A stretch of 64,000 bases of DNA, taken from the NCBI RefSeq assembly GCF_022045235.1, contig NW_027266264.1, positions 81,158,001 to 81,222,000 of the forward strand. The letters run 5' to 3'. The DNA is from Haliotis cracherodii (taxonomy: Eukaryota). Positions 1 to 64,000 of this stretch are shown here, piece after piece (within the stretch, counting starts at the first letter, position 1; the number at the start of each line of letters is the position of its first letter). The position numbers and the translations under genes were made by a program. The notes below the pieces were generated by a model. It worked only from the letters and a program-made list of their open reading frames with translations, was not told the DNA's origin and searched no databases.

Positions 1-531
1 TACTGGTTGCCTGGTCACTGTACTGGTTACCTGGTCTGTGTACTGGTTGCCTGGTTAGTGTACTGGTTGCCTGGTCACTGTACTGGTTGCCTGGTCACTG
101 TACTGGTTGCCTGGTCACTGTACTGGTTGCCTGGTTAGTGTACTGGTTGCCTGGTCACTGTACTGGTTGCCTGGTTAGTGTACTGGTTGCCTGGTCACTG
201 TACTGGTTGCCTGGTCACTGTACTGGTTACCTGGTCTGTGTACTGGTTGCCTGGTTAGTGTACTGGTTGCCTGGTCACTGTACTGGTTGCCTGGTCACTG
301 TACTGGTTGCCTGGTCACTGTACTGGTTGTCTGGTTAGTGTACTGGTTGCCTGGTCACTGTACTGGTTGCCTGGTTAGTGTACTGGTTGCCTGGTTAGTG
401 TATTGGTTGCCTGGTTAGTGTACTGGTTGCCTGGTCACTGTACTGGTTGCCTGGTTAGTGTACTGGTTGCCTGGTCACTGTATTGGTTGCCTGGTCACTG
501 TATTGGTTGCCTGGTTAGTGTACTGGTTGCC
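1..531. repeat. 20-bp minisatellite (TACTGGTTGCCTGGTCACTG / ...TTAGTG), intronic in TIMM44
   Basis: Direct 20-nt periodicity, about 26 units, truncated by the window start. Confidence 0.97.
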
Positions 532-842
532 AGGAGTTTGTAGTTAGTCCTGCTTGAACAAGACAAATATGCTTACCTTGTTTACATTTTCTATCATATT
601 TATTCAGATCCATTTATAGCAAAATTGAAGCTTTTAGAACAGGTTCAGAGTCAAATCCCTGAAATGCTGCTAGTCAATGGGGACTGCCATCATTGAATTT
701 TTACTTGTCCTTGGCAGTATTTTATAGTTTCGGGCAATCGAAGTAGCATGGATTTCGAAGGCTGATCACTAGTTATTAATAGTAAGGACACAAAGTGTAG
801 CTGTGATAAGTGTTGTGTCATATAATGTTGTGTTTCTCCCAG

Positions 843-962
843 GACAAGATAATGCGGATACTGTACGTCTGGGCGTTGTGTCGCGACCAGGAAGAGATCA
901 ATCCCCGCGCTGCCTGGAAACTCATGGACCTCTCCGCCAGCACGTCTGAACAGTGGTTGTGA
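843..962 (+). CDS. TIMM44: Terminal coding exon of mitochondrial import inner membrane translocase subunit Tim44
   Basis: Acceptor tgtttctcccAG at 841-842. Phase-0 translation DKIMRILYVWALCRDQEEINPRAAWKLMDLSASTSEQWL* matches the recalled TIMM44 C-terminus (DKVLRMLYVWALCRDQDELNPYAAWRLLDISASSTEQIL). Upstream exons lie outside the window. Confidence 0.93.
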   Translation, partial: DKIMRILYVWALCRDQEEINPRAAWKLMDLSASTSEQWL

Positions 963-2045
963 GGAAAACAGCATCACCGATCCGCAGATGGAAGCCATTT
1001 GAAACAGATGCTGACGATGTGTCTCAGTAGTGTGCCATGAAGACAAGTGTCAGCACCATGCAAGGAAATAGTAGGCCTGATGCAGATTAAATTATGTGAA
1101 TTATGCTTGTGAGGAGTGTGTGACTTCATTGTGTCATGGACACCTGTAGAGAGATGGACATTCAAAGTGCTACAACATTGAAGACGTTAAGTCAGCAGTC
1201 CTGCTAAAAGCTACACAAGTATTTCTGTTTTCAGATTGTGTGATTCAACCATGGTAAACTTGTGCTTATGGTGGCAGTGCAAAAAAGGAAGTTACCCTTA
1301 ACATGATTTATGATGGCGTGTGTTGTTTACAGAGGCATTACTGACACAACTGGAGCTAATCCTGGGGGACATACAGACACTCTAATAACGCTCCATGGAC
1401 ACATACTTTTCCGGCAGGATGACTGATCAGAGTGATGGTTCGGGATATATAGGACAGAAGCAGAAGTTGCACTATAATGGATAACATGGCTGACAGAAAT
1501 GATTCTACACCAAACACATGCATGTGTGTTTATCATGGTCCTCGACAGTTGGGTTAATACATGTATGCAGAAAAATAAGAGGAATAGTCCTTCGCCCCTC
1601 TGCCAATGCTTTTGCAGCATTCGATTGGCGTATCTCCCATACTTTAACATAGACCTGTGACAGTCCTTGTTCTAAAACTTCTTTATGAAACAGGGCGTGA
1701 AGTGTCATTAGAATGTTTCACAAGGATGTGAAGTAACATGAGGGATTATCATGCAGACTCCCGTAAGCAATGCACCCAGTACCCAACAAAGGGGGAACCA
1801 GGCGTAGACTAAAGTATAGAATGAAGTGAATGTACCCAGGTACCAGGTGTCTTGATAACTAACATTAATTCATGAATTGTCTTCCTTGAAAGAAGACTGA
1901 AAAACTGCCTCAAAAATCAAACAAAGAATTAATAAGAGTGACTGGAAAGTGGACAGTACAAAATTTAAATATGACAGATGAAGAAAGTTTGTTCAGAAAC
2001 AAATTGTAGGTACCGATAGTTGTCTCTCTCTTGTCGGAGAGTAGA

Positions 2046-2051
2046 AATAAA
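2046..2051 (+). terminator. Candidate TIMM44 polyadenylation signal
   Basis: AATAAA about 1.1 kb after the TIMM44 stop, followed by U-rich sequence; not the only candidate. Confidence 0.35.
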
Positions 2052-3276
2052 TGTTTCTACTCCAATGGTTTCAAGGTTTAAATGTAATTGTGAGATAGTG
2101 TGAAATGTTGATGACAATGAGTTGATGGTAAAATACAAAACAATATTGTGTCACCTTTCATCAGTGTTGAACTTTTTTCTCTTCTTACCTTGAGGCAGGG
2201 AGATATTGCCATGGGGGAAACGTGTTGTTCCAGATCTTGTGTATTGGGACAAGTAAATTTTAGTTTTGTTCTTCTCAAATTCTGATAAGGACATTATATT
2301 TATTTAGTGGGTTTATGAACTGAAATTAGACATTTTTTTTTTACCATTTTATTGTTTCGCTGACAAGTCTTTGATAGGCATTTCGAAGTTGGAAGAACAT
2401 TTCATGGATAGCATTTCTTTTATTCTGTTTTACAATTAGGTGAAATGAAGAAACCTAGAGATTTTATCATGGCTGTTCATAACAAATGGCGATTTTACAT
2501 ATAAAAATCGTTTTCTAATGAAAAAAAGCAATAAAATATCTTTCTGTATTTTGCTAAGTTAAAACATGTTGTTTTCATTCATTTGTAACAGTACTAATCT
2601 GAACATGCTGAAAGCTGAAAATGACTAAATATGGTTTTTCGACCAACTACCTTCAATTTTAGGCCCAAAAGTTTGTAAACCAACTAACAGAAAATAAAAA
2701 GGATTTTTTTTGGGGGGGGGGACAAATGATTTGGTGCAATCATTTTCATAAATATTATTCAAAGACTTATGAGTGTTAGCATGGTTACGAAGTTAATCAG
2801 CCTCGTCAACAAGGAGTGCTGAAACATATAATACAGGTGTATGTTGTGCAACTGATTGTACATAGACAATGTAATAAAATATTTTACATAGTTGTTTGAT
2901 TTGTGTTCTGGAAACCTGAGAAGGAGACGGCATATTGACCTGGATAATCATGTCATTCTGTCCCAACAATACACTCTCTGTACACTGACCAACTGGCAGG
3001 AAACACATCTACTGGGTGGATGTATGTTGGGATTTGGATCAGGTTTGGTTTAAATCTGCTTAAAAAGTATCTGACTTCTATCATGGTGTGTTGTCAATAT
3101 ATGGGATGAAAGCCCAAGATGACATCAGTGTTTCCGCTGGCTCTTTACATTACTAGTCCCATTGGACTGGCATCTCAAAAAAATACCAGACCCCTCCAGT
3201 TTGTGTCAGTCCCAACTTTGAACACACACCCAAAACATTATCTGGTTTTTATTCTGCCAACATCATGTTCAATTCT

Positions 3277-3735
3277 CAATCTCATTAAAATCAGATCTTA
3301 GTTCTCGCTGCCGCTAAACAAAGATCTGAGGACATCCCATTACGGGTCACGTCAGACCGACCTTGCGCGAACTTTGACCGACCAATGGAATGACCAATCA
3401 GAAGGCAGATTTCACGTGCCTTACGGCACAAATTTCAAATTGGCGACTATATGCTTCGAAACACATTTTGACAAATTCTCAATTACAAATTTGAAACCTG
3501 AACAAAAAAGACATTCTGGAATGGATTATAGATGGTCTAGATTGTAAGGATTCAGTCGTCAAACCCGTAACTATCGTTCAGGATGCCCCATGTTAAAGTT
3601 TTCGAGATTGCATGATTAGAAATCACATTCCGACTGTCACTTTCATAATCTGGTAAGCGACGCACTACTGAATGGGATGTCTTCAGATCTTTGTTTAGCG
3701 GTAGCGAGAATTAAGGTCTGATTTTAATGAGATTG
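3277..3735. mobile_element. Non-autonomous DNA transposon (AcademH-like MITE), ~65-bp TIRs, 10-bp TSD
   Basis: TIRs CAATCTCATTAAAATCAGATCTTAGTTCTCGC.../...TTTTAATGAGATTG; perfect TSD GTTCAATTCT at 3267-3276 and 3736-3745; internal RecQ-like peptide relic. Superfamily assignment is inference. Confidence 0.85.
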
Positions 3736-4429
3736 GTTCAATTCTCTGTATGTTGATGGCTGCCATATTAAAAAATGTTATCCCTGAAATAACTTAGATC
3801 TACACCTCATTCGCACAAATTTCAATCACAGTTTTCTCTTTTTCCCCTGGAATATTTCACTTGTGTTTGAGACAAAGTTGCTACAAATTGCTATTTAACC
3901 TCGAAGAAAAGCAAAATGTTATTTCCTTGCTCAAAACATAGACAATGGGACCTTATCCACAGGGACTGGCAGTCCCATGAATTACTGCACTAAGCCTAAT
4001 TTTATTGGTAATAAACTGGTAATCACCGTTAAACCAGAACACTGACAATGGTCGTAAAAAAGGAAAGGGTACTAAGCCGACAGACCCACATCCAAGGGAC
4101 ATAACTCTGCACAGTGAATTGTGGCAGTAAGGTGTAAAAGTATTGCAAAGACTTACTATATTTGTTAGTCAATGAAATGGTAATGTGGTAGTGGGGAGTT
4201 TCAGTGAGTGTTGGATAATGAGAGGATACTCTCACCTGAACTCACAAATGAACCAATTCACCAAGGGTGTTTATTTACCTCAAAATATGTTGGGTCATAC
4301 AAGATGTCAACATTTCTGATTTTTTCAATTGACAATAAATATTACCAACTTGGATCATAGAGGCTTCACTAGGTAAGTAACATCTAGGTCATCACAGTAT
4401 AACACAAAAAACAGACGATATATAGACAA

Positions 4430-4435
4430 TTTATT
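4430..4435 (-). terminator. C9orf85 polyadenylation signal
   Basis: TTTATT on + = AATAAA on -, 33 nt downstream of the stop codon. Confidence 0.6.
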
Positions 4436-4468
4436 TACAAGTCTTCCGCCATTTTCACAAGTCATTGT

Positions 4469-4731
4469 TCACTTTTCAAACCATGTTTCCAATTTTGAAC
4501 CTGACTCGATATCCCTGCCCGGTGGAGTTGTGTTTTCTAGGGCAGTTGTTCCACCTTCTTCCTGTACGTCATCCCCATCATTACTGGCACAACTGTCCGA
4601 GTCGGATGGATCATCCCGATTGTCCTTGTCGATGTCGTCATCATTGTCTTCATCATTGTCATCACCATCCCTGCATTTCTCCAGGAAGTCCCCTTTCAGC
4701 TTTCCTTGTGCTTGCAGACGGAAGAAGGAAC
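4469..4731 (-). CDS. C9orf85: C9orf85 homolog, last coding exon (acidic tail)
   Basis: Acceptor atgtttcAG; phase 1 joins the previous exon (C+GT=Arg); RSFFRLQAQGKLKG...DDNDEDNDDD...WFEK*. Confidence 0.85.
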
Positions 4732-5382
4732 CTGAAACATATGGAACATCATGATATTGCTTCAATGGAAACTGTCAAAGTTAAAAAAATAACCAGCAAT
4801 AAATTAAATAATAAGACACTTTTCACAATCTTATGAATGACCTTGACATTTGACATAAATCCCATTGACATCTGCAGTAAGTAATAACATGCATGCATTC
4901 AAACACCATGCTTAATTTTTAATTAAAATACTAAAGTATATCCGAATGGCTGACATTCACAAAAAATTGAAACTTGACCTTGAACTTTGTTCGATCTTGA
5001 CCAGAACTTTTCCAAAGCAGGACCCTATCTTCGAGAACAAATGTAAGTTTGGAAAAAGTGCAATCACAAACTTTTAAGTGACTATTTTACATATTGTGAC
5101 CTTGATCTTCTCATGCTCAATGTGATTAAAAAAATCCCCAGTGTCATGGTATGATGTCCTCCAATGTCAAAAATCTAAATAGAAGCCAAGAAAAAGATAC
5201 TGGCAACTAACAATATACACACTGAAATGTTTTCATCTGTGGGTCAACACACATGTACATGCTGCCCTTGGTGTGTTCCCACATGTGGAAATTGACGTCC
5301 ATGTGTTTACACACGTGGAATTCTGTCCTGTGTGTCTACCCAATGTCTAACTACCGGCATGGGATCCTGCAGCAACACTTAC

Positions 5383-5465
5383 GTCTCTGCCTCTCTGTCA
5401 GGTACTTGATCTCTTGTTCCAGTCGACTGTCTTCCACTGCCTGCTGCTCTGCAGTCAACCCTGGT
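5383..5465 (-). CDS. C9orf85: C9orf85 homolog, coding exon 3
   Basis: tgtgttccAG acceptor, GTAAGT donor; QPGLTAEQQAVEDSRLEQEIKYLTERQR; phases 2 and 1 fit both neighbouring exons. Confidence 0.85.
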
Positions 5466-5509
5466 CTGGAACACAACGCAGTATCATCAAGTACTTCAAG
5501 AGGTCACAC

Positions 5510-5657
5510 ATCCATGAAAATCCGGGTCAGAATAGGTCTTCAGCAACCTATGCTTGCTGTAAAAGGCAACTGTGCTTGTCGTAAGAGGCGACTAACAGGA
5601 TCGGTTGGTCAAGCTCACTGACTTGGTTGATGCATGTCATCGTATCCCAATTACGTA
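5510..5657 (+). mobile_element. Retroposon family A (structured non-tRNA head), 3'-truncated
   Basis: Aligns by eye to copies at 10029, 30405, 32938, 46148. Confidence 0.85.
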
Positions 5658-6040
5658 ACAGCACCGGACAACTGCCTCGTATTGTAAATAGTCAGAGTCA
5701 GATGATGGCTTGTTTTTAAGATTAAGTTGTCTTTTAGCCTATAAGAGAATGAGATTTTTTACAGTTGTTCATGTGATTGGCGAGAAAACTATGAATATTT
5801 CTTCAGCGTCTGAAAACCCATAACATGGGGATATATGTTGTATTAATGTCTTGCAATGGAGTTTTGTTTTTTTTCAACAAAAGGTAAGTAAGTACAAAGT
5901 AAGTTTTTTTTTATATGCTTCAACATGGGGAAAGGGTCAGACATTGCACACTTGTGACAGTTGTCCTTGTGTCCGGGAGATGGGGGTTGAAATTTATGGC
6001 AATATTGCTCCCAGACCTGGCAGGTAGCCGGGTGCGCGGA

Positions 6041-6237
6041 AGCCGAAGTAATGCAGGTCTCAGACGGTTACCACTTCGGTGAAACCCACAAGCATGGGTA
6101 TGGCGCTGACAAACCTAGAAACCTAATCAGGACGAACCGGGATTCGAACCCACAATCAAAGGTTTCTGGCGTGCCCAAGGGACCCAACTCTGCACAGCGA
6201 ATCACGGCACCTTAAACAACTGGGCCACCTGTGCCCC
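6041..6237 (-). mobile_element. tRNA-derived SINE family C, partial
   Basis: Reverse complement of the 58323-58607 copy (A box GGTGGCCCAGTTGTTTAAGG, B box GGTTCGAATCC). Confidence 0.85.
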
Positions 6238-6587
6238 TTAGAAACAAATGAACTCATGATTCTGAAAACAAGAGTTTCAAATGACATCTGGCGAAGATGA
6301 CAGGTTCCACAAAGTGATCTCAGCACTATGACTAGCACAGGTCATAGCTACTGTCATACGATGGCTTTGTGAACCCTGCATTAGGTTTGTGAATGTCATG
6401 ACACATTAAATAATAACGCCATGAAAGCTTAAATTTGGGTCTTATTTGGTGATGAACACTAATTTTTACAGTAATTAGTAAAAACTTTATTCTGTGATAC
6501 TGTCACATGTCCTGTAATAATCTTTTGTCAGTATATCAGAATTCTCTGTGGAGAATCACTGATTTGTTACAACCCCTGTGAACTTAC

Positions 6588-6701
6588 TGCACAACAATGT
6601 CCTTCTTCTCTCCACATTTACAGCAGATTTCGCTGGCTTGTCCACAGGGCAAACAGATATTATAGTACGCTTTCTTCACTGTCTTCTCACTGCATTTAAT
6701 G
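6588..6701 (-). CDS. C9orf85: C9orf85 homolog, coding exon 2 (Cys-rich CxxC motifs)
   Basis: ttttcattcAG acceptor, GTAAGT donor; CIKCSEKTVKKAYYNICLPCGQASEICCKCGEKKDIVV matches C9orf85 CVKC..KTVK..YH..C.PC....VCAKCG. Confidence 0.93.
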
Positions 6702-7315
6702 CTGAATGAAAACAGAAAATACATAAACACACAGTATCTAGGAACAAACAGCAACAAGACAATTGTAAATATGACCTCACCCAAACCCAATACTGTGAAT
6801 TCCTCATAGTCTTGTTATTTGCAGACTTAAGGCGATGCCATTAGTTGGTATACACACACTAGGACCCATAACCCAAACTGACCACATGACCTAAACATTT
6901 CTCACAGACAGACCCTCCTGCTTCACATGCACGAGACACTGTCTCTATGACGTCACACATCTACACATCAAGACCATTGGCTGAAGAGTCAAATTTCCTG
7001 CCGATCTTCCCTCGAACAACATATGTTACAGATTGTTCTGGTCAATATGCCAAGAGCCATAATAATAGCTTGATTTGGGGTTAATTTCTCCAAAATAACT
7101 CAAAATATAAACATTTCCTTTTTACTTTTGCAAAATTTGTCAAAACAAGATAAATTGGTAAATTAGGTACACTGTACTCTACAGGTCACCATGAACATGA
7201 TGAAATGATAAAAGTTTAAAAAAACTCAGTTAAAAACAATATGTTTAGTGAGTGAGTATTATGCCACTTGGAACAATGTTTCAGTTAAATCACTACATGT
7301 CAGCGTACTCCATAC

Positions 7316-7524
7316 CATTTCTTGGGAACGGTGAGTGGCTTGTATTTTCCGTATTTTATTTTCCACTCAATCTTTTCTTTGCAACGTTGACACAAGCTTG
7401 GGAGTTCTGTTTGATTGATGGTAGCAATCTTCTTGGATTTGTTATACATGTCATTTCTGAAGACGGATGTATTTGGATGTTTCTGCTTGCGAGATTTGTT
7501 CACATTTCCTTTTTGGCTGCTCAT
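7316..7524 (-). CDS. C9orf85: C9orf85 homolog, first coding exon
   Basis: MSSQKGNVNKSRKQKHPNT..CQRCKEKIEWKIKYGKYKPL matches the human C9orf85 N-terminus. GTATG donor at 7315; acceptor at 7545-7546 implies an upstream non-coding exon. Joined CDS is 669 nt = 222 aa. Confidence 0.95.
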
Positions 7525-8335
7525 ATTTACGTTCTACACAGAGTCTGAAATGAGAACAAACATATAAACACAAAACAGATATATCCTAATGTCTTTGAGA
7601 CAGATAACAATTCAGAGTCTGATCCTAGATGAGTTTCAAAAGCTTTAAGATATTTACTGATTTGTATATCAGCAACTATGAACAGTGATGAAGTATAATA
7701 TTCTCTGACATATAGCACAAATAGTGTAAAGAAGAGTTTCACACAATATACTGTCTTGCATGTGTAGGAAGCCTCACTACAGACATAAATGGGCTTCCGG
7801 CACATGTATTGAAATTTCTTAAATCTTCATTGACATTGTTCGTGGTTAGAAAGCACTAATGATAGTTTTCTTCAGAAGCATTTGTTACCTCCCTTTTCAT
7901 TAAGAGTGAACAAGTTGGGTTTACAAAGGGTTTGAGCAGCTGACAAAGAGTTTAAATTAACCAGGGTGTATCAGGGTTTCCAACCCACACCCAAAAGATC
8001 CTTGAATGCCAAAGGGACACATCTCTGTGGCCTCTCACTAATGACATTTAGATTTTATGACTGCTGGCTTAAAACCACATGATCATGATGACAACAAAAA
8101 CAATTTGATTGTTATTCTGTAGGGCAAATATTGAACTTGTAAGACAGATATTAAATTGGATCTTTTACTCTGATTCCATACATTTCTCTGCCAAGATCGG
8201 ACAAACCTGGCAGGAGGTCATGTCGGATGAGCCCTGAGCAAACGCACGATCAAAAGAACAATGCATGGATTCTTGAGCCAAACAGATGACATCTTTTATA
8301 ACTACTTTGCTTAATTTCTTTATTACCTCCATTCA

Positions 8336-8521
8336 GTAATCTGATCGCAACCAAAGACCATATCGGTATATGGTCTCTGTCACAACCAAAGACCATATAA
8401 TATACCGATATGGTCTATGGTAATCTGATTGCAGCCAACGACCATATATACCGATATGGTCTCTGGTAATCTGATCGCAACCAAAGACCATATCAGTATA
8501 TGGTCTCTGTCGCAACCAAAG
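8336..8521. repeat. Short tandem array of palindromic units (AGACCATAT-n-ATATGGTCT)
   Basis: About 4-5 imperfect units, each with an internal inverted repeat, in C9orf85 intron 1. Confidence 0.8.
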
Positions 8522-8770
8522 AAATTCCCCACACAAAAGTTTTCTTCAAAATAGTAAACCCTTGTACCTGAGTTTGACATGGCTATTAGGATATTCTGTG
8601 ACCAGTGAAAATCTAGAATGACCAGTTGTGATCGCAGGTGATACATGTATGATCCTAATATATACATATTTATTAAACATCCTTATTTACTGAAATTGTA
8701 TGACTAGCTTTATTTTATTTTGAATTGTACGTGGGTAGTAAATAACCAAAAAAACATTTTCGGAACTTAC

Positions 8771-9324
8771 CTAATAGATCCCACCACCGAAATATTGAAT
8801 GTTAGATATAATGTTATATGTGGTGTAGACGTTGAATAGCTAAAATTAGTCAAATGTATTGCGCGACAACGTGTACACTTATCAAAGTAAACATCAACAC
8901 AAACGAGCACTTGCAACATGTGGTGAAATGTAAAAGAGACAACCGGAAGTAGGATTGGAAACGGATGTGGTGTACAGTCGAGGTACGGAGACAAGTGTAA
9001 ATAATAACATGTCGTCGGTAGCGATTCCATCATTTTTATAACCCAAGGCATATTTTTTGTTTTGTCATACAGTGATAATAAACCAAAAATATTTGATGTA
9101 ATTTGACCGATCCTACAATCTTTCCGGAAGACGATTTTGTGCATGACGTCACCAGAAGGAGTCGTAAATGTTTTCCGACAGAACAAACAATATTGTCTAA
9201 TGTTTTCGATAGAGAAGTCAGGACAAGCACATATCTACATGGTTGAAACTATCAGGGTTGTGTAGAACATTTCATTTGAGCCTACCTCCCTTCTTCACTC
9301 TCAGTTTCCCGCGATTCTTCCATC
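8771..9324. promoter_or_regulatory. Bidirectional promoter region C9orf85 / ABHD17, with probable non-coding first exon(s)
   Basis: CpG-rich patch between divergent genes; ETS-type CCGGAAGT 8943-8950 and TTCCGGAAG 9122-9130; CRE TGACGTCA 9144-9151; minus-strand donor AG|GTAAGT at 8770. Confidence 0.65.
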
Positions 9325-9971
9325 ATGAACGGCTTGTCTCTCAGTGAGCTTTGTTGTCTTTTCTGTTGTCCGCCATGTCCATCCCGAATTGCAGCTAAAC
9401 TGGCATTCCTTCCTCCGGAGCCGACTTATTCCTTGGTTTCCGACGAAGCAGGGTCCAGGTACAGCCTACACCTCAAAGATCGGGCGGAATGGCAGTATAC
9501 CCAGAGAGAACTAGACTGCATTGAAGTCTTTATGACACGAACCGCAAGAGGAAACCAAATCTCCTGTATGTTTGCTAGATGTTCCCCAAACGCACGCTTC
9601 ACCATTCTGTTCAGCCATGGAAATGCTGTTGATCTTGGACAGATGAGTAGCTTTTATATTGGACTTGGCTCAAGAATCAATTGCAATATATTCAGCTTTG
9701 ACTATTCTGGCTATGGTGTGAGCTCAGGAAAACCTTCAGAAAAAAATCTCTATGCAGACATAGATGCAGCCTGGCAGGCACTGCGGACAAGATATGGAAT
9801 AAATCCCCAGAATGTCATCCTATATGGCCAGAGTATAGGAACTGTACCAACAGTCGACCTAGCTTCCAGATATGAAGTCGGTGCTGTCGTCCTTCACTCA
9901 CCCCTGATGTCTGGAATGAGGGTTGCTTTCCCCGAAACCAAGAGAACCTGGTTCTTTGATGCCTTCCCCAG
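9325..9971 (+). CDS. ABHD17: Alpha/beta hydrolase domain-containing protein 17 (protein depalmitoylase), coding exon 1
   Basis: [35 protein letters not shown] palmitoylation Cys cluster, SHGNAVDLG, nucleophile GQSIG; AG|GTGTGC donor, phase 2. Confidence 0.97.
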
Positions 9972-10028
9972 GTGTGCTTTATGCTCATATTATGTGAAGT
10001 CCATGAATTTTATCTAATCAATTAATAT

Positions 10029-10268
10029 CTGAAGACCCGGGTTAGAATGGGTCTTCAGCAACCCATGCTTGTTGTAAGAGACGACTATGCTGGTTGTAAG
10101 GTTCGACTAACGGGATTGGGGGTGCTCACTGACTTGTTTGTGGCTTGTCATCCTATCCCAACTGTTCATGATGTCTATCATTGGATTATCAGGTCCAGAC
10201 TTGATTATTTACAGACCACCTTGACATAGCTGCAATATTGCTGTGTGTGGTGTTAAACAACAAACAAA
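10029..10268 (+). mobile_element. Retroposon family A copy in ABHD17 intron
   Basis: TGAAGACCCGGGTTAGAATGGGTCTTCAGCAACCC head through ...GTTAAACAACAAAC tail. Confidence 0.85.
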
Positions 10269-10915
10269 TGTAATTGGTTATTTCATTGATGATCTGTTAC
10301 AAAATGAATCATTACATGTTATCATGGTCATGTCATTTTTGAAAATAAGTCTTATCAAGTCAACACAATTATTAATGTTTATTATTGACAATATTTAAGT
10401 GTAAAAAACCTCACCTGTCACTCTGTTTGAGCTGGCTCCTAGCTTCGTTGACATAAGAAAGCATTTAACAGTTGAGTTAAGTCCTTATTTTCACAAGAGA
10501 AATACAGTTAGTATATCCTTTTGTAGGTTTTTCATATTTTAATTATGACATGTATGAGTTGTTTTATCATTGTTCAAAACATTTGACAAATTGTTCCTTA
10601 CCTATCCTGCCTATGGCAGTTTTGATTCTAAGCCAAATGCATGTCTTTTAAATATTGCAAAGAAAGCAAAAAAATATATGAAAAGGTTAAGTTAAAGCTT
10701 CCCTTTATTCAAAATAAACCAAAATTTAAAAGGTTGCTCATAGGTAATTTTATCCTATTTCCGAAATTGAAACAAAAAGGGTAACTCATCTTTATGAATG
10801 TGACCTTTTAGGCTCATGAATTCTCCCCCCATTTCTCCTGCCCCTTTTCTTAAGCCCTTGTTTTATTCTGTTTATGGTTGTTGTGTACTCTGACAAATAT
10901 GTATGTTAGGATTAA

Positions 10916-11233
10916 CAGCATTAGAAACTGGCACTAGTCCTAATACTCCCATAGTCCTTGCCAAACTGCCCAAAAGTTAAGGTATTGTAAGAACTAGTAG
11001 AAATGGAAATGCAGCAGTAGAAACTAACAGTTTCAGTCCACTAGTCCTTATAATGATAGCATATAGCTAAACCTTTAAAAATGTCAAAATTCTACAAGTC
11101 CTTAGGATACCTTTACTATTGGGCAGTTTGGCAAGGACTATAGGACTAGTGCCAATTTCTAACCCTATATATTATATATTATCATTATAGACATGATAGA
11201 CTAGTGGACTAGAACAGTTAGTTTCTATCGCTG
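10916..11233. mobile_element. hAT-like MITE containing an inverted copy of itself
   Basis: Termini CAGCATTAGAAAC / TTTCTATCGCTG; inner inverted copy ~11012-11167; same family at 17336-17649 and a fragment at ~58873-58930. Confidence 0.65.
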
Positions 11234-12889
11234 ATCTACATTTGAAGCAGGAGTTGCAGGCATTTTCCTCCATGATCTTTTATGATGCAATTGATGCTAA
11301 CTGCTGGAGTAAAGGTCAAGGAGCAAATACCTCTGTGTGCATACCATGGTATAATGGGTGGTTCAAACTGTCTACACCTATGTCACTGTGAGCTGAATCA
11401 AATTCAGTAATCATGAACATAGCAGCTGTTTATTCTCATAACTTGGTGCTACTCTGTCATGTCCATATCAAATGTGCAATATTGATTTCATCTCTTGCAT
11501 ATTGGCTATCCAATACAAGTCTTGAGACATAATGATAACCCAATATGTTATTTTTTGGTGTCTATTCATTCCGTTTTCTATTTTTGCACATGAAAATATT
11601 TCAAACTCCCTCCCTATTTGAGAACATGCTGAAGGATATAATTACAAGTAATTCGTCACCAGCCTTGGCCATTAATCACGTTAATCATGCTAATTACCTT
11701 GACATAGCTCAGAGCCAATGCAAGGAGAACCATGAGCCTTAGTTGTTTTCAATGTTTATCAATGAGATCAGGTACTTTAGTGTATGATTGTGAGGCAGGT
11801 ACCGATATCAATTACAATACCTTTACCTCACAGATGTTTCTTGCATGCATAACATGTGGTAACTTGTTAATGCATAAATTATCACATGAATGGTAGATTT
11901 GTGAATTATGCTTGGAATTTGACCAACTATGTTTACTTTAACATACAATATATCTGACTTTAGTTTCCTCAAAGTGAACATCAGTTATGAATTTTAAATG
12001 CCTTCAAACAGTAGAAAGTGATATTACTAGAAACTCATGAATCAGATCTCGTTACTGTGGCAACCTTACTTTCCTGATCAGTACAGTAGTAGATGAATAC
12101 CCACAGTGAAATGCTAATATTGCTAAAATGGTGTAAAATTATACTCGCTCACTCCCTAAATCTCAAACTGACTTGATGTGGATCCTTGGTTTATCAGCAC
12201 CATATCCGTGGTCATGTTTATCACCATGTGGTAAAGTGTCTACCTCCTGTGCTTATTGTGTGATCTAACTGAAATATGCTTCATCATGTTCAAAGAGGTT
12301 TTCAGCACAACTCACTAACTCACTATAAGTGGTTTGGTTTTGGGTAAGGTTTGGGGTTGTTTGTTGTTTAATGCCTCACCCACCAATATAAGTGGTTAGT
12401 AACCAGTTTATCTGCATTATTTCAGGGGAAACCAAACTGTTAACATCAGCCAAGTCCCAAAACATTCCTTTCTGATGATGATGTAGGCTTGGTTGTCATG
12501 GTTATGTGTCACATGGTATGGGAAATATGTGTATGGAGTACTTTAATATTCATGTCATTTATGAAGGAACAAGACCCAGTCCTTTTTCAGTTTTATTTGA
12601 TGATGATTATTTGGTGGAAACAAATTCTTAAATGTTGCATAAGACGAGAGGAAAATCCCCTTGACTATGTTCAGAATGGTGACACACATGTTCAGAACAA
12701 ACTCAATAGTTTTATTAACAAATGGGTAATCTGTGCTTTATGGAAATATTCAAAAAGCTAGAATCAGCAATTAACAGAATTAATATGATTATATCCAGTC
12801 ACGGTCATAACTCGGTCGATGCATCTGTCTTTTGCATAGTTCAACATGTTCAGGGTCATGGCAGTTATTGGATCCTACACTGGGTTTTT

Positions 12890-13357
12890 ATTAGAATTGA
12901 GTATCGCTTGGTATCTTGCAATACAATTTGTATCACGATACAGATTGGCGATACTACAGGTATCACAATACACCACTTCAGATAGTAAGAAATGATGAAA
13001 TCATTGAAATACAGGTCTAAAACCTCTTTCTTCATACATTTATTTATTTATTTATTTTATTGTTATCTCAAAATCTTTAAGTTTAACAATGAAAACCACA
13101 AGAGAAAAAAAAAAGTTTTAAATTATGGGATGGTTATTAAATGTACACTAATAGTTAGTGTGTCCTCGGTCACCATGTCCTTGTGTTCTACCGTTCTTAC
13201 AGGTGAAGCTATGCTACTTCTGTCATTAACGAATAGGTAACTCTATTAGCTCCTGTTCTATTTATAGCGTATTGCAATTTCACAAAATGACGATTCAAGT
13301 ATCATGTTTTCATAAGTATCAATGTTATCGTATGTATCGGTGAATCGTTACAGCCTT
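12890..13357. mobile_element. Degenerate hAT-type MITE remnant
   Basis: Right end GTATCGGTGAATCGTTACAGCCTTA with repeated GTATCG/CGATAC subterminal motifs; left end not identified. Confidence 0.4.
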
Positions 13358-13720
13358 AGTTTTTATCATGTGTTCATGATCTAAGCCATCCGTATCATCA
13401 GCCTGGAAGTCTAGTGGTTAAATGTGTGAAGCCATTCTCTGTGTGCCCTGTCATATTGCTGACATTGCTGCAAGTGGTGATGAAGTCTCCACACTACTTT
13501 CCTGATGCATACATAAATCAGGAAATCTCTCTCTGGTCCAAAGATAATTTCAGTGTGCAGCATTACTGGAGTTTGAAGTTTTGGGACTTTCATACAAATA
13601 ACCGTGTCTAGCCCTACGGTGTCATAATGGATATTATCCTGTCAATGTGGCATTTTCATCCTTATCAGACAGAAAAAGCAGTAATGGAATTTTGGCTCAT
13701 CACCATTTTTTCTGTTTCAG

Positions 13721-13940
13721 CATTGACAAAGTTCCTAAAATCACATCCCCTGTGCTGGTGATTCATGGGACGGAAGATGAAGTGATAGACTTTTCTCATG
13801 GACTTGCAATTTATGAGCGATGTCCTCGCACAGTAGAACCACTGTGGGTAGAGGGCGCTGGACACAATGATGTGGAACTTTATGGACAGTATTTAGAGCG
13901 CTTAAAACAGTTCATCAACGTAGAGCTGGCTATCAATTGA
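13721..13940 (+). CDS. ABHD17: ABHD17 coding exon 2 (catalytic Asp and His)
   Basis: ttttctgtttcAG acceptor; AG+C=Ser; [28 protein letters not shown]...[10 protein letters not shown]; joined CDS is 867 nt = 288 aa. Confidence 0.97.
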
Positions 13941-14090
13941 CTAGAGGAGGGCATTGAGGGAGCAACGGAAACTGAGAATGATGTGGAGACACCCAACGAA
14001 GAACCTGAGGCAGTCTCAACCTCTCAGACTCAACACACAACCGAAGAGGTGGAGTTGAAGAACAACTCTGCTGTTGAACGGGTTGTCTGA
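13941..14090 (+). CDS. Putative stop-codon readthrough extension of ABHD17 (49 aa, acidic)
   Basis: Stop context TGA-CTAG; in-frame LEEGIEGATETENDVETPNEEPEAVSTSQTQHTTEEVELKNNSAVERVV*. Confidence 0.6.
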   Translation, partial: LEEGIEGATETENDVETPNEEPEAVSTSQTQHTTEEVELKNNSAVERVV

Positions 14091-17000
14091 CAATACAGGG
14101 ACTTAGGGACACAGTCCTGTCCATGACAGGTTCTCTCATCTACATGGGTTGCACTCCGAGCATCCACGTATCATGGCTACAGTGAGTGATCTGACTCAGG
14201 AGGCTGCCGTTTTTCACTTCATTGGAACTGTCGACTACAGTAGTGTTTTTGTCTAATACACAAGGATAACTTTCCTAGTAAATGTTTGAATCCTTTCAAC
14301 TTCAGGCTGTTTGTAAATTCTTGAGATTACTATCAACTGCAGCAGTTCTTGATGTCATTTGAGAAATTACCTATGATAAATGTCAGTTTTTGTGTTTAAA
14401 TGTTCAAAATTTCTGGATACTACTGGAGTGCTCTGGGACTTTGGAATCTGTAAAGTTTCAAAATTCTGTTTGATGTTGAGAGTTTTTGGGGAATCCGAGT
14501 TATGTGAACGTTTCTACCACAACAATCCACATACACAACTGGATTTACCACCCTCCCCTTGTGTACCATGGACTTCCCTATCAGTTTCCCCCTCTTTGCC
14601 CACAGGAAGAATACAGTCGAGATGATTGTATAGTAATAGCAAATGGTTCATTTGCTTGTGTACAGTCTGTAATATATATATAATGTTGTGATCACTGTTA
14701 TGTATGTGAGCAGATATGCCAAAACTTAAAATGGTGAAATATAATTTTTCATCTCTCTTTTGTTGAAACATTTAACTATTAATGGTCTTTGCGGGATCAC
14801 ACTAGCCTGAGGAGGGCTAGCATGTCATCAATATGTTTGTTAGGATATATACTTTTTAGAGGATGATTTGTATGTGGTTATTGTAAGAAGTTATTGATAA
14901 TGTCATATGTTTGGTTTTCAGTTCAGGTTAATTTTTAAGTGGCATAGTATATATATATATAAGGTTTTTGTATGTACCTAAAGTTAGCCTAAAACTCTTT
15001 GTTCATTATTGATGCCTTCATCACACATGCTGAGTCCCCAATGTCAGGCTAGGAACTTCTTTAATTATATGAAACTATTCCACTAGCACACACTGCTGAA
15101 TGATGAATAATCACTCATATCTGTATAAGGACCAACAATTATATACATGATGTATGACCAGTGTTATCAAAAGGGCTGCTAGAACTTTTTGTGTGTGTTA
15201 TTCAAATGGCTGAACCACAAGCTCACCTTACAATATACTTCTGTCATAGCTCATGTAGACTGTATTTCATGCCCTTCAATCTACCGAAATACTCTGGTTT
15301 ACAGACTATTTAGCATTGAACTTTCTTACAAAATAGGTTTTGTTTATTTCAATTTTAATTTCCGATTTTATGTAGGAGTTGAGGACATTGTCTCAGCTGA
15401 TAAAATCATATGAGCATGAGTCGCTAGCTTCCTTTTATGTAATCACTGCTTTAGCATGTTCAGTATCACACCTATGTATCGCAGTGCTTCAAATGTGTAG
15501 AAAATGTTTCATGATAATGAATCATGATAAGGGAATAGAATCAGTATTTCCGTATTTATCACTGTCAACATGGTTAAGGACAAAAATACTTTAGGTGCCA
15601 ATTTCTCATAAGCTAGGGTTCATGAATATGATGTATGGCCATATAAACAATGTACAAATAATACAACTTGTAGCATAGTGCATATGACAGATGGAAAGAG
15701 TATTCAAACCTCCATTACCTTGAGGTGAAGGATGTAAGAATGATGATGATGATGAAAGGTCAAGATGTTCATATTGGTTCAACAGCAGGGTGTTCAATGT
15801 CGGCCAACATGGACTAGCTTGTAAAGTTGCCCCCCTTCCCTATGTCATCAGTTGATCTGTTGAACAAGTGATGGAGTGATTTTAATCATGCTAATACTGT
15901 TCATTGTGCATTTGTTTTCCTTCCCCATCTTCACAAAAGTATCATGGTTATGACATCATTTTTGGATTATTGATAAGCAAGGCAATATTAGGTGAATTTT
16001 AGGAAGTAGAATTGGTTTCATGGAATTATCAGATAGAGCGTCAGTTGTTTATGAAGATATCTGTCAGCAAATATGTTGTATTGTATGGGTTGGTAATTAG
16101 TTGTCACATTAAATATGAATATTCAAGGGCAAGTCAGAGAAGAACTTGCAATTGTAGGTCTCTTCCCTATGAAAGTTTGACCAGCAGTGCACTGTACCAT
16201 GACGCCTAACCCTAACAGTAGCTGATTATACTGGGACATGACAGGTACACCCAGTGAACAACCGGAGGAAACTTGTGTTATATATCTGAACAAAATACCG
16301 CCAACTCTGTACTTACCTATGTTTATGAAATACTGTTTTGTTTTATATAACATTTATATGTCTTCGCAATCTATGTTATTATTGTCATCTATCTAGCATG
16401 TCTGTAGTATTTTAATTCCAACTTTGCCTGTCTTTATTTCACTTGACCAAGGAGTGATGATATTACGATACTGCCTTTATGGTGGTGGTCAGCACAGGGA
16501 CTAATATCACCAGCAGCACACCAGGGAAACTTGATTGGGGAAACTCAGTAACTCAGCATTTGTGACCCACCAGGAGAAAAGGGACATTATGGGTGCTAGG
16601 ATACAATTGTGCTGTGACTTCATAAAGAAAGATGTTTGATGTCAACTTCCTTCTGTAAAAATAGCCTTGTGTGTGGACAGTAAAAAATATCATATTTTTT
16701 TCTTATTAGTTCGTGATTTTATTTCAAAACATTTCTGCATATATATCTACTTTTAACTAATCAGACGTTATATCTAAGATTCAGTTATTACATTAACGGT
16801 CATGAGTCTGAAAATGGGACTTGTGCCAATGTTTAGTGCTATGTATCTCTGTGATAAATATTGAAGAATTGAAGCTTATCAATTGTATTCTCGTGGTCCT
16901 AAAATACAGTAGTTTAAAAAAAATAATAAGTCAAAATGCGATTTTTCACCCATAAGGTCCCTTATCTCATGGTTGGTCACATATGTGAATAGGTAGGACA

Positions 17001-17335
17001 GTGGTGGACTGTGTGGACAAGATGCATGTTCTGAAATCATGTTACCAGTCATCTGCGGCACCACAGTTTCAATTTCCAGATTTGGCCAGAATATGATCCC
17101 TGTTATTAGGATAATTGCATAACTTGATCCGTTCCATCCCGTCAGACCCATTTATGCTTAAATGGGATGATATGTCAAAACATGAACATGATGTTTCCGA
17201 ACCTGCACTGTTCAGTAGTCTGTTCAGCTCAAAATAAGTTAGGGAACACCCATTTTTTTACTATAGTTAATCTGTCATGGCATGAAAGATTAACTGTGGT
17301 CATATAAAAAAAGGGAGTACTTTAAATTCTTTTGA

Positions 17336-17649
17336 CACCGTTGGAAATTGTCACCAGCCCTTTAGACCTTGCCAAACTCCCTGATAGTTTAGGTATCATA
17401 AAGACTAGTAGAAATTTGCCCTTTTTAAAGGTTTTACTATATGTTATCATTACAGCTGTAGAAACTAACATAGTAGTCTTCTGGTCCTTATAATGATACC
17501 ATATAGCTAAACCCTTATAATTGGCAAATTCCTACTAGTCCTTATGATACCTTAACAATTGGGCAGCTTGGCAAGGGCTACAGGACTAATGCCAATTTCT
17601 AACGCTACATTATAAGGACTAGTGGACTAAAAGTTGGTTTCTATCACTG
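17336..17649. mobile_element. hAT-like MITE containing an inverted copy of itself (second locus)
   Basis: Same modules as 10916-11233; inner copy 17453-17607 flanked by duplicated CATTA. Confidence 0.65.
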
Positions 17650-20600
17650 TTTGTGTTACATATATTGGGCAGAGATGTGGGCACAGAGTAGCCTTAAGAT
17701 ACGGATTGCTGTTGGTTTGTGGGGATGACGGCACACTGCGTCCACCGGCGCAGTAGGAGTAACTGTGCTGATCTCCCCTGAGTCTCTGTAATGTTGACTG
17801 TCTTGGTTGATACTACCATGTCCACAGTGCTTTTGACTGATGTGATATATCTCTGAAATAAAACTCTTTGAAACGTGTATATACGATGAAACCACAGGAC
17901 TTTGAGAGCTGTTCATATAGATGTGCATGTGTGATGATGATAGAGAGTTTAGTTTCAGGAACTGTTTTCTAGAGTGCTATTCACTAGTGCTGTTCACCAA
18001 TCACCATATCCAGGGATAGTCGTCACAATGATATTTACTTTTCAGAGTTCAGATTTCAATAGCTTTACCATCATATAGTAAATTAATATTTCCCTAAGAA
18101 AATAGTATTTTTCGATATATGTGCTTGAAGTATGTATGTGTTAGTATGACTTGACACGATTTGCCTGTTATGACAAAGTTTGGCTTTAATTGGTTTAAAT
18201 TTGACATTTATGAATTTGAAATTGATACAAAACTGTCAAGGCCCAAAGAACTGCAGTGTTGGTATCTTAAAAGTAAACATGTGGAGGCCATAGACATGTA
18301 ATATCATACATGCTTAGGCACGGATAATGTACTCCACAAGTATTCCATTGAATGTGTGTAAATACCTCCACCCGCTAGTTGACTGAATACATAATGCAGT
18401 GAAATCCACTGAAAAATGTACGGCTTTGTACAATGCCGGGACGTATGATATGGTGCATCCTCAAACCTTGCTACCCATTGTGAACGTTTTGGTCTGAGTG
18501 TTGAAAGCAACAATCTTTACCAGGGAATGAATCTCTGCAGACACTTCTGTTGGTCTGCCAGTTACTAGGTGTTCTAGTCCTTTATCAGTGTTTTTCATTT
18601 GGGCCACTAGAAAAGTCTCCAAGTTCAACCCATGTGTTGAAATACTCTTCAGCAATGTTTAAATTATGAAAACACTCTCTGAAAAGCATAAATATTTCTA
18701 TCTTTTCATTGGTTACATAGTTGCTCATTTATAACTGGCAGATTGTGTTTAATTTCTATTTACACAAGCTGGATTTTCTTTTAGAAAATACATGAATTTT
18801 AGTCATTTTTTATGTCTCTTGGGAAGTACTGGTTTATTTTGAAATATGTGGTTTAATATTTACCACTTGTGTTCACTACAACATGCTTAGCAATCAATTG
18901 TTCGCCTTCAGTCAGAAAACATATCCATGGCATAACTTTACTTGTCTTGAGGTCGATGAAATGGGAATAGTAGACACTCAATCACATCACCACATTGACA
19001 TGAATATCAGGCACACTTTGAATCATCGCAACTTAATGTTTATGATCAGTAGAATAACATTTGTAGATATAGGATGTCCGTGACAATTCATGTACATATC
19101 AATGCTCCTTACGTCTCAGATTTATAAATGTACTTAATAATTGATTGAACTATAATAGAATATTCTGGTATTATTCTTGTGTGAAAGATATTGATAACAG
19201 TTCTCAGTATTGAGATTTTGAAACACCTTTTTTTAAAAAAATATGATTATGTTTACCAAAACTTACTATTTCAGTCCTTAGGATTTACATTCTTTCCTGC
19301 CAAGTCAGCAATAATAGTAATTTATTAGCCATCTCTCAGACATGCGGTATGTATAAATTATGCTGTACAAATGTTTGCAACTCTGTAACTATGGTAACAT
19401 GTATATTGTGTCCCTGCCTTATGTATTGTGAAGATCGTGTAAGATAATCTGTATTCAACACTGAGGTGTGGGGTATTATTTTTGTCCTTAACCCTACACA
19501 CATTGTGGTATCGAATCACAGAAAACAATGTCACTACATATTATTAAACAGCCTTTATTCTTCACTAGTGGTCAACATGTCTTATCTTACTCCTTTGATG
19601 GTTGTCTGCCCTTTTCTTTTTCTTGAAATTGTGCTTCTGATTCCGTTGAACCTGTACCTGCATTGTCATCCTGGACCCTCAATGGCGTTGTGCCAGTGAA
19701 TGCAAATATCGGATAATAACTTAACCAAAAAAATGGCCTCAAGCTGGCAATATTAAAGGTGCAAGATCAAGGCTCTGTTATATATATTATCTTCTATTGC
19801 CCTTTGGCATTTTCTGATGAAAATGCTCTTTGTCTAAACATGCAGGCTTTGAGCTGAAACTTCATTTGATGGGTAATTTAGCTTTTGTAAAGATTGTCTG
19901 CAGTCTTTTTGCAGATTGTTTTTATAATAATCAAATGGATCTATCAACGCTGATACTCATTGCCAGTTTGTTTATTCCTGGATACCTTTACACAGCGTGA
20001 AGTAATAAACATCATGTTCTGCTCAAAAGAAGTTAAGGAACACCCAACAGTTACTCTGTCATTGCAACACACAGCCTTCCAAATGTGGGTGTCCCTTAAT
20101 TTATCTTGAGTAGTATATTTTGTTCAAAACAACTCCCAATTTTGCATCTTTAACGTGACAAATTGCCGTCACAGTCCACTACAGTGAAGGGTTATATAGG
20201 ACAGTTTAATTTGATAGATCCATTACTTAGCAACACTAAATTATATATGAGACAATTATGTTTTAGGCAATAGGCAAGTTCTTAGAAGAACTGGTCACTA
20301 GTGTGGACCTGACTTGTCAGCAGTGGCCTGTGTAGTAGACTTAATGCAATACTTCACTGGTACCAGCTGACTGGAACATACAGGTAATTGCACTATCAAT
20401 GGAGAATAATTCCATGCAAAGTTTAAAAGGAGAAATAGCCCACACCACTGCACTCCACACCATGGTGAATGTTAATTATGCTAATGAGATGGTAATTTAG
20501 GATGACATATGCTGTGATTGGATAACTCCTACAGTGACACTACATGCATTAACAGGCTAAGACCATTTCATGAGTAATACTGACATCTGGATATGACCAG

Positions 20601-21234
20601 CATTTCAAACACTGATGCTAGGCTAAAGGAGCCAAGGGACTTAATGCAAGGCCCATGTCAGGAGCTGTGTAGTGCGGCCATTGTTGCCAGTTGTCAACAC
20701 AAGCTATGCTAGTGGTTGTATATCTTCAGGGAAGTCTGTTCCAGTATTGATTGTGTCTAAAGTTAATGGAATTACATTAATTATATGTAGTTAGGCCAGG
20801 ATTACTTAAGTCAACCCTATCAGTGTTTTTGTGTGCTGGAGGTGAAAATGTTACAGATTAATGGCCACCATACACCACAGGAACTAAGTAATAGACCAGA
20901 TTTGTTATAATTATATTTGTGTCAGTCACTCTAAATCATGATGTACATAGAATCTCATTCTGTAATGGGTAATGTGATTTCAATACAATGAATTGAATAC
21001 TTATTCAATGAATAGGAAATCTATGATTTAAATGTTTCATGCTGACCTTATTTCAAATTATTTGAAAGTGTTCTAATAGTGTTATTTAATCTCAGTTACC
21101 ACTGTGATAAATGGAATAAGATTAGTTATGTACAAGTCCAGGGGGTCTAGATTGTGTGTTTCTGTGGCTTATATTTCAAAACAACTAAACTGGGTGTTTG
21201 ATCACTGAGTATTGATTTGAATGTTATGACAACT

Positions 21235-21640
21235 GGGGGGCACGGGTGGCCCATCTGTGATTGTAGGTTCGAATCCTGGTTAGCCCGATTATGTTTCAAG
21301 GTTTGTCAGCACCATACCCGTGCTTGTTGGTTTCACTGAAGTGGTAAATGTCTAAAACCTGCAGGGGGCACAGGTGCCCCAGTCGTCTAAGGCGCCGTGA
21401 TTCGCTGTGCAGAGTTGCGTCCCTTGGGCACGCCAGAAACCTATGATTGTGGGTTCGAATCCCGGTTCGCCCCGATTATGTTTCAAGGTTTTTCAGCACC
21501 AAACCCGTGCTCGTGGGTTTAACCGAAGTGGTAAACGTCTGAGACCTGCATCACTTCTGGCCTTCCTCCCACATTAAGCTGACACACCGTGATATAACTG
21601 GAATACTGTTAAAAGCGGTGTTAAACCCAACTCACTCACT
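21235..21640 (+). mobile_element. SINE family C: internally deleted copy followed head-to-tail by a full copy
   Basis: Two GGGGGCAC heads (21235, 21364), tail GCGGTGTTAAACCCAACTCACTCACT, flanking TATGACAA direct repeat. Confidence 0.88.
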
Positions 21641-22757
21641 ATGACAAATGTGAAGGAATAATGACAACTGTGAAGGAAAACAACAGAGGTGTGGTGCAAG
21701 AGGTTATCACCCCCTTGTGTGGTTACTTGTCGCTGTGCTGCTATGTTTTCAATTCTATGCCCAGTTAGACACTGTGGAAAGCCATGATATAGCTGAAATA
21801 CTGCTGACTCAAAACATCACTTTCAAGCTTCTCTGAGATTCTAGAAATACTGGCAAAGCTCAATGAATTTGAAATTCACTCATTTGTACTTGTAGGGTAT
21901 GTCCCATCAATTCAATATGATATGGGCTAAAATCAGGCTTATGATGTCTGAAAGTGTCCTTTGAACATGTTGTAAATACAGAGATGATTTTCGACTGCAT
22001 CTTTCCGAGTAGCAGTAATTAGGTTTGATAGGGCAGTGACCTGACATTATAATGTAGGGTTAATTAATGACTCACTAATTGAGGCACTTTAGGACTAACG
22101 ACTTGAGGAGACCAACTGGGTAACTGAATGCCTGCACTAATTGCTGCATTAAAGCACAAATGCCAGTCAAGTCAAGCTTCCCATATACAGGAATAGTAAT
22201 ATGCTGCTTCTAGCTGTCTGATTTCCCAAACAAGCTTGTTATTTTGGCTTTGTCCCTAGGATATTTGTTGAATATTTTTTGTTATGAATGATGGCAAAAT
22301 ACAATTATTTATTCCCTTAATATCCTACTTCAGAAGTTGGTCTTATTACAGTGATGCTTCTTGGTCTATCACTGAACTTGTAGATTGCTACTGTACGGAT
22401 GTAATGGAAGGGATGTTCAGATATTGATTCTCAGTCACTCTGGTGAATCTTACCAGGATATGATATGGCTAGGATAAAGTTCGAAGGGCAGAAACCTTAC
22501 TCACTCAATCACACTTGAATACTGAAACAGGCTATGGCTATATCGTAGTTAGGCAATATCTAGAGAGATAGCCATTCTATAGGGTGTTCTGTAACACCTC
22601 CACAAGGCTCCTCTCCCCCCACACACTAAATGTCACAACTATTCCTGTCTCAGGCATGGGGGTTGTCTGGGTTCCATATACTACCTACTTCTTCTAATGT
22701 CCAGTTGTAGCACTTATGTCATCTTCACTCACCAAATTTTGGAACATATTTTTGCTA

Positions 22758-22763
22758 AATAAA
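22758..22763 (+). terminator. Candidate distal polyadenylation signal (ABHD17)
   Basis: AATAAA followed ~20 nt later by GU/U-rich TCTGGTTTGTGTTTTCTTTT; sits near the end of the CpG-poor domain. Confidence 0.35.
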
Positions 22764-22827
22764 AACGTAGTGAACTACACAGTCTGGTTTGTGTTTTCTT
22801 TTATGGTCCTTGTAACATTGTCTCTAA

Positions 22828-22990
22828 TGGGGTGGTCAGGTAGCCTGGTGGTTAAAAGTGTTCACTCCTAATCCTGGAAGACCCGTTCGATTCCCAACAG
22901 GGGGGCAATGTGTGATGCCCATTTCTGGTGTCCCCCAACGTGATATTGCTGGAATATTGGTAAAAGCGGCATAAAACCAAACACACTCAC
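22828..22990 (+). mobile_element. tRNA-derived SINE family B
   Basis: A box TAGCCTGGTGG, B box GTTCGATTCC, tail GCGGCATAAAACC..CACTCAC, TSD TCTCTAA. Confidence 0.88.
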
Positions 22991-23246
22991 TCTCTAAAGT
23001 AGTATTTCATTTGAAAAGTATGTTTTGATACAACATTTGGAGCTATCTGGCGATTCCATGTCAATCGTTTGGGGTTATTTATTATCATGCACTTAGGTAA
23101 CAATGTTCGAAAACAATCTGCAGGGATATGGCTGGGCACTCATTGTCCCCGGAGGTTCACTTGTTAGATACTGCAAGTAAACAGGGCCAGCCTACCAGGG
23201 AAGGTGCAGCGTTCATAATGTGTTGAAGGATATTGAGCAAAGCTTC

Positions 23247-23425
23247 GTTTGTTTGGTTGGTTGTTCTTTAACGCCGGACTATATACCAGCAATATGACAG
23301 ACGGTCTGTAAATAATCGAGTCTGGACCAGACAATCCAGTTATTGACATCATCTGACCACCCGATTCATTTTCTCGCCTTCTTAAGACAAGCATTGGTTG
23401 CTTGGGACCTAAATCCCCACGGGTC
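23247..23425 (-). mobile_element. Retroposon family A, variant subfamily, internally deleted
   Basis: Reverse complement aligns to family A; head GACCCGTGGGGA..GGTCCCAAGCAACC. Confidence 0.8.
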
Positions 23426-23826
23426 TTGGTCACAGCTCAAGTGGGATGTTCCTTATAGAAATGTTTGGATGATTATGAAAGTAGGTCCAGGATAAAGTTG
23501 AGATTTCTTCTGTTCCACTGTTGATAAAAGCGGCGTAAAACCATACTCACTCACTGTTACGTTATAACGTTATACGGGTGTCTCAGTCATTTTGCCGTGC
23601 AGAGTTGCATCCCTTAGGCGTAACAGAAACTAATGATGGCGTGTTCGAATCCCAGATTCGCCCTGTTTATGTCTCTAGGTTTATCAATACCATACCCGTG
23701 TTCGTGGGTTCCACGAAATATGTAGAAGACCTTTCCTCCCAAATCAAGCTGACACGCCGTGATATAACATTCACATACTCACTCATCCATTTGTTCACAC
23801 GTACACACACTACAATGTAAATAGCT

Positions 23827-23976
23827 TCAGTTGCCGCCGGTCTCCGTATAGTGTATGTCTCCCGCCATTGCACAGACAAAGCCGTACTCTTGGGAACATG
23901 TCCCGTCGTCACTGCCGCTGCTAACATCGCCGTCGGCGGATCCACTAAAGTCGACGTTATGACATGCAGACGTCTC
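23827..23976 (-). CDS. Possible terminal exon or pseudo-exon with C-type-lectin-like Cys spacing
   Basis: ctctcgtAG acceptor then ETSACHNVDFSGSADGDVSSGSDDGTCSQEYGFVCAMAGDIHYTETGGN*; upstream exons not identified. Confidence 0.25.
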   Translation of the reverse strand, partial: ETSACHNVDFSGSADGDVSSGSDDGTCSQEYGFVCAMAGDIHYTETGGN

Positions 23977-24943
23977 CTACGAGAGCCCAACGACTCGACG
24001 ATAATTAACATCGATTGGTTAAACCCTTCCTCCATCGAGAGTCGGGGTCAGTTTTCATTGTGTAATATTTAGCCAAATTACCACCGCCTCCCTGCGTAAT
24101 TCGACACACGGAATTAGGTGCCCTGTAACCGCTGGTTGAAGTGGAGAGGTCACATTCAAATGGTTATACATGTGCTGTTTTTTATTTGAAGCCACGAAGG
24201 GGTAAACTGATTTAAAGTCAGAGATTTGTAAGAGAAGTATAATGTAGTTTAGAAAATGACGTTTTCGTCCAAGAACGCCTTGAAATTAACCGATGTTTCT
24301 TCATGAGGAACATTTTACGAAGGCATGACGACAAAGGACCTGGAGAAGTTACGAGTGGGTTATTCCCACCCCCATTTTAAGAAGAGAACCGTATCGATTT
24401 TATAGTTTAACACCGCATATTTTACCAATTATCTCCAATCTCTAAACCCAAGTCCACGGACTCGTTAATCAACCGGTTTCCAGATACAGGCAAATATATA
24501 ATGGCACACATTATATTGACGGCAGTTCCCAACCTGCGTACGGCAAAGTGCACTTGTAACAAAGACTGACTCAAACATTACGTGGGGGGACTAACATGAA
24601 CGACGGGCACCTGCTACATGGAGGAACGTGCTCCATACATTACCGGCCATCCCGGCGCCCTGATTCGTTAACCAAGGCGGCAATATATAATGCACTTTGA
24701 ACATAACTTTGTATGTGGCCCGCCATGTGTTATATTGTATTTAGTACAATGTATCTTGATCGCAGGTTGATGGTTATACTGTCTTGTGCCGTCTCCTTGA
24801 TCTCATTTCGCACATCAAACATGTCACACATTCAAATGTCACATAATGCATGCCACACATTCACCTGTCACATCATACATGTCACACATTCAAATGTCAC
24901 GTCATATAGGTGATACATTCAAATATTACATGATATATGGGTC

Positions 24944-25298
24944 CGACCGCCTCTGTGGTCTACTGGTAGACCGTCCGCCCGGAGAGCGGAAGGTCCGGGG
25001 TTCGATCCCCGGCTGCGTCATACCAAAAGACGTTAAAAGATGGTACTTGTTGTTACCCTGTCTGGTGCTCGGCATTAAGGGGCTAAGACAAGGACTGGTC
25101 GGCTCGGAGTCTGTATACTGTGTCTGAGTGGGGTATTCATGTTAAACTGCGGCATGGTACCACAGTGAGCTAGCACTATAAATCGGAATCAGTCCGGACT
25201 AGTACAAGCAGCCACACACATACATACACGTGCATGCACGTGGCTATATAAGTGCAATAATCTTGGACGCGACGTTAAACCCAATTTCACCTCACCTC
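24944..25298 (+). mobile_element. tRNA-derived SINE family D (Meta-domain-like body), full length
   Basis: A box TGGTCTACTGG, B box GGTTCGATCCC, body GTCATACCAAAAGACGTTAAAAGATGGTACTTG resembling the recalled MetaSINE domain; perfect TSD ATATATGGGTC (24933-24943, 25299-25309). Confidence 0.88.
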
Positions 25299-25526
25299 AT
25301 ATATGGGTCACATTCAAATATCACCTTAATATAGGTCACACATACAAATGTCACATCATATGGGTCGCACTCCTCAAATGTCACATCATATCGTTGACAC
25401 ATTCAAATAGTTCGTCAAGGGTCACATGCGAAAGTCACATTATGATCATAGATCATACTCGTATCATACGTCATCATATGAATGTCACGTGAGTCACATT
25501 CTCCCTCAGCCCGATCTTGCCACATC

Positions 25527-25795
25527 CTGCCTTGACACAAGCTATAACCACGTCCTGCTTTGGCGATGTTTAACCATATACTGCCTTGACACAAGCTATA
25601 ACCATGTCCTGCTTTGGCGATGTTTAACCATATACTGCCTTGACACAAGCTATAACCACGTCCTGCTTTGGCGATGTTTAACCATATACTGCCTTGACAC
25701 AAGCTATAACCACGTCCTGCTTTGGCGATGTTTAACCATATACTGCCTTGACACAAGCTATAACCATGTCCTGCTTTGGCGATGTTTAACCCATA
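25527..25795. repeat. 54-bp minisatellite, 5 copies
   Basis: CTGCCTTGACACAAGCTATAACCACGTCCTGCTTTGGCGATGTTTAACCATATA. Confidence 0.95.
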
Positions 25796-26263
25796 CACGT
25801 CATTATTGTGGTAATATTCTATACAGTATATAAGTCTCACACGTCAATATTGTGGTAATATTCTATACAGTATATAAGTCTCACACGTCAATATTGTGGT
25901 AATATTCTGTACAGTATATAAGTCTCACACGTCAATATTGTGGCAATATTCTGTACAGTATATAAGTCTCACACGTCAATATTGTGGTAATATTCTATAC
26001 AGTATATAAGTCTCACACGTCAATATTGTGGTAATATTCTGTACAGTATATAAGTCTCACACGTCAATATTGTGGTAATATTCTGTACAGTATATAAGTC
26101 TCACACGTCAATATTGTGGTAATATTCTGTACAGTATATAAGTCTCACACGTCAATATTGTGGTAATATTCTGTACAGTATATAAGTCTCACACGTCAAT
26201 ATTGTGGTAATATTCTGTACAGTATATAAGTCTCGCACGTCAATATTGTGGTAATATTCTGTA
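25796..26263. repeat. 44-bp minisatellite, ~10.5 copies
   Basis: CACACGTCAATATTGTGGTAATATTCTGTACAGTATATAAGTCT. Confidence 0.95.
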
Positions 26264-26849
26264 GAGTCATCCTCGTTTCACATGCCAACATTGTGTTAAT
26301 ATTCTGTAACAACGCACTGGAAAACTTTCGTTGTAATAATTATATAGTCAATGCCGAGTGCTACGTCCTTGTTTATATTCGCACTGTCTGCAAAAGGAGA
26401 TCAATGTTTGTTACAAGTGTTGGAGATACGTACACTTTGGGTTAATGAACTTGACAAGTAGGAAATTTCTACATGTCTGTTGTCATAGTTTCCTGTTGAT
26501 TTCCTCGCACAATGTCACGGAAGGTTCAACTGGCGGTCGCCATATGTTAATGAAGATGACATGAATACGGCCGTGTGTTTGCACGCAATGCACACAATGT
26601 TATTTCTAGTGATTCATAATCGCATCACGCCCCCGCGTTGTCCTGACAGATCATGTTTCATCGCTAAAACAAAATCGTTTCCTCAGATGGTGGCTTCGAT
26701 TTAAACACGGTTGGACGAGAAATACGAGGTAATAATGTATCTGACATAGGGTAAATGGTAACATGGTCATGATGGAGTGCATGAAGTTATAATTAACAAA
26801 TTAGTTTCAGTTTATGTGTAACCTACCTTGTTGTCGGCTACTATTCTAG

Positions 26850-28038
26850 CTCAAGTGTAAACTGCGTTGTGTGTGACTACTGGCTCACGTGTAAACTGCG
26901 TTGTGTGTGACTACTGGCTCACGTGTAAACTACGTTGTGTGTGACTACTGGCTCACGTGTAAACTACGTTGTGTGTGACTACTGGCTCACGTGTAAACTA
27001 CGTTGTGAGTGGCTACTGGCTCACGTGTAAACTGCGTTGTGTGTGACTACTGGCTCAAGTGTAAACTGCGTTGTGTGTGACTACTGGCTCACGTGTAAAC
27101 TGCGTTGTGTGTGACTACTGGCTCACGTGTAAACTACGTTGTGTGTGACTACTGGCTCACGTGTAAACTACGTTGTGTGTGACTATACCGGCTCACGTGT
27201 AAAAAAAACGTTGTGTGTGGCTACTGGCTCACGTGTTAACTACGTTGTGTGTGACTACTGGCTCACGCTTAAACTCCGTTGTGTGTGACTACTGGCTCAC
27301 GTGTAAACAACGTTGTGTGTGATTATACTGGCTCACGTGTAAAGAACTCTGTGTGTGACTACTGGCTCACGTGTAAAGTACGTTGTGTGACTATACTGGC
27401 TCACATGTAAAGTACGCTGTGTGTGACTACTGGCTCACGTGTAAAGTACGTTGTGTGACTATCCTGGCTCACGTGTAAAGTACGTTGTGTGCGTCTGGCT
27501 CGCGTGTAAAGTACGTTGTGTGTGACTATACTGGCTCATGTGTAAAAAAACCGTTTTGTGTGACTTTACAGGCTCACGTGTAAACTACGTTGTGTATGAC
27601 TACTGACTCACGTGTAATCTACGTTATGTGTGACTATACTTGCTCACGTGTAAAGTACGTTGTGCGTGACTACTGGCTCACGTGTAAAGAACTCTGTGTG
27701 TGACTACTGGCTCACGTGTAAAGTACGTTGTGCGACTATACTGGCTCACGTGTAAACTACGTTGTGTACGTCTGGCTCACGTGTAAAAGACTACTGACTC
27801 ACATGTAAAGTACGTTGTGCGTGACTACTGGCTCACGTGTAAAGTACGTTAGGTGGGACTATACTGGCTCACGTGTAAAGTACGTTGTGTGTGACTTCTG
27901 GCTCACGTGTAAAGTACGTTGTGTGTGACTATACTGGCTCACGTGTAAAGCACGTTGTGTGTGACTATACTGGCTCACGTGTAAAGTACATTGTGTGTGA
28001 CTACGGGTTCACGTATAAACTACGCTGTGTGTGACTAC
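26850..28038. repeat. ~34-bp minisatellite carrying CACGTG in most units
   Basis: ACTACTGGCTCACGTGTAAACTACGTTGTGTGTG, roughly 34 units. Confidence 0.95.
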
Positions 28039-28039
28039 T

Positions 28040-28149
28040 AAATCGAACCGGGATTCGAACCCATAATCACAGGTTTCTCGCGTGCCCATGGGACACAACT
28101 CTGCACAACGAATTGCGGCGCCTTAGACGACGGGGCCACCTGTGCCCCC
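28040..28149 (-). mobile_element. SINE family C head only
   Basis: Reverse complement of the GGGGGCACAGGTGGCCCC..GGTTCGAATCCCGG head. Confidence 0.8.
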
Positions 28150-29036
28150 AGATGACAGGAATAACATTGGTAATTGATGATTGACACATTATCAAACTTC
28201 ATTACACTATTTGCGTTGGCCAAAGATCACATGACAATTTTTTCAGGGTGTTATTAAAAGGGTTAGCAAACATAGCCATGAAGAGATCCCACGGCTAAAG
28301 GTTAGGTCATCATAAGGATTGACAAGGTACTCTGCTTATAAGCATGGCGGCAAAAACAGCTTCATCAGCTGTTTTGTTTACTGTATGGATGCCAAGAAAG
28401 GCAGGTCCAACGCCAGTACATATCCGCCTATCATATTTTATACTACATTGCATAAATACTGGTAAAAGTTCTGCTCTTGAAGGCTTCGCTGAAAGATTAG
28501 AGGACTACTCCAGATGATTGATTGGTTGTACTCATGAAGCTGAAGTGATGAACAGCTCTTAACAAATCAGTACCCTCCAGAACAGCATGGTCGATAAGAA
28601 ATCCGACACTGCAATGCCCTACCACTATGGACACGAAGCAGGTGCGTGTGTATTCCATGTTGTCCGAGCGTGTCCCGCGATACGACCCACGCTGACCACA
28701 CCGCTGCCCCAAGCCAGCTGTGCCAGATGGATGGACCGTTAGATCGTGGCCACTGGTGCCATTACATGCCGGAAGTGGTGGAATGCGCGGTCGCGGTAGA
28801 AGATTACATTGATTTCTAAAAGCATGTATGTCAAGTTTAGCCGAAAGAACTGAGAACTGAATACCTGGTAAAAAGACCTTTCTTGCTGTAGTGCTTATTC
28901 AAAATGTGTGAACTGATGTGCATGCACTATCTGGTCCCCAAGGAACAACATGCATTCCTGCATGCTGGCATCCTCATTTCGCCTTCATCCATCGACCGCC
29001 AAACAAGGCTAGACTATGGCGCAGTGGATCCAAGCC

Positions 29037-29563
29037 TACGGTGGCCCATAAGGGACATGGAGTCTGTTTTTCAATATTTTGATATTTCACTTACTGTTAT
29101 CGTAACCTTTTGCAAATTAACACGATTTGTCATACAAATATGTGATAAATCATGTATAAAGAAGCTATTGAATCGCTGAAAAGTGAAGCGAAAATGTCAA
29201 AAACTAAAATGAAAATGTCAAAAACAAAAATGAAAAAGTCAAAAACTAAAAAGAAAATGTCAAAAACAAAAACGAAAATGTCAAAAACAAAAGCGATTTT
29301 TATTTACACATTTTCGCTTTTGTTTTTGACATTTTCGTTTTTGTTTTTGACATTTTCAATTTAGTTTATGACATTTTCGCTTCACATTTCAGTGATTCAA
29401 TAGCTACTTGAAAGTACATTTTGCATGTTTTCGGTTGTTTTTATACATGATTTATCACATATTTGTATGACAAATTGTGTTAATTTGCAAAAGGTTACGA
29501 TGAAAGTAAGTGAAATATCAAAATATTGAAAGACAGACTCCATGTCCCTTATGGGCCACCGTA
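29037..29563. mobile_element. Foldback non-autonomous DNA transposon (IS3EU-like: TACGG...CCGTA, 6-bp TSD)
   Basis: >120-bp TIRs, internal inverted 21-bp repeats (AAAATGTCAAAAACAAAAACG), perfect TSD CAAGCC (29031-29036, 29564-29569). Superfamily is inference. Confidence 0.88.
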
Positions 29564-30404
29564 CAAGCCAGTTCGTGCCAGTCTCATATCAGTTGTAAAC
29601 TGTAAAGGACAAACTATGACGTGGACCCTGCATCAACTTTATTAAGCAACACTTTTAGAAATTGTTTTGTGAGTTTTCAGATACGGTTCTTTTAATGAGA
29701 ACTAGACTTTGTTCATTTTACCACAGGCACCCTTTGGATTAATGACAATAATAAATATATAGGTAAAGCTAAATTGTGACACAAACGAGGATGTTCGAAG
29801 TTTTCCGTAACCTTTTTTAAAAAATATTTAAACATGAGCAAGTCTTTGACCCAAATTGATTTTCTTAGCAGATGTCGATAAAGGCAATACAAACGCGGTT
29901 AAAATCATTTTGGGTCACGCACATGCTCGTCAATAGATTTTCTATTGGGAACTGGGCTATATTAGCCATTCTTGTGTATTAGAACGCGCCAGATATAAAA
30001 GGGTAAGTTGCAAGAAAGACACAAACTAGATGCCAACCAATTGAACATGTCTGATTAATACCCTTACTTTCTTCCAACATTTTCCGTAGCTTACAATTTG
30101 CACATTTCTTCTCCTCGAGCTTTGATATAAACCATTTGAAAAAAGTTCAAATGATTTTATGATCACCATCACATCACGATAATCTCCGCCAAGTACAGAA
30201 TGTGTTTATCGTCATTGGTCGCGCATAGTGAAGCCAAGTACAAAGGTCGTCATTTATTGTAGTCAAAACCAGTATATTTAAAAAAACCTAAAATCTCATC
30301 AACTGTTATTTAAAACGTAAGATGTATATCTTGTAGATAGTTGTATTATTTATCTATTTGTACTTATAGATGTACTTGTAAATGTTGTGTCAGATACCAT
30401 CTAG

Positions 30405-30670
30405 GTTGGTTGGTTTGTTGTTTAACGCCGCACTCAGCAATATTCCAGCTATATGACGGCGGTCTGTAAAAAATCGAGTCTGGACCAGACAATCCAGTGA
30501 TTAATATCATGGGCATCGATCCACGCAATTTGGATCGATGACATGTATCAACCAAGTCAGCGAGCCTGACCACCCGATCCCGTTAGTCGCCTTTCACGAC
30601 AAGCATAGTCGATTTTTACGGCAAGCATGGGTTGCTGAAGACCTATTCTACCCCGGAACTTTCACGGGTC
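30405..30670 (-). mobile_element. Retroposon family A, full length
   Basis: Head GACCCGTGAAAG to tail AAACAACAAACCAACC; TSD AGATACYATCTAG (30392-30404, 30671-30683). Confidence 0.92.
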
Positions 30671-30718
30671 AGATACTATCTAGGGCAGTGCTGGGAAGCA
30701 GAGGTCGTATACCCGTAT

Positions 30719-30791
30719 CAATCTCATTAAATCAGATCTTAGTTCTCGGTTTAGCGACAGCGAGAACTAAGATCTGATTTTAATAAGATTG
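30719..30791. mobile_element. 73-bp minimal derivative of the AcademH-like MITE
   Basis: Same TIRs as 3277-3735 with no interior; 10-bp TSD ATACC(C/G)GTAT. Confidence 0.85.
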
Positions 30792-31241
30792 ATACCGGTA
30801 TTGGGTTGTCATGGGAACAGAGAACCAACTATATAAACTATTTTTTTGTTTTCTTACAGTACCTGCGATCAGTGAAGAGTCGTGTTCGGGTTTAGCTTAA
30901 TGGGCTGGGACAGGCTCGCAGTCACTCACTTACTTCAGATAGTTGTTCCCCCTAGATTAAGCTGGGACACGCAGATAATCGCAGTGTCCGAACGATCGCA
31001 TCCGAAAGTTGTAGAGATATGACAATCAGTATTAGGAGAAAATATACAGATAATCGACGTGAGGATTGTGAGAAAATGCAGGAAATACCAATTCCAAACC
31101 CACCTGTTCATAAAATTGACTTGTCCGACATTGCCTTGGTTAGATGCTATTCAGGGAGTCATCATTCTTATGCGGGTTAATATTTTTAAAGCTAGTACAT
31201 GTCCTCCTTAAAGAGGCAGCACATTATGTTCATATCTCATA

Positions 31242-31716
31242 TAATAAATAAACGACTCATGGTCGTTGTTTATCGTACAATAATTAAATTTTTGTTGTGT
31301 TCATTGAAATTCCTGCATTCTGATTAGCTGAATTAGTCACGTGCTATTGCATTCATTTCCCAATGAATTTAAAATTAAGCCACGCCCACCGAGGCGCACA
31401 GCTTTTGTTACTACGGAATGTCGAGGAATCCCAATATTACGGTCAGGGGAATTCCCTCAGTCATGTATCGTCAGGCACAGGACATTTAGCTACATTCATG
31501 AATATTCATTGTCCAAACTACCCTTTGAAACCGAAGGCCGAGAATGAATGAAACAGCAAACGTCCAGACTCGCTATACGCAGTCTCATACAGTTTGCACA
31601 TCGGTTTTTCGATTCATGCCTCAATGAACCGAAAACAATACACAGTCAATCCTTAAATAAAACTCTGCGGTGTTCTATTGTACGATAAACAACGACCACG
31701 AGTCGTTTATTTCTTA
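31242..31716. mobile_element. MITE / palindromic non-autonomous element with 41-bp TIRs
   Basis: TAA(T/G)AAATAAACGACTC(A/G)TGGTCGTTGTTTATCGTACAATA inverted at both ends, 2 mismatches. Confidence 0.8.
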
Positions 31717-32326
31717 GTCAAAAACATGAATTTGCATTTCACGAGGACCGTTATTTTGAATGAGGGTTACATGGCGCCCACTATGTTCACAGTTCATCCA
31801 GACCTGGTCCAATGGCTATAAGGTGTTCCATTACTAAGTCTGCCGACCGATCACTCTCAGACAATCCGCTGCTAGTATTGTACAGTTTTGCCAGACAGGC
31901 TGACTTTCTGACTCAACCCTTGCTTGAAGATTCAGTTAGTCAGGGGTAGGAGTCAGAGATTGTGCAATTATCTTTGAATGGTGCCCATTCAGGTCTATGA
32001 CAACCAGAGTGATACATTGATTTAACACAGATCATATTGCAATGACAAGATCTAACGTAACCGCCACTGTCGATGTCATCGTGTAGCGTTATTTACCGTA
32101 TTTAGCTTATGGTCTCTTGTGTATTCTAGTATATCATATTGACTCCATTAATAAATCATCTTTATTACGTCAATTAATATATACAGTGGTGTAATATTAT
32201 GTTATTGAAATAACAACATAACATTTCATCATTTGTCTGATCAATATCTTATCATAACACATTAATTGACAAAACCCATTCCTGGTAATAGGGACACAGA
32301 GACACACCCTGGGATGAGGGGTAAGA

Positions 32327-32508
32327 GTGAGTTAGTGAGTGAGTGAGTGAGTGAGTATGGTTTTACGCCGCTTTTAGCAATATTCCAGCAATATCACGGC
32401 GGGGGACACCAGAAATGGGCTTCACACATTGTACCCATGTCGGGAATCGAACCCGGGTCTTCGGCGGGGCGTGCGAACGCTTCAACCACTAGGCTACCCG
32501 ACCGCCCC
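32327..32508 (-). mobile_element. SINE family B, full length
   Basis: A/B boxes, (ACTC)n tail, perfect 12-bp TSD TGAGGGGTAAGA. Confidence 0.93.
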
Positions 32509-32559
32509 TGAGGGGTAAGAACTGAATTAACAATGTCATGATCGGGTGTGACCATCATT

Positions 32560-33600
32560 TACATTGATACAGACGAGGCACTGTAGATGATTGAAAGCAG
32601 CATGGGGGATGTTGTTCCAAATGGCAAGGAAAGGTTGGACCAACTGAGCTAGCATTACCAACTGGTTCTGGTCCTGTCGTAGGCGTCAATCCATCTCATC
32701 CCAGACATGTTCTGTGGGAGAGAGGTCTGGAGAAACAGGTAGTCTGATACAACACGTGCAACATGTGGGCAGGCATTACCCTGCTGCAACGTGTCGTTAT
32801 GTCCCTGCAATTACACAAAGGGTAGATAGAACATGATCTCGAACGATGTCGTCCCGGTAGCGTACGCCATACAAATTGCCATTTACAATTATGAGTTCTG
32901 TTCTTTCATAAGTTGCGATGCCACCCCATACCTCACTATAGGTCTTCAGCAACCCATGCTTGCCGTAAAAGGCGACTATGCTTGTCGTAAAATGCGACTA
33001 ACGGGATCGGGTGGTCAGGCTCGCAGACTTGGTTGATGCATGTCATCGATCCCAATTGCGTGGATCGATGCTCATGATATCAGTCACTGGATTGTCTGGT
33101 CCAGACTCGATATTTACAGACCGCCGTCATATAGCTGGAATATTGCTGAGTGCGGCGTTTAACAACAAACCAACCAACCAAACCAACCATACCTCACTGC
33201 AGCCCCTAAACGGAAGCGTCGCTAGAACGTTCTCCTAGACGTCGGTAAACCCTGCACGACCACCAGCACTGCCCAGATGAAACCTGGGCTCATCTGTGAA
33301 CAGAATACTATCCGAGTCTTGTTTTCTGAACTTCATATGCCGTCTTCGCCAAGCTTGGCGTGCCTGACGGTGACAAGGAAGCAAAATTTGGAATATCGCT
33401 GGATGTCGGGGCTAGGTGTTGTGTTCCCTCAACCGGTTGCGTACGGTTCTGTGACTTATTGGTGTCAACTCAGGAATTCTCTGAGCTGTTAATTTGGCAG
33501 TTTGGTATCGATTCCGGAGAAACAGCAACCGAATATGGTTGTCTTATTGACGTGACGTCACAGTTGACGACCAGCCCATAATAAGTCACGAGTGTTGCCC
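32560..33600 (-). pseudogene. Decayed Tc1/mariner transposase, interrupted by a retroposon
   Basis: Ordered degenerate Tc1 motifs on -: ILFTDEPRF (~33279-33306), VWGGI (~32915-32930), QQGNACPH (~32764-32787), SPDLSPTEHVWDE (~32696-32733); stops and frameshifts; ends approximate. Confidence 0.85.
32938..33186 (+). mobile_element. Retroposon family A, 5'-truncated, inserted in Tc1 relic
   Basis: Perfect TSD CCATACCTCACT (32926-32937, 33187-33198). Confidence 0.93.
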
Positions 33601-34018
33601 TGCTGTGGATAACGTCTTCAAAGAGATGATATCGTGTTCCGATGAACATTAAAATGTCTGGCAACTTCATTTTGCGCATTTCCTCTTTGCAGCATGCCCA
33701 CGGCGCGTAGACGTTGATTTTCAGCAAGCCGTGGCATTGCGTAAGCGTTATTTACGGTTAAAGAAAAGTGGTTTTATAAGCACCGGATGGATAAACAATC
33801 ATTTTATGCTGGTCACATTAAAAAAGCCTACATCAACAAACACGCATCCATCCAAATTGTAAGCTGTGCATTAACATGCACGTGCAAATTGTGAATCACG
33901 ACCTTAAAGTCAAGGTGATGTCTTAGTGAAAATGTATTGAAAAGTACATTATTATATTTTAAAATATTTCTACTTTCATTTAAGTTTCTGTTTTTTTCCG
34001 TTAGTATACATACTTGTT

Positions 34019-35030
34019 TATATAGCACCCTGACTCTGGTGTATATAGCACCCTGACTCTGGTGTATATAGCACCTGACTCCAGTGTATATAGCGCCCTG
34101 ACTCTGGTGTATATAGCACCCTGACTCTGGTGTATATAGCACAGCGACTCTAGTGTATGTAGCACGATGGCTCCGCTGTATATAGCACCCTGACTCTGGT
34201 GTATATAGCACCCTGACTCTAATGTATATAGCACCCTGACTCTGGTGTATATAGCACCCTGAATCTGGTGTATATAGCACCCTGACTCTAATGTATATAG
34301 CACCCTGACTCTGGTGTCTATAGCACCCTGAATCTGGTGTATATAGCACCCTGACTCTGGTGTATATAGCACCCTGACTCCAGTGTATATAGCGCACTGA
34401 CTCTAGCGTATTTAGCACCCTGACTCTAGTGTATATAGCACCCTGACTCTGGTGTATATAGCACCCTGCCTCCAGTGTATATAGCGCCCTGACTCTAGCG
34501 TATATAGCACAGCGACTCTAGTGTATGTAGCACGATGGCTCCGCTGTATATAGCACCCTGACTCTGGGGTCTATAGCACCCTGACTCTGGTGTATATAAC
34601 ACCCTGACTCTGGTGTATATAGCACCCTGACTCCAGTGTATATAGCGCACTGACTCTAGTGTATATAACACCCTGACTCTGGTGTATATAGCACCCTGCC
34701 TCCAGTGTATATAGCGCCCTGACTCTAGCGTATATAGCACAGCGACTCTAGTGTATGTAGCACGATGGCTCCGCTGTATATAGCACCCTGACTCTAGGAC
34801 ATATAGCGCTCTTACGCTTGTGTATATTGCGTACTTGTATAGCTATTGTATATATTACGTATTGGTTCTATTGTGTAAAGCATATTGAAGCCATTGAGTA
34901 TAGCACACTGACTCTTGTGTAAAAAGCGCGTTATCTCTATTGTATATAACATGCTGGCTCCAGTGTCTATAACATATTGGCTATAAGGTACACAGCGTAT
35001 TGGCTCTAGTGTATATAGCATATTGGCTCT
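34019..35030. repeat. 23-bp minisatellite, degenerate after ~34810
   Basis: GTATATAGCACCCTGACTCTGGT with recurring variant units. Confidence 0.93.
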
Positions 35031-35551
35031 AGAATAAATAGTTTTTTCTATTTAACTTACATGCGCAGGGTATTACCGTAGATATATCAGGGACGGGAGG
35101 AATACTGTAATAATCACAATCGACGCATTTTCATAACTTGTAGATAGAAGGCAACATACCACACATGTGCAGACACGAGACAAAATGCCTTTCCTTTTAA
35201 TTTGTGGCAGTACTCCCTCTGCATCGGGCATGTTATATAACGACGCTATCAGACTACTTGCGTTGCACCAACATGAGGCTCATTCATTGATTGCAATATA
35301 AAACAAACCCCACCAAGGTCACAATGGAACCAGAAACAAATCTCCAGCGAGTTTTATCTCGGGACTTTATTTTTCTGATCAGTAATCTAGACGATTTTAA
35401 CCCCCTATCAACGAGAGCCCACATCACCGACGGGTGTCCCTAACTACGCTGTGAGTTGTAGTCTAATATCAGGGGAATCATGAATCAATGAGTCTCGCCG
35501 TGATCAATTCTCTCCCTGACGTGATTAAAAGTACTTGAAGTCAACCAACAC

Positions 35552-37398
35552 TGTGTCGGCACAACCATGTGGTTCATCCTCTGTACAGAAGGTGTGTCGG
35601 CACAACCATGTGGTTCATCCTCTGTACAGAAGGTGTGTCGATACAACCATGTGGTTCATCCTCTAGTACAGAAGGTGTGTCGATACAACCATGTGGTTCA
35701 TCCTCTGTACAGAAGGTGTGTCGGCACAACCATGTGGTTCATCCTCTGTACAGAAGGTGTGTCGGCACAACCATGTGGTTCATCCTCTGTACAGAAGGTG
35801 TGTCGATACAACCATGTGGTTCATCCTCTGTACAGAAGGTGTGTCGATACAACCATGTGGTTCATCCTCTGTACAGAAGGTGTATCGATACAACCATGTG
35901 GTTCATCCTCTGTAAAGAAGGTGTGTCGATACAGTCATGTGGTTCATCCTCTGTACAGAAGGTGTGTCGATACAGTCATGTGGTTCATCCTCTGTACAGA
36001 AGGTGTGTCGATACAACCATGCGGTTCATCCTCTGTACAGAAGGTGTGTCGATACAGTCATGTGGTTCATCCTCTGTACAGAAGGTGTGTCGATACAACC
36101 ATGTGGTTCATCATCTGTACAGAAGGTATGTCGATACAGTCATGTGGTTCATCCTCTGTAAAGAAGGTGTGTCGATACAACCATGTGGTTCATCCTCTGT
36201 ACAGAAGGTGTGTCGATACATTCATGTGGTTCATCCTCTGTACAAAAGGTGTGTCGATACAACCATGTGGTTCATCCTCTGTACAGAAGGTGTGTCGATA
36301 CATTCATGTGGTTCATCCTCTGTACAGAAGGTGTGTCGATACAACCATGTGGTTCATCCTCTGTACAGAAGGTGTGTCGATACAACCATGTGGTTCATCC
36401 TCTGTACAGAAGGTGTGTCGATACAACCATGTGGTTCATCCTCTGTACAGAAGGTGTGTCGATACAACCATGTGGTTCATCCTCTGTACAGAAGGTGTGT
36501 CGATACAGTCATGTGGTTCATCCTCTGTACAGAAGGTGTGTCGATACAACCATGTGGTTCATCCTCTGTACAGAAGGTGTGTCGATACATTCATGTGGTT
36601 CATCCTCTGTACAAAAGGTGTGTCGATACAACCATGTGGTTCATCCTCTGTACAGAAGGTGTGTCGATACATTCATGTGGTTCATCCTCTGTACAAAAGG
36701 TGTGTCGATACAGTCATGTGGTTCATCCTCTGTACAGAAGGTGTGTCGATACAACCATGTGGTTCATCCTCTGTACAGAAGGTGTGTCGATACAGTCATG
36801 TGGTTCATCCTCTGTACAGAAGGTGTGTCGATACAGTCATGTGGTTCATCCTCTGTAAAGAAGGTGTGTCGATACTGGCATGTGGTTCATCCTCTGTACA
36901 GAAGGTGTGTCGATACAACCATGTGGTTCATCCTCTGTACAGAAGGTGTGTCGGCACAACCATGTGGTTCATCCTCTGTACAAAAGGTGTGTCGATACAA
37001 CCATGTGGTTCATCCTCTGTACAGAAGGTGTGTCGATACAGTCATGTGGTTCATCCTCTGTACAGAAGGTGTGTCGGCACAACCATGTGGTTCATCCTCT
37101 GTACAGAAGGTGTGTCGATACAACCATGTGGTTCATCCTCTGTACAGAAGGTGTGTCGATACAACCATGTGGTTCATCCTCTGTACAGAAGGTGTGTCGA
37201 TACAGTCATGTGGTTCATCCTCTGTACAGAAGGTGTGTCGATACAGTCATGTGGTTCATCCTCTGTACAGAAGGTGTGTCGATACAACCATGTGGTTCAT
37301 CCTCTGTACAGAAGGTGTGTCGATACAGTCACGTGACTGCCTTCATCCTCTGTACAGAAGGTGTGTCGATACAGTCACGTGACTGCCTTCATCCTCTG
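35552..37398. repeat. 41-bp minisatellite, ~45 copies
   Basis: GTGTGTCGATACAACCATGTGGTTCATCCTCTGTACAGAAG. Confidence 0.97.
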
Positions 37399-37849
37399 TG
37401 GCCATCTTGGCTTTCGTTTTAGCTGACAATATTCTCTACGGGATGTCTCAGTTTTCTGCGAACATTATTTGTCGTAAATGCAGCCTTTTCTTTAAAAGAA
37501 TTATCGTCCTTTCCTTGTTTGCTCATTCAACATTTCAACATCCTTCATCGTGGGGTCATTATCACAGAGACTGTCGGGCTGCAGCGTGTCATTAGCCGCT
37601 GTTCACGACACATGCTGCGTGTAAGATTCTGTCTGGCCGGAAGCGAGGACATAATAAAATATGAGGAGGATGTCCAGGTACCACTCAGTGCTTCACACTG
37701 CCTGACACTGCTATAATTCATATGAGATATCTTATAGTGGCAGCATGCAGGTACGGACAGAATACGTCGTTTTGAGTATTTCGTTCAGGACTGAGATGAA
37801 CTTCAGATCATTTGAAACTCACTCAAAGCCTTGGAACATGTCATGCTGT

Positions 37850-39136
37850 TGTGGACTTGGTTTGGGTGTCGGCTGGGCTTGGTGGAAGGGGGTTACAGTA
37901 GATGGTGGACTTGGTTTGGGTGTCGGCTGGGCTTGGTGGAAGGGGGTTACAGTGGACTGTGGACTTGGTTCGGGTGTCAGCTTTACTTGGTGGAAGGGGG
38001 TTACAGTGGACTGTGGACTTGGTTTGGGTGTCGGCTGGGCTTGGTGGAAGGGGGTACAGTTGACTGTGGACTTGGTTTGGTTGTCGGCTGGGCTTGGTGG
38101 AAGTGGGTACAGTGGACTGCGGACTTGGTTTTGGTTGTCGGCTGGGCTTGGTGGAAGTGGGTACAGTAGATTGTGGACATGGTTTGGTTGTCGGCTGGGC
38201 TTCGTGGGTCTGGGTACAGTGGGCTGTGGACTTGGTTTAGGCGTCGGCTGAGCTTGGTGGAAGTTGGTATAGTGGGCTGTGGACTGAGGACTTGGTTTTG
38301 GTTGTCGGCTGGGCTTGGTGGAAGTGGGTACAGTAGATGGTGGACTTGGTTTGGTTGTCGGCTGGGCTTCGTGGGTCTGGGTACAGTGGGCTGTGGACTT
38401 GGTTTGGGCGTCGGCTGGGCTTGGGGAAGGGGGTACCGAAGATTGTGGACTTGGTTTTGGTTGTCGGCGGGGCTTCGTGGGTCTGGATACAGTGGACTGT
38501 GGACTTGGTTTGGTTGTCGGCTTGGCTTGGTTGAAGTGGGTACAGTAGATTGTGGACTTGGTTTTGGTTGTCGGCAGGGCTTCGTGGGTCTGGATACAGT
38601 GGACTGTGGACTTGGTTTGGGCATCGGCTGGGCTTGGGGAAGGGGGTACAGTAGATTGTGGACTTGGTTTTTGTTGTCCGCTGGGCTTGGTGGAAGTGGG
38701 TACAGTAGATTGTGGACATGGTTTGGTTGTCGGCTGGGCTTCGTGGGTCTGGGTACAGTGGGCTGTGGACTTGGTTTAGGCGTCGGCTGAGCTTGGTGGA
38801 AGTTGGTATAGTGGGCTGTGGACTGAGGACTTGGTTTTGGTTGTCGGCTGGGCTTGGTGGAAGTGGGTACAGTAGATGGTGGACTTGGTTTGGTTGTCGG
38901 CTGGGCTTCGTGGGTCTGGGTACAGTGGGCTGTGGACTTGGTTTGGGCGTCGGCTGGGCTTGGGGAAGGGGGTACCGAAGATTGTGGACTTGGTTTTGGT
39001 TGTCGGCGGGGCTTCGTGGGTCTGGGTACAGTGGGCTGTTGACTTGGTTTGGTTGTCGGCTGGGCTTGGTGGAAGTGAGTGCAGTAGACTGTGGACTTGG
39101 TTTGGTTGTCGGCTGGGCTTGGGGAAGGGGGTACAG
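37850..39136. repeat. G-rich ~53-54-bp minisatellite with a 539-bp higher-order duplication
   Basis: GTGGACTTGGTTTGGTTGTCGGCTGGGCTTGGTGGAAGTGGGTACAGTAGATT; block starting 38173 recurs at 38712. Confidence 0.95.
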
Positions 39137-40014
39137 GTATGCTTATTCCTTCATTCACCTGATAAAGGAGTAAGTATATACTCCGAAACGATGTGTTCCT
39201 CATAATATAGAAGTTGACATCCATCAATTCTCTTCCTTAATGCAGATTCTGTTCTTTAAACAGATTAGGCATGTGTGGTTTCGTGACTAGACAGACTGAC
39301 CCACACAACAGCTTGACAAATGGAATAACAAATATTCTTTATTGTTGTTTCGATATATCCAGTCTACTCTGCACGTTAAACACTCGTAAACCACAAAAAT
39401 CACTTAAGAAGGAGCAGATTTAACGATTGTTGTAGACCAGAAAGCGAAGTCTCCGTCTTGTGGCGCTAATGTAATCTTGACTCATATTGCGTCTTTCTTC
39501 TCCCAGCTGTGTGTGTAGCGACCCCTATCATAGCAACTACCACCACAACGAGTGGTGACTAACGTCAGATCAACGAGACCGTGCTTGAAACAATCGCCAA
39601 CATTGACTGACAGGTGACTGGTGAGCTGTGACCAATCATGGCCATTCAAAATGACGTCATCATTGATACAAACACCTGCTGCAAGAGCCAGGCAACACGA
39701 TCAGCTTAAGAAAAGAAACTCCTACCCATGGCAATTGACGTTAAGTTAATTTATCATGTGGGTATAATTATTTTCAGGCGTGATACATACAATATGGTTC
39801 ATCGTGATCATAAAAAAAATCAACATTTTAATATAGCAGGAGCAAACGAAAATAAACCGGGCATACCGCCCGCATATCAATCAGCAACCGTGCAGTTCGT
39901 GACTGTAATGTTTGCTGTAAAAGAATCGATTGCACTGAAAGTTGTCCTTATGTCCTGCCTTGGAATCAGTATTAGTTTGTAGAAACTGTGGACTAGCAGG
40001 GAAAAACTCAGGAA

Positions 40015-40208
40015 NNNNNNNNNNNNNNNNNNNNNNNNNNNNNNNNNNNNNNNNNNNNNNNNNNNNNNNNNNNNNNNNNNNNNNNNNNNNNNNNNNNNNN
40101 NNNNNNNNNNNNNNNNNNNNNNNNNNNNNNNNNNNNNNNNNNNNNNNNNNNNNNNNNNNNNNNNNNNNNNNNNNNNNNNNNNNNNNNNNNNNNNNNNNNN
40201 NNNNNNNN
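40015..40208. other. Assembly gap (194 N)
   Basis: Run of N. Confidence 1.
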
Positions 40209-40223
40209 AAGGGGGCGGGTCGC

Positions 40224-40396
40224 GCACGGGTGGCCAAGTCGTCTGAGGCGCCACAATTCGCTGTACAGAGTTGCGTCCCTTTGGCACACCAGAAACCGAT
40301 GATAGTGGTTTCGAATCCCGGTTCGTCCCGATTGTGTTTCTAGGTTTGTTAGCGCCATACCCATGCTCGTGGGTTTCACCAAACTGGTAAACGTCT
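40224..40396 (+). mobile_element. SINE family C, partial
   Basis: Aligns to family C head and body; further degraded copies at ~23593-23790, ~41493-41685, ~43081-43287. Confidence 0.8.
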
Positions 40397-42019
40397 TTGA
40401 TAGATTTACATCCCTCGCAAAGCAAATTAAGGTGATGCGCCGTCATCCGCTAGCATGGCTTCGTCTCGAGCCCGATTTAAAAGGCCCGACGCTAAGAAAA
40501 TCAAATTACTCTCACCAGCCACAGATATTTTGTGCTAACTTAGAGACAGGTGGAAAGGGTGCCGTGACTTCCAAAACGAGGCCATGGTGGCGAATGGCGA
40601 CAGGGCTTTAATCATAATAGAATGGGGATAATATACCCTGTATTGTCGAGGATGTAACCCGGTGAGTGATCGTGTGACCACCGACCCATGCCTGAAATAG
40701 GTCTGGCGAAAGAGTAACGGCCATCAATCCATGCACACAGTAACGACTGGCAGCCTTCATGGCAATGCCACCTCTTGATATCAACTCACACATTAAAGGA
40801 GCACAAATTGGCTCTGGCTTCTATACCACGCTGTCTGACAGTGCCCAGTGGCATTACTTCACGACAACTGTTTCCAGACTGGCGCAGTTATCAAGGAGGT
40901 CAAGCACACAACAGGAATGTTCTTGGATCAACTTCCTTTAAAAACAAATCCCCTTAGTCATGTTTGCCGGGCATCTGGTCGCGGCGATCAATGCCCACCT
41001 GGCTGCGAACTGTTGAAGACTCCGCCATATCTACGTTATCCCGCATCCGTAAATGTCATCTGCGTTTTTCCCGCCACCTGCCACTTGCTATGGCGCATTT
41101 GGCAGAATATGCATATTGGATGGGATAATCATTGCACTATAGTCGTCTTGTAATTCATAATTGAGTTTTAGCTTCAATAGCTATTGATTAGGTTTATAGA
41201 TTCTGTCAAGTTTAATTAGTCCCCATAGTGTTTGTGATCAAGTCCTGAGACTAGTCCAACGTAAAGACGTAATGAACGGCCACCATTACATACCATTTCG
41301 GAGTAACTGTTAAGGGTTATCGGTTTGATCTTCAGTCTATATACAAAAATGACACGCATGATTTATTCATAAAGTTTAAGGGTCCCGGTGATATTTTGAT
41401 TTTGACATACAATAAAATCATACTTGTACATTTGAACAAACCCGTTGCACATGATTGATTTAACGCCATTGCGAGAGAAAAAGATGAAAGTGACGCACGG
41501 GCGTCCCGGTCGTCTAAGACGCCGTAACTTGTTGTGCAGAATTTCGTCCCACACGCTCGTCAGAAATATATTATTATGTCCGAATTCCAGATTATGTTTG
41601 TAGGTTTGTCAGCACCTTGCCCATGCTCGTGTGATTTCACCAAAGTTGTGAACGTCTAAAACCTTGATCACTTACATTAAGGTGACGTAGAGACCGTCTT
41701 TGTACCTACTAGTACTAGTAGCAGGTCATAGTTGCTAACAACTCTGTGCTAGTAGTAGGTAATATTTCCTGGATCGGGTGCGCTATGATATCATAGCTTA
41801 AATACTGTTCAACACTTACTGACTGACAGATGGCAGTTATACCCAATCTACACTCTGCATGTGCTGTACAACCATACGAGCAGAACTGTTTATTTGCACA
41901 CTTGAGACATCAAGTTAATGACGTGTTACGTACATGTTGTAAGTTACCCAGACAACTGCCATCCACTTAATTTAATTAAGCCACAACACATTAATTATTT
42001 GTTTGAACTGAATAAAACT

Positions 42020-42660
42020 GCATAGGTGGTCTAAGGATAGAGCGTCTGCTCGGTGGTTCAATCCCCAGCCGTGTCATACCAACAGACGTTAGAAGTGTGA
42101 GTGGGTGACTGAGTTGTGTTTAACGCCGCTTTCAACAGTATTCAAGTAATATCACGGCGTGTTAGCTTAATGTGGGAGGAAAGCCCCAAGTGTTGCAGGT
42201 CTCAGATGTTTACCACTTCGGTGAAACCCACGAGAACAGGTATGGTGCTGACAAACATAGAAACATAATCGGGCCTAAACCGGGATTCGAACCCACAACC
42301 ATAGGTTTCTTGCGAGCCCAAGGGATGCAACTCTGCACAGCGAATCACCAGTGCCCCCAGACGTTAGAAGATGATACTTGCTGTTTCCCTACCTAGCGCA
42401 AAGGATAAAGCTGGGCGGTAGGGTAGCCTCGTGGTTTAAGCGTTCGCTCGTCACGCCGAAGACCCGGATGCGTTTCCTAACATTCGTACAATGTGTGAAG
42501 GCCATTTCTGGTGCTGAAATATTGATAAACAGCGGCGTAAAACCATACTCACTCACTCAATCAATCAGAATAAAGTGATAAAACAAGGACTGGTCGGCAC
42601 ATGGACGTAAAAACGCAATAATGCTGAAAGCCACGCTAAATCCTATTTCACCTCATCTCG
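42020..42660 (+). mobile_element. Nested SINE cluster: family D host with family C (42096-42357, -) and family B (~42412-42566, +) insertions
   Basis: Family D body is split; the family C insert has a perfect TSD CAGACGTTAGAAG (42083-42095, 42358-42370); family D resumes with ACAAGGACTGGTCGGC at ~42583. Confidence 0.85.
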
Positions 42661-44287
42661 GACTGAATAAGCTCCTACATTCAGTGGGTGACATAACAAT
42701 GTGTATATCCATTAGAAACTTCTTGCTGTGGCTCAGCAGGACACGCTAAACTAATTATTAGTTTTCCATCAGTTTATGAAATTTTAACTATATAAAATGG
42801 TGTCATTCAATTGAAGGGGCGGTGGGGTAGCCTACTGGTTAAAGCGGCGCTTATCGCGCCTGAGGCCCGGGTTCGATTTCCAACATGGGAACTATGTGTG
42901 AAGCCTGTTTCTGGTGTCCATCGCCGTGATTTTACTCTCATTCAGATGTCAAATATGATCTGTGCATTTTTGGCATCAGCGGGTTCAACAAGTGTAGAAG
43001 ACGAAGAGCAACGCCGTTTACATGAGCTGCGTCAGGCTGACCGTCATTACATCGATGTTGCTGGTTTCTTTCACGCCCGAGGCCATGGTTGGCCGAGCCA
43101 CCGACATTCGCTGTACGGAGTTGCGTCCCTTTGGCGTGACATACTCATAGGATTGTTGGTTCGAATTCCAGATTCACCCTAACATGATTTCTGGTTTGTA
43201 TGCACCATACCCATAGGTTTAACCTACATCACTTCGGGCTTTACTCTTAGATTAATCTGACACACCATGGTATAAATGAAATACTGTACTTCGTTTTTTC
43301 ACGCTATGGCGCGCAATCATCATACCCAACAAGTAACAATTACATCGGTTCTAGGTCATTACCCATGCATAAAACACCCCACCATGAGAAGACAGCACGA
43401 TCACCCGACATTAAGCGTACACATGCCCAAAATGATGTGATCAGCATCTTTCTCCGTGCGCTCCACGAGATCAGAGGCTGAGACAGGCTGTGTCGTATTT
43501 GTATTGAAATTTCCTTCCTTAAGACTGAAGCTCCGATTATTTACAGTGGACGTTAAATATGTACAAGAATCCTATAACGAGCTCTCCGACAACAAAGAGA
43601 CTATCGTGTACCAAAATCAGATTTTCTTCAGCCCAAAATCAATACACAGCAATTTAAGATTGAGATAACGATCTCTGATAGATGTGTATTTTAATTACAG
43701 GATTTCCTTTGCCTTTTTGTAGCCAAAATTGAATAAATAGTTCACATTCACTAATAATTCTTTGATCGATTTAACAAAAGGGCGATGATGTTAGTGCTAT
43801 CCAGTTTAAACACACGTATCTCTACGACAGGCTGCTTTAATTCCCTTTGCTTTGTTGGTTTTACAGCATCTCCTAATTTCCTGCTGGCATGCCAAACAAC
43901 CCACAAACAACGTGTTGTTCATATACTAGACACACATCGCACCTGGGACATGACCCACATGTTTGTTGTCTTTCATATTCCTTGAAAAAGAAGTCCCACA
44001 TCTCTAACAGCAGCGGGTTTCTGGGACACCTTGAAGTTGCTATTGCTAGGAAACACGAATGACGTGCACATGTGGTCTCCTAAATGCTAGCAAATATTTA
44101 ATTGTCGATGCTAGGTAGGGCCAAGTTAATAATAAAAAGATTGATGTGCCATAGACAATTGCGTTTTTTTCATACGAACCTAACACAGTTTAACTTCCAA
44201 ACGGAAAGGGGTAACTTAAGGAACAGCAATATTTTACACAGGGAAGTATCTAGCAACTGTACTTAATCCAAGTGTCAGAGCGTTAAC

Positions 44288-46071
44288 CATGGTGTGTATG
44301 AAAGCATGTGAAGGTTGGAATCTATGGCGTGTAGACAAGCATGTGGAGGCGGGAATCCATGGCATGTACACAAGCATGTGGAGGCGGGAATCCATGGCAT
44401 GTACACAAGCATGTGGAGGCGGGAATCTATGGCGTGTATGCAAGCATGTGAAGGTGGGAATCTATGGCGTGTATGCAAGCATGTGAAGGTGGGAATCCAT
44501 GGCGTGAACACAACCATGTGAAGGTGGGAATCTATGGTGTGTACACAAGCATGTGAAGGTGGGAATCTATGGCGTGTACACAAGCATGTGAAGGTGGGAA
44601 TCTATGGCGTGTATGCAAGCATGTGAAGGCGGGAATCTATGGCATGTACACAAGCATGTGAAGGTGGGAATCTATGGCGTGTACACAAGCATGTGAAGGT
44701 GGAAACCCATGGCGTGTACACAAGCATGTGAAGGTGGGAATCTATGGCATGTGCACAAGCATGTGGAGGTGGGAATCTATGGCATGTACACAAGCATGTG
44801 GAGGCGGGAACCTATGGCATGTACACAAGCATGTGAAGGTGGGAATCTATGGCATGTACACAAGCATGTGGAGGTTGGAATCTATGGCATGTACACAAGC
44901 ATGTGGAGGTGGGAATCTATGGCATGTACACAAGCATGTGGAGGTGGGAATCTATGGCATGTACACAAGCATGTGAAGGCGGGAACCTATGGCATGTACA
45001 CAAGCATGTGAAGGTCCGAATCTATGGCATGTAAACAAGCATGTGAAGGTGGGAACCCATGGCATGTACACAAGCATGTGAAGGTGGGAATCTATGGCAT
45101 GTACACAAGCATTTGAAGGTGGGAATCCATGGCATGTATGCAAGTATGTGAAGGTAGGAATCCATGGCATGTACACAAGCATGTGGAGGTGGGAATCCAT
45201 GGCGTGTACACAAGTATGTGAAGGTGGGAATCTATGGCATGTACACAAGCTTGTGAAGGTGGGAATCCATGGCATGTACACAAGCATGTGGAGGTGGGAA
45301 TCCATGGCGTGTACACAAGCATGTGAAGGTGGGAATCCATGGCATGTACACAAGCATGTGAAGGTGGGAACCCATGGCATGTACACAAGCATGTGGAGGT
45401 GGGAATCTATGGCGTGTACACAAGCATGTGAAGGTGGGAATCTATGGCATGTACACAACCATGTGAAGGTGGGAATCTATGGCATGTACACAAGCATGTG
45501 GAGGTGGGAACCTATGGCATGTACACAAGTATGTGAAGGTCGGAATCTATGGCATGTACACAAGCATGTGGAGGTGGGAATCCATGGCGTGTACACAAGC
45601 ATGTGAAGGTGGGAATCCATGGCATGTACACAAGCATGTGAAGGTGGGAACCCATGGCATGTACACAAGCATGTGGAGGTGGGAATCTATGGCATGTACA
45701 CAAGCATGTGAAGGTGGGAACCTATGGCATGTACACAAGTATGTGAAGGTCGGAATCCATGGCATGTACACAAGCATGTGGAGGTGGGAATCTATGGCGT
45801 GTACACAAGCATGTGAAGGTGGGAATCTATGGCGTGTACACAAGCATGTGGAGGTGGGAATCTATGGCGTGTACACAAGCATGTGAAGGTGGGAATCCAT
45901 GGCGTGTACACAAGCTTGTGAAGGTTGGAATCTATGGCGTGTACACAAGCTTGTGAAGGTGGGAACTCATGGCATGTACACAAGCATGTGGAGGCGGGAA
46001 TCCATGGCATGTACACAAGCATGTGGAGGTGGGAACCCATGTCATGTATACAAGCATGTGGAGGTGGGAAT
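44288..46071. repeat. 35-bp minisatellite, ~51 copies
   Basis: ATGGCATGTACACAAGCATGTGAAGGTGGGAATCT. Confidence 0.97.
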
Positions 46072-46147
46072 AGTCAAAATCATCAAAGATATCAAACACG
46101 ACAGAACATTGCAAACAAATGCCTCAGGTTTATTCAATATCAGCAGC

Positions 46148-46413
46148 CCCCTGAAGATTCCGGGGTAGTATGGCCTTCAGCAACCCATGCTTGTCGTAAA
46201 AAGGCGACTATGCTTGTAGTAGGAGAAGACTAACGGGATCGGGTGGTCAGGCTCGCTGACTTGGTTGATGCATGTCATCGATCCCAATTGCGAGGATCGA
46301 GGCTCATGATGTCAATCACTGGATTGTTTGGTCCAGACGATCATTTACAGACTGCCATCATATAACCAGAATATTGCTGAGAGTGGCGTCAAACAACAAA
46401 CCAACCAACCAAG
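46148..46413 (+). mobile_element. Retroposon family A, full length
   Basis: Perfect TSD CAATATCAGCAGC (46135-46147, 46414-46426). Confidence 0.92.
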
Positions 46414-46505
46414 CAATATCAGCAGCTAATCAGAAATGAAAATATTACATTGAGACCTAAACAGATACAGCCACTTCCATCTTCCAAGTTAAATGTGGCT
46501 GGTCC

Positions 46506-47639
46506 ACATTTCAATACAGAATAGTTGTCCGAGGAGTCTGATTCCCACTATTTAGGAGAAACTAGGTCTTGCAACATTTCAATACAGAATATTTGTAACA
46601 CTATTTGATGGAAACAAAGACTTGCAACATTTCACTACTCAGAAGAGTAGTAACGTTATTTGGGGGAAACTAGTAATTGCAACATTCCAATACAGATTAG
46701 CTGTAACGCTATTTGGGAGAAACTCGTAGTTGCAACATTTCAATACAGAATAGTTGTAATGCTAGTTGGGAGAAACTAGTAATTGCAACATTTCAATACA
46801 GAATAGTTGTAATGCTAGTTGGGAGAAACTAGTAATTGCAACATTTCAATACAGAATAGTTGTAATGCTAGTTGGGAGAAACTAGTAATTGCAACATTTC
46901 AATACAGAACAGTTGTAATGCTAGTTTGGAAAAACTAGTAATTGCAACATTTCAATACAGAATAGTTGTAATGCTAGTTGGGAGAAACTAGTAATTGCAA
47001 CATTTCAATACAGAACAGTTGTAATGCTAGTTTGGAAAAACTAGTAATTGCAACATTTCAATACAGAATAGTTGTAATGCTAGTTTGGAAAAACTAGTAA
47101 TTGCAACATTTCAATACAGAATAGTTGTAATGCTAGTTGGGAGAAACTAGTAATTGCAACATTTCAATACAGAACAGTTGTAATGCTAGTTTGGAAAAAC
47201 TAGTAATTGCAACATTTCAATACAGAATAGTTGTAATGCTAGTTGGGAGAAACTAGTAATTGCAACATTTCAATACAGAATAGTTGTAATGCTAGTTGGG
47301 AGAAACTAGTAATTGCAACATTTCAATACAGAATAGTTGTAATGCTAGTTTGGAAAAACTAGTAATTGCAACATTTCAATACACAATAGTTGTAATGCTA
47401 GTTGGGAGAAACTAGTAATTGCAACATTTCAATACAGAATAGTTGTAATGCTAGTTGGGAGAAACTAGTAATTGCAACATTTCAATACAGAATAGTTGTA
47501 ATGCTAGTTGGGAGAAAATAGTAATTGCAACATTTCATTTCAGAATAGTTGTCACGCTATTTGGGAGAAACTAGTAATTGCAACATTTCACTTCAGAATA
47601 GTTGTAACGCTATTTGGGAGAAACTAGGACTTGTAACAT
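46506..47639. repeat. 53-bp minisatellite, ~21 copies
   Basis: TTGCAACATTTCAATACAGAATAGTTGTAATGCTAGTTGGGAGAAACTAGTAA; homogeneous centre, divergent edges. Confidence 0.96.
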
Positions 47640-47939
47640 ATCCCTTGTCTCAGATACTAGACTGCTGAGTGTTCAACACTATTAAAAATTCATTGGAACA
47701 AGAAGAATGAACAAAAGTGGTTACATTTTAATAAACCACTTGTCAAACCATCCTTTCTCATACATTAACAGAGTTGATAAAACAAGTCTTCTTCAGAAGT
47801 GACACCTTTGGTCGAAACTAGCCAGTCAACAGCACACTTCAGACTCATGGTCAATGGAAGAAACAAGATGTTGGGAAAATACAACCAGTACTTCTAGATT
47901 TTCACTAGTCTCGGACTAATGATTGTTTTTTGTTAGCGT

Positions 47940-48175
47940 TTTTTTTTAGTTGTTTAACCCTGCAGTCAGCAATATCCCAGCAATATGACTTGGGTCTGAA
48001 AATAACCGACTCTGAAAAGACATTCCAGTAATTGACATCATAAGCATTGATCCATACAATATAGGATACAATGATATGCAATAAACCTAACATGAACCCC
48101 TGATCCATAAAGTCACCTCTTACAACAAGCACAGATTGCTGGGGACCTATATTCTTACCCAGAATCTCCATGGGC
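47940..48175 (-). mobile_element. Retroposon family A, old variant copy
   Basis: Head GCCCATGGAGA..GGGTAAGAATATAGGTCCCCAGCAATC on -. Confidence 0.75.
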
Positions 48176-48232
48176 ATTGAAGTAACTTGTGGCCATGTCT
48201 AACCACGTAAAGGGTCCTATTTCCGCAGCCTC

Positions 48233-48339
48233 GGTCCTGTTCCACAAAGCAATCATAGCACTAAGACAATCGTAACTCCCATACTTTAGCATAAACTTAC
48301 GGCAGTCTTAGGGCTAAGATCGCTTTGTGGAATGGGCCC
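48233..48339. mobile_element. Small palindromic MITE (Harbinger-like ends)
   Basis: GGTCCTGTTCCACAAAGCAATC.../...GATCGCTTTGTGGAATGGGCCC; related copy at ~6301-6378. Confidence 0.6.
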
Positions 48340-48553
48340 AGGAAAGGAGCTCCCAGTCCAAGGATACCTTGCAACCGCTGGGATCCACCTTCAGATATAA
48401 GTTCCTTGTCTTCTTGCACAAAAGTCATAATAAATCAAATAGTGAATGGAAATAGGGGTTATGGTAAGCACAAATATGTATACAGGTACTCCATATGTAA
48501 ATGGCATGTGCTTCCCAATGTGACATGTATCTGTCATATGTCTTGTTCAATCT

Positions 48554-49378
48554 TTACAACAACCCTGTCTGTACGTGCACCTCTCTGTTCCTCGCCTCCC
48601 TGGCCTGGACTTGATCTTCCCGGTCTCTGCTTCGACTTCTCTCTCTCGGCCTCCTCCTCCCTCGACGGTAGTCCCCATCCCTGGCCCTGTAGTCCCTGCC
48701 TTTGTCATCTCTATACCTCCTCTCATCACAGTTCAGTCTATCCCTATCTACCTCCCTACTCCAATCACAATTTTTATCAAATCTATCTCTATTTCCCCTA
48801 TAATGATCTCTCTCCAATTTCTGCTCCTTCCATGAGCCTTCCATATCTTCTGATCTCTGTACACCTTTATAAACAACAGGAATGATAGGCTGGATGAATG
48901 GTCTATCCTTACCACCAAACCTCAGCTGTCCGGATTTTCTATTTCCCCCAATTCCACCTCCAAGTCTACGTGGAACCCATCCAGTCATGTTCCGTTCACA
49001 TTCAAAATCCACAAACACCTCTCTATTATCTACGGTCATCTTGTTTCCATGGTTACATGCTGCACGGGCATCTTTTTCATTTTCAAACTCTACGAAGCCA
49101 TACCCTTTGGAATACCCCGTTACAATATCTCGTACTAATCTACATTTTTTTATTTTTCCAAAATCTCGAAATGCAGTCCATAATGTATCTTCCTCAGTCT
49201 GTCTGTCCAGACAAGACACGAATATTGTCCTGTGTGGGTCCCCATCAACTGACTTGTTCGGTTTGTACTTAGCATTCATAGCCCTGACAATACCATTGTC
49301 ATGTGGCTCTGTGTCAGTGCCATCGATACTCCCAGCCTTGAGTGGGTCATATCGATCAGCTATACCTCTCCAGGACAT
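48554..49378 (-). CDS. SNRNP35: U11/U12 small nuclear ribonucleoprotein 35 kDa (RRM + Arg/Asp-rich tail), main coding exon
   Basis: YDPLKAGSIDGTDTEPHD, RRM with RDIVTGYSKGYGFVEF, and WVPRRLGGGIGG.RKSGQLRFGGKDRPF; acceptor tttctttgcAG at 49387-49388, exon starts 49386. Confidence 0.95.
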   Translation of the reverse strand: MSWRGIADRYDPLKAGSIDGTDTEPHDNGIVRAMNAKYKPNKSVDGDPHRTIFVSCLDRQTEEDTLWTAFRDFGKIKKCRLVRDIVTGYSKGYGFVEFENEKDARAACNHGNKMTVDNREVFVDFECERNMTGWVPRRLGGGIGGNRKSGQLRFGGKDRPFIQPIIPVVYKGVQRSEDMEGSWKEQKLERDHYRGNRDRFDKNCDWSREVDRDRLNCDERRYRDDKGRDYRARDGDYRRGRRRPRERSRSRDREDQVQAREARNREVHVQTGLL

Positions 49379-50689
49379 CCTATAGTCTGCAAAGAAATAC
49401 AGAAATAGATACAGTTGTTTATTTGCCTCTTTCAATAAAGGTAGACACTTGTTCACTATCAATTTATGAACTTTGCAAAACGTACGTAATAGCTATTGGC
49501 GATTTCATCTGGGGATTATATATTATAGCTGTGAATTACATATATTGTTACATGTAAAGATTGTGGAGTTTACGAAGAATGATAAACTTTGAACATTCAA
49601 TTGAAAACTTATTATCGGAAGTAGTAACATGCATAACATTTTTTTAATAATGACAACATTGGTGTATAATAATAACTTTATTGATAATTTATAACAATAA
49701 TGGCTCTAGTCATGGCAACTTCCAAACTTTCGGGAAGTTGTGATCTATCGGACCGTCATTCAGGCGATGTTTCTGACAGATCACGATCTGAAAAATACTA
49801 TCATGAAAGTGTATCCCGTGGATAAGCCGACCCCTTTCTACAGAATCTTTTTTCTGGTCCTCAAAATTCAGCTTATACGCGGTCATATACGGTAACACGT
49901 ACAAATGTTTCAGCTGAAGGAGCATAGTTGCAAGTTTAAACAATTTAAATTAGATTGCTATCAAATCCAAAGTAATGGCAAATTCAACATAGTTTATCCA
50001 GTCAAAGAAAAAGGCTTGAGACTCTATGCAAGCCTGGATTTGTCTTTTCAGTAGATTTCAGTGTTGATAAATGGACTTTTTTTCAGAGATTTCTTGACTG
50101 ATAGAGATGTTGCAAGATTTAGAAGTCAGACTAGTGGATTAAGATGAAGACTGATAACATACCCCTGTGTAAAGGAACAGGGAAAAAAGATCACCTAAAC
50201 ATAGATTCATGAAATAAACTGTGACAAGATTCTGTCCCTCCAAATCGTAACCATGACCACATACAGAGAGGTCTACTATCAGGATAACAGGTTTGGTTTA
50301 TCATGGGCGTGTTGTATCTGCTTGTGAACTTCAGAGTGTCTTGAGGCATCATACAATTAATACAGAAATTAATGTTCTGGGGCATATTGCCAGACCACCC
50401 AAATCCACTTAGTCACCACCCACTTACAACAAGCATAGGTGAAGAGAAGTATTGCTGAGTTTCAGAGACAGTTTTAGCACACAAATTGCTTCCATTTATT
50501 ATTCATCACTATGGATATTTTAAATCATTTTCAAAATTAACAAGCCAAGCAAATGACCAAACCCTCAATATTCACTTGATTTGTGATGACACTAGTGGAG
50601 CAATGTATGAAATACTAACCCTAACAATATCAATTTCTCTTCACTTCCACCTCTCAAACATATCTGTTTGTGGAAGTTACACTTGTCGG

Positions 50690-50824
50690 GAGTAGTGCAC
50701 TTTACCGGGCGCACTTTTTCAGAACCAATTAGCGCTGTGGGGGCTCGAACACGCTTCGCCAGCTCACCAGCTCTGCTGACTAATGCGTTCATTAGCTAAC
50801 GCTCTACCACTGGACCACAGGGGC
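50690..50824 (-). mobile_element. tRNA-derived (Ile-like) Pol III element / SINE head
   Basis: A box TGGTCCAGTGGTAGAGCG and B box GTTCGAGCC with an over-long spacer; no proper cloverleaf. Confidence 0.5.
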
Positions 50825-50874
50825 TATCACATGTAATCAGTGCTCGTTGAACGGGTCATTAGAATCCCCATTAA

Positions 50875-51030
50875 CATGCATGCGTAATTCAGTAAACAAT
50901 GAATTGCGCATGCGTGTGACGTCACGGTCCGCTCTCCCATTCATCTTTTCTTGAAACCACACCCGCCATTGTTTATGTCAACATGACCGACCAATCGGAT
51001 TAACCGGATTAACGCTTGAAAAGGTAAGAA
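50875..51030. promoter_or_regulatory. SNRNP35 promoter / first-exon region
   Basis: NRF1-type TGCGCATGCG 50905-50914, CRE TGACGTCA 50917-50924, YY1-type CCGCCATT 50963-50970, CCAAT; CpG-rich. Confidence 0.6.
50963..50969 (-). CDS. SNRNP35: Candidate 7-nt first coding segment of SNRNP35 (ATG GCG G)
   Basis: aacaATGGCGG|GTGTGG; splicing to 49386 gives in-frame MADYRMSW. Confidence 0.4.
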
Positions 51031-51078
51031 TTTATGGCTAACCCTTGCCCAAAGCAAGCTAACCCTAAGGACCGTAAA

Positions 51079-51277
51079 GGGGTGTTGGATCGTAAAGACG
51101 TGTAAGTTTCCCTAAGATCGAAAACGGGTGTTGGATCGTAAAGACGTGTAAGTTTCCCCAAGACCGAGAATGGGCGTTTGATCGTAAAGATGTGTAAGTT
51201 TCCCTAAGAACGAGAACGGATGTTGGATCGTAAAGATGTGTAAGTTTCCCTAAGACCGAAAACAGGCGTTGGATCGT
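51079..51277. repeat. 46-bp tandem repeat, ~4.3 copies
   Basis: GGGTGTTGGATCGTAAAGACGTGTAAGTTTCCCTAAGACCGAAAAC. Confidence 0.9.
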
Positions 51278-51389
51278 GAAGCGAGAGTCACCAGAGCGTG
51301 AGGCACAGTAACGGTATAACGAGACAGCGGTGGCACTATAGCACGGTAATTGAGCGGATGGTAGAGCGCCCGGTAAACAAGTATACAAA

Positions 51390-51503
51390 AATCTCCGCGC
51401 TCAATGGCCTCGAGCGCTCTGATTGGTAAATATCCCCATGTGCGTTTGTTATGGTTGGAGCGCGGACCAATCACAGCACTCAACGCCATTGAGCGCGGAG
51501 ATT
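51390..51503. mobile_element. 114-bp palindromic mini-MITE
   Basis: AATCTCCGCGCTCAATGGC...GCCATTGAGCGCGGAGATT arms extending to ~43 bp, each with a CCAAT box. Confidence 0.7.
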
Positions 51504-51673
51504 ATTTGTTTACTTCCGTGACACACAGCCGCGACTTAGCCAATATGTCGATAAAATCGCCCGATATAGGTAATAAATTCCCAAAAATAAAGTTTTGTGG
51601 CATGCAGGTCGTATTTGGAGGGAGGTGTGGAGGTATTGTGAACATGACATGCACACATTTCCATTTAATTTAA

Positions 51674-53748
51674 AGGGGCACTGATCTAACGCAATTCCCC
51701 GGGACTGGTTGTTGCCTTTGTTATTGTTTTTTCCCAGTGAGTACCCGGATGTAGAGCAGAAATCTAGACTAGTTCGCGACCTCTGTTGCGCCATTCGTAA
51801 GCGCATTAGTCACGTTTATGGATACCGGTAGTAATAAGAGCGTATGGTCACATTGATCAACAAAATGAAATACAGTTTTCGAGATAATAAGGAAATGTAG
51901 GTATCTTTGTGGGTAGCATCGGTAATGGTGACGAAGTTTTGATAAGTCACTTGCTTGGTAATTTTGCGATTTTCGTTTACACTATTTTGACTTGCAACAC
52001 AAAGTAAATATCTCACCTGAGCATTGCTTTTTTTATAGTGTGTATATTTTTTTACTGTCAAAATGTGTAACATATTTATTAAACGTATAAATATTCAGTT
52101 ATTTTACAAAGTGACTGAAAAACATTTCCATCTGTATTATTATGATAACGAATTCCAAACATTTTGATGTTCAATGTCATCACCAAGAGACTGAAAATGT
52201 TACGTTGAAAAGTACATTTCTATGTTGTTTGGCTTCTAATCCTACATAATAATCTGTTGTGATGTTTGTAGGCCCTTTTGATCGTCTTAATCAATCTGGA
52301 CAGATTTTTTAGTCAAAATGACTGAAATATTTACACATTTTATAAATTGCCTGAGAGAATCACATTTTACAAATTGACGGTAATCTATACACGCTTACAA
52401 AGGAAATGACCTGTGAAAACAACGTCTATGGCGCATTGAAGAATTTCCCAACCAAGACGTAGAGAAACAAGAACGAATCGGTTCAAATGAAGGAAAACAA
52501 AATGCAAATACCATAATTACAACTTACCAAATTTATGTGTATAAATAGGCTGCTTCCTTGTTCGAGGAATGTATCCGTGAATATCCACACAAAGGAATAA
52601 TGTGCCACTCATCTGCAGCTATACAAAATAACTTATTCGATGTCACGTGTCTCTGTAACTATCAAATATTCTAAAAGATATATATCGTTTCGGGATATTA
52701 TAACCAGTGTTCGTTTCTCAACTGATCACTTGGATTGTTTCAGGTGTTTCACATAGGTGTCAAGTCTCAAGGGTTGGCTGAGAAAGCCCACGTGACAACT
52801 ATTTTCATTACGTCCACGGTTCCTAAAAAATCCACTGAGTTTGATAACAATGAGCAACCAATCAACGTATTATCAGTTAACCCTTTGAACAAAGTATGTT
52901 GTTTTTACATCGGCACTTCACGCCATGATATGAGTGTATTCCCTTTGTTTTAGTAAACCTAGACATGTAAACACTCACTTTTGACATATCCACTGTGCAA
53001 GATAACAGTGATTAATCAATCAACGTATTTTCTGTTAATCCTTTGATGACTAGGAACGATCCGTTGATTTACCTAAAAAAGTAAATCAACTGATCATTCA
53101 TCTCTTGCTGGGCTGCCACGTGCATATTACATAACGCACATTTCACCTCACTTCAAACCTGGATTTAGATTGAATAATTACCCCAGACACAATAAATGCC
53201 AAATGAGAACCTTTGTCAGGTAATCTAAGTGGTGCTACCACTAATTGTACCTGTAATAAATTCATTAACTGAGCATCAAGTGAATGACGACAAATACACA
53301 AGTGTAGGGTTATACGAGAAAATGTGGATGACAACAAGGGAGTAGTAATCGTATTATCGACGCAATCCGAAATCCGAAATCCGAAAATGCTTTCACTGCA
53401 TGGATACTTTTTTTTAGTATTAAACTATAACCATCTGGGGTATTTCCAAATGACGACTTCCGATGAGCTCCGCCGTTCTTTTTGTCTGTTTGTTTAGGCT
53501 GAAGAAATTAATTAACATGCGCCCTTTGTCGAATCTTTATAGATCACATTTAACCAATCAGTGTTTATTCAAAAATGCGTAAAACAAATATTGCCAACAG
53601 CCTCCAAGTTTATTTAGCTGTCCTTGCAGACGGTAGCCCAGTCTCTGGTCACGCTCAGTTGCGTTGCGTATCATCCGGGTACTCACGGGGGAAAAACAAT
53701 AACAAAGGCAACAACCAGTCCGGGGAATGGCGTTAGATCAGTGCCCCT
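51674..53748. mobile_element. Non-autonomous Kolobok-like DNA transposon (2075 bp)
   Basis: ~77-bp TIRs AGGGGCACTGATCTAACGC.../...GCGTTAGATCAGTGCCCCT flanked by TTAA on both sides (51670-51673, 53749-53752). RR..YY termini with TTAA fit Kolobok rather than piggyBac; no transposase ORF. Confidence 0.85.
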
Positions 53749-54852
53749 TTAAACGATACAGCCGATTTCAACTTCGGCCAAGATGGCGAGTGATGTACCT
53801 TGTCTATTTATATATATGGGTCCAGTGTTTCAGTTCTATCACTATCCTACTTCAGGGGCCTGTGCCCTTGTCTAATGTCAAAATCAAGAAATAGAAAAGC
53901 GATAGATATCACCTTCCTGAGTGTCAATATCGATATATATACTGTACTGGATTGGCTAACAAGAGTGGTGTTACCCATATAATCAGACTGACAGTCAGTG
54001 GCAATTCTAAAATAACAAAAAATATAAGATACATGAGTGGTATGGCAAGATATAACTAACACTAGAATTGGGACCACCAAAGCATCAATCCATGTCAGTG
54101 CATCACGACTGAAGCCTTGTCATGTCAGCGAGCTCTCGTGCATGGTCCCTTGCAGAAAGTTGTAGGAGCTTTCCACCGGAAGTCCGGACAGAACAAATTG
54201 AGATTGTCGTGAAAGAGGATTTTTCTTTTATCTGAGCTTCTGTTATAGGTGTATGCTCTGATAGTCCTATAAGGGGTATAATAAGATATCCGGCAACATA
54301 TATCCGACCATAAGTTTGCAAATAGCCAACTGTATATGTCGTTATTTTCTCATTATAGGAAACGGTATCACTATCGACATTTCTGGAAGCGTGACCGAGA
54401 TATTGACATCTTTGACAACGATTTCAGTGTAAACTACGTACGTGCTTTACCCTTACACATTGAAACGCTTCCACTGTTCACCCCGGTACTGTAATTTAGA
54501 CATGCCCATGCTTTACTTTAAACAAATGCTAATTATAGATATGACCGGTCTGTTGCGTTTGAATCCAATAAATATTCTAGGCTACTTTCTCTCTCGACTG
54601 ACGGATGTCGTCAGATATGTCTCTTTATTGTGCTTGAGCACATCGTCGATATCTATATTTCCGTTTTGTTTCTAATTTGACGTAAAGAATTAGGAATATG
54701 CTGGTGATGATAAATATGGCAGATTTCAATTTACAGAGAGACGGAAATAAAAACAACTTTAGGCTCAAAGTCCACAATGACAGGGTAATGCCCTTAACAA
54801 TTTGGGCAAACTGTAATTCAAATATATGTAACAAGCATTTCTAGCAGTAGTA

Positions 54853-55021
54853 CCCAGCACATGTGCTGTCCATTTGGTCCTTTTTATTGAGCACATGTGC
54901 TGTCGAATATTTCCTAGTACATGTGCTGTCCAATCCAATTGGTCCTTATTACCCAGTTCATGTGCCGTCCAATCCAATTGGTCCTTATTTCCCAGTACAT
55001 GTGCCGCCCAATTGGTCCCTA
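54853..55021. repeat. Short ~40-bp tandem repeat, ~4 copies
   Basis: CCCAGTACATGTGC(T/C)GTCCAATCCAATTGGTCCTTATT. Confidence 0.75.
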
Positions 55022-55534
55022 TCGGGATTAAATCTCACACTTCCCATGCCAGTGTATATATTTGTTCAGTCAAAATATTATGAGGTCCCCTGCTATGAAC
55101 TCTCTATAAATCAATTCAACGGCCTTCTATTTGTCTAAGCTTGATCAGCTCAATCAATAGTTGTAGTACATGATCAACTTGTCCCAAATGTGGGTTAGTG
55201 AAATGTAACTACTGGGTTCTATCCCTGCATACCTTAGTCAAAGTATTTTTGAAGTTGTAGGCCATTTAGATGAAAATATTGTTTTCTGATTTACGAATGC
55301 CAGTGAGTATTTGATGCCTAGAAATTTCAATTGATACCTACTGTATCCAATGTTATAATTTCTGTATATTCACAGCAGTAGTTTTCATTGCCAGTGTCAA
55401 GTCCAGAATATTTCTGGTATTCAAATTCCATTTGACAGCATTTTTCAAACACTCGTATTGCATAACATGTCCAGTCATTGAAATAAACATAGGTGGTGAT
55501 TTCGATGAATTCAGTTGTGACTTATGTTACAGTT

Positions 55535-56041
55535 ATGGAGGCCAAGGGAGACAGTGCTGCCACAGTTGTTTCTCCTAATCCAGCATCAGATTTTATGGAT
55601 GAGCGAGGTGATGCCTCATCTCATGGAGGCAACACTCAGGTGGTAGAGACACAGGAAAGTGAAGCCTCAAATCTTGATGCAGAACCTCAAGCAGCAGAGC
55701 AGTCTGTGACTGAAAGTAAACCAGATGAAGCACCTGGGCCCACTAGTGCTGCCACAAATAATGGTGAAAAAGACAGTATTGCATCTGATGAAAATGTGGA
55801 CTTGACACAAGATGATAAGGAAGGTAGTTCTGATTCTCAGAGTGAACCGTTTGAGATGCTGAAAATACCTGATCAAGGGGAGGCAACTCCAACACATTCC
55901 AATATTGGTGATGAGGCTGAAATAGTGGATGACACAAAGGACGTAGACCCAGACAGTGTGAAAGAAAAGGATGTGCCTGTGGAGAAGGAAGAGGAAGATG
56001 GTTGTATGGACATACTGGGAAATGGTTTGCTGAGGAAGAAG
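55535..56041 (+). CDS. FKBP8: FKBP8 (FKBP38) exon: acidic N-terminus and start of FKBP domain
   Basis: Acceptor atgttacAG at 55531-55532, ATG 55535; Glu/Asp-rich; ends MDILGNGLLRKK (human WLDILGNGLLRKK); AAG|GTACTT donor. True start may lie in an upstream exon. Confidence 0.92.
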
Positions 56042-56209
56042 GTACTTGCGTTTAAGTCATGGGTTACCTCTATTATTTAGAAATAATGTGAAAGGGATTT
56101 TTAACTGTTTTAATGAGATAATCACGTTTGGACACAAAATATTTCCATATTGGTTTTCAATATTATCATCTGATATTGATGTGAATGTTATTTCACTCTG
56201 TTCCACTAG

Positions 56210-56357
56210 GTGACAAAGAAGGGAGAAGGCCACGATTCACGTCCTCAACACGGCGACATGGTGACACTGAAAGCTGAGGGTCGTCTTGATAATGGCACGG
56301 TTGTAGACAAGCAGGAGGCTGTCACATTTGCACTTGGAGATGGCGATGTTATACAAG
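56210..56357 (+). CDS. FKBP8: FKBP8 exon (FKBP domain)
   Basis: VTKKGEGHDSRPQHGDMVTLKAEGRLDNGTVVDKQEAVTFALGDGDVIQ; phases 0/1 fit. Confidence 0.93.
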
Positions 56358-56754
56358 GTCAGAGTTCATTCTAGATTTGTTAAGTTTATGATGAGGCATG
56401 AAGGTGATAAGGCGAAGTACACCCATTAATATGATAGTTACACACTTGTTTTCGTTTGTCGAACCCAGTCTAACCAGTGAATAACAGCTTCATCTTACTC
56501 CTCATTCCAGGCTTCAAGTTTTCACATTATTCTTCATCACAAGCAGGGTTTGACATTTCATCATTATATGCTATTATATTTTCATCACCCCAGTATGCTC
56601 TATTTCTTTTAAAAACATGTGTTTCTATAACTTACTTTATCGTCATTAGCACTGAATGGCGACTATATGAATTTATGAATGTAATATTTTTAACTAATCC
56701 TGTCTCACACCATGCATTTCTCATTCTTCTTTCGATCCTAAGTTGAAATGTGCC

Positions 56755-58192
56755 TAACACACCTAGCATCACCATTGTTCACCCTCACACACCTAGCATC
56801 ACCATTGTTCACCCTCACACACCTAGCATCACCATTGTTCACCCTCACACACCTAGCATCACCATTGTTCACCCTCACACACCTAGCATCACCATTGTTC
56901 ACCCTCACACACCTAGCATCACCATTGTTCACCCTCACACACCTAGCATCACCATTGTTCACCCTCACACACCTAGCATCACCATTGTTCACCCTCACAC
57001 ACCTAGCATCACCAGTGTTCACCCTCACACACCTAGCATCACCATTCTTCACCCTCACACACCTAGCATCACCATTGTTCACCCTCACACACCTAGCATC
57101 ACCATTCTTCACCCTCATACACCTAGCATCACCGTTGTTCACCCTCACACACCTAGCATCACCATTGTTCACCCTCACACACCTAGCATCACCAGTGTTC
57201 ACCCTCACACACCTAGCATCACCATTGTTCACCCTCACACACCTAGCATCACCATTGTTCACCCTCACACACCTAGCATCACCATTGTTCACCCTCACAC
57301 ACCTAGCGTCACCAGTGTTCACCCTCACACACCTAGCGTCACCATTGTTCACCCTCACACACCTAGCATCACCATTGTTCACCCTCACACACCTAGCATC
57401 ACCATTGTTCACCCTCACACACCTAGCATCACCAGTGTTCACCCTCACACACCTAGCATCACCATTGTTCACCCTCACACACCTAGCATCACCATTGTTC
57501 ACCCTCACACACCTAGCATCACCATTGTTCACCCTCACACACCTAGCATCACCATTGTTCACCCTCACACACCTAGCATCACCACTGTTCACCCTCACAC
57601 ACCTAGCATCACCATTGTTCACCCTCACACACCTAGCATCACCAGTGTTCACCCTCACACACCTAGCATCACCAGTGTTCACCCTCACACACCTAGCATC
57701 ACCAGTGTTCACCCTCACACACCTAGCATCACCATTGTTCACCCTCACACACCTAGCATCACCATTGTTCACCCTCACACACCTAGCATCGCCATTGTTC
57801 ACCCTCACACACCTAGCATCACCATTGTTCACCCTCACACCTAGCATCACCATTGTTCACCCTCACACACCTAGCATCACCATTGTTCACCCTCACACAC
57901 CTAGCATCACCGTTGTTCACCCTCACACACCTAGCATCACCATTGTTCACCCTCACACACCTAGCATCACCATTGTTCACCCTCACACACCTAGCATCAC
58001 CATTGTTCACCCTCACACACCTAGCATCACCATTGTTCACCCTCACACACCTAGCATCACCATTGTTCACCCTCACACACCTAGCATCACCGTTGTTCAC
58101 CCTCACACACCTAGCATCACCAGTGTTCACCCTCACACACCTAGCATCACCATTGTTCACCCTCACACACCTAGCATCACCATTGTTCACCT
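56755..58192. repeat. 30-bp minisatellite, ~48 copies, FKBP8 intron
   Basis: ACCTAGCATCACCATTGTTCACCCTCACAC. Confidence 0.97.
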
Positions 58193-58322
58193 CCCATCAA
58201 TCTGGGTCATGCACGCTTTTCATGTCGGTTGACCAACACACGCTGAACACATGATTTCCCCAGCCAACTCATTCTCTTTCTAATCGCCACATGCTTACTT
58301 CAAGGGAATCCATTTGGTTTTC

Positions 58323-58607
58323 AGGGGGCAAGGGTGGCCCAGTCGTCTAAGGCGCCGCGATTCGCTGTGCAGAGTTGCATTCCTTGGGCACGCCAGAAAC
58401 CTATGATTGTGGGTTCGAATCCCGGTTCGCCTCGATTATGTTTCTAGGTTTGTCAGCACAATACCTGTGCTCGTGGGTTTCACCGAAGTGGTAAATGTCT
58501 GAGACCTGCATCACTTCAGGCTTTCCTCCCACATTAAGCTGACACGCCGTGATATAACTGGAATACTGTTAAAAGCGGTGTTAAACCCCAACTCACTCAC
58601 ACTCACT
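58323..58607 (+). mobile_element. SINE family C, full length
   Basis: Perfect 12-bp TSD CATTTGGTTTTC (58311-58322, 58608-58619); A/B boxes; ACTC tail. Confidence 0.93.
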
Positions 58608-59066
58608 CATTTGGTTTTCTCGTTTTCCAATTTTGTCTCTGCAATTTTTCCAGTCTTTGTCTTCCTCTTGGCGTCTTTGTCATCACCAATATACACATAT
58701 CTATAAATTCTGTCATGGTCATTAGCACTGAATGGCGACTGTATAAATTTATGAATGTAATTATTGTTGGGTGTGTAATTGCCAACTGTTCATTCATTAC
58801 ATTTACATAGGTACAATGAGTGCACACAATACTGACTCAACACCTTACAGTGTTTATAATGGGTTCAATTCCCAGTGGTAGAAACTAAGTTTTAGTACAC
58901 TAGTCCTTATGCTGATAACATATAGCAAAACAATGAATGTGAATGGCACAGTGGCTTTGCCAAGCATGAAGTAATCAATGTCTTCAATATAGCTTTTTGT
59001 CTAAACAACATATTTGTTATTTCCAGTCTAATATTTTGTCTTGAAACAAGCTTATTCTTCCTCCAG

Positions 59067-59154
59067 CCTGGGACCTGGCAGTGTCTTTGATGGAGACAGG
59101 AGAGCACTGTGAACTCATTACAGCAGCTAAATATGCATTTGGAGCCACCGGCAG
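59067..59154 (+). CDS. FKBP8: FKBP8 exon (FKBP domain)
   Basis: AWDLAVSLMETGEHCELITAAKYAFGATGR; ttcttcctccAG / GTATGG; phases 1/2. Confidence 0.93.
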
Positions 59155-61252
59155 GTATGGGAGTTGTCCTGGCTTCCGATCACTTAGTGTAGCAGTGTCT
59201 GCCAGAGTTACCTAACCTTGACGTAGTGGTATGGAGGTTGTCCTGGCTTCCTATCGCTTAGTGTAGCAGTGTCTGGCAGAGTTACCTAACTTTGATGTAG
59301 TGGTATGGGGGTTGTCCTGTCTTCCGATCGCTTAGTGTAGCAGTGTCTGGCAGAGTTACCTAACTTTGATGTAGTGGTATGGAGGTTGTCCTGGCTTCCG
59401 ATCGCTTAGTGTAGCAGTGTCTGGCAGAGTTACCTAACTTTGATGTAGTGGTATGGGGGTTGTCCTGGCTTCCGATCGCTTAGTGTAGCAGCGTCTGCCA
59501 GAGTTACCTGACCTGGATGTAGTGGTATGGAGGTTGTCCTGGCTTCCGATCGCTTAGTGTAGCAGTGTCTGCCAGAGTTACCTAACCTTGACCTAGTGGT
59601 ATGGCGGTTGTCCTGGCTTCCGATCGCTTAGTGTAGCAGTGTCTGGCAGAGTTACCTAACCTGGATGTAGTGGTATGGGGGTTGTCCTGGCTTCTGATCG
59701 CTTAGTGTAGCAGCGTCTGCCAGAGTTACCTGACCTGGATGTAGTGGTATGGAGGTTGTCCTGGCTTCCGATCGCTTAGTGTAGCAGTGTCTGCCAGAGT
59801 TACCTAACCTTGACGTAGTGGTATGGAGGTTGTCCTGGCTTCTGGTCGCTTAGTGTAGCAGTGTCTGCCAGAGTTACCTAACCGTGACCTAGTGGTATGG
59901 GGGTTGTCCTGGCTTCCGATCGCTTAGTATAGCCATGTCTGCCAGAGTTAGCTAACCTGGATGTAGTGCTATGGAGGTTGTCCTGGCTTCCGATCGCTTA
60001 GTGTAGCAGTGTCTGCCAGAGTTAGCTAACCTGGATGTAGTGCTATGGAGGTTGTCCTGGCTTCCGATCGCTTAGTGTAGCAGTGTCTGCCAGAGTTACC
60101 TGACCTGGATGTAGTGCTATGGAGGTTGTCCTGGCTTCCGATCGCTTAGTGTAGCAGTGTCTGCCAGAGTTAGCTAACCTGGATGTAGTGGTATGGAGGT
60201 TGTCCTGGCTTCCGATCGCTTAGTATAGCCATGTCTGCCAGAGTTAGCTAACCTGGATGTAGTGGTATGGGGGTTGTCCTGGCTTCTGATTGCTTAGTGT
60301 AGCAGTGTCTGCCAGAGTTACCTGACCTGGATGTAGTGCTATGGAGGTTGTCCTGGCTTCCGATCGCTTAGTGTAGCAGTGTCTGCCAGAGTTAGCTAAC
60401 CTGGATGTAGTGGTATGGAGGTTGTCCTGGCTTCTGGTCGCTTAGTGTAGCAGTGTCTGCCAGAGTTACCTAACCTTGACCTAGTGGTATGGGGGTTGTC
60501 CTGGCTTCCGATCGCTTAGTGTAGCAGTGTCTGCCAGAGTTAGCTAACCTGGACATCGTGGTATGGGGGTTGTCCTGGCTTCCGATCGCTTAGTGTAGCA
60601 GTGTCTGCCAGAGTTACCTAACCTTGACGTAGTGGTATGGAGGTTGTCCTGGCTTCCGATCGCTTAGTATAGCCATGTCTGCCAGAGTTAGCTAACCTGG
60701 ATGTAGTGGTATGGAGGTTGTCCTGGCTTCTGATTGCTTAGTGTAGCAGTGTCTGCCAGAGTTACCTGACCTGGATGTAGTGCTATGGTGGTTGTCCTGG
60801 CTTCCGATCGCTTAGTATAGCCATGTCTGCCAGAGTTACCTGACCTGGATGTAGTGCTATGGAGGTTGTCCTGGCTTCCGATCGCTTAGTATAGCCATGT
60901 CTGCCAGAGTTACCTGACCTGGATGTAGTGGTATGGGGGTTGTCCTGACTTCCGATCGCTTAGTGTAGCAGCGTCTGCCAGAGTTACCTGACCTGGACAT
61001 CGTGGTATGGAGGTTGTCCTCGCTTCCGATCACTTACGATCGCTTAGTGTAGCAGCGTCTGCCAGAGTTACCTTACTTGGATGTAGTGGTATGGAGGTTG
61101 TCCTGACTTCCGATCACTTACGATCGCTTAGTGTAGCAGCGTCTGCCAGAGTTACCTTACTTGGATGTAGTGGTATGGCGGTTGTCCTGACTTCTGATCG
61201 CTTAGTGTAGCAGCGTCTGGCAGAGTTACCTAACCTTGACATCGAGGTATGA
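59155..61252. repeat. 74-bp minisatellite, ~28 copies, starting exactly at the FKBP8 donor site
   Basis: GTATGGAGGTTGTCCTGGCTTCCGATCGCTTAGTGTAGCAGTGTCTGCCAGAGTTACCTAACCTTGACGTAGTG. Confidence 0.97.
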
Positions 61253-61683
61253 TAATTAATTTAGCATCAATTGATAACGATATGTCATATGACTAATTGT
61301 ATGAGATGAAAGCTCCCTAACAGTGTGGATAATTGCTCCTGTCAATGTTTTGTCAGGTTCTGTCTTTAGTATTTACTGACTATGACTACTGACTTTGCTG
61401 TTATACTGCTGTTATTGTACTGACACTATCAACCACTTGTTTGCCTTTGTCATGCAAATTACTTGTACACCACTATAATGACTCTCAGCTGGTACCACAG
61501 TGTGAATACTTTTCATTCACTGATCATGTCAGTCATAGATGTCCCTTTCAAGTAGGTATTTGTGATGCGTCACTTACTTTGATCAAATGGAATATATTTG
61601 GAATCTGTTTGATTGGCTCTCTCTATTCCTGCTGATACTTCAAAATGAGATGCTAATGTAGCTTCTTCTTGTGGACATTGCAG

Positions 61684-61794
61684 AGAGCCAGACATCCCTG
61701 CTGATGCCACCATCACGTACACCCTGGAGCTCGTCAGCAAAGAGCAAAGCCCCATGCTCAGCAGCCTGTCGTTGATAGAGCGCTTGAAGAAAGG
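61684..61794 (+). CDS. FKBP8: FKBP8 exon (end of FKBP domain, linker)
   Basis: REPDIPADATITYTLELVSKEQSPMLSSLSLIERLKKG; phases 2/2. Confidence 0.92.
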
Positions 61795-62951
61795 GTAGGT
61801 TCATGCTGAGAATTTCACATGGCGTATATATGCTCTTGGTTGATGCTAGAAAATCAGCTTATTAGGTTGACAGAGAAACAAATGTTTTCTGGGCATCAGG
61901 TTTTCATTTTGACACCTGTGACTTGGGCCTCTATTTCTATTTCATACATTTTATTTCTAAATAATATATTCAGGGTTCTGTTATCTATTCCTAGAAAATA
62001 TATCCCTGGTTTAACAAGTTACAGGAAGTGACGACAGATTGTAAGGGCTTCTAAGCCAGTTTAACAGAGAAGAAGGATGAGCTGTTGCAGACAATTGGTG
62101 TCTTGGTCACTAAGGCTGAAGAAGCTGATCTGTTACCTTGTTTGATTTAGGGCGGAATGTAAAGTTGACTTCCGTTGGTACTCAGAGAACTCACCCAAGT
62201 ATTAATAAAAGTTTTAACTTTCATCGACTTGTGTTGATATATTTGATGTAAAATATCCTCATGTGTGATTCTTTGTTTATCATCTAAAATCATTCTTTGA
62301 ACTTTTTTGAGTTTGTAAACAATAATAACCTGCGTCCTGAATGAAGTTACAATTACCTGCAAAACATTATACAATTTCATTGCAATCTAATTAAAAACAT
62401 ATCTTATAGGACAACCTATTACGGGGCATGCCGTATTTTGAACTTATCAGAGTTTTATTGAACTCACCAAAGTGATATCTCCCATGGGAGCCAGTTTTGG
62501 ATAAAAGGTTTGTTTTAGGCTAAAATCAAAAATAGTCTTGGTTCTCAGGCACTGCCCGCATCATCATAAAGTTCGCCGCACGTTTCGTTTTTATTTCCAT
62601 TTTTGTCACCACCCCAATCCTTAGATATTTCGAGTCCAACGGTAGTCAAATACTGTATTCCAGTATTTTACTCATGAAGGAATACATTTCTGTAGGTAGG
62701 CCCTTTCCCAGGTTGATTGTTCACAATTGTGTATTGATTAAACAACTGTTTATTGGTTACATACTAGTTTGAACAACTAAAAAAAAAAAGATACCTCCCG
62801 ACCGCACTATATTTTCGAAAAACATTGCTTGAAAACCATTTCTTTTATTTTTTTAAGCCTTAAATAAAAAATATTGGTCCTCCCTCCATCATCACCATAA
62901 AAGAAGCTGTTAACAGAGTCTCTGTTATGTTTGTTTTTCTCTTGTTCCCAG

Positions 62952-63026
62952 GGAAACAAAGCGAGAGAGGGGCAACTTCCTGTTTGGAAGGAAGGATTAC
63001 ACTGGAGCCATTAACTCCTACTCTAA
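62952..63026 (+). CDS. FKBP8: FKBP8 exon (TPR1)
   Basis: ETKRERGNFLFGRKDYTGAINSYS; phases 2/2. Confidence 0.92.
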
Positions 63027-63444
63027 GTATGTTCCAGGCACGCACATGGATGATGCCTTTCTGTGTTGATGTACACTTGTGTCATTAATCATATAAATAT
63101 TCAGTATGTTATTCTTGGAGATTTCTTGAATTAATGTCCACATATCTTGCTTTATGGAGTATAGTTTTGTGATCACTTGTGAATTTGTCAGTTTCAAGTT
63201 TCGTACGCCACTTGAGGAAACAAACGTTGCATCTTCTAGACAGAGACAGGAATTATCGTACACTGGATATATAAAGAACTGAAACACAATGGTTAATATT
63301 CAATCTGTTAATATTTCGTTGACTCACTAACCCCAATTACAATTAATTTCAAGACTGATTAATCACTCAGCTTGTAGTTTGTCAGTGTTATGTCACTAGC
63401 ATGTAATGGCAACAGTCATACATGTATATGTGTGTATTCTCCAG

Positions 63445-63562
63445 GGCCATTACGGTACTGGAATATCCTGGCAGCACTGATGGCGCCGAGACCAACACAT
63501 TGCAGGAAGTCTTGGACTCCAAACTCAAATGCTACAACAATTTGGCTGCTTCTCAACTAAAG
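63445..63562 (+). CDS. FKBP8: FKBP8 exon (into TPR2); gene continues beyond the window
   Basis: KAITVLEYPG...LDSKLKCYNNLAASQLK (human KCLNNLAASQLK); AAG|GTAGGT. Confidence 0.93.
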
Positions 63563-63621
63563 GTAGGTTCATTTCACACTGCAGTCTCGCATGGACATAT
63601 GAACACCATGACATAACTCAA

Positions 63622-64000
63622 TTCTGTTTCACACAGCCTTGGAGGAAGAATAACCAATATAGGATGGCGCTTGGTACTAAGATCCTGACCGTTCTGTTCC
63701 ACACAGCCTTGGAGGAAGAGTAACCCATTATAGGATGGCGCTCGGTACTAAGATCCTGACTGTTCTGTTCCACACAGCCTTGGAGGAAGAGTAACCCAAT
63801 ATAGGATGGCGCTCGGTACTAAGATCCTGACCTTCTGTTCCACACAGCCTTGGAGGAAGAGTAACCCATTATAGGATGGCGCTCGGTACTAAGATACTAA
63901 GATTCTGTTCCACACAGCCTTGGAGGAAGAGTAACCCATTATAGGATGGCGCTCGGTACTAAGATCCTGACCGTTCTGTTCCACACAGCCTTGGAGGAAG
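63622..64000. repeat. 70-71-bp minisatellite in FKBP8 intron, truncated by the window end
   Basis: CACACAGCCTTGGAGGAAGAGTAACCCATTATAGGATGGCGCTCGGTACTAAGATCCTGACCGTTCTGTTC. Confidence 0.95.

What the first reader, a model, noticed from the sequence alone, without database searches (positions are those of the whole stretch)
13938..14090. ABHD17 looks like a programmed stop-codon readthrough gene (UGA-CUAG plus a 49-aa acidic extension)
Seen: the ABHD17 stop is TGA followed by CTAG. The frame stays open for 49 codons encoding LEEGIEGATETENDVETPNEEPEAVSTSQTQHTTEEVELKNNSAVERVV (13 Glu + 1 Asp). This is protein-like, GAR-codon-rich sequence unlike the AT-rich UTR further downstream. Established: UGA-CUAG is the readthrough-promoting context of AQP4, LDHB, MDH1 and OPRL1. 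Inference: a minor 338-aa isoform of this membrane-anchored depalmitoylase carries a disordered acidic tail that could change localisation or substrate choice. I do not know of this being described for a mollusc ABHD17.
Basis: partly seen in the sequence, partly recalled or inferred. Interest (0 to 1): 0.85.

Follow-up and report, generated by a model that had tools for sequence, protein, structure and literature searches.

The report
Conserved stop-codon readthrough in abalone ABHD17
The abalone gene for the protein-depalmitoylating enzyme ABHD17 ends in a leaky UGA-C stop followed by an in-frame tail, and that tail ends in the same four-residue motif (Glu-x-hydrophobic-hydrophobic) found after the same leaky stop in many other molluscs, worms and crustacean-like animals, so a read-through isoform is very probably real, selected and ancient.

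Summary
The Haliotis ABHD17B-like gene is single-copy, encodes 288 aa and has two coding exons. It stops at TGA 13938-13940, followed by CTAG and 49 open codons up to TGA 14088-14090.

Taken alone, this would be weak evidence. An open run of that length has about a 6% chance in this 3'UTR, and the four abalone transcripts available are too similar for a dN/dS test.

The comparison with other animals decides it. Among 80 ABHD17 loci from metagenomes, 15 further well-diverged lineages have TGA-C at the same position (7 lophotrochozoan-type, 8 in a crustacean-like clade). Each has an in-frame extension of 6 to 247 codons that cannot be aligned between lineages. Each extension nevertheless ends in E-x-[L/V/F]-[L/V] immediately before the second stop. 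Haliotis ends in E-R-V-V. The background rate of this ending is 0.87% of ORF ends.

- The motif codons differ at synonymous sites.
- One crustacean-like pair shows clear coding-type substitution.
- The second stops are ordinary.
- Selenocysteine, splicing, paralogs and repeats were tested and not supported.

The fly ortholog (CG33096) and two mosquito orthologs are already listed as "ancient" TGA-C readthrough candidates (Jungreis 2016). This case is therefore a new member of a known kind. It adds a much wider phylogenetic span and a conserved C-terminal motif, possibly a PDZ-type ligand. Translation itself was not shown.

The parts
9325..9971 (+). ABHD17B-like coding exon 1. It starts at ATG 9325, carries the N-terminal Cys cluster and the GQSIG serine motif, and ends in a split codon AG| before the GT donor at 9972.
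   Evidence: ORF. 100% match to P0001 (Haliotis ABHD17B-like, 288 aa). Pfam Hydrolase_4. The 9971|13721 joint is present in all four transcript contigs. Donor sequence read.
13721..13937 (+). ABHD17B-like coding exon 2. It holds the last base of the split Ser codon plus 72 codons, ending ...[10 protein letters not shown].
   Evidence: The C-terminus and stop position are shared by Patella, Littorina, Aplysia, Sinanodonta, Dreissena and Lineus proteins, all 288 aa.
13938..13944 (+). Leaky first stop: UGA followed by CUAG. The family-wide conserved feature is UGA-C.
   Evidence: TGA-C sits at the orthologous position in 15 other motif-bearing lineages. No listed variant at these bases in the four transcript contigs. 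UGA-CUAG is described as readthrough-promoting in PMC5100048.
13941..14075 (+). Read-through linker of 45 codons. It is acidic, presumably disordered and lineage-specific.
   Evidence: No homolog among 1.84 billion representative proteins. No Pfam family. Unique in the genome. Coding-like periodicity. One nonsynonymous variant at 14040 A>C (Thr to Pro) in run X5.
14076..14087 (+). Terminal tetrapeptide E-R-V-V (GAA CGG GTT GTC). This is the conserved E-x-hydrophobic-hydrophobic C-terminal motif.
   Evidence: The same motif sits directly before the second stop in 15 other lineages. Background rate is 18 of 2066 ORF ends.
14088..14090 (+). Second stop (TGA), the terminator of the read-through isoform.
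14091..15299 (+). Remainder of the 3'UTR covered by the reads laid. It is T-rich and holds most of the variation between runs. Contig lengths imply the UTR continues to about 16580-16970.
   Evidence: (table 8 and tables 3-4).

Best explanation
The single-copy abalone ABHD17 gene is a depalmitoylase anchored to membranes by an N-terminal palmitoylated Cys cluster. It has a selected, leaky UGA-C stop, here in the strong UGA-CUAG form.

Most ribosomes terminate and make the 288-aa enzyme. A minority decode the UGA with a near-cognate tRNA and continue for 49 codons. The result is a 338-aa isoform: the same catalytic domain, then a flexible acidic linker, then a new C-terminus, E-R-V-V-COOH.

The selected feature is this terminal tetrapeptide, E-x-[L/V/F]-[L/V]. 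It lies at the very C-terminus in every lineage, whatever the linker length, so it most likely acts as a docking motif that needs a free C-terminus. The best guess is a PDZ-type ligand resembling the Crumbs ERLI and glycophorin C EYFI tails. It would tether a fraction of the enzyme to a membrane scaffold.

Shown here:
- the stop, the frame and the motif;
- their conservation across phyla;
- a coding-type substitution pattern in one crustacean-like pair;
- the absence of splicing or SECIS explanations.

Inferred:
- that ribosomes actually read through in abalone, and at what rate;
- that the motif binds a PDZ domain.

The confidence given is for selected readthrough that exposes the terminal motif. 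The PDZ part alone I put at about 0.4.
For: (1) Gene and transcript.
- 100% match to Haliotis ABHD17B-like, 288 aa.
- Four spliced transcript contigs from four organism labels carry the 9971|13721 joint and run through the stop and extension. There is no other joint near it and no indel in the extension.

(2) The stop position is ancient. Named mollusc and nemertean orthologs all end ...ELA[IVL]N or ...ELATI at residue 288.

(3) Sixteen distinct lineages, counting Haliotis, share the pattern. Their CDS ends are 68-84% identical at the nucleotide level.
- All have TGA-C at this position.
- All have an in-frame extension ending E-x-[LVF]-[LV]-stop. The extension lengths are 6, 6, 6, 7, 10, 26, 29, 41, 49, 62, 75, 77, 85, 115, 221 and 247 codons.
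- Background for the motif is 18/2066 = 0.87% of ORF ends in the same UTRs. The binomial P for 16 or more of 30 is about 1e-25.

(4) The motif codons vary synonymously: GAA/GAG, CTC/CTT/CTG/TTG/TTA, GTG/GTC. The linkers are unalignable between lineages.

(5) First and second stops differ.
- First stops: TGA 16/16, +4 C 16/16.
- Second stops: TGA 7, TAG 7, TAA 2, with +4 C in only 4/16.

(6) L016 against L041: 214 aligned extension codons, with 76 synonymous and 58 nonsynonymous differences. Differences by codon position are 49/32/115, and all indels are in frame.

(7) Several lineages use other classical leaky contexts: CAA-UUA in L005, L006 and L025, and CGG in L003 and L020.

(8) The fly ortholog CG33096-RG (79 codons, TGA-C) and the Anopheles orthologs AGAP010402 (69 codons) and AGAP013018 (93 codons) are listed as 'Ancient' readthrough candidates in PMC5100048 Data S1. 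CG33096 is the fly FAM108/ABHD17 homolog (PMC3506735).

(9) No SECIS in the window's 3'UTR or in 15 loci.
Against: - There is no direct evidence of translation past the stop in abalone or any other species here. I had no Ribo-seq, peptides or reporter data.
- The four abalone runs differ at only about 0.2-0.8% of UTR sites, so they cannot test for purifying selection on the extension. The one listed variant in it is nonsynonymous (14040, Thr to Pro).
- The 49-codon open frame alone has about a 6% chance.
- Taxon labels of the metagenomic loci are inferred from best hits and a poorly resolved quick tree.
- Several TGA-C lineages lack the motif at the end of their open frame: L002, L012, L013, L020, L045, L047.
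- For the PDZ idea, position -2 is variable (R, K, A, V, T). Position -2 is normally the main specificity position of PDZ ligands. No binding test was run.
- The abalone second stop is itself TGA-C.
Confidence: 0.78

Rival explanations
1. The tail is a chance open frame. It is ordinary 3'UTR that happens to be purine-rich and stop-free. UGA-CUAG gives at most a low, unselected leak, and the E-R-V-V ending is coincidence.
For: An open run of 49 or more codons has a 5.7-7.6% chance here. TGACTAG is not enriched in the window. The opposite strand is open over the same stretch, as expected for purine-rich DNA. The extension has no homolog anywhere. The only listed variant is nonsynonymous.
Against: The ending matches a motif found after the orthologous TGA-C stop in 15 other lineages, against a 0.87% background. 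The stop is TGA-C like all of them. Codon-position periodicity and composition differ from the rest of the UTR. The stop, frame and ending are kept without indels in four transcripts.
Confidence: 0.12
2. The tail is coding but is reached by alternative splicing or RNA editing of the stop, not by readthrough.
For: Contigs drop rare isoforms, so a minor splice form cannot be excluded. In Drosophila the readthrough region of CG33096-RG is itself spliced. L018 and L019 differ as if by an alternative 3' exon inside the extension.
Against: The only joint touching the gene in four runs is 9971|13721, and there are no listed letter changes at 13938-13940. In lineages with extensions of 6-10 codons the motif lies 18-30 nt after the stop, in both genomic and transcript contigs (L001, L004, L005-L007, L010). 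That leaves no room for an intron. Exclusive use of TGA-C at the first stop is unexplained by splicing.
Confidence: 0.03
3. UGA encodes selenocysteine, which would make ABHD17 a selenoprotein with a longer C-terminus.
For: The first stop is TGA in every motif-bearing lineage.
Against: No SECIS-like element at E <= 1 in window 13000-20000, which covers the whole 3'UTR, or in 15 related loci. The UGA lies between a folded domain and a disordered linker, not in a redox motif. The +4 C and the CAA-UUA, CGG and CUAG contexts are readthrough signatures.
Confidence: 0.01
4. Readthrough is real and selected, but the terminal motif is not a docking ligand. It could fold back on the hydrolase as an autoinhibitory or membrane-contacting tail, or act as a C-terminal degron that sets the level of the extended isoform. 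This is a rival only to the PDZ part of the best explanation, so its confidence overlaps with that of the best explanation.
For: Position -2 of the motif is not of one PDZ class (R, K, A, V, T). Hydrophobic C-termini of readthrough products are known triggers of degradation (my own knowledge). No binding test was done.
Against: A pure degron does not explain why a leaky TGA-C is kept in 16 of 16 lineages rather than replaced by a tight stop. Strict placement at the free C-terminus with an invariant Glu at -3 is typical of C-terminus readers such as PDZ domains (inference).
Confidence: 0.3

Closest known systems
Drosophila CG33096-RG and Anopheles AGAP010402 / AGAP013018 readthrough candidates (Jungreis et al. 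2016, PMC5100048, Data S1)
   Same: They are orthologous genes: CG33096 is the fly FAM108/ABHD17 homolog. They have a TGA-C first stop and extensions of 79, 69 and 93 codons. They are classed as 'Ancient' with 'Stop Orthologous: Yes' between fly and mosquito.
   Different: They are known only as rows in a supplementary table, under CG/AGAP numbers. No motif or function is described, and they cover Diptera only. The present case is a mollusc, and the same pattern appears in bivalve-like, annelid-like and crustacean-like lineages with a shared C-terminal tetrapeptide. I could not read the dipteran extensions, so whether they end in the motif is untested.
Mammalian LDHB and MDH1 readthrough (extension ends in a PTS1 peroxisomal signal)
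   Same: A leaky UGA-CUA(G) stop exposes a short C-terminal targeting motif on a minor isoform of a housekeeping enzyme (summarised in PMC5100048).
   Different: The motif here is E-x-hydrophobic-hydrophobic, not [SAC]-[KRH]-[LM]. Linker length is highly variable. The target compartment or partner is unknown.
UGA-CUAG readthrough genes AQP4, OPRL1, OPRK1, MAPK10 (Loughran et al. 2014, as cited in PMC5100048)
   Same: The abalone stop has exactly UGA-CUAG.
   Different: CUAG is not conserved among ABHD17 orthologs. Only UGA-C is, with CAU, CAC, CAG, CAA-UUA or CGG elsewhere. CUAG is therefore one of several interchangeable leaky contexts here.
C-terminal PDZ ligands of the E-x-hydrophobic-hydrophobic type: Crumbs ERLI (Pals1/Stardust, Par-6), glycophorin C and SynCAM EYFI (MPP1/CASK), neurexin EYYV (my own knowledge, not tested here)
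   Same: Glu at -3, hydrophobic residues at -1 and 0, and an absolute requirement to be at the free C-terminus. ERVV, EVFV and EKFL fit this pattern.
   Different: No binding was shown. Position -2 varies more than in any one PDZ class. ABHD17 is a lipid-anchored enzyme, not a transmembrane receptor tail.

Membership tests
ABHD17 / FAM108 depalmitoylases | Alpha/beta-hydrolase domain with a GxSxG serine motif and orthology to named ABHD17 proteins | tested here: met
   Exon 1 matches P0001 (Haliotis ABHD17B-like) at 100%, and hundreds of named ABHD17A/B/C proteins at E down to 1e-145. Pfam Hydrolase_4 and Abhydrolase hits on both exons. GQSIG is present.
ABHD17 / FAM108 depalmitoylases | N-terminal cysteine cluster (palmitoylation and membrane anchor) | tested here: met
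   CCLFCCPPC is present at residues 10-18 of P0001 and of all orthologs fetched. Its role is taken from PMC3506735.
Programmed stop-codon readthrough genes | Leaky stop context (UGA, C at +4, or a longer known motif) | tested here: met
   UGA-CUAG in the window. TGA-C in 16 of 16 motif-bearing lineages, while second stops are mixed.
Programmed stop-codon readthrough genes | In-frame downstream ORF kept across species with protein-level constraint | tested here: met
   The terminal E-x-[LVF]-[LV] is kept in 16 lineages against a 0.87% background, with synonymous codon variation. L016 against L041: 76 synonymous and 58 nonsynonymous differences, position differences 49/32/115, in-frame indels only. 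For the abalone extension itself the test is inconclusive: four near-identical transcripts, no indel, one nonsynonymous variant.
Programmed stop-codon readthrough genes | Not explained by splicing, editing, selenocysteine or a paralog | tested here: met
   A single joint, 9971|13721, and no change at the stop. No SECIS. Single-copy gene and unique extension DNA.
Programmed stop-codon readthrough genes | Direct evidence of translation beyond the stop (footprints, peptides, reporter) | not testable with these tools
   Only assembled contigs and miRNA-seq raw reads were on offer. No Ribo-seq or proteomics access.
UGA-CUAG readthrough class | CUAG after UGA, conserved among orthologs | tested here: not met
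   CUAG is present in abalone but in none of the other 15 motif-bearing lineages, which have CAN, CGN or CAA-TTA. Abalone works like this class, but the family trait is UGA-C.
Readthrough stimulated by a 3' RNA structure | Stable structure just downstream of the stop | tested here: not met
   Fold of 13938-14090: -41.1 kcal/mol against a shuffle mean of -38.5, z = -0.66.
Selenoproteins | SECIS element in the 3'UTR | tested here: not met
   No SECIS family hit at E <= 1 in window 13000-20000 or in 15 related loci.
PDZ-binding C-terminal motifs | Hydrophobic residue at the free C-terminus (position 0), fixed distance to the COOH | tested here: met
   V or L at position 0, directly before the second stop, in 16 of 16 lineages whatever the linker length.
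PDZ-binding C-terminal motifs | Class-defining residue at position -2 (S/T, hydrophobic, or D/E) | tested here: inconclusive
   Position -2 is R, K, A, V or T depending on lineage. It is compatible with Crumbs-type ERLI ligands (my own knowledge) but is not one canonical class.
PDZ-binding C-terminal motifs | Demonstrated binding to a PDZ domain | not tested
   PDZ and guanylate-kinase exons of abalone MAGUKs were located. The candidate domains are split by introns, joined models were not to be built, and no full-length protein could be fetched. No complex job was sent.

The most novel reading that the evidence does not exclude
Readthrough of the ABHD17 stop may date back to the common ancestor of molluscs, annelids and arthropods, more than 500 million years ago. 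That would make it one of the oldest conserved cellular readthrough events in animals. It would also be a clear case in Lophotrochozoa, where abundant readthrough has not been reported. Its purpose would be to expose an E-x-hydrophobic-hydrophobic C-terminus that docks a fraction of this depalmitoylase onto PDZ scaffolds of the MAGUK type. That is the very class of palmitoylated proteins (PSD-95/Dlg-like) that ABHD17 is known to act on.
Probability: 0.3. Interest if true: 0.82.

Novelty: new member of a known kind. Interest (0 to 1): 0.68.

Why it matters
Functional stop-codon readthrough is well documented in insects. Elsewhere it is regarded as rare, and very few events have a known purpose. 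Here one gene shows the same leaky stop and the same four-residue ending across several phyla, while everything in between has diverged beyond recognition. That gives three things:
- a clean natural experiment on what selection preserves in a readthrough extension;
- evidence that readthrough of a cellular gene can persist across phyla, and exists in molluscs and annelid-like worms;
- a directly testable idea for how a palmitoyl-cycle enzyme is aimed at particular membrane scaffolds.

Both the recoding field and the ABHD17 / PSD-95 / Ras depalmitoylation field can test this with simple constructs.

Tried and rejected
The DNA of named mollusc orthologs (other Haliotis, Patella, Littorina, Aplysia, bivalves) could not be fetched. 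The planned gastropod alignment of the extension was not done.
- HMMER search of the 49-aa extension against 1.84 billion proteins gave 0 hits. Pfam on it gave nothing.
- Read laying on four organism labels showed sequences too similar (about 0.2-0.8% in the UTR) for any selection test. Up to four differences in 13718-15299 were not listed, so one more substitution in the extension cannot be excluded for X1, X5 or X12. For X8, all 11 differences are listed and none lies in 13721-14090.
- RNA structure after the stop: none.
- SECIS: none.
- Paralogs or repeat origin of the extension: none.
- Ribosome-profiling support for the fly ortholog: the held supplements of Dunn 2013 do not contain CG33096. 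Jungreis 2011 is not held. The supplements of the 2026 Drosophila preprint are not held.
- PDZ test: L27_N gave no hit in the genome. PDZ and GuK exons were mapped, pointing to a Dlg-like locus on C67 and single-PDZ MAGUK candidates on C26 and C45. The domains are split by introns and I did not build joined models.
- Searching other frames of motif-less loci found the motif one frame off in L021 (an indel relative to L019). It also found EKLL endings far downstream in L045 and L079 that may be chance.
- Polyadenylation signal: no AATAAA or ATTAAA in 16300-17100.

Steps left out on purpose:
- The joined 288-aa spliced model and the read-through 338-aa protein were never sent to any tool. Exons and the extension were searched apart, by reference.
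- Nine loci looked vertebrate, some probably human: L034, L035, L037, L044, L046, L048, L049, L065, L066. They appeared only in the first automatic table. After that they were excluded and were not saved, compared or searched further.

Full report
**Observation.**
- The ABHD17 frame ends ...[10 protein letters not shown] at TGA 13938-13940.
- The next bases are CTAG.
- The frame stays open for 49 codons (13941-14087; 13 Glu, 1 Asp) up to TGA 14088-14090.

**Gene model.** Exon 1 runs from 9325 to 9971, with a GT donor at 9972. Exon 2 runs from 13721 to 13940.
- The product is 288 aa. It is identical to a protein annotated as ABHD17B-like in Haliotis rubra and H. rufescens, one of four RefSeq accessions with the same sequence.
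- Both exons hit alpha/beta-hydrolase Pfam families. The extension hits none.
- The gene is single-copy in the 1.18-Gb assembly, and the extension DNA is unique.
- I searched the exons and the extension apart, by reference. The joined spliced model and the read-through protein were not sent to any tool.

**Transcripts.** Twenty-four runs were offered, and 18 hold the stretch. I laid four, carrying four different organism labels.
- Each gives one contig of about 2.1-3.9 kb with the 9971|13721 joint. These are therefore spliced mRNA.
- Each contig runs on through the stop, the extension and at least 1.2 kb of 3'UTR.
- No other joint touches the gene. No letter change is listed at the stop or at CTAG. 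No indel lies in the extension.
- The only listed substitution in the extension is 14040 A>C in X5 (Thr to Pro).
- The runs differ at only 3 to 13 positions over 1.6 kb, so they cannot tell selection from neutrality. A few differences were not listed. Only for X8 is the list complete, and there the whole extension is identical to the window.

**What one sequence can and cannot say.** One search gives the single-sequence picture.
- An open run of 49 or more codons follows 5.7% of stop triplets in the rest of this UTR.
- TGACTAG is not enriched in the window.
- The extension is unlike the UTR behind it in composition, and it has coding-like periodicity.

On its own, then, the finding is suggestive only. 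There is no stable RNA structure after the stop (z = -0.66). There is no SECIS anywhere in the 3'UTR.

**Comparative evidence.** The stop position is old. Patella, Littorina, Aplysia, Sinanodonta, Dreissena and the nemertean Lineus all have 288-aa proteins ending ...EL(A)xN. A recent nonsense mutation is therefore excluded.

It returned 80 ABHD17 loci. For each locus I located the stop, its context and the in-frame continuation. The result was unexpected.

Fifteen further distinct lineages have TGA-C at the orthologous position, followed by an open frame whose last four residues are E-x-[L/V/F]-[L/V]:

| Loci | Last four residues | Type |
|---|---|---|
| L001, L004, L005/L006 | EALV | lophotrochozoan |
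| L007, L010 | EVFV | lophotrochozoan |
| L003, L008 | ETLL | lophotrochozoan |
| L015, L016/L032, L033, L040, L041, L042 | EKLL | crustacean-like |
| L019/L054, L025 | EKFL | crustacean-like |

Haliotis ends ERVV.

- The extensions are 6 to 247 codons long. Apart from close pairs they cannot be aligned with each other.
- The same pattern is seen in genomic contigs that still carry the intron (L003, L008) and in unspliced transcript contigs (L001, L004, and the crustacean-like set).

**Statistics and signatures of selection.**
- In the same 3'UTRs, only 18 of 2066 ORF ends in any frame match the motif (0.87%). Sixteen or more matches among about 30 distinct lineages has a binomial probability near 1e-25.
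- The lineages are related, so this is not a count of independent events. But the linkers have diverged beyond recognition while the last four residues have not. That is what purifying selection on a C-terminal motif predicts.
- The motif codons differ at synonymous sites between lineages, so the constraint is on the peptide, not on an RNA element.
- First stops are TGA with C at +4 in 16 of 16 lineages. Second stops are TGA 7, TAG 7, TAA 2, with C at +4 in only 4 of 16. Leakiness is therefore kept specifically at the first stop.
- Other classical leaky contexts appear in place of CUAG: CAA-UUA in L005, L006 and L025, and CGG in L003 and L020.
- For the alignable pair L016/L041, 214 extension codons show 76 synonymous against 58 nonsynonymous differences. 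Differences are concentrated at third positions (49/32/115), and indels are only in frame.
- No SECIS is found in 15 of these loci.

**Who the loci are.** The CDS ends are 68-84% identical at the nucleotide level within each group, except L005/L006 at 95%.
- By best hits and signature residues, L005/L006 look gastropod (97% to Aplysia over exon 2, shared GLTIYE).
- L003 and L008 look bivalve-like (the ..VDLAVN/..DLAIN ends of Dreissena type).
- L004 groups with annelids.
- L001 is an unresolved lophotrochozoan.
- Eleven loci form a well-supported clade (SH-aLRT 98) inside a weakly supported pancrustacean grouping. They share an MSGMGLS/MNGMGLS start and are probably marine crustaceans.
- These labels are inferences. 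The tree is a quick one, and most deep forks are open.

Not every lineage has the trait.
- A Daphnia-like locus has TAA-A.
- Mite-like loci have TAA.
- Coral loci have TGA-T with a different 9-residue continuation.
- Several TGA-C loci have long open frames that do not end in the motif, such as L012 (302 codons) and L013 (410 codons).
- A group of worm-like loci (L051-L078) has no stop at the usual position. Their main ORF runs on to ...PQTD-L-L / TDFL / TDLM and ends with any of the three stops. This looks like an acidic, double-hydrophobic C-terminus made constitutive, but homology to the motif is only suggestive.

**Literature.**
- No paper held links ABHD17 by name to translational readthrough, and none describes such a gene in a mollusc.
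- Data S1 of Jungreis et al. 2016 (PMC5100048) lists D. melanogaster CG33096-RG (79 codons, TGA-C, spliced readthrough region). It also lists its two A. gambiae orthologs, AGAP010402 (69 codons) and AGAP013018 (93 codons, with a further 786-codon third ORF). All are marked as readthrough candidates with an orthologous stop and classed 'Ancient'.
- CG33096 is the fly homolog of FAM108/ABHD17 (PMC3506735).
- The same paper places abundant readthrough after the split from centipedes. It does not discuss this gene, any motif, or non-arthropod orthologs.

**Mechanism.**
- Shown: a conserved TGA-C stop, a conserved in-frame C-terminal tetrapeptide, and coding-type evolution of one long extension.
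- Inferred from established knowledge of readthrough: near-cognate decoding of UGA in a C(UAG) context gives a percent-level minor isoform. In abalone this isoform would be 338 aa.
- Inferred from the anatomy: the only conserved element always sits at the free C-terminus behind a linker of arbitrary length, so it is probably read by a domain that recognises C-termini.
- From my own knowledge, E-x-hydrophobic-hydrophobic tails such as Crumbs ERLI, glycophorin C/SynCAM EYFI and neurexin EYYV bind PDZ domains of Pals1, MPP and CASK-type MAGUKs. ABHD17 depalmitoylates the MAGUK PSD-95.
- A scaffold-tethered sub-population of the enzyme is therefore my preferred reading, at perhaps 40%. The variable -2 position and the lack of any binding test keep it a hypothesis. 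Autoinhibition or a stability signal are alternatives.

**Limits.**
- No translation data were available.
- No second vetigastropod was available.
- The dipteran extension sequences were not readable here.
- Taxon labels are inferred.
- Nine vertebrate-like loci, some probably human, were seen only in the first automatic table and then left out.

**Verdict.** The support does not come from the CUAG or the acidity. It comes from a cross-phylum pattern of UGA-C plus a conserved terminal tetrapeptide.

The kind of event is known, and the fly and mosquito orthologs are on record, so I class this as a new member of a known kind. The phylogenetic depth and the motif appear to be new, and they are directly testable.

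Noticed in passing
window 14088-14126: The second stop of the abalone extension is itself TGA followed by C (TGA CAAT). Eleven more open codons follow to TGA 14124-14126. Only 4 of 16 lineages have C after the second stop, so this may be noise, but a low level of double readthrough would mask the terminal motif.
   Followed up: partly
window 10030-10268, 11012-11167, 12300-12500 (intron of ABHD17): Hundreds of contigs at 85-95% identity pile up here in all four transcriptome runs, with summed depth in the thousands to tens of thousands. Many loose ends and odd joints are seen. These are interspersed repeats that are abundant in abalone RNA.
   Followed up: no
L022, L024, L030, L031 (coral-like ABHD17 loci), just after the stop: TGA-TCTAGG is followed by a 9-codon frame, SRI[P/L]TFFRL, kept between two diverged pairs although the second stop differs (TGA against TAA). 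A third coral-like locus (L028) has TGA-TAA and no extension. This is possibly a separate, short cnidarian extension.
   Followed up: no
L051-L064, L069-L078 (worm-like ABHD17 loci): The main ORF lacks the usual ...N-stop and continues ...INVDLTP[R/K][C/S]PQTD-LL/FL/LM, ending with TAA, TGA or TAG. This is an acidic plus double-hydrophobic C-terminus made constitutive. I recall these sample series as gutless-oligochaete holobionts, but that was not checked.
   Followed up: partly
L012:1320 onward and L013:1495 onward: 302 and 410 codons stay open after TGA-CAT in two crustacean-like transcripts, without the terminal motif. This recalls the 786-codon third ORF listed for Anopheles AGAP013018.
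   Followed up: no
L018, L019, L021, L054 (one lineage): The extensions are identical up to ...DKKPNS and then diverge. L019 and L054 end SEKFL. L021 carries the same ending one frame off, through an indel. L018 continues for 55 more codons and ends ...QIEN-TGA-CAT, like a second copy of the canonical end. This suggests alternative 3' exons or assembly chimeras.
   Followed up: partly
L050:199: An in-frame TAA replaces the Glu codon of ...FVAH-E-LTN three codons before the normal TGA. It is a nonsense variant or a sequencing error in an arthropod-like ABHD17 contig.
   Followed up: no
window 7300-7524 (- strand): A 74-aa ORF on the opposite strand lies about 1.8 kb upstream of the ABHD17 start, head to head with it. 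I did not test this.
   Followed up: no
G000:C67:12576311-12720167 (- strand): Three PDZ exon hits are followed by guanylate-kinase exon hits. This is the layout of a Dlg/PSD-95-type MAGUK. Single-PDZ plus GuK candidates lie on C26 (about 2.82 Mb) and C45 (about 37.6 Mb). They could be useful if the PDZ-ligand idea is tested.
   Followed up: no

What the first reader, a model, noticed from the sequence alone, without database searches (positions are those of the whole stretch)
30590..30670. Retroposon family A has a non-tRNA 5' head with covarying pseudoknot-like pairings (candidate ribozyme or structured RNA)
Seen: family A copies (5510, 10029, 23247, 30405, 32938, 46148, 47940) share the SINE-type 3' tail and several have TSDs, but I find no Pol III A/B boxes. 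Most start at nearly the same point. The head can form CCCG(U)/(A)CGGG, GGG(G/U)U/(A)ACCC and GUCG-loop-CGAC helices, plus a crossing pairing UGAAGA/UCUUCA. In the copies at 23425(-) and 48175(-) both strands change together, to UGGGGA/UCCCA and UGGAGA/UCCCCA, i.e. compensatory A-U to G-C. The GUCG/CGAC module is tandemly duplicated in several copies. Established: some non-LTR elements define their 5' ends with HDV-like, hammerhead or twister ribozymes. I could not fit this head to those folds. Inference: a selected RNA structure, possibly an unclassified self-cleaving motif.
Basis: partly seen in the sequence, partly recalled or inferred. Interest (0 to 1): 0.7.

Follow-up and report, generated by a model that had tools for sequence, protein, structure and literature searches.

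The report
Double-knotted RNA heads jumping genes, viruses
A very common jumping element in this animal genome starts with a 70-95-letter stretch whose paired changes point to a doubly knotted RNA fold, also present in the tails of unrelated viruses; it is likely a roadblock to the cell's RNA-chewing enzymes that would set the element's start, not a self-cutting RNA.

Summary
The element is a ~267-bp SINE flanked by target-site duplications (>42,000 head matches), most likely the published 'LP-SINE' (PMC4758252), whose head was proposed to be a promoter. The same motif occurs in about 20 other repeat families, in 20 of 20 intact LINEs here, in the 3' UTRs of six RNA-virus records (twice in tandem) and in one DNA virus. 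Compensatory changes support two pseudoknots (90% paired against 70% shuffled). No Rfam match. New here: in this genome's LINEs an HDV-like ribozyme sits directly upstream and is kept in 30 of 30 copies picked on the motif alone. So the motif neither cuts at its own edge nor starts transcription there, yet SINEs without a ribozyme start 2 nt before it. An exonuclease block (xrRNA-like) fits best (0.47, untested); a translation or protein-binding role is the main rival. An earlier AI note reached a similar reading on another genome.

The parts
30404..30670 (-). Full-length SINE copy (LP-SINE type), first base G at 30670, tail of AAC/AACC repeats
30671..30682 (.). Target-site duplication, 5' side (12 bp, one mismatch to 30392-30403)
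   Evidence: read directly
30392..30403 (.). Target-site duplication, 3' side
   Evidence: read directly
30576..30670 (-). Structured head (two predicted pseudoknots, module duplicated)
30652..30668 (-). Pseudoknot 1 stem 1 (30668-30665 with 30655-30652), single-U loop at 30664
   Evidence: innermost pair G-C 17, C-G 11, A-U 3 of 33 (register fitted)
30637..30663 (-). Pseudoknot 1 stem 2, 7 bp (30663-30657 with 30643-30637); two pairs are mutated in this copy; conserved AGAAU linker at 30649-30645
   Evidence: 7 of 7 pairs show double changes
30624..30636 (-).
   Evidence: outer pair kept in 17 of 18 with four pair types; distal helix p=0.003
30586..30622 (-). Two tandem GUCG-loop-CGAC hairpins (30622-30608 degenerate, 30600-30586); 7-nt loop fits a T-loop pattern (pattern recalled)
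   Evidence: invariance partly imposed by my search patterns
5510..5656 (+). Copy with head and part of body, no tail
10025..10268 (+). Diverged copy, stem 1 eroded
23247..23426 (-). Old-subfamily copy with internal deletions
32938..33179 (+). 5'-truncated copy with target-site duplication
46146..46413 (+). Full-length copy with target-site duplication
47940..48176 (-). Old-subfamily copy

Best explanation
The SINE head is a conserved RNA module, predicted to fold as two adjacent pseudoknots, that likely blocks 5'-to-3' exoribonucleases (XRN1/XRN2), so that read-through host transcripts would be trimmed to 1-2 nt before its first stem and then copied by a partner LINE. Shown: the motif, its covarying helices, the sharp 5' end, its presence in LINE 5' UTRs and viral 3' UTRs, and an HDV-like sequence kept upstream of it in this genome's LINEs. 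Inferred: the 3D fold, nuclease resistance, and that the 5'-OH left by the upstream ribozyme keeps XRN off the LINE RNA. In viruses it would protect a 3' subgenomic RNA, as known xrRNAs do.
For: RNA-level function: 7 viral records, 6 of them RNA-virus-like, with the motif 6-125 nt after the last stop codon and in tandem in L242 and L340; known xrRNAs lie in viral 3' UTRs. Covariation: 90.4% paired against 70.4% shuffled, 0 of 500 shuffles as high, slid controls 30-51%; cognate-versus-swapped test p=5e-5. 5' end 2 nt before stem 1 in 26 of 50 copies with a duplication. A second family with a different body also loses conservation 0-1 nt before stem 1 (49 copies). Xrn1 halts 1 nt before the coremin hairpin. 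With an HDV-like ribozyme upstream, 0 of 20 and 0 of 30 LINE copies start at the motif. That shows the reverse transcriptase reads through the motif, and it is what a 5'-phosphate-dependent exonuclease predicts but a cutter or promoter does not. Class 3 xrRNAs also use a pseudoknot, an AG-containing linker and a T-loop.
Against: No nuclease assay and no 3D ring shown. The connectivity matches none of classes 1-3 or coremin. The LINEs keep the motif intact although their end is set by the ribozyme and none is trimmed to the motif, so end-setting cannot be why they keep it; a second role is needed. My guess of a loop-to-U docking pair failed: the loop base varies A/U while the U is fixed. 13 of 50 duplications end 3-8 nt upstream and 11 of 50 closer than 2 nt. 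A purine first base also fits a transcription start. Small-RNA reads were too few at the head to test.
Confidence: 0.47

Rival explanations
1. The module is a cap-independent translation enhancer or a ribosome/protein dock (like a 3' CITE, or like the Alu domain that brings a SINE to ribosomes making LINE protein); the SINE's start is set by something else.
For: It is kept downstream of a ribozyme that leaves an uncapped LINE RNA, in LINEs whose ORF2 N-termini are 56-100% identical. It lies in 3' UTRs of tombus-like viruses and about 140 nt before a start codon in a DNA virus. Ribozyme-cut RNAs support cap-independent translation (abstract). Many unpaired bases are conserved, which suggests a binding surface.
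Against: It does not explain why SINE families with different bodies start at the motif's edge. No match to any Rfam family. It is compatible with the best explanation as a second role.
Confidence: 0.27
2. The module is a new class of self-cleaving ribozyme that cuts 1-2 nt before stem 1.
For: Sharp 5' end; conserved unpaired bases; known ribozymes occur in UTRs of linear RNA viruses and at LINE 5' ends. In the LINE the bases before the motif are paired in the HDV helix, which could mask a cleavage site (inference).
Against: 20 of 20 and 30 of 30 LINE copies keep the 58 nt upstream; 468 of 554 keep an exact junction. Viral contigs run through the site, and a cut would detach the 3' end. The ribozymes in the section read lie in UTRs before ORFs or in tandem pairs. 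No ribozyme model matches the head. The leader bases differ between families.
Confidence: 0.12
3. The head is an internal DNA promoter ('LINE promoter', Matetovici 2016).
For: Published proposal, stated there as untested; it replaces tRNA heads in some SINEs; the first base is a purine.
Against: Compensatory base changes and presence in RNA viruses point to RNA. LINE copies never start at the motif, as daughters of an internal promoter would.
Confidence: 0.07

Closest known systems
LP-SINEs (Hdi_LP, Hmi_LP, Lsa_2, Sgl_LP) and the ~70-bp 5' domain of Nimb-17_LMi, I-3_DR, RTE-9_CPB (Matetovici 2016, PMC4758252; section 10, passages and part 1 of supplement file 4 read)
   Same: Non-tRNA head shared with LINE 5' ends. 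The scallop head labelled 'Nimb-17 homology' carries the same core and, by eye, the same helices with other pairs. The Hmi_LP consensus is 255 bp.
   Different: The paper proposes a promoter and reports no structure, virus link or upstream ribozyme in what I read. The Haliotis consensus is in a figure I could not see, so identity with Hdi_LP is inferred.
Class 3 xrRNA of plant viruses (PMC12397905, passages; PMC8374639, first fifth)
   Same: Short first stem at the 5' end, pseudoknot, AG-containing linker before the pseudoknot's 3' strand, T-loop-like loop, position in viral UTRs.
   Different: In class 3 the T-loop is inside the apical loop of a P1-P2 stem-loop. Here it lies 3' of the first pseudoknot, inside a second one. 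Ring and resistance untested.
HDV-like ribozymes at LINE 5' ends (Pr77 of ingi/L1Tc cited)
   Same: Small portable 5' module shared by unrelated LINE clades. A separate HDV-like sequence sits directly upstream in this genome's LINEs.
   Different: The head itself lacks the HDV helix order and matches no HDV model.
s2m element (bioRxiv 10.1101/2020.06.29.177030, search listing and abstract start only)
   Same: Small conserved RNA element shared by RNA viruses and animal genomes.
   Different: No Rfam match to this motif; s2m is a single stem-loop (recalled).

Membership tests
LP-SINE | ~70-bp head homologous to the Nimb-17 5' domain | tested here: met
   By-eye match to the scallop 'Nimb-17 homology' block; a head with that block's sequence (L156) scores 27.6 bits as a 5'-cut match
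LP-SINE | Variable target-site duplications and tandem-repeat tail | tested here: met
   71 of 124 full-length copies with a duplication of 7 bp or more
LP-SINE | Identity with the Hdi_LP/Hmi_LP consensus | not testable with these tools
   The consensus is in a figure; supplement file 1 was not searchable
tRNA-derived SINE | tRNA-like head with A and B boxes | tested here: not met
   ARAGORN negative; no exact boxes
xrRNA (any class) | Halts Xrn1 in vitro at a defined site | not testable with these tools
   Needs an assay
xrRNA (any class) | Pseudoknot near the protected 5' end | tested here: met
xrRNA (any class) | 15-16-nt ring around the 5' strand | not testable with these tools
   No RNA 3D tool; feature
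xrRNA (any class) | Located in viral UTRs or intergenic regions | tested here: met
   7 viral records
xrRNA class 1/2 | Three-way junction with double pseudoknot | tested here: not met
   Supported helices form two H-type pseudoknots in series; feature
xrRNA class 3 | P1-P2 stem-loop with T-loop in the apical loop, J1/2 docking, AGY motif | tested here: not met
   Order differs; docking-pair guess failed
HDV-like ribozyme (the SINE head) | P1-P2-P3-L3-P1.1-P4-J4/2 order with G1-U wobble | tested here: not met
   No Rfam HDV match at E up to 10; covarying helices differ
HDV-like ribozyme (58 nt upstream in the LINEs) | P1, P2, P3, 7-nt L3, G1-U wobble, C-U-A-A junction | tested here: met
   P1 337 of 343 pairs, P2 342 of 343, P3 145 of 147, G1-U 47 of 49; three HDV-type models are the only hits, best E 0.0024, below gathering score; cleavage untested
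Hammerhead, twister, twister-sister, pistol, hatchet | Match to the family model | tested here: not met
   No such hit in the window copies or in 14 homologous loci
3' cap-independent translation enhancers | Stimulates translation of uncapped RNA, binds eIF4F or ribosomes | not testable with these tools
   No Rfam match; needs an assay

The most novel reading that the evidence does not exclude
A new class of exoribonuclease-resistant RNA, the first cellular one, swapped among LINE clades, SINEs, RNA viruses and a DNA virus, that lets promoterless SINEs get their exact 5' end from the host's own decay enzyme and so reach on the order of 100,000 copies.
Probability: 0.42. Interest if true: 0.92.

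Novelty: new variant of a known kind. Interest (0 to 1): 0.8.

Why it matters
It would answer how SINEs without Pol III boxes get a precise start, and overturn the 'LINE promoter' reading. A 2021 review says cellular xrRNAs were still to be found. Whatever the function, this is a 70-nt structured RNA shared by animal retrotransposons and viruses with no Rfam family, and three short in vitro assays would sort the rivals. The ribozyme-plus-motif tandem in the LINEs supplies a built-in control.

Tried and rejected
Rfam on the window copies and on 14 homologous loci: only miRNA/snoRNA-type noise. Single-sequence folding of the window head is not better than shuffles (z +0.9); 2 of 4 homologues reach about z -2; pseudoknots are not modelled there. 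By-eye fits of the head to HDV, twister, pistol, hatchet and hairpin folds (features recalled) failed against the covarying helices. A docking pair between the loop and the single U was rejected. One search counted a structure that was off by one column; one search is the corrected count. The automatic register fit misplaced about 10 of 33 rows by eye, so its counts are descriptive. No RNA holder listed on record. Small-RNA reads were too few at the head (5, 43, 3 reads; 9, 112, 13). Looser viral patterns gave mostly chance hits. No close RTE relative of L168 in this genome. Paper searches found no description of the fold or function: motif strings, LP-SINE names, xrRNA with retrotransposon or transposable, xrRNA with virus terms, ribozyme terms, s2m terms. 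Figures, subscription papers, Repbase and Dfam were not searchable. The partner LINE with the SINE's exact tail repeat was not found.

Full report
1. The observation. The copy at 30670-30404 (minus strand) is a 267-bp element between 12-bp target-site duplications. The genome holds at least 5,579 candidates; a pattern for the first pseudoknot matches 42,078 times against 430 for its control; a covariance model finds 103 heads in 800 kb of unselected DNA. All seven listed copies are found. The 5' end is sharp: 53 of 68 near-full-length matches start at positions 1-3, and the duplication ends exactly before the first G in 36 of 71 copies that have one, out of 124 examined. Anchored on stem 1, the end lies 2 nt upstream in 26 of 50 copies, closer in 11 and further in 13. 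There is no tRNA and no exact Pol III box.

2. What the family is. Matetovici 2016 (PMC4758252; section 10, passages and part of the supplement read) describes LP-SINEs in abalone, periwinkle, oysters and scallops, with a ~70-bp head shared with two Nimb LINEs and one RTE, and proposes an untested promoter role. The scallop head in the supplement has the same core and, by eye, the same helices with other base pairs. This family is therefore most likely the abalone LP-SINE; the Haliotis consensus itself was in a figure I could not see.

3. The motif elsewhere. With viral and genome-contig hits these gave 148 distinct heads, 80 of them one family, and about 20 non-viral clusters with the motif. 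Some head LINE ORFs: L168 has one endonuclease-RT frame, L281 and L289 an ORF1 plus an endonuclease ORF2. In viral contigs 5 of 7 hits to a 16-base pattern carry the upstream parts that were not searched for; a looser pattern added 3 among 29 hits. These are seven distinct records. Six are RNA-virus-like by RdRp or capsid domains (the long ORF of L242 has no Pfam hit), with the motif 6-125 nt after the last stop codon and in tandem in L242 and L340. One is a 212-kb DNA virus, between two genes. Held-out members score 28-63 bits (one 5'-cut copy 19); 10 of 19 chance hits score 14-21 bits and 9 are not listed. Hosts are unknown.

4. The fold. In 33 family representatives, helices were tested by swapping partners between families. 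A MAFFT alignment of 18 sequences (17 of the 33 plus the window copy; rows with inserts or a poor fit were dropped, and starts were set on a fitted anchor) gave RNAalifold a 7-bp helix with double changes at all 7 pairs and a new 4-bp helix. Together 90.4% of cells pair against 70.4% in shuffles, 0 of 500 as high; slid controls give 30-51%. The first stem covaries at its innermost pair (fitted). The result is two H-type pseudoknots in series, the first with a single-U loop and an AGAAU linker, the second with a small hairpin in its last loop. That hairpin's invariance was imposed by my patterns; in the LINEs its loop and the following bases vary. Nothing in Rfam 15 matches.

5. The natural experiment. 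I searched the genome with a related endonuclease (122 matches) and fetched 20, most chosen for long ORF2 frames. All 20 carry the motif in the 5' UTR; the two scanned have endonuclease, RT and RNase H-like domains, and 4 of 20 match the SINE tail at E 1e-5. Their 5' end is not at the motif: all 20 share 58 further bases, and the duplication sits there in 14 of 20. Those bases fit HDV-type models (best E 0.0024, below gathering score) and keep all HDV helices. Of 554 LINE-type motifs 468 keep the exact junction, and 30 of 30 copies picked on the motif alone keep 53-62 upstream bases. Three inferences follow. The reverse transcriptase does not stop at the motif's edge, so SINE RNA really begins there. 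The motif does not cut at its edge, or the ribozyme would be lost. It does not start transcription there, or some LINE copies would begin at it.

6. Mechanism. What makes a 5' end at the motif only when no ribozyme lies upstream? A 5'-phosphate-dependent exonuclease stopped by the fold does, since HDV cleavage leaves a 5'-OH that XRN1 does not take (established knowledge, recalled). This also fits the viral position and the tandem copies. Class 3 xrRNAs use a pseudoknot, an AG-containing linker and a T-loop (PMC12397905, passages), and Xrn1 stops 1 nt before the coremin hairpin (PMC10520033, passages). Against it: no assay, no ring shown, a connectivity unlike known classes (PMC8374639, first fifth), a failed docking guess, and the LINEs keep the motif without ever being trimmed to it, which asks for a second role such as translation or protein binding. 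Odds: exonuclease block 0.47, translation or protein dock 0.27, new ribozyme 0.12, promoter 0.07. Ribozymes do occur in linear RNA-virus UTRs (PMC13725137, abstract and section 13), and pairing of the leader in the LINE could mask a cut, so that rival stays open.

7. Novelty. The SINE family and the shared head are in print; the fold, the viral link and the ribozyme-plus-motif tandem were not found in ten paper searches or in passages of a 2024 bivalve SINE survey (PMC11481361). PMC5786205 (first fifth) did not bear on the head. Figures, subscription papers, Repbase and Dfam were out of reach. An unreviewed AI note on another genome gives a similar reading; I had stated mine before seeing it, and it is not independent evidence. 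Verdict: a real, selected RNA structure of an unlisted class, most likely working like an xrRNA; interest 0.8.

Noticed in passing
L498-L547 (LINE 5' ends, e.g. L501:2129-2186): A minimal 58-nt HDV-like ribozyme with almost no P4 heads a group of I/Nimb-type LINEs; the 5' module is nearly identical among LINEs whose ORF2 N-termini are 56-100% identical, suggesting 5'-module swapping.
   Followed up: partly
G000:C2 about 20.9-21.75 Mb, also C3 about 30.3-30.8 Mb and C1 about 38.6 Mb: Dense clusters of full-length LINE heads, some LINEs nested in other LINE ORF2s; possibly piRNA-cluster-like or heterochromatic traps.
   Followed up: no
L002:1674-1704 (SINE body): A pile of ~31-nt antisense small RNAs (63 molecules in X22, 9 in X23) and a smaller sense pile at 1662; piRNA-sized, runs from a related organism, one study.
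   Followed up: no
L277, L281, L283, L289: 4 of 21 hits in prokaryote genome assemblies carry the full or partial motif, two with LINE ORFs, so they are probably host-DNA contamination.
   Followed up: partly
L124-L240 (largest metagenome family): Here the motif sits in front of what looks by eye like a tRNA-derived head, as in scallop MESC SINEs; ARAGORN calls no tRNA.
   Followed up: partly
L074; G000:C1 about 1.95 and 3.48 Mb: The first ~45-55 nt of the head have been amplified into tandem arrays.
   Followed up: no
window 35552-37399, 44287-46071, 56753-58191, 59154-61251: Long minisatellite arrays with units of about 60-82 bp.
   Followed up: no
window 30710-30801: A ~90-bp imperfect inverted repeat next to the SINE, with related pieces at 3276-3330 and 3680-3736; possibly a MITE.
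   Followed up: no
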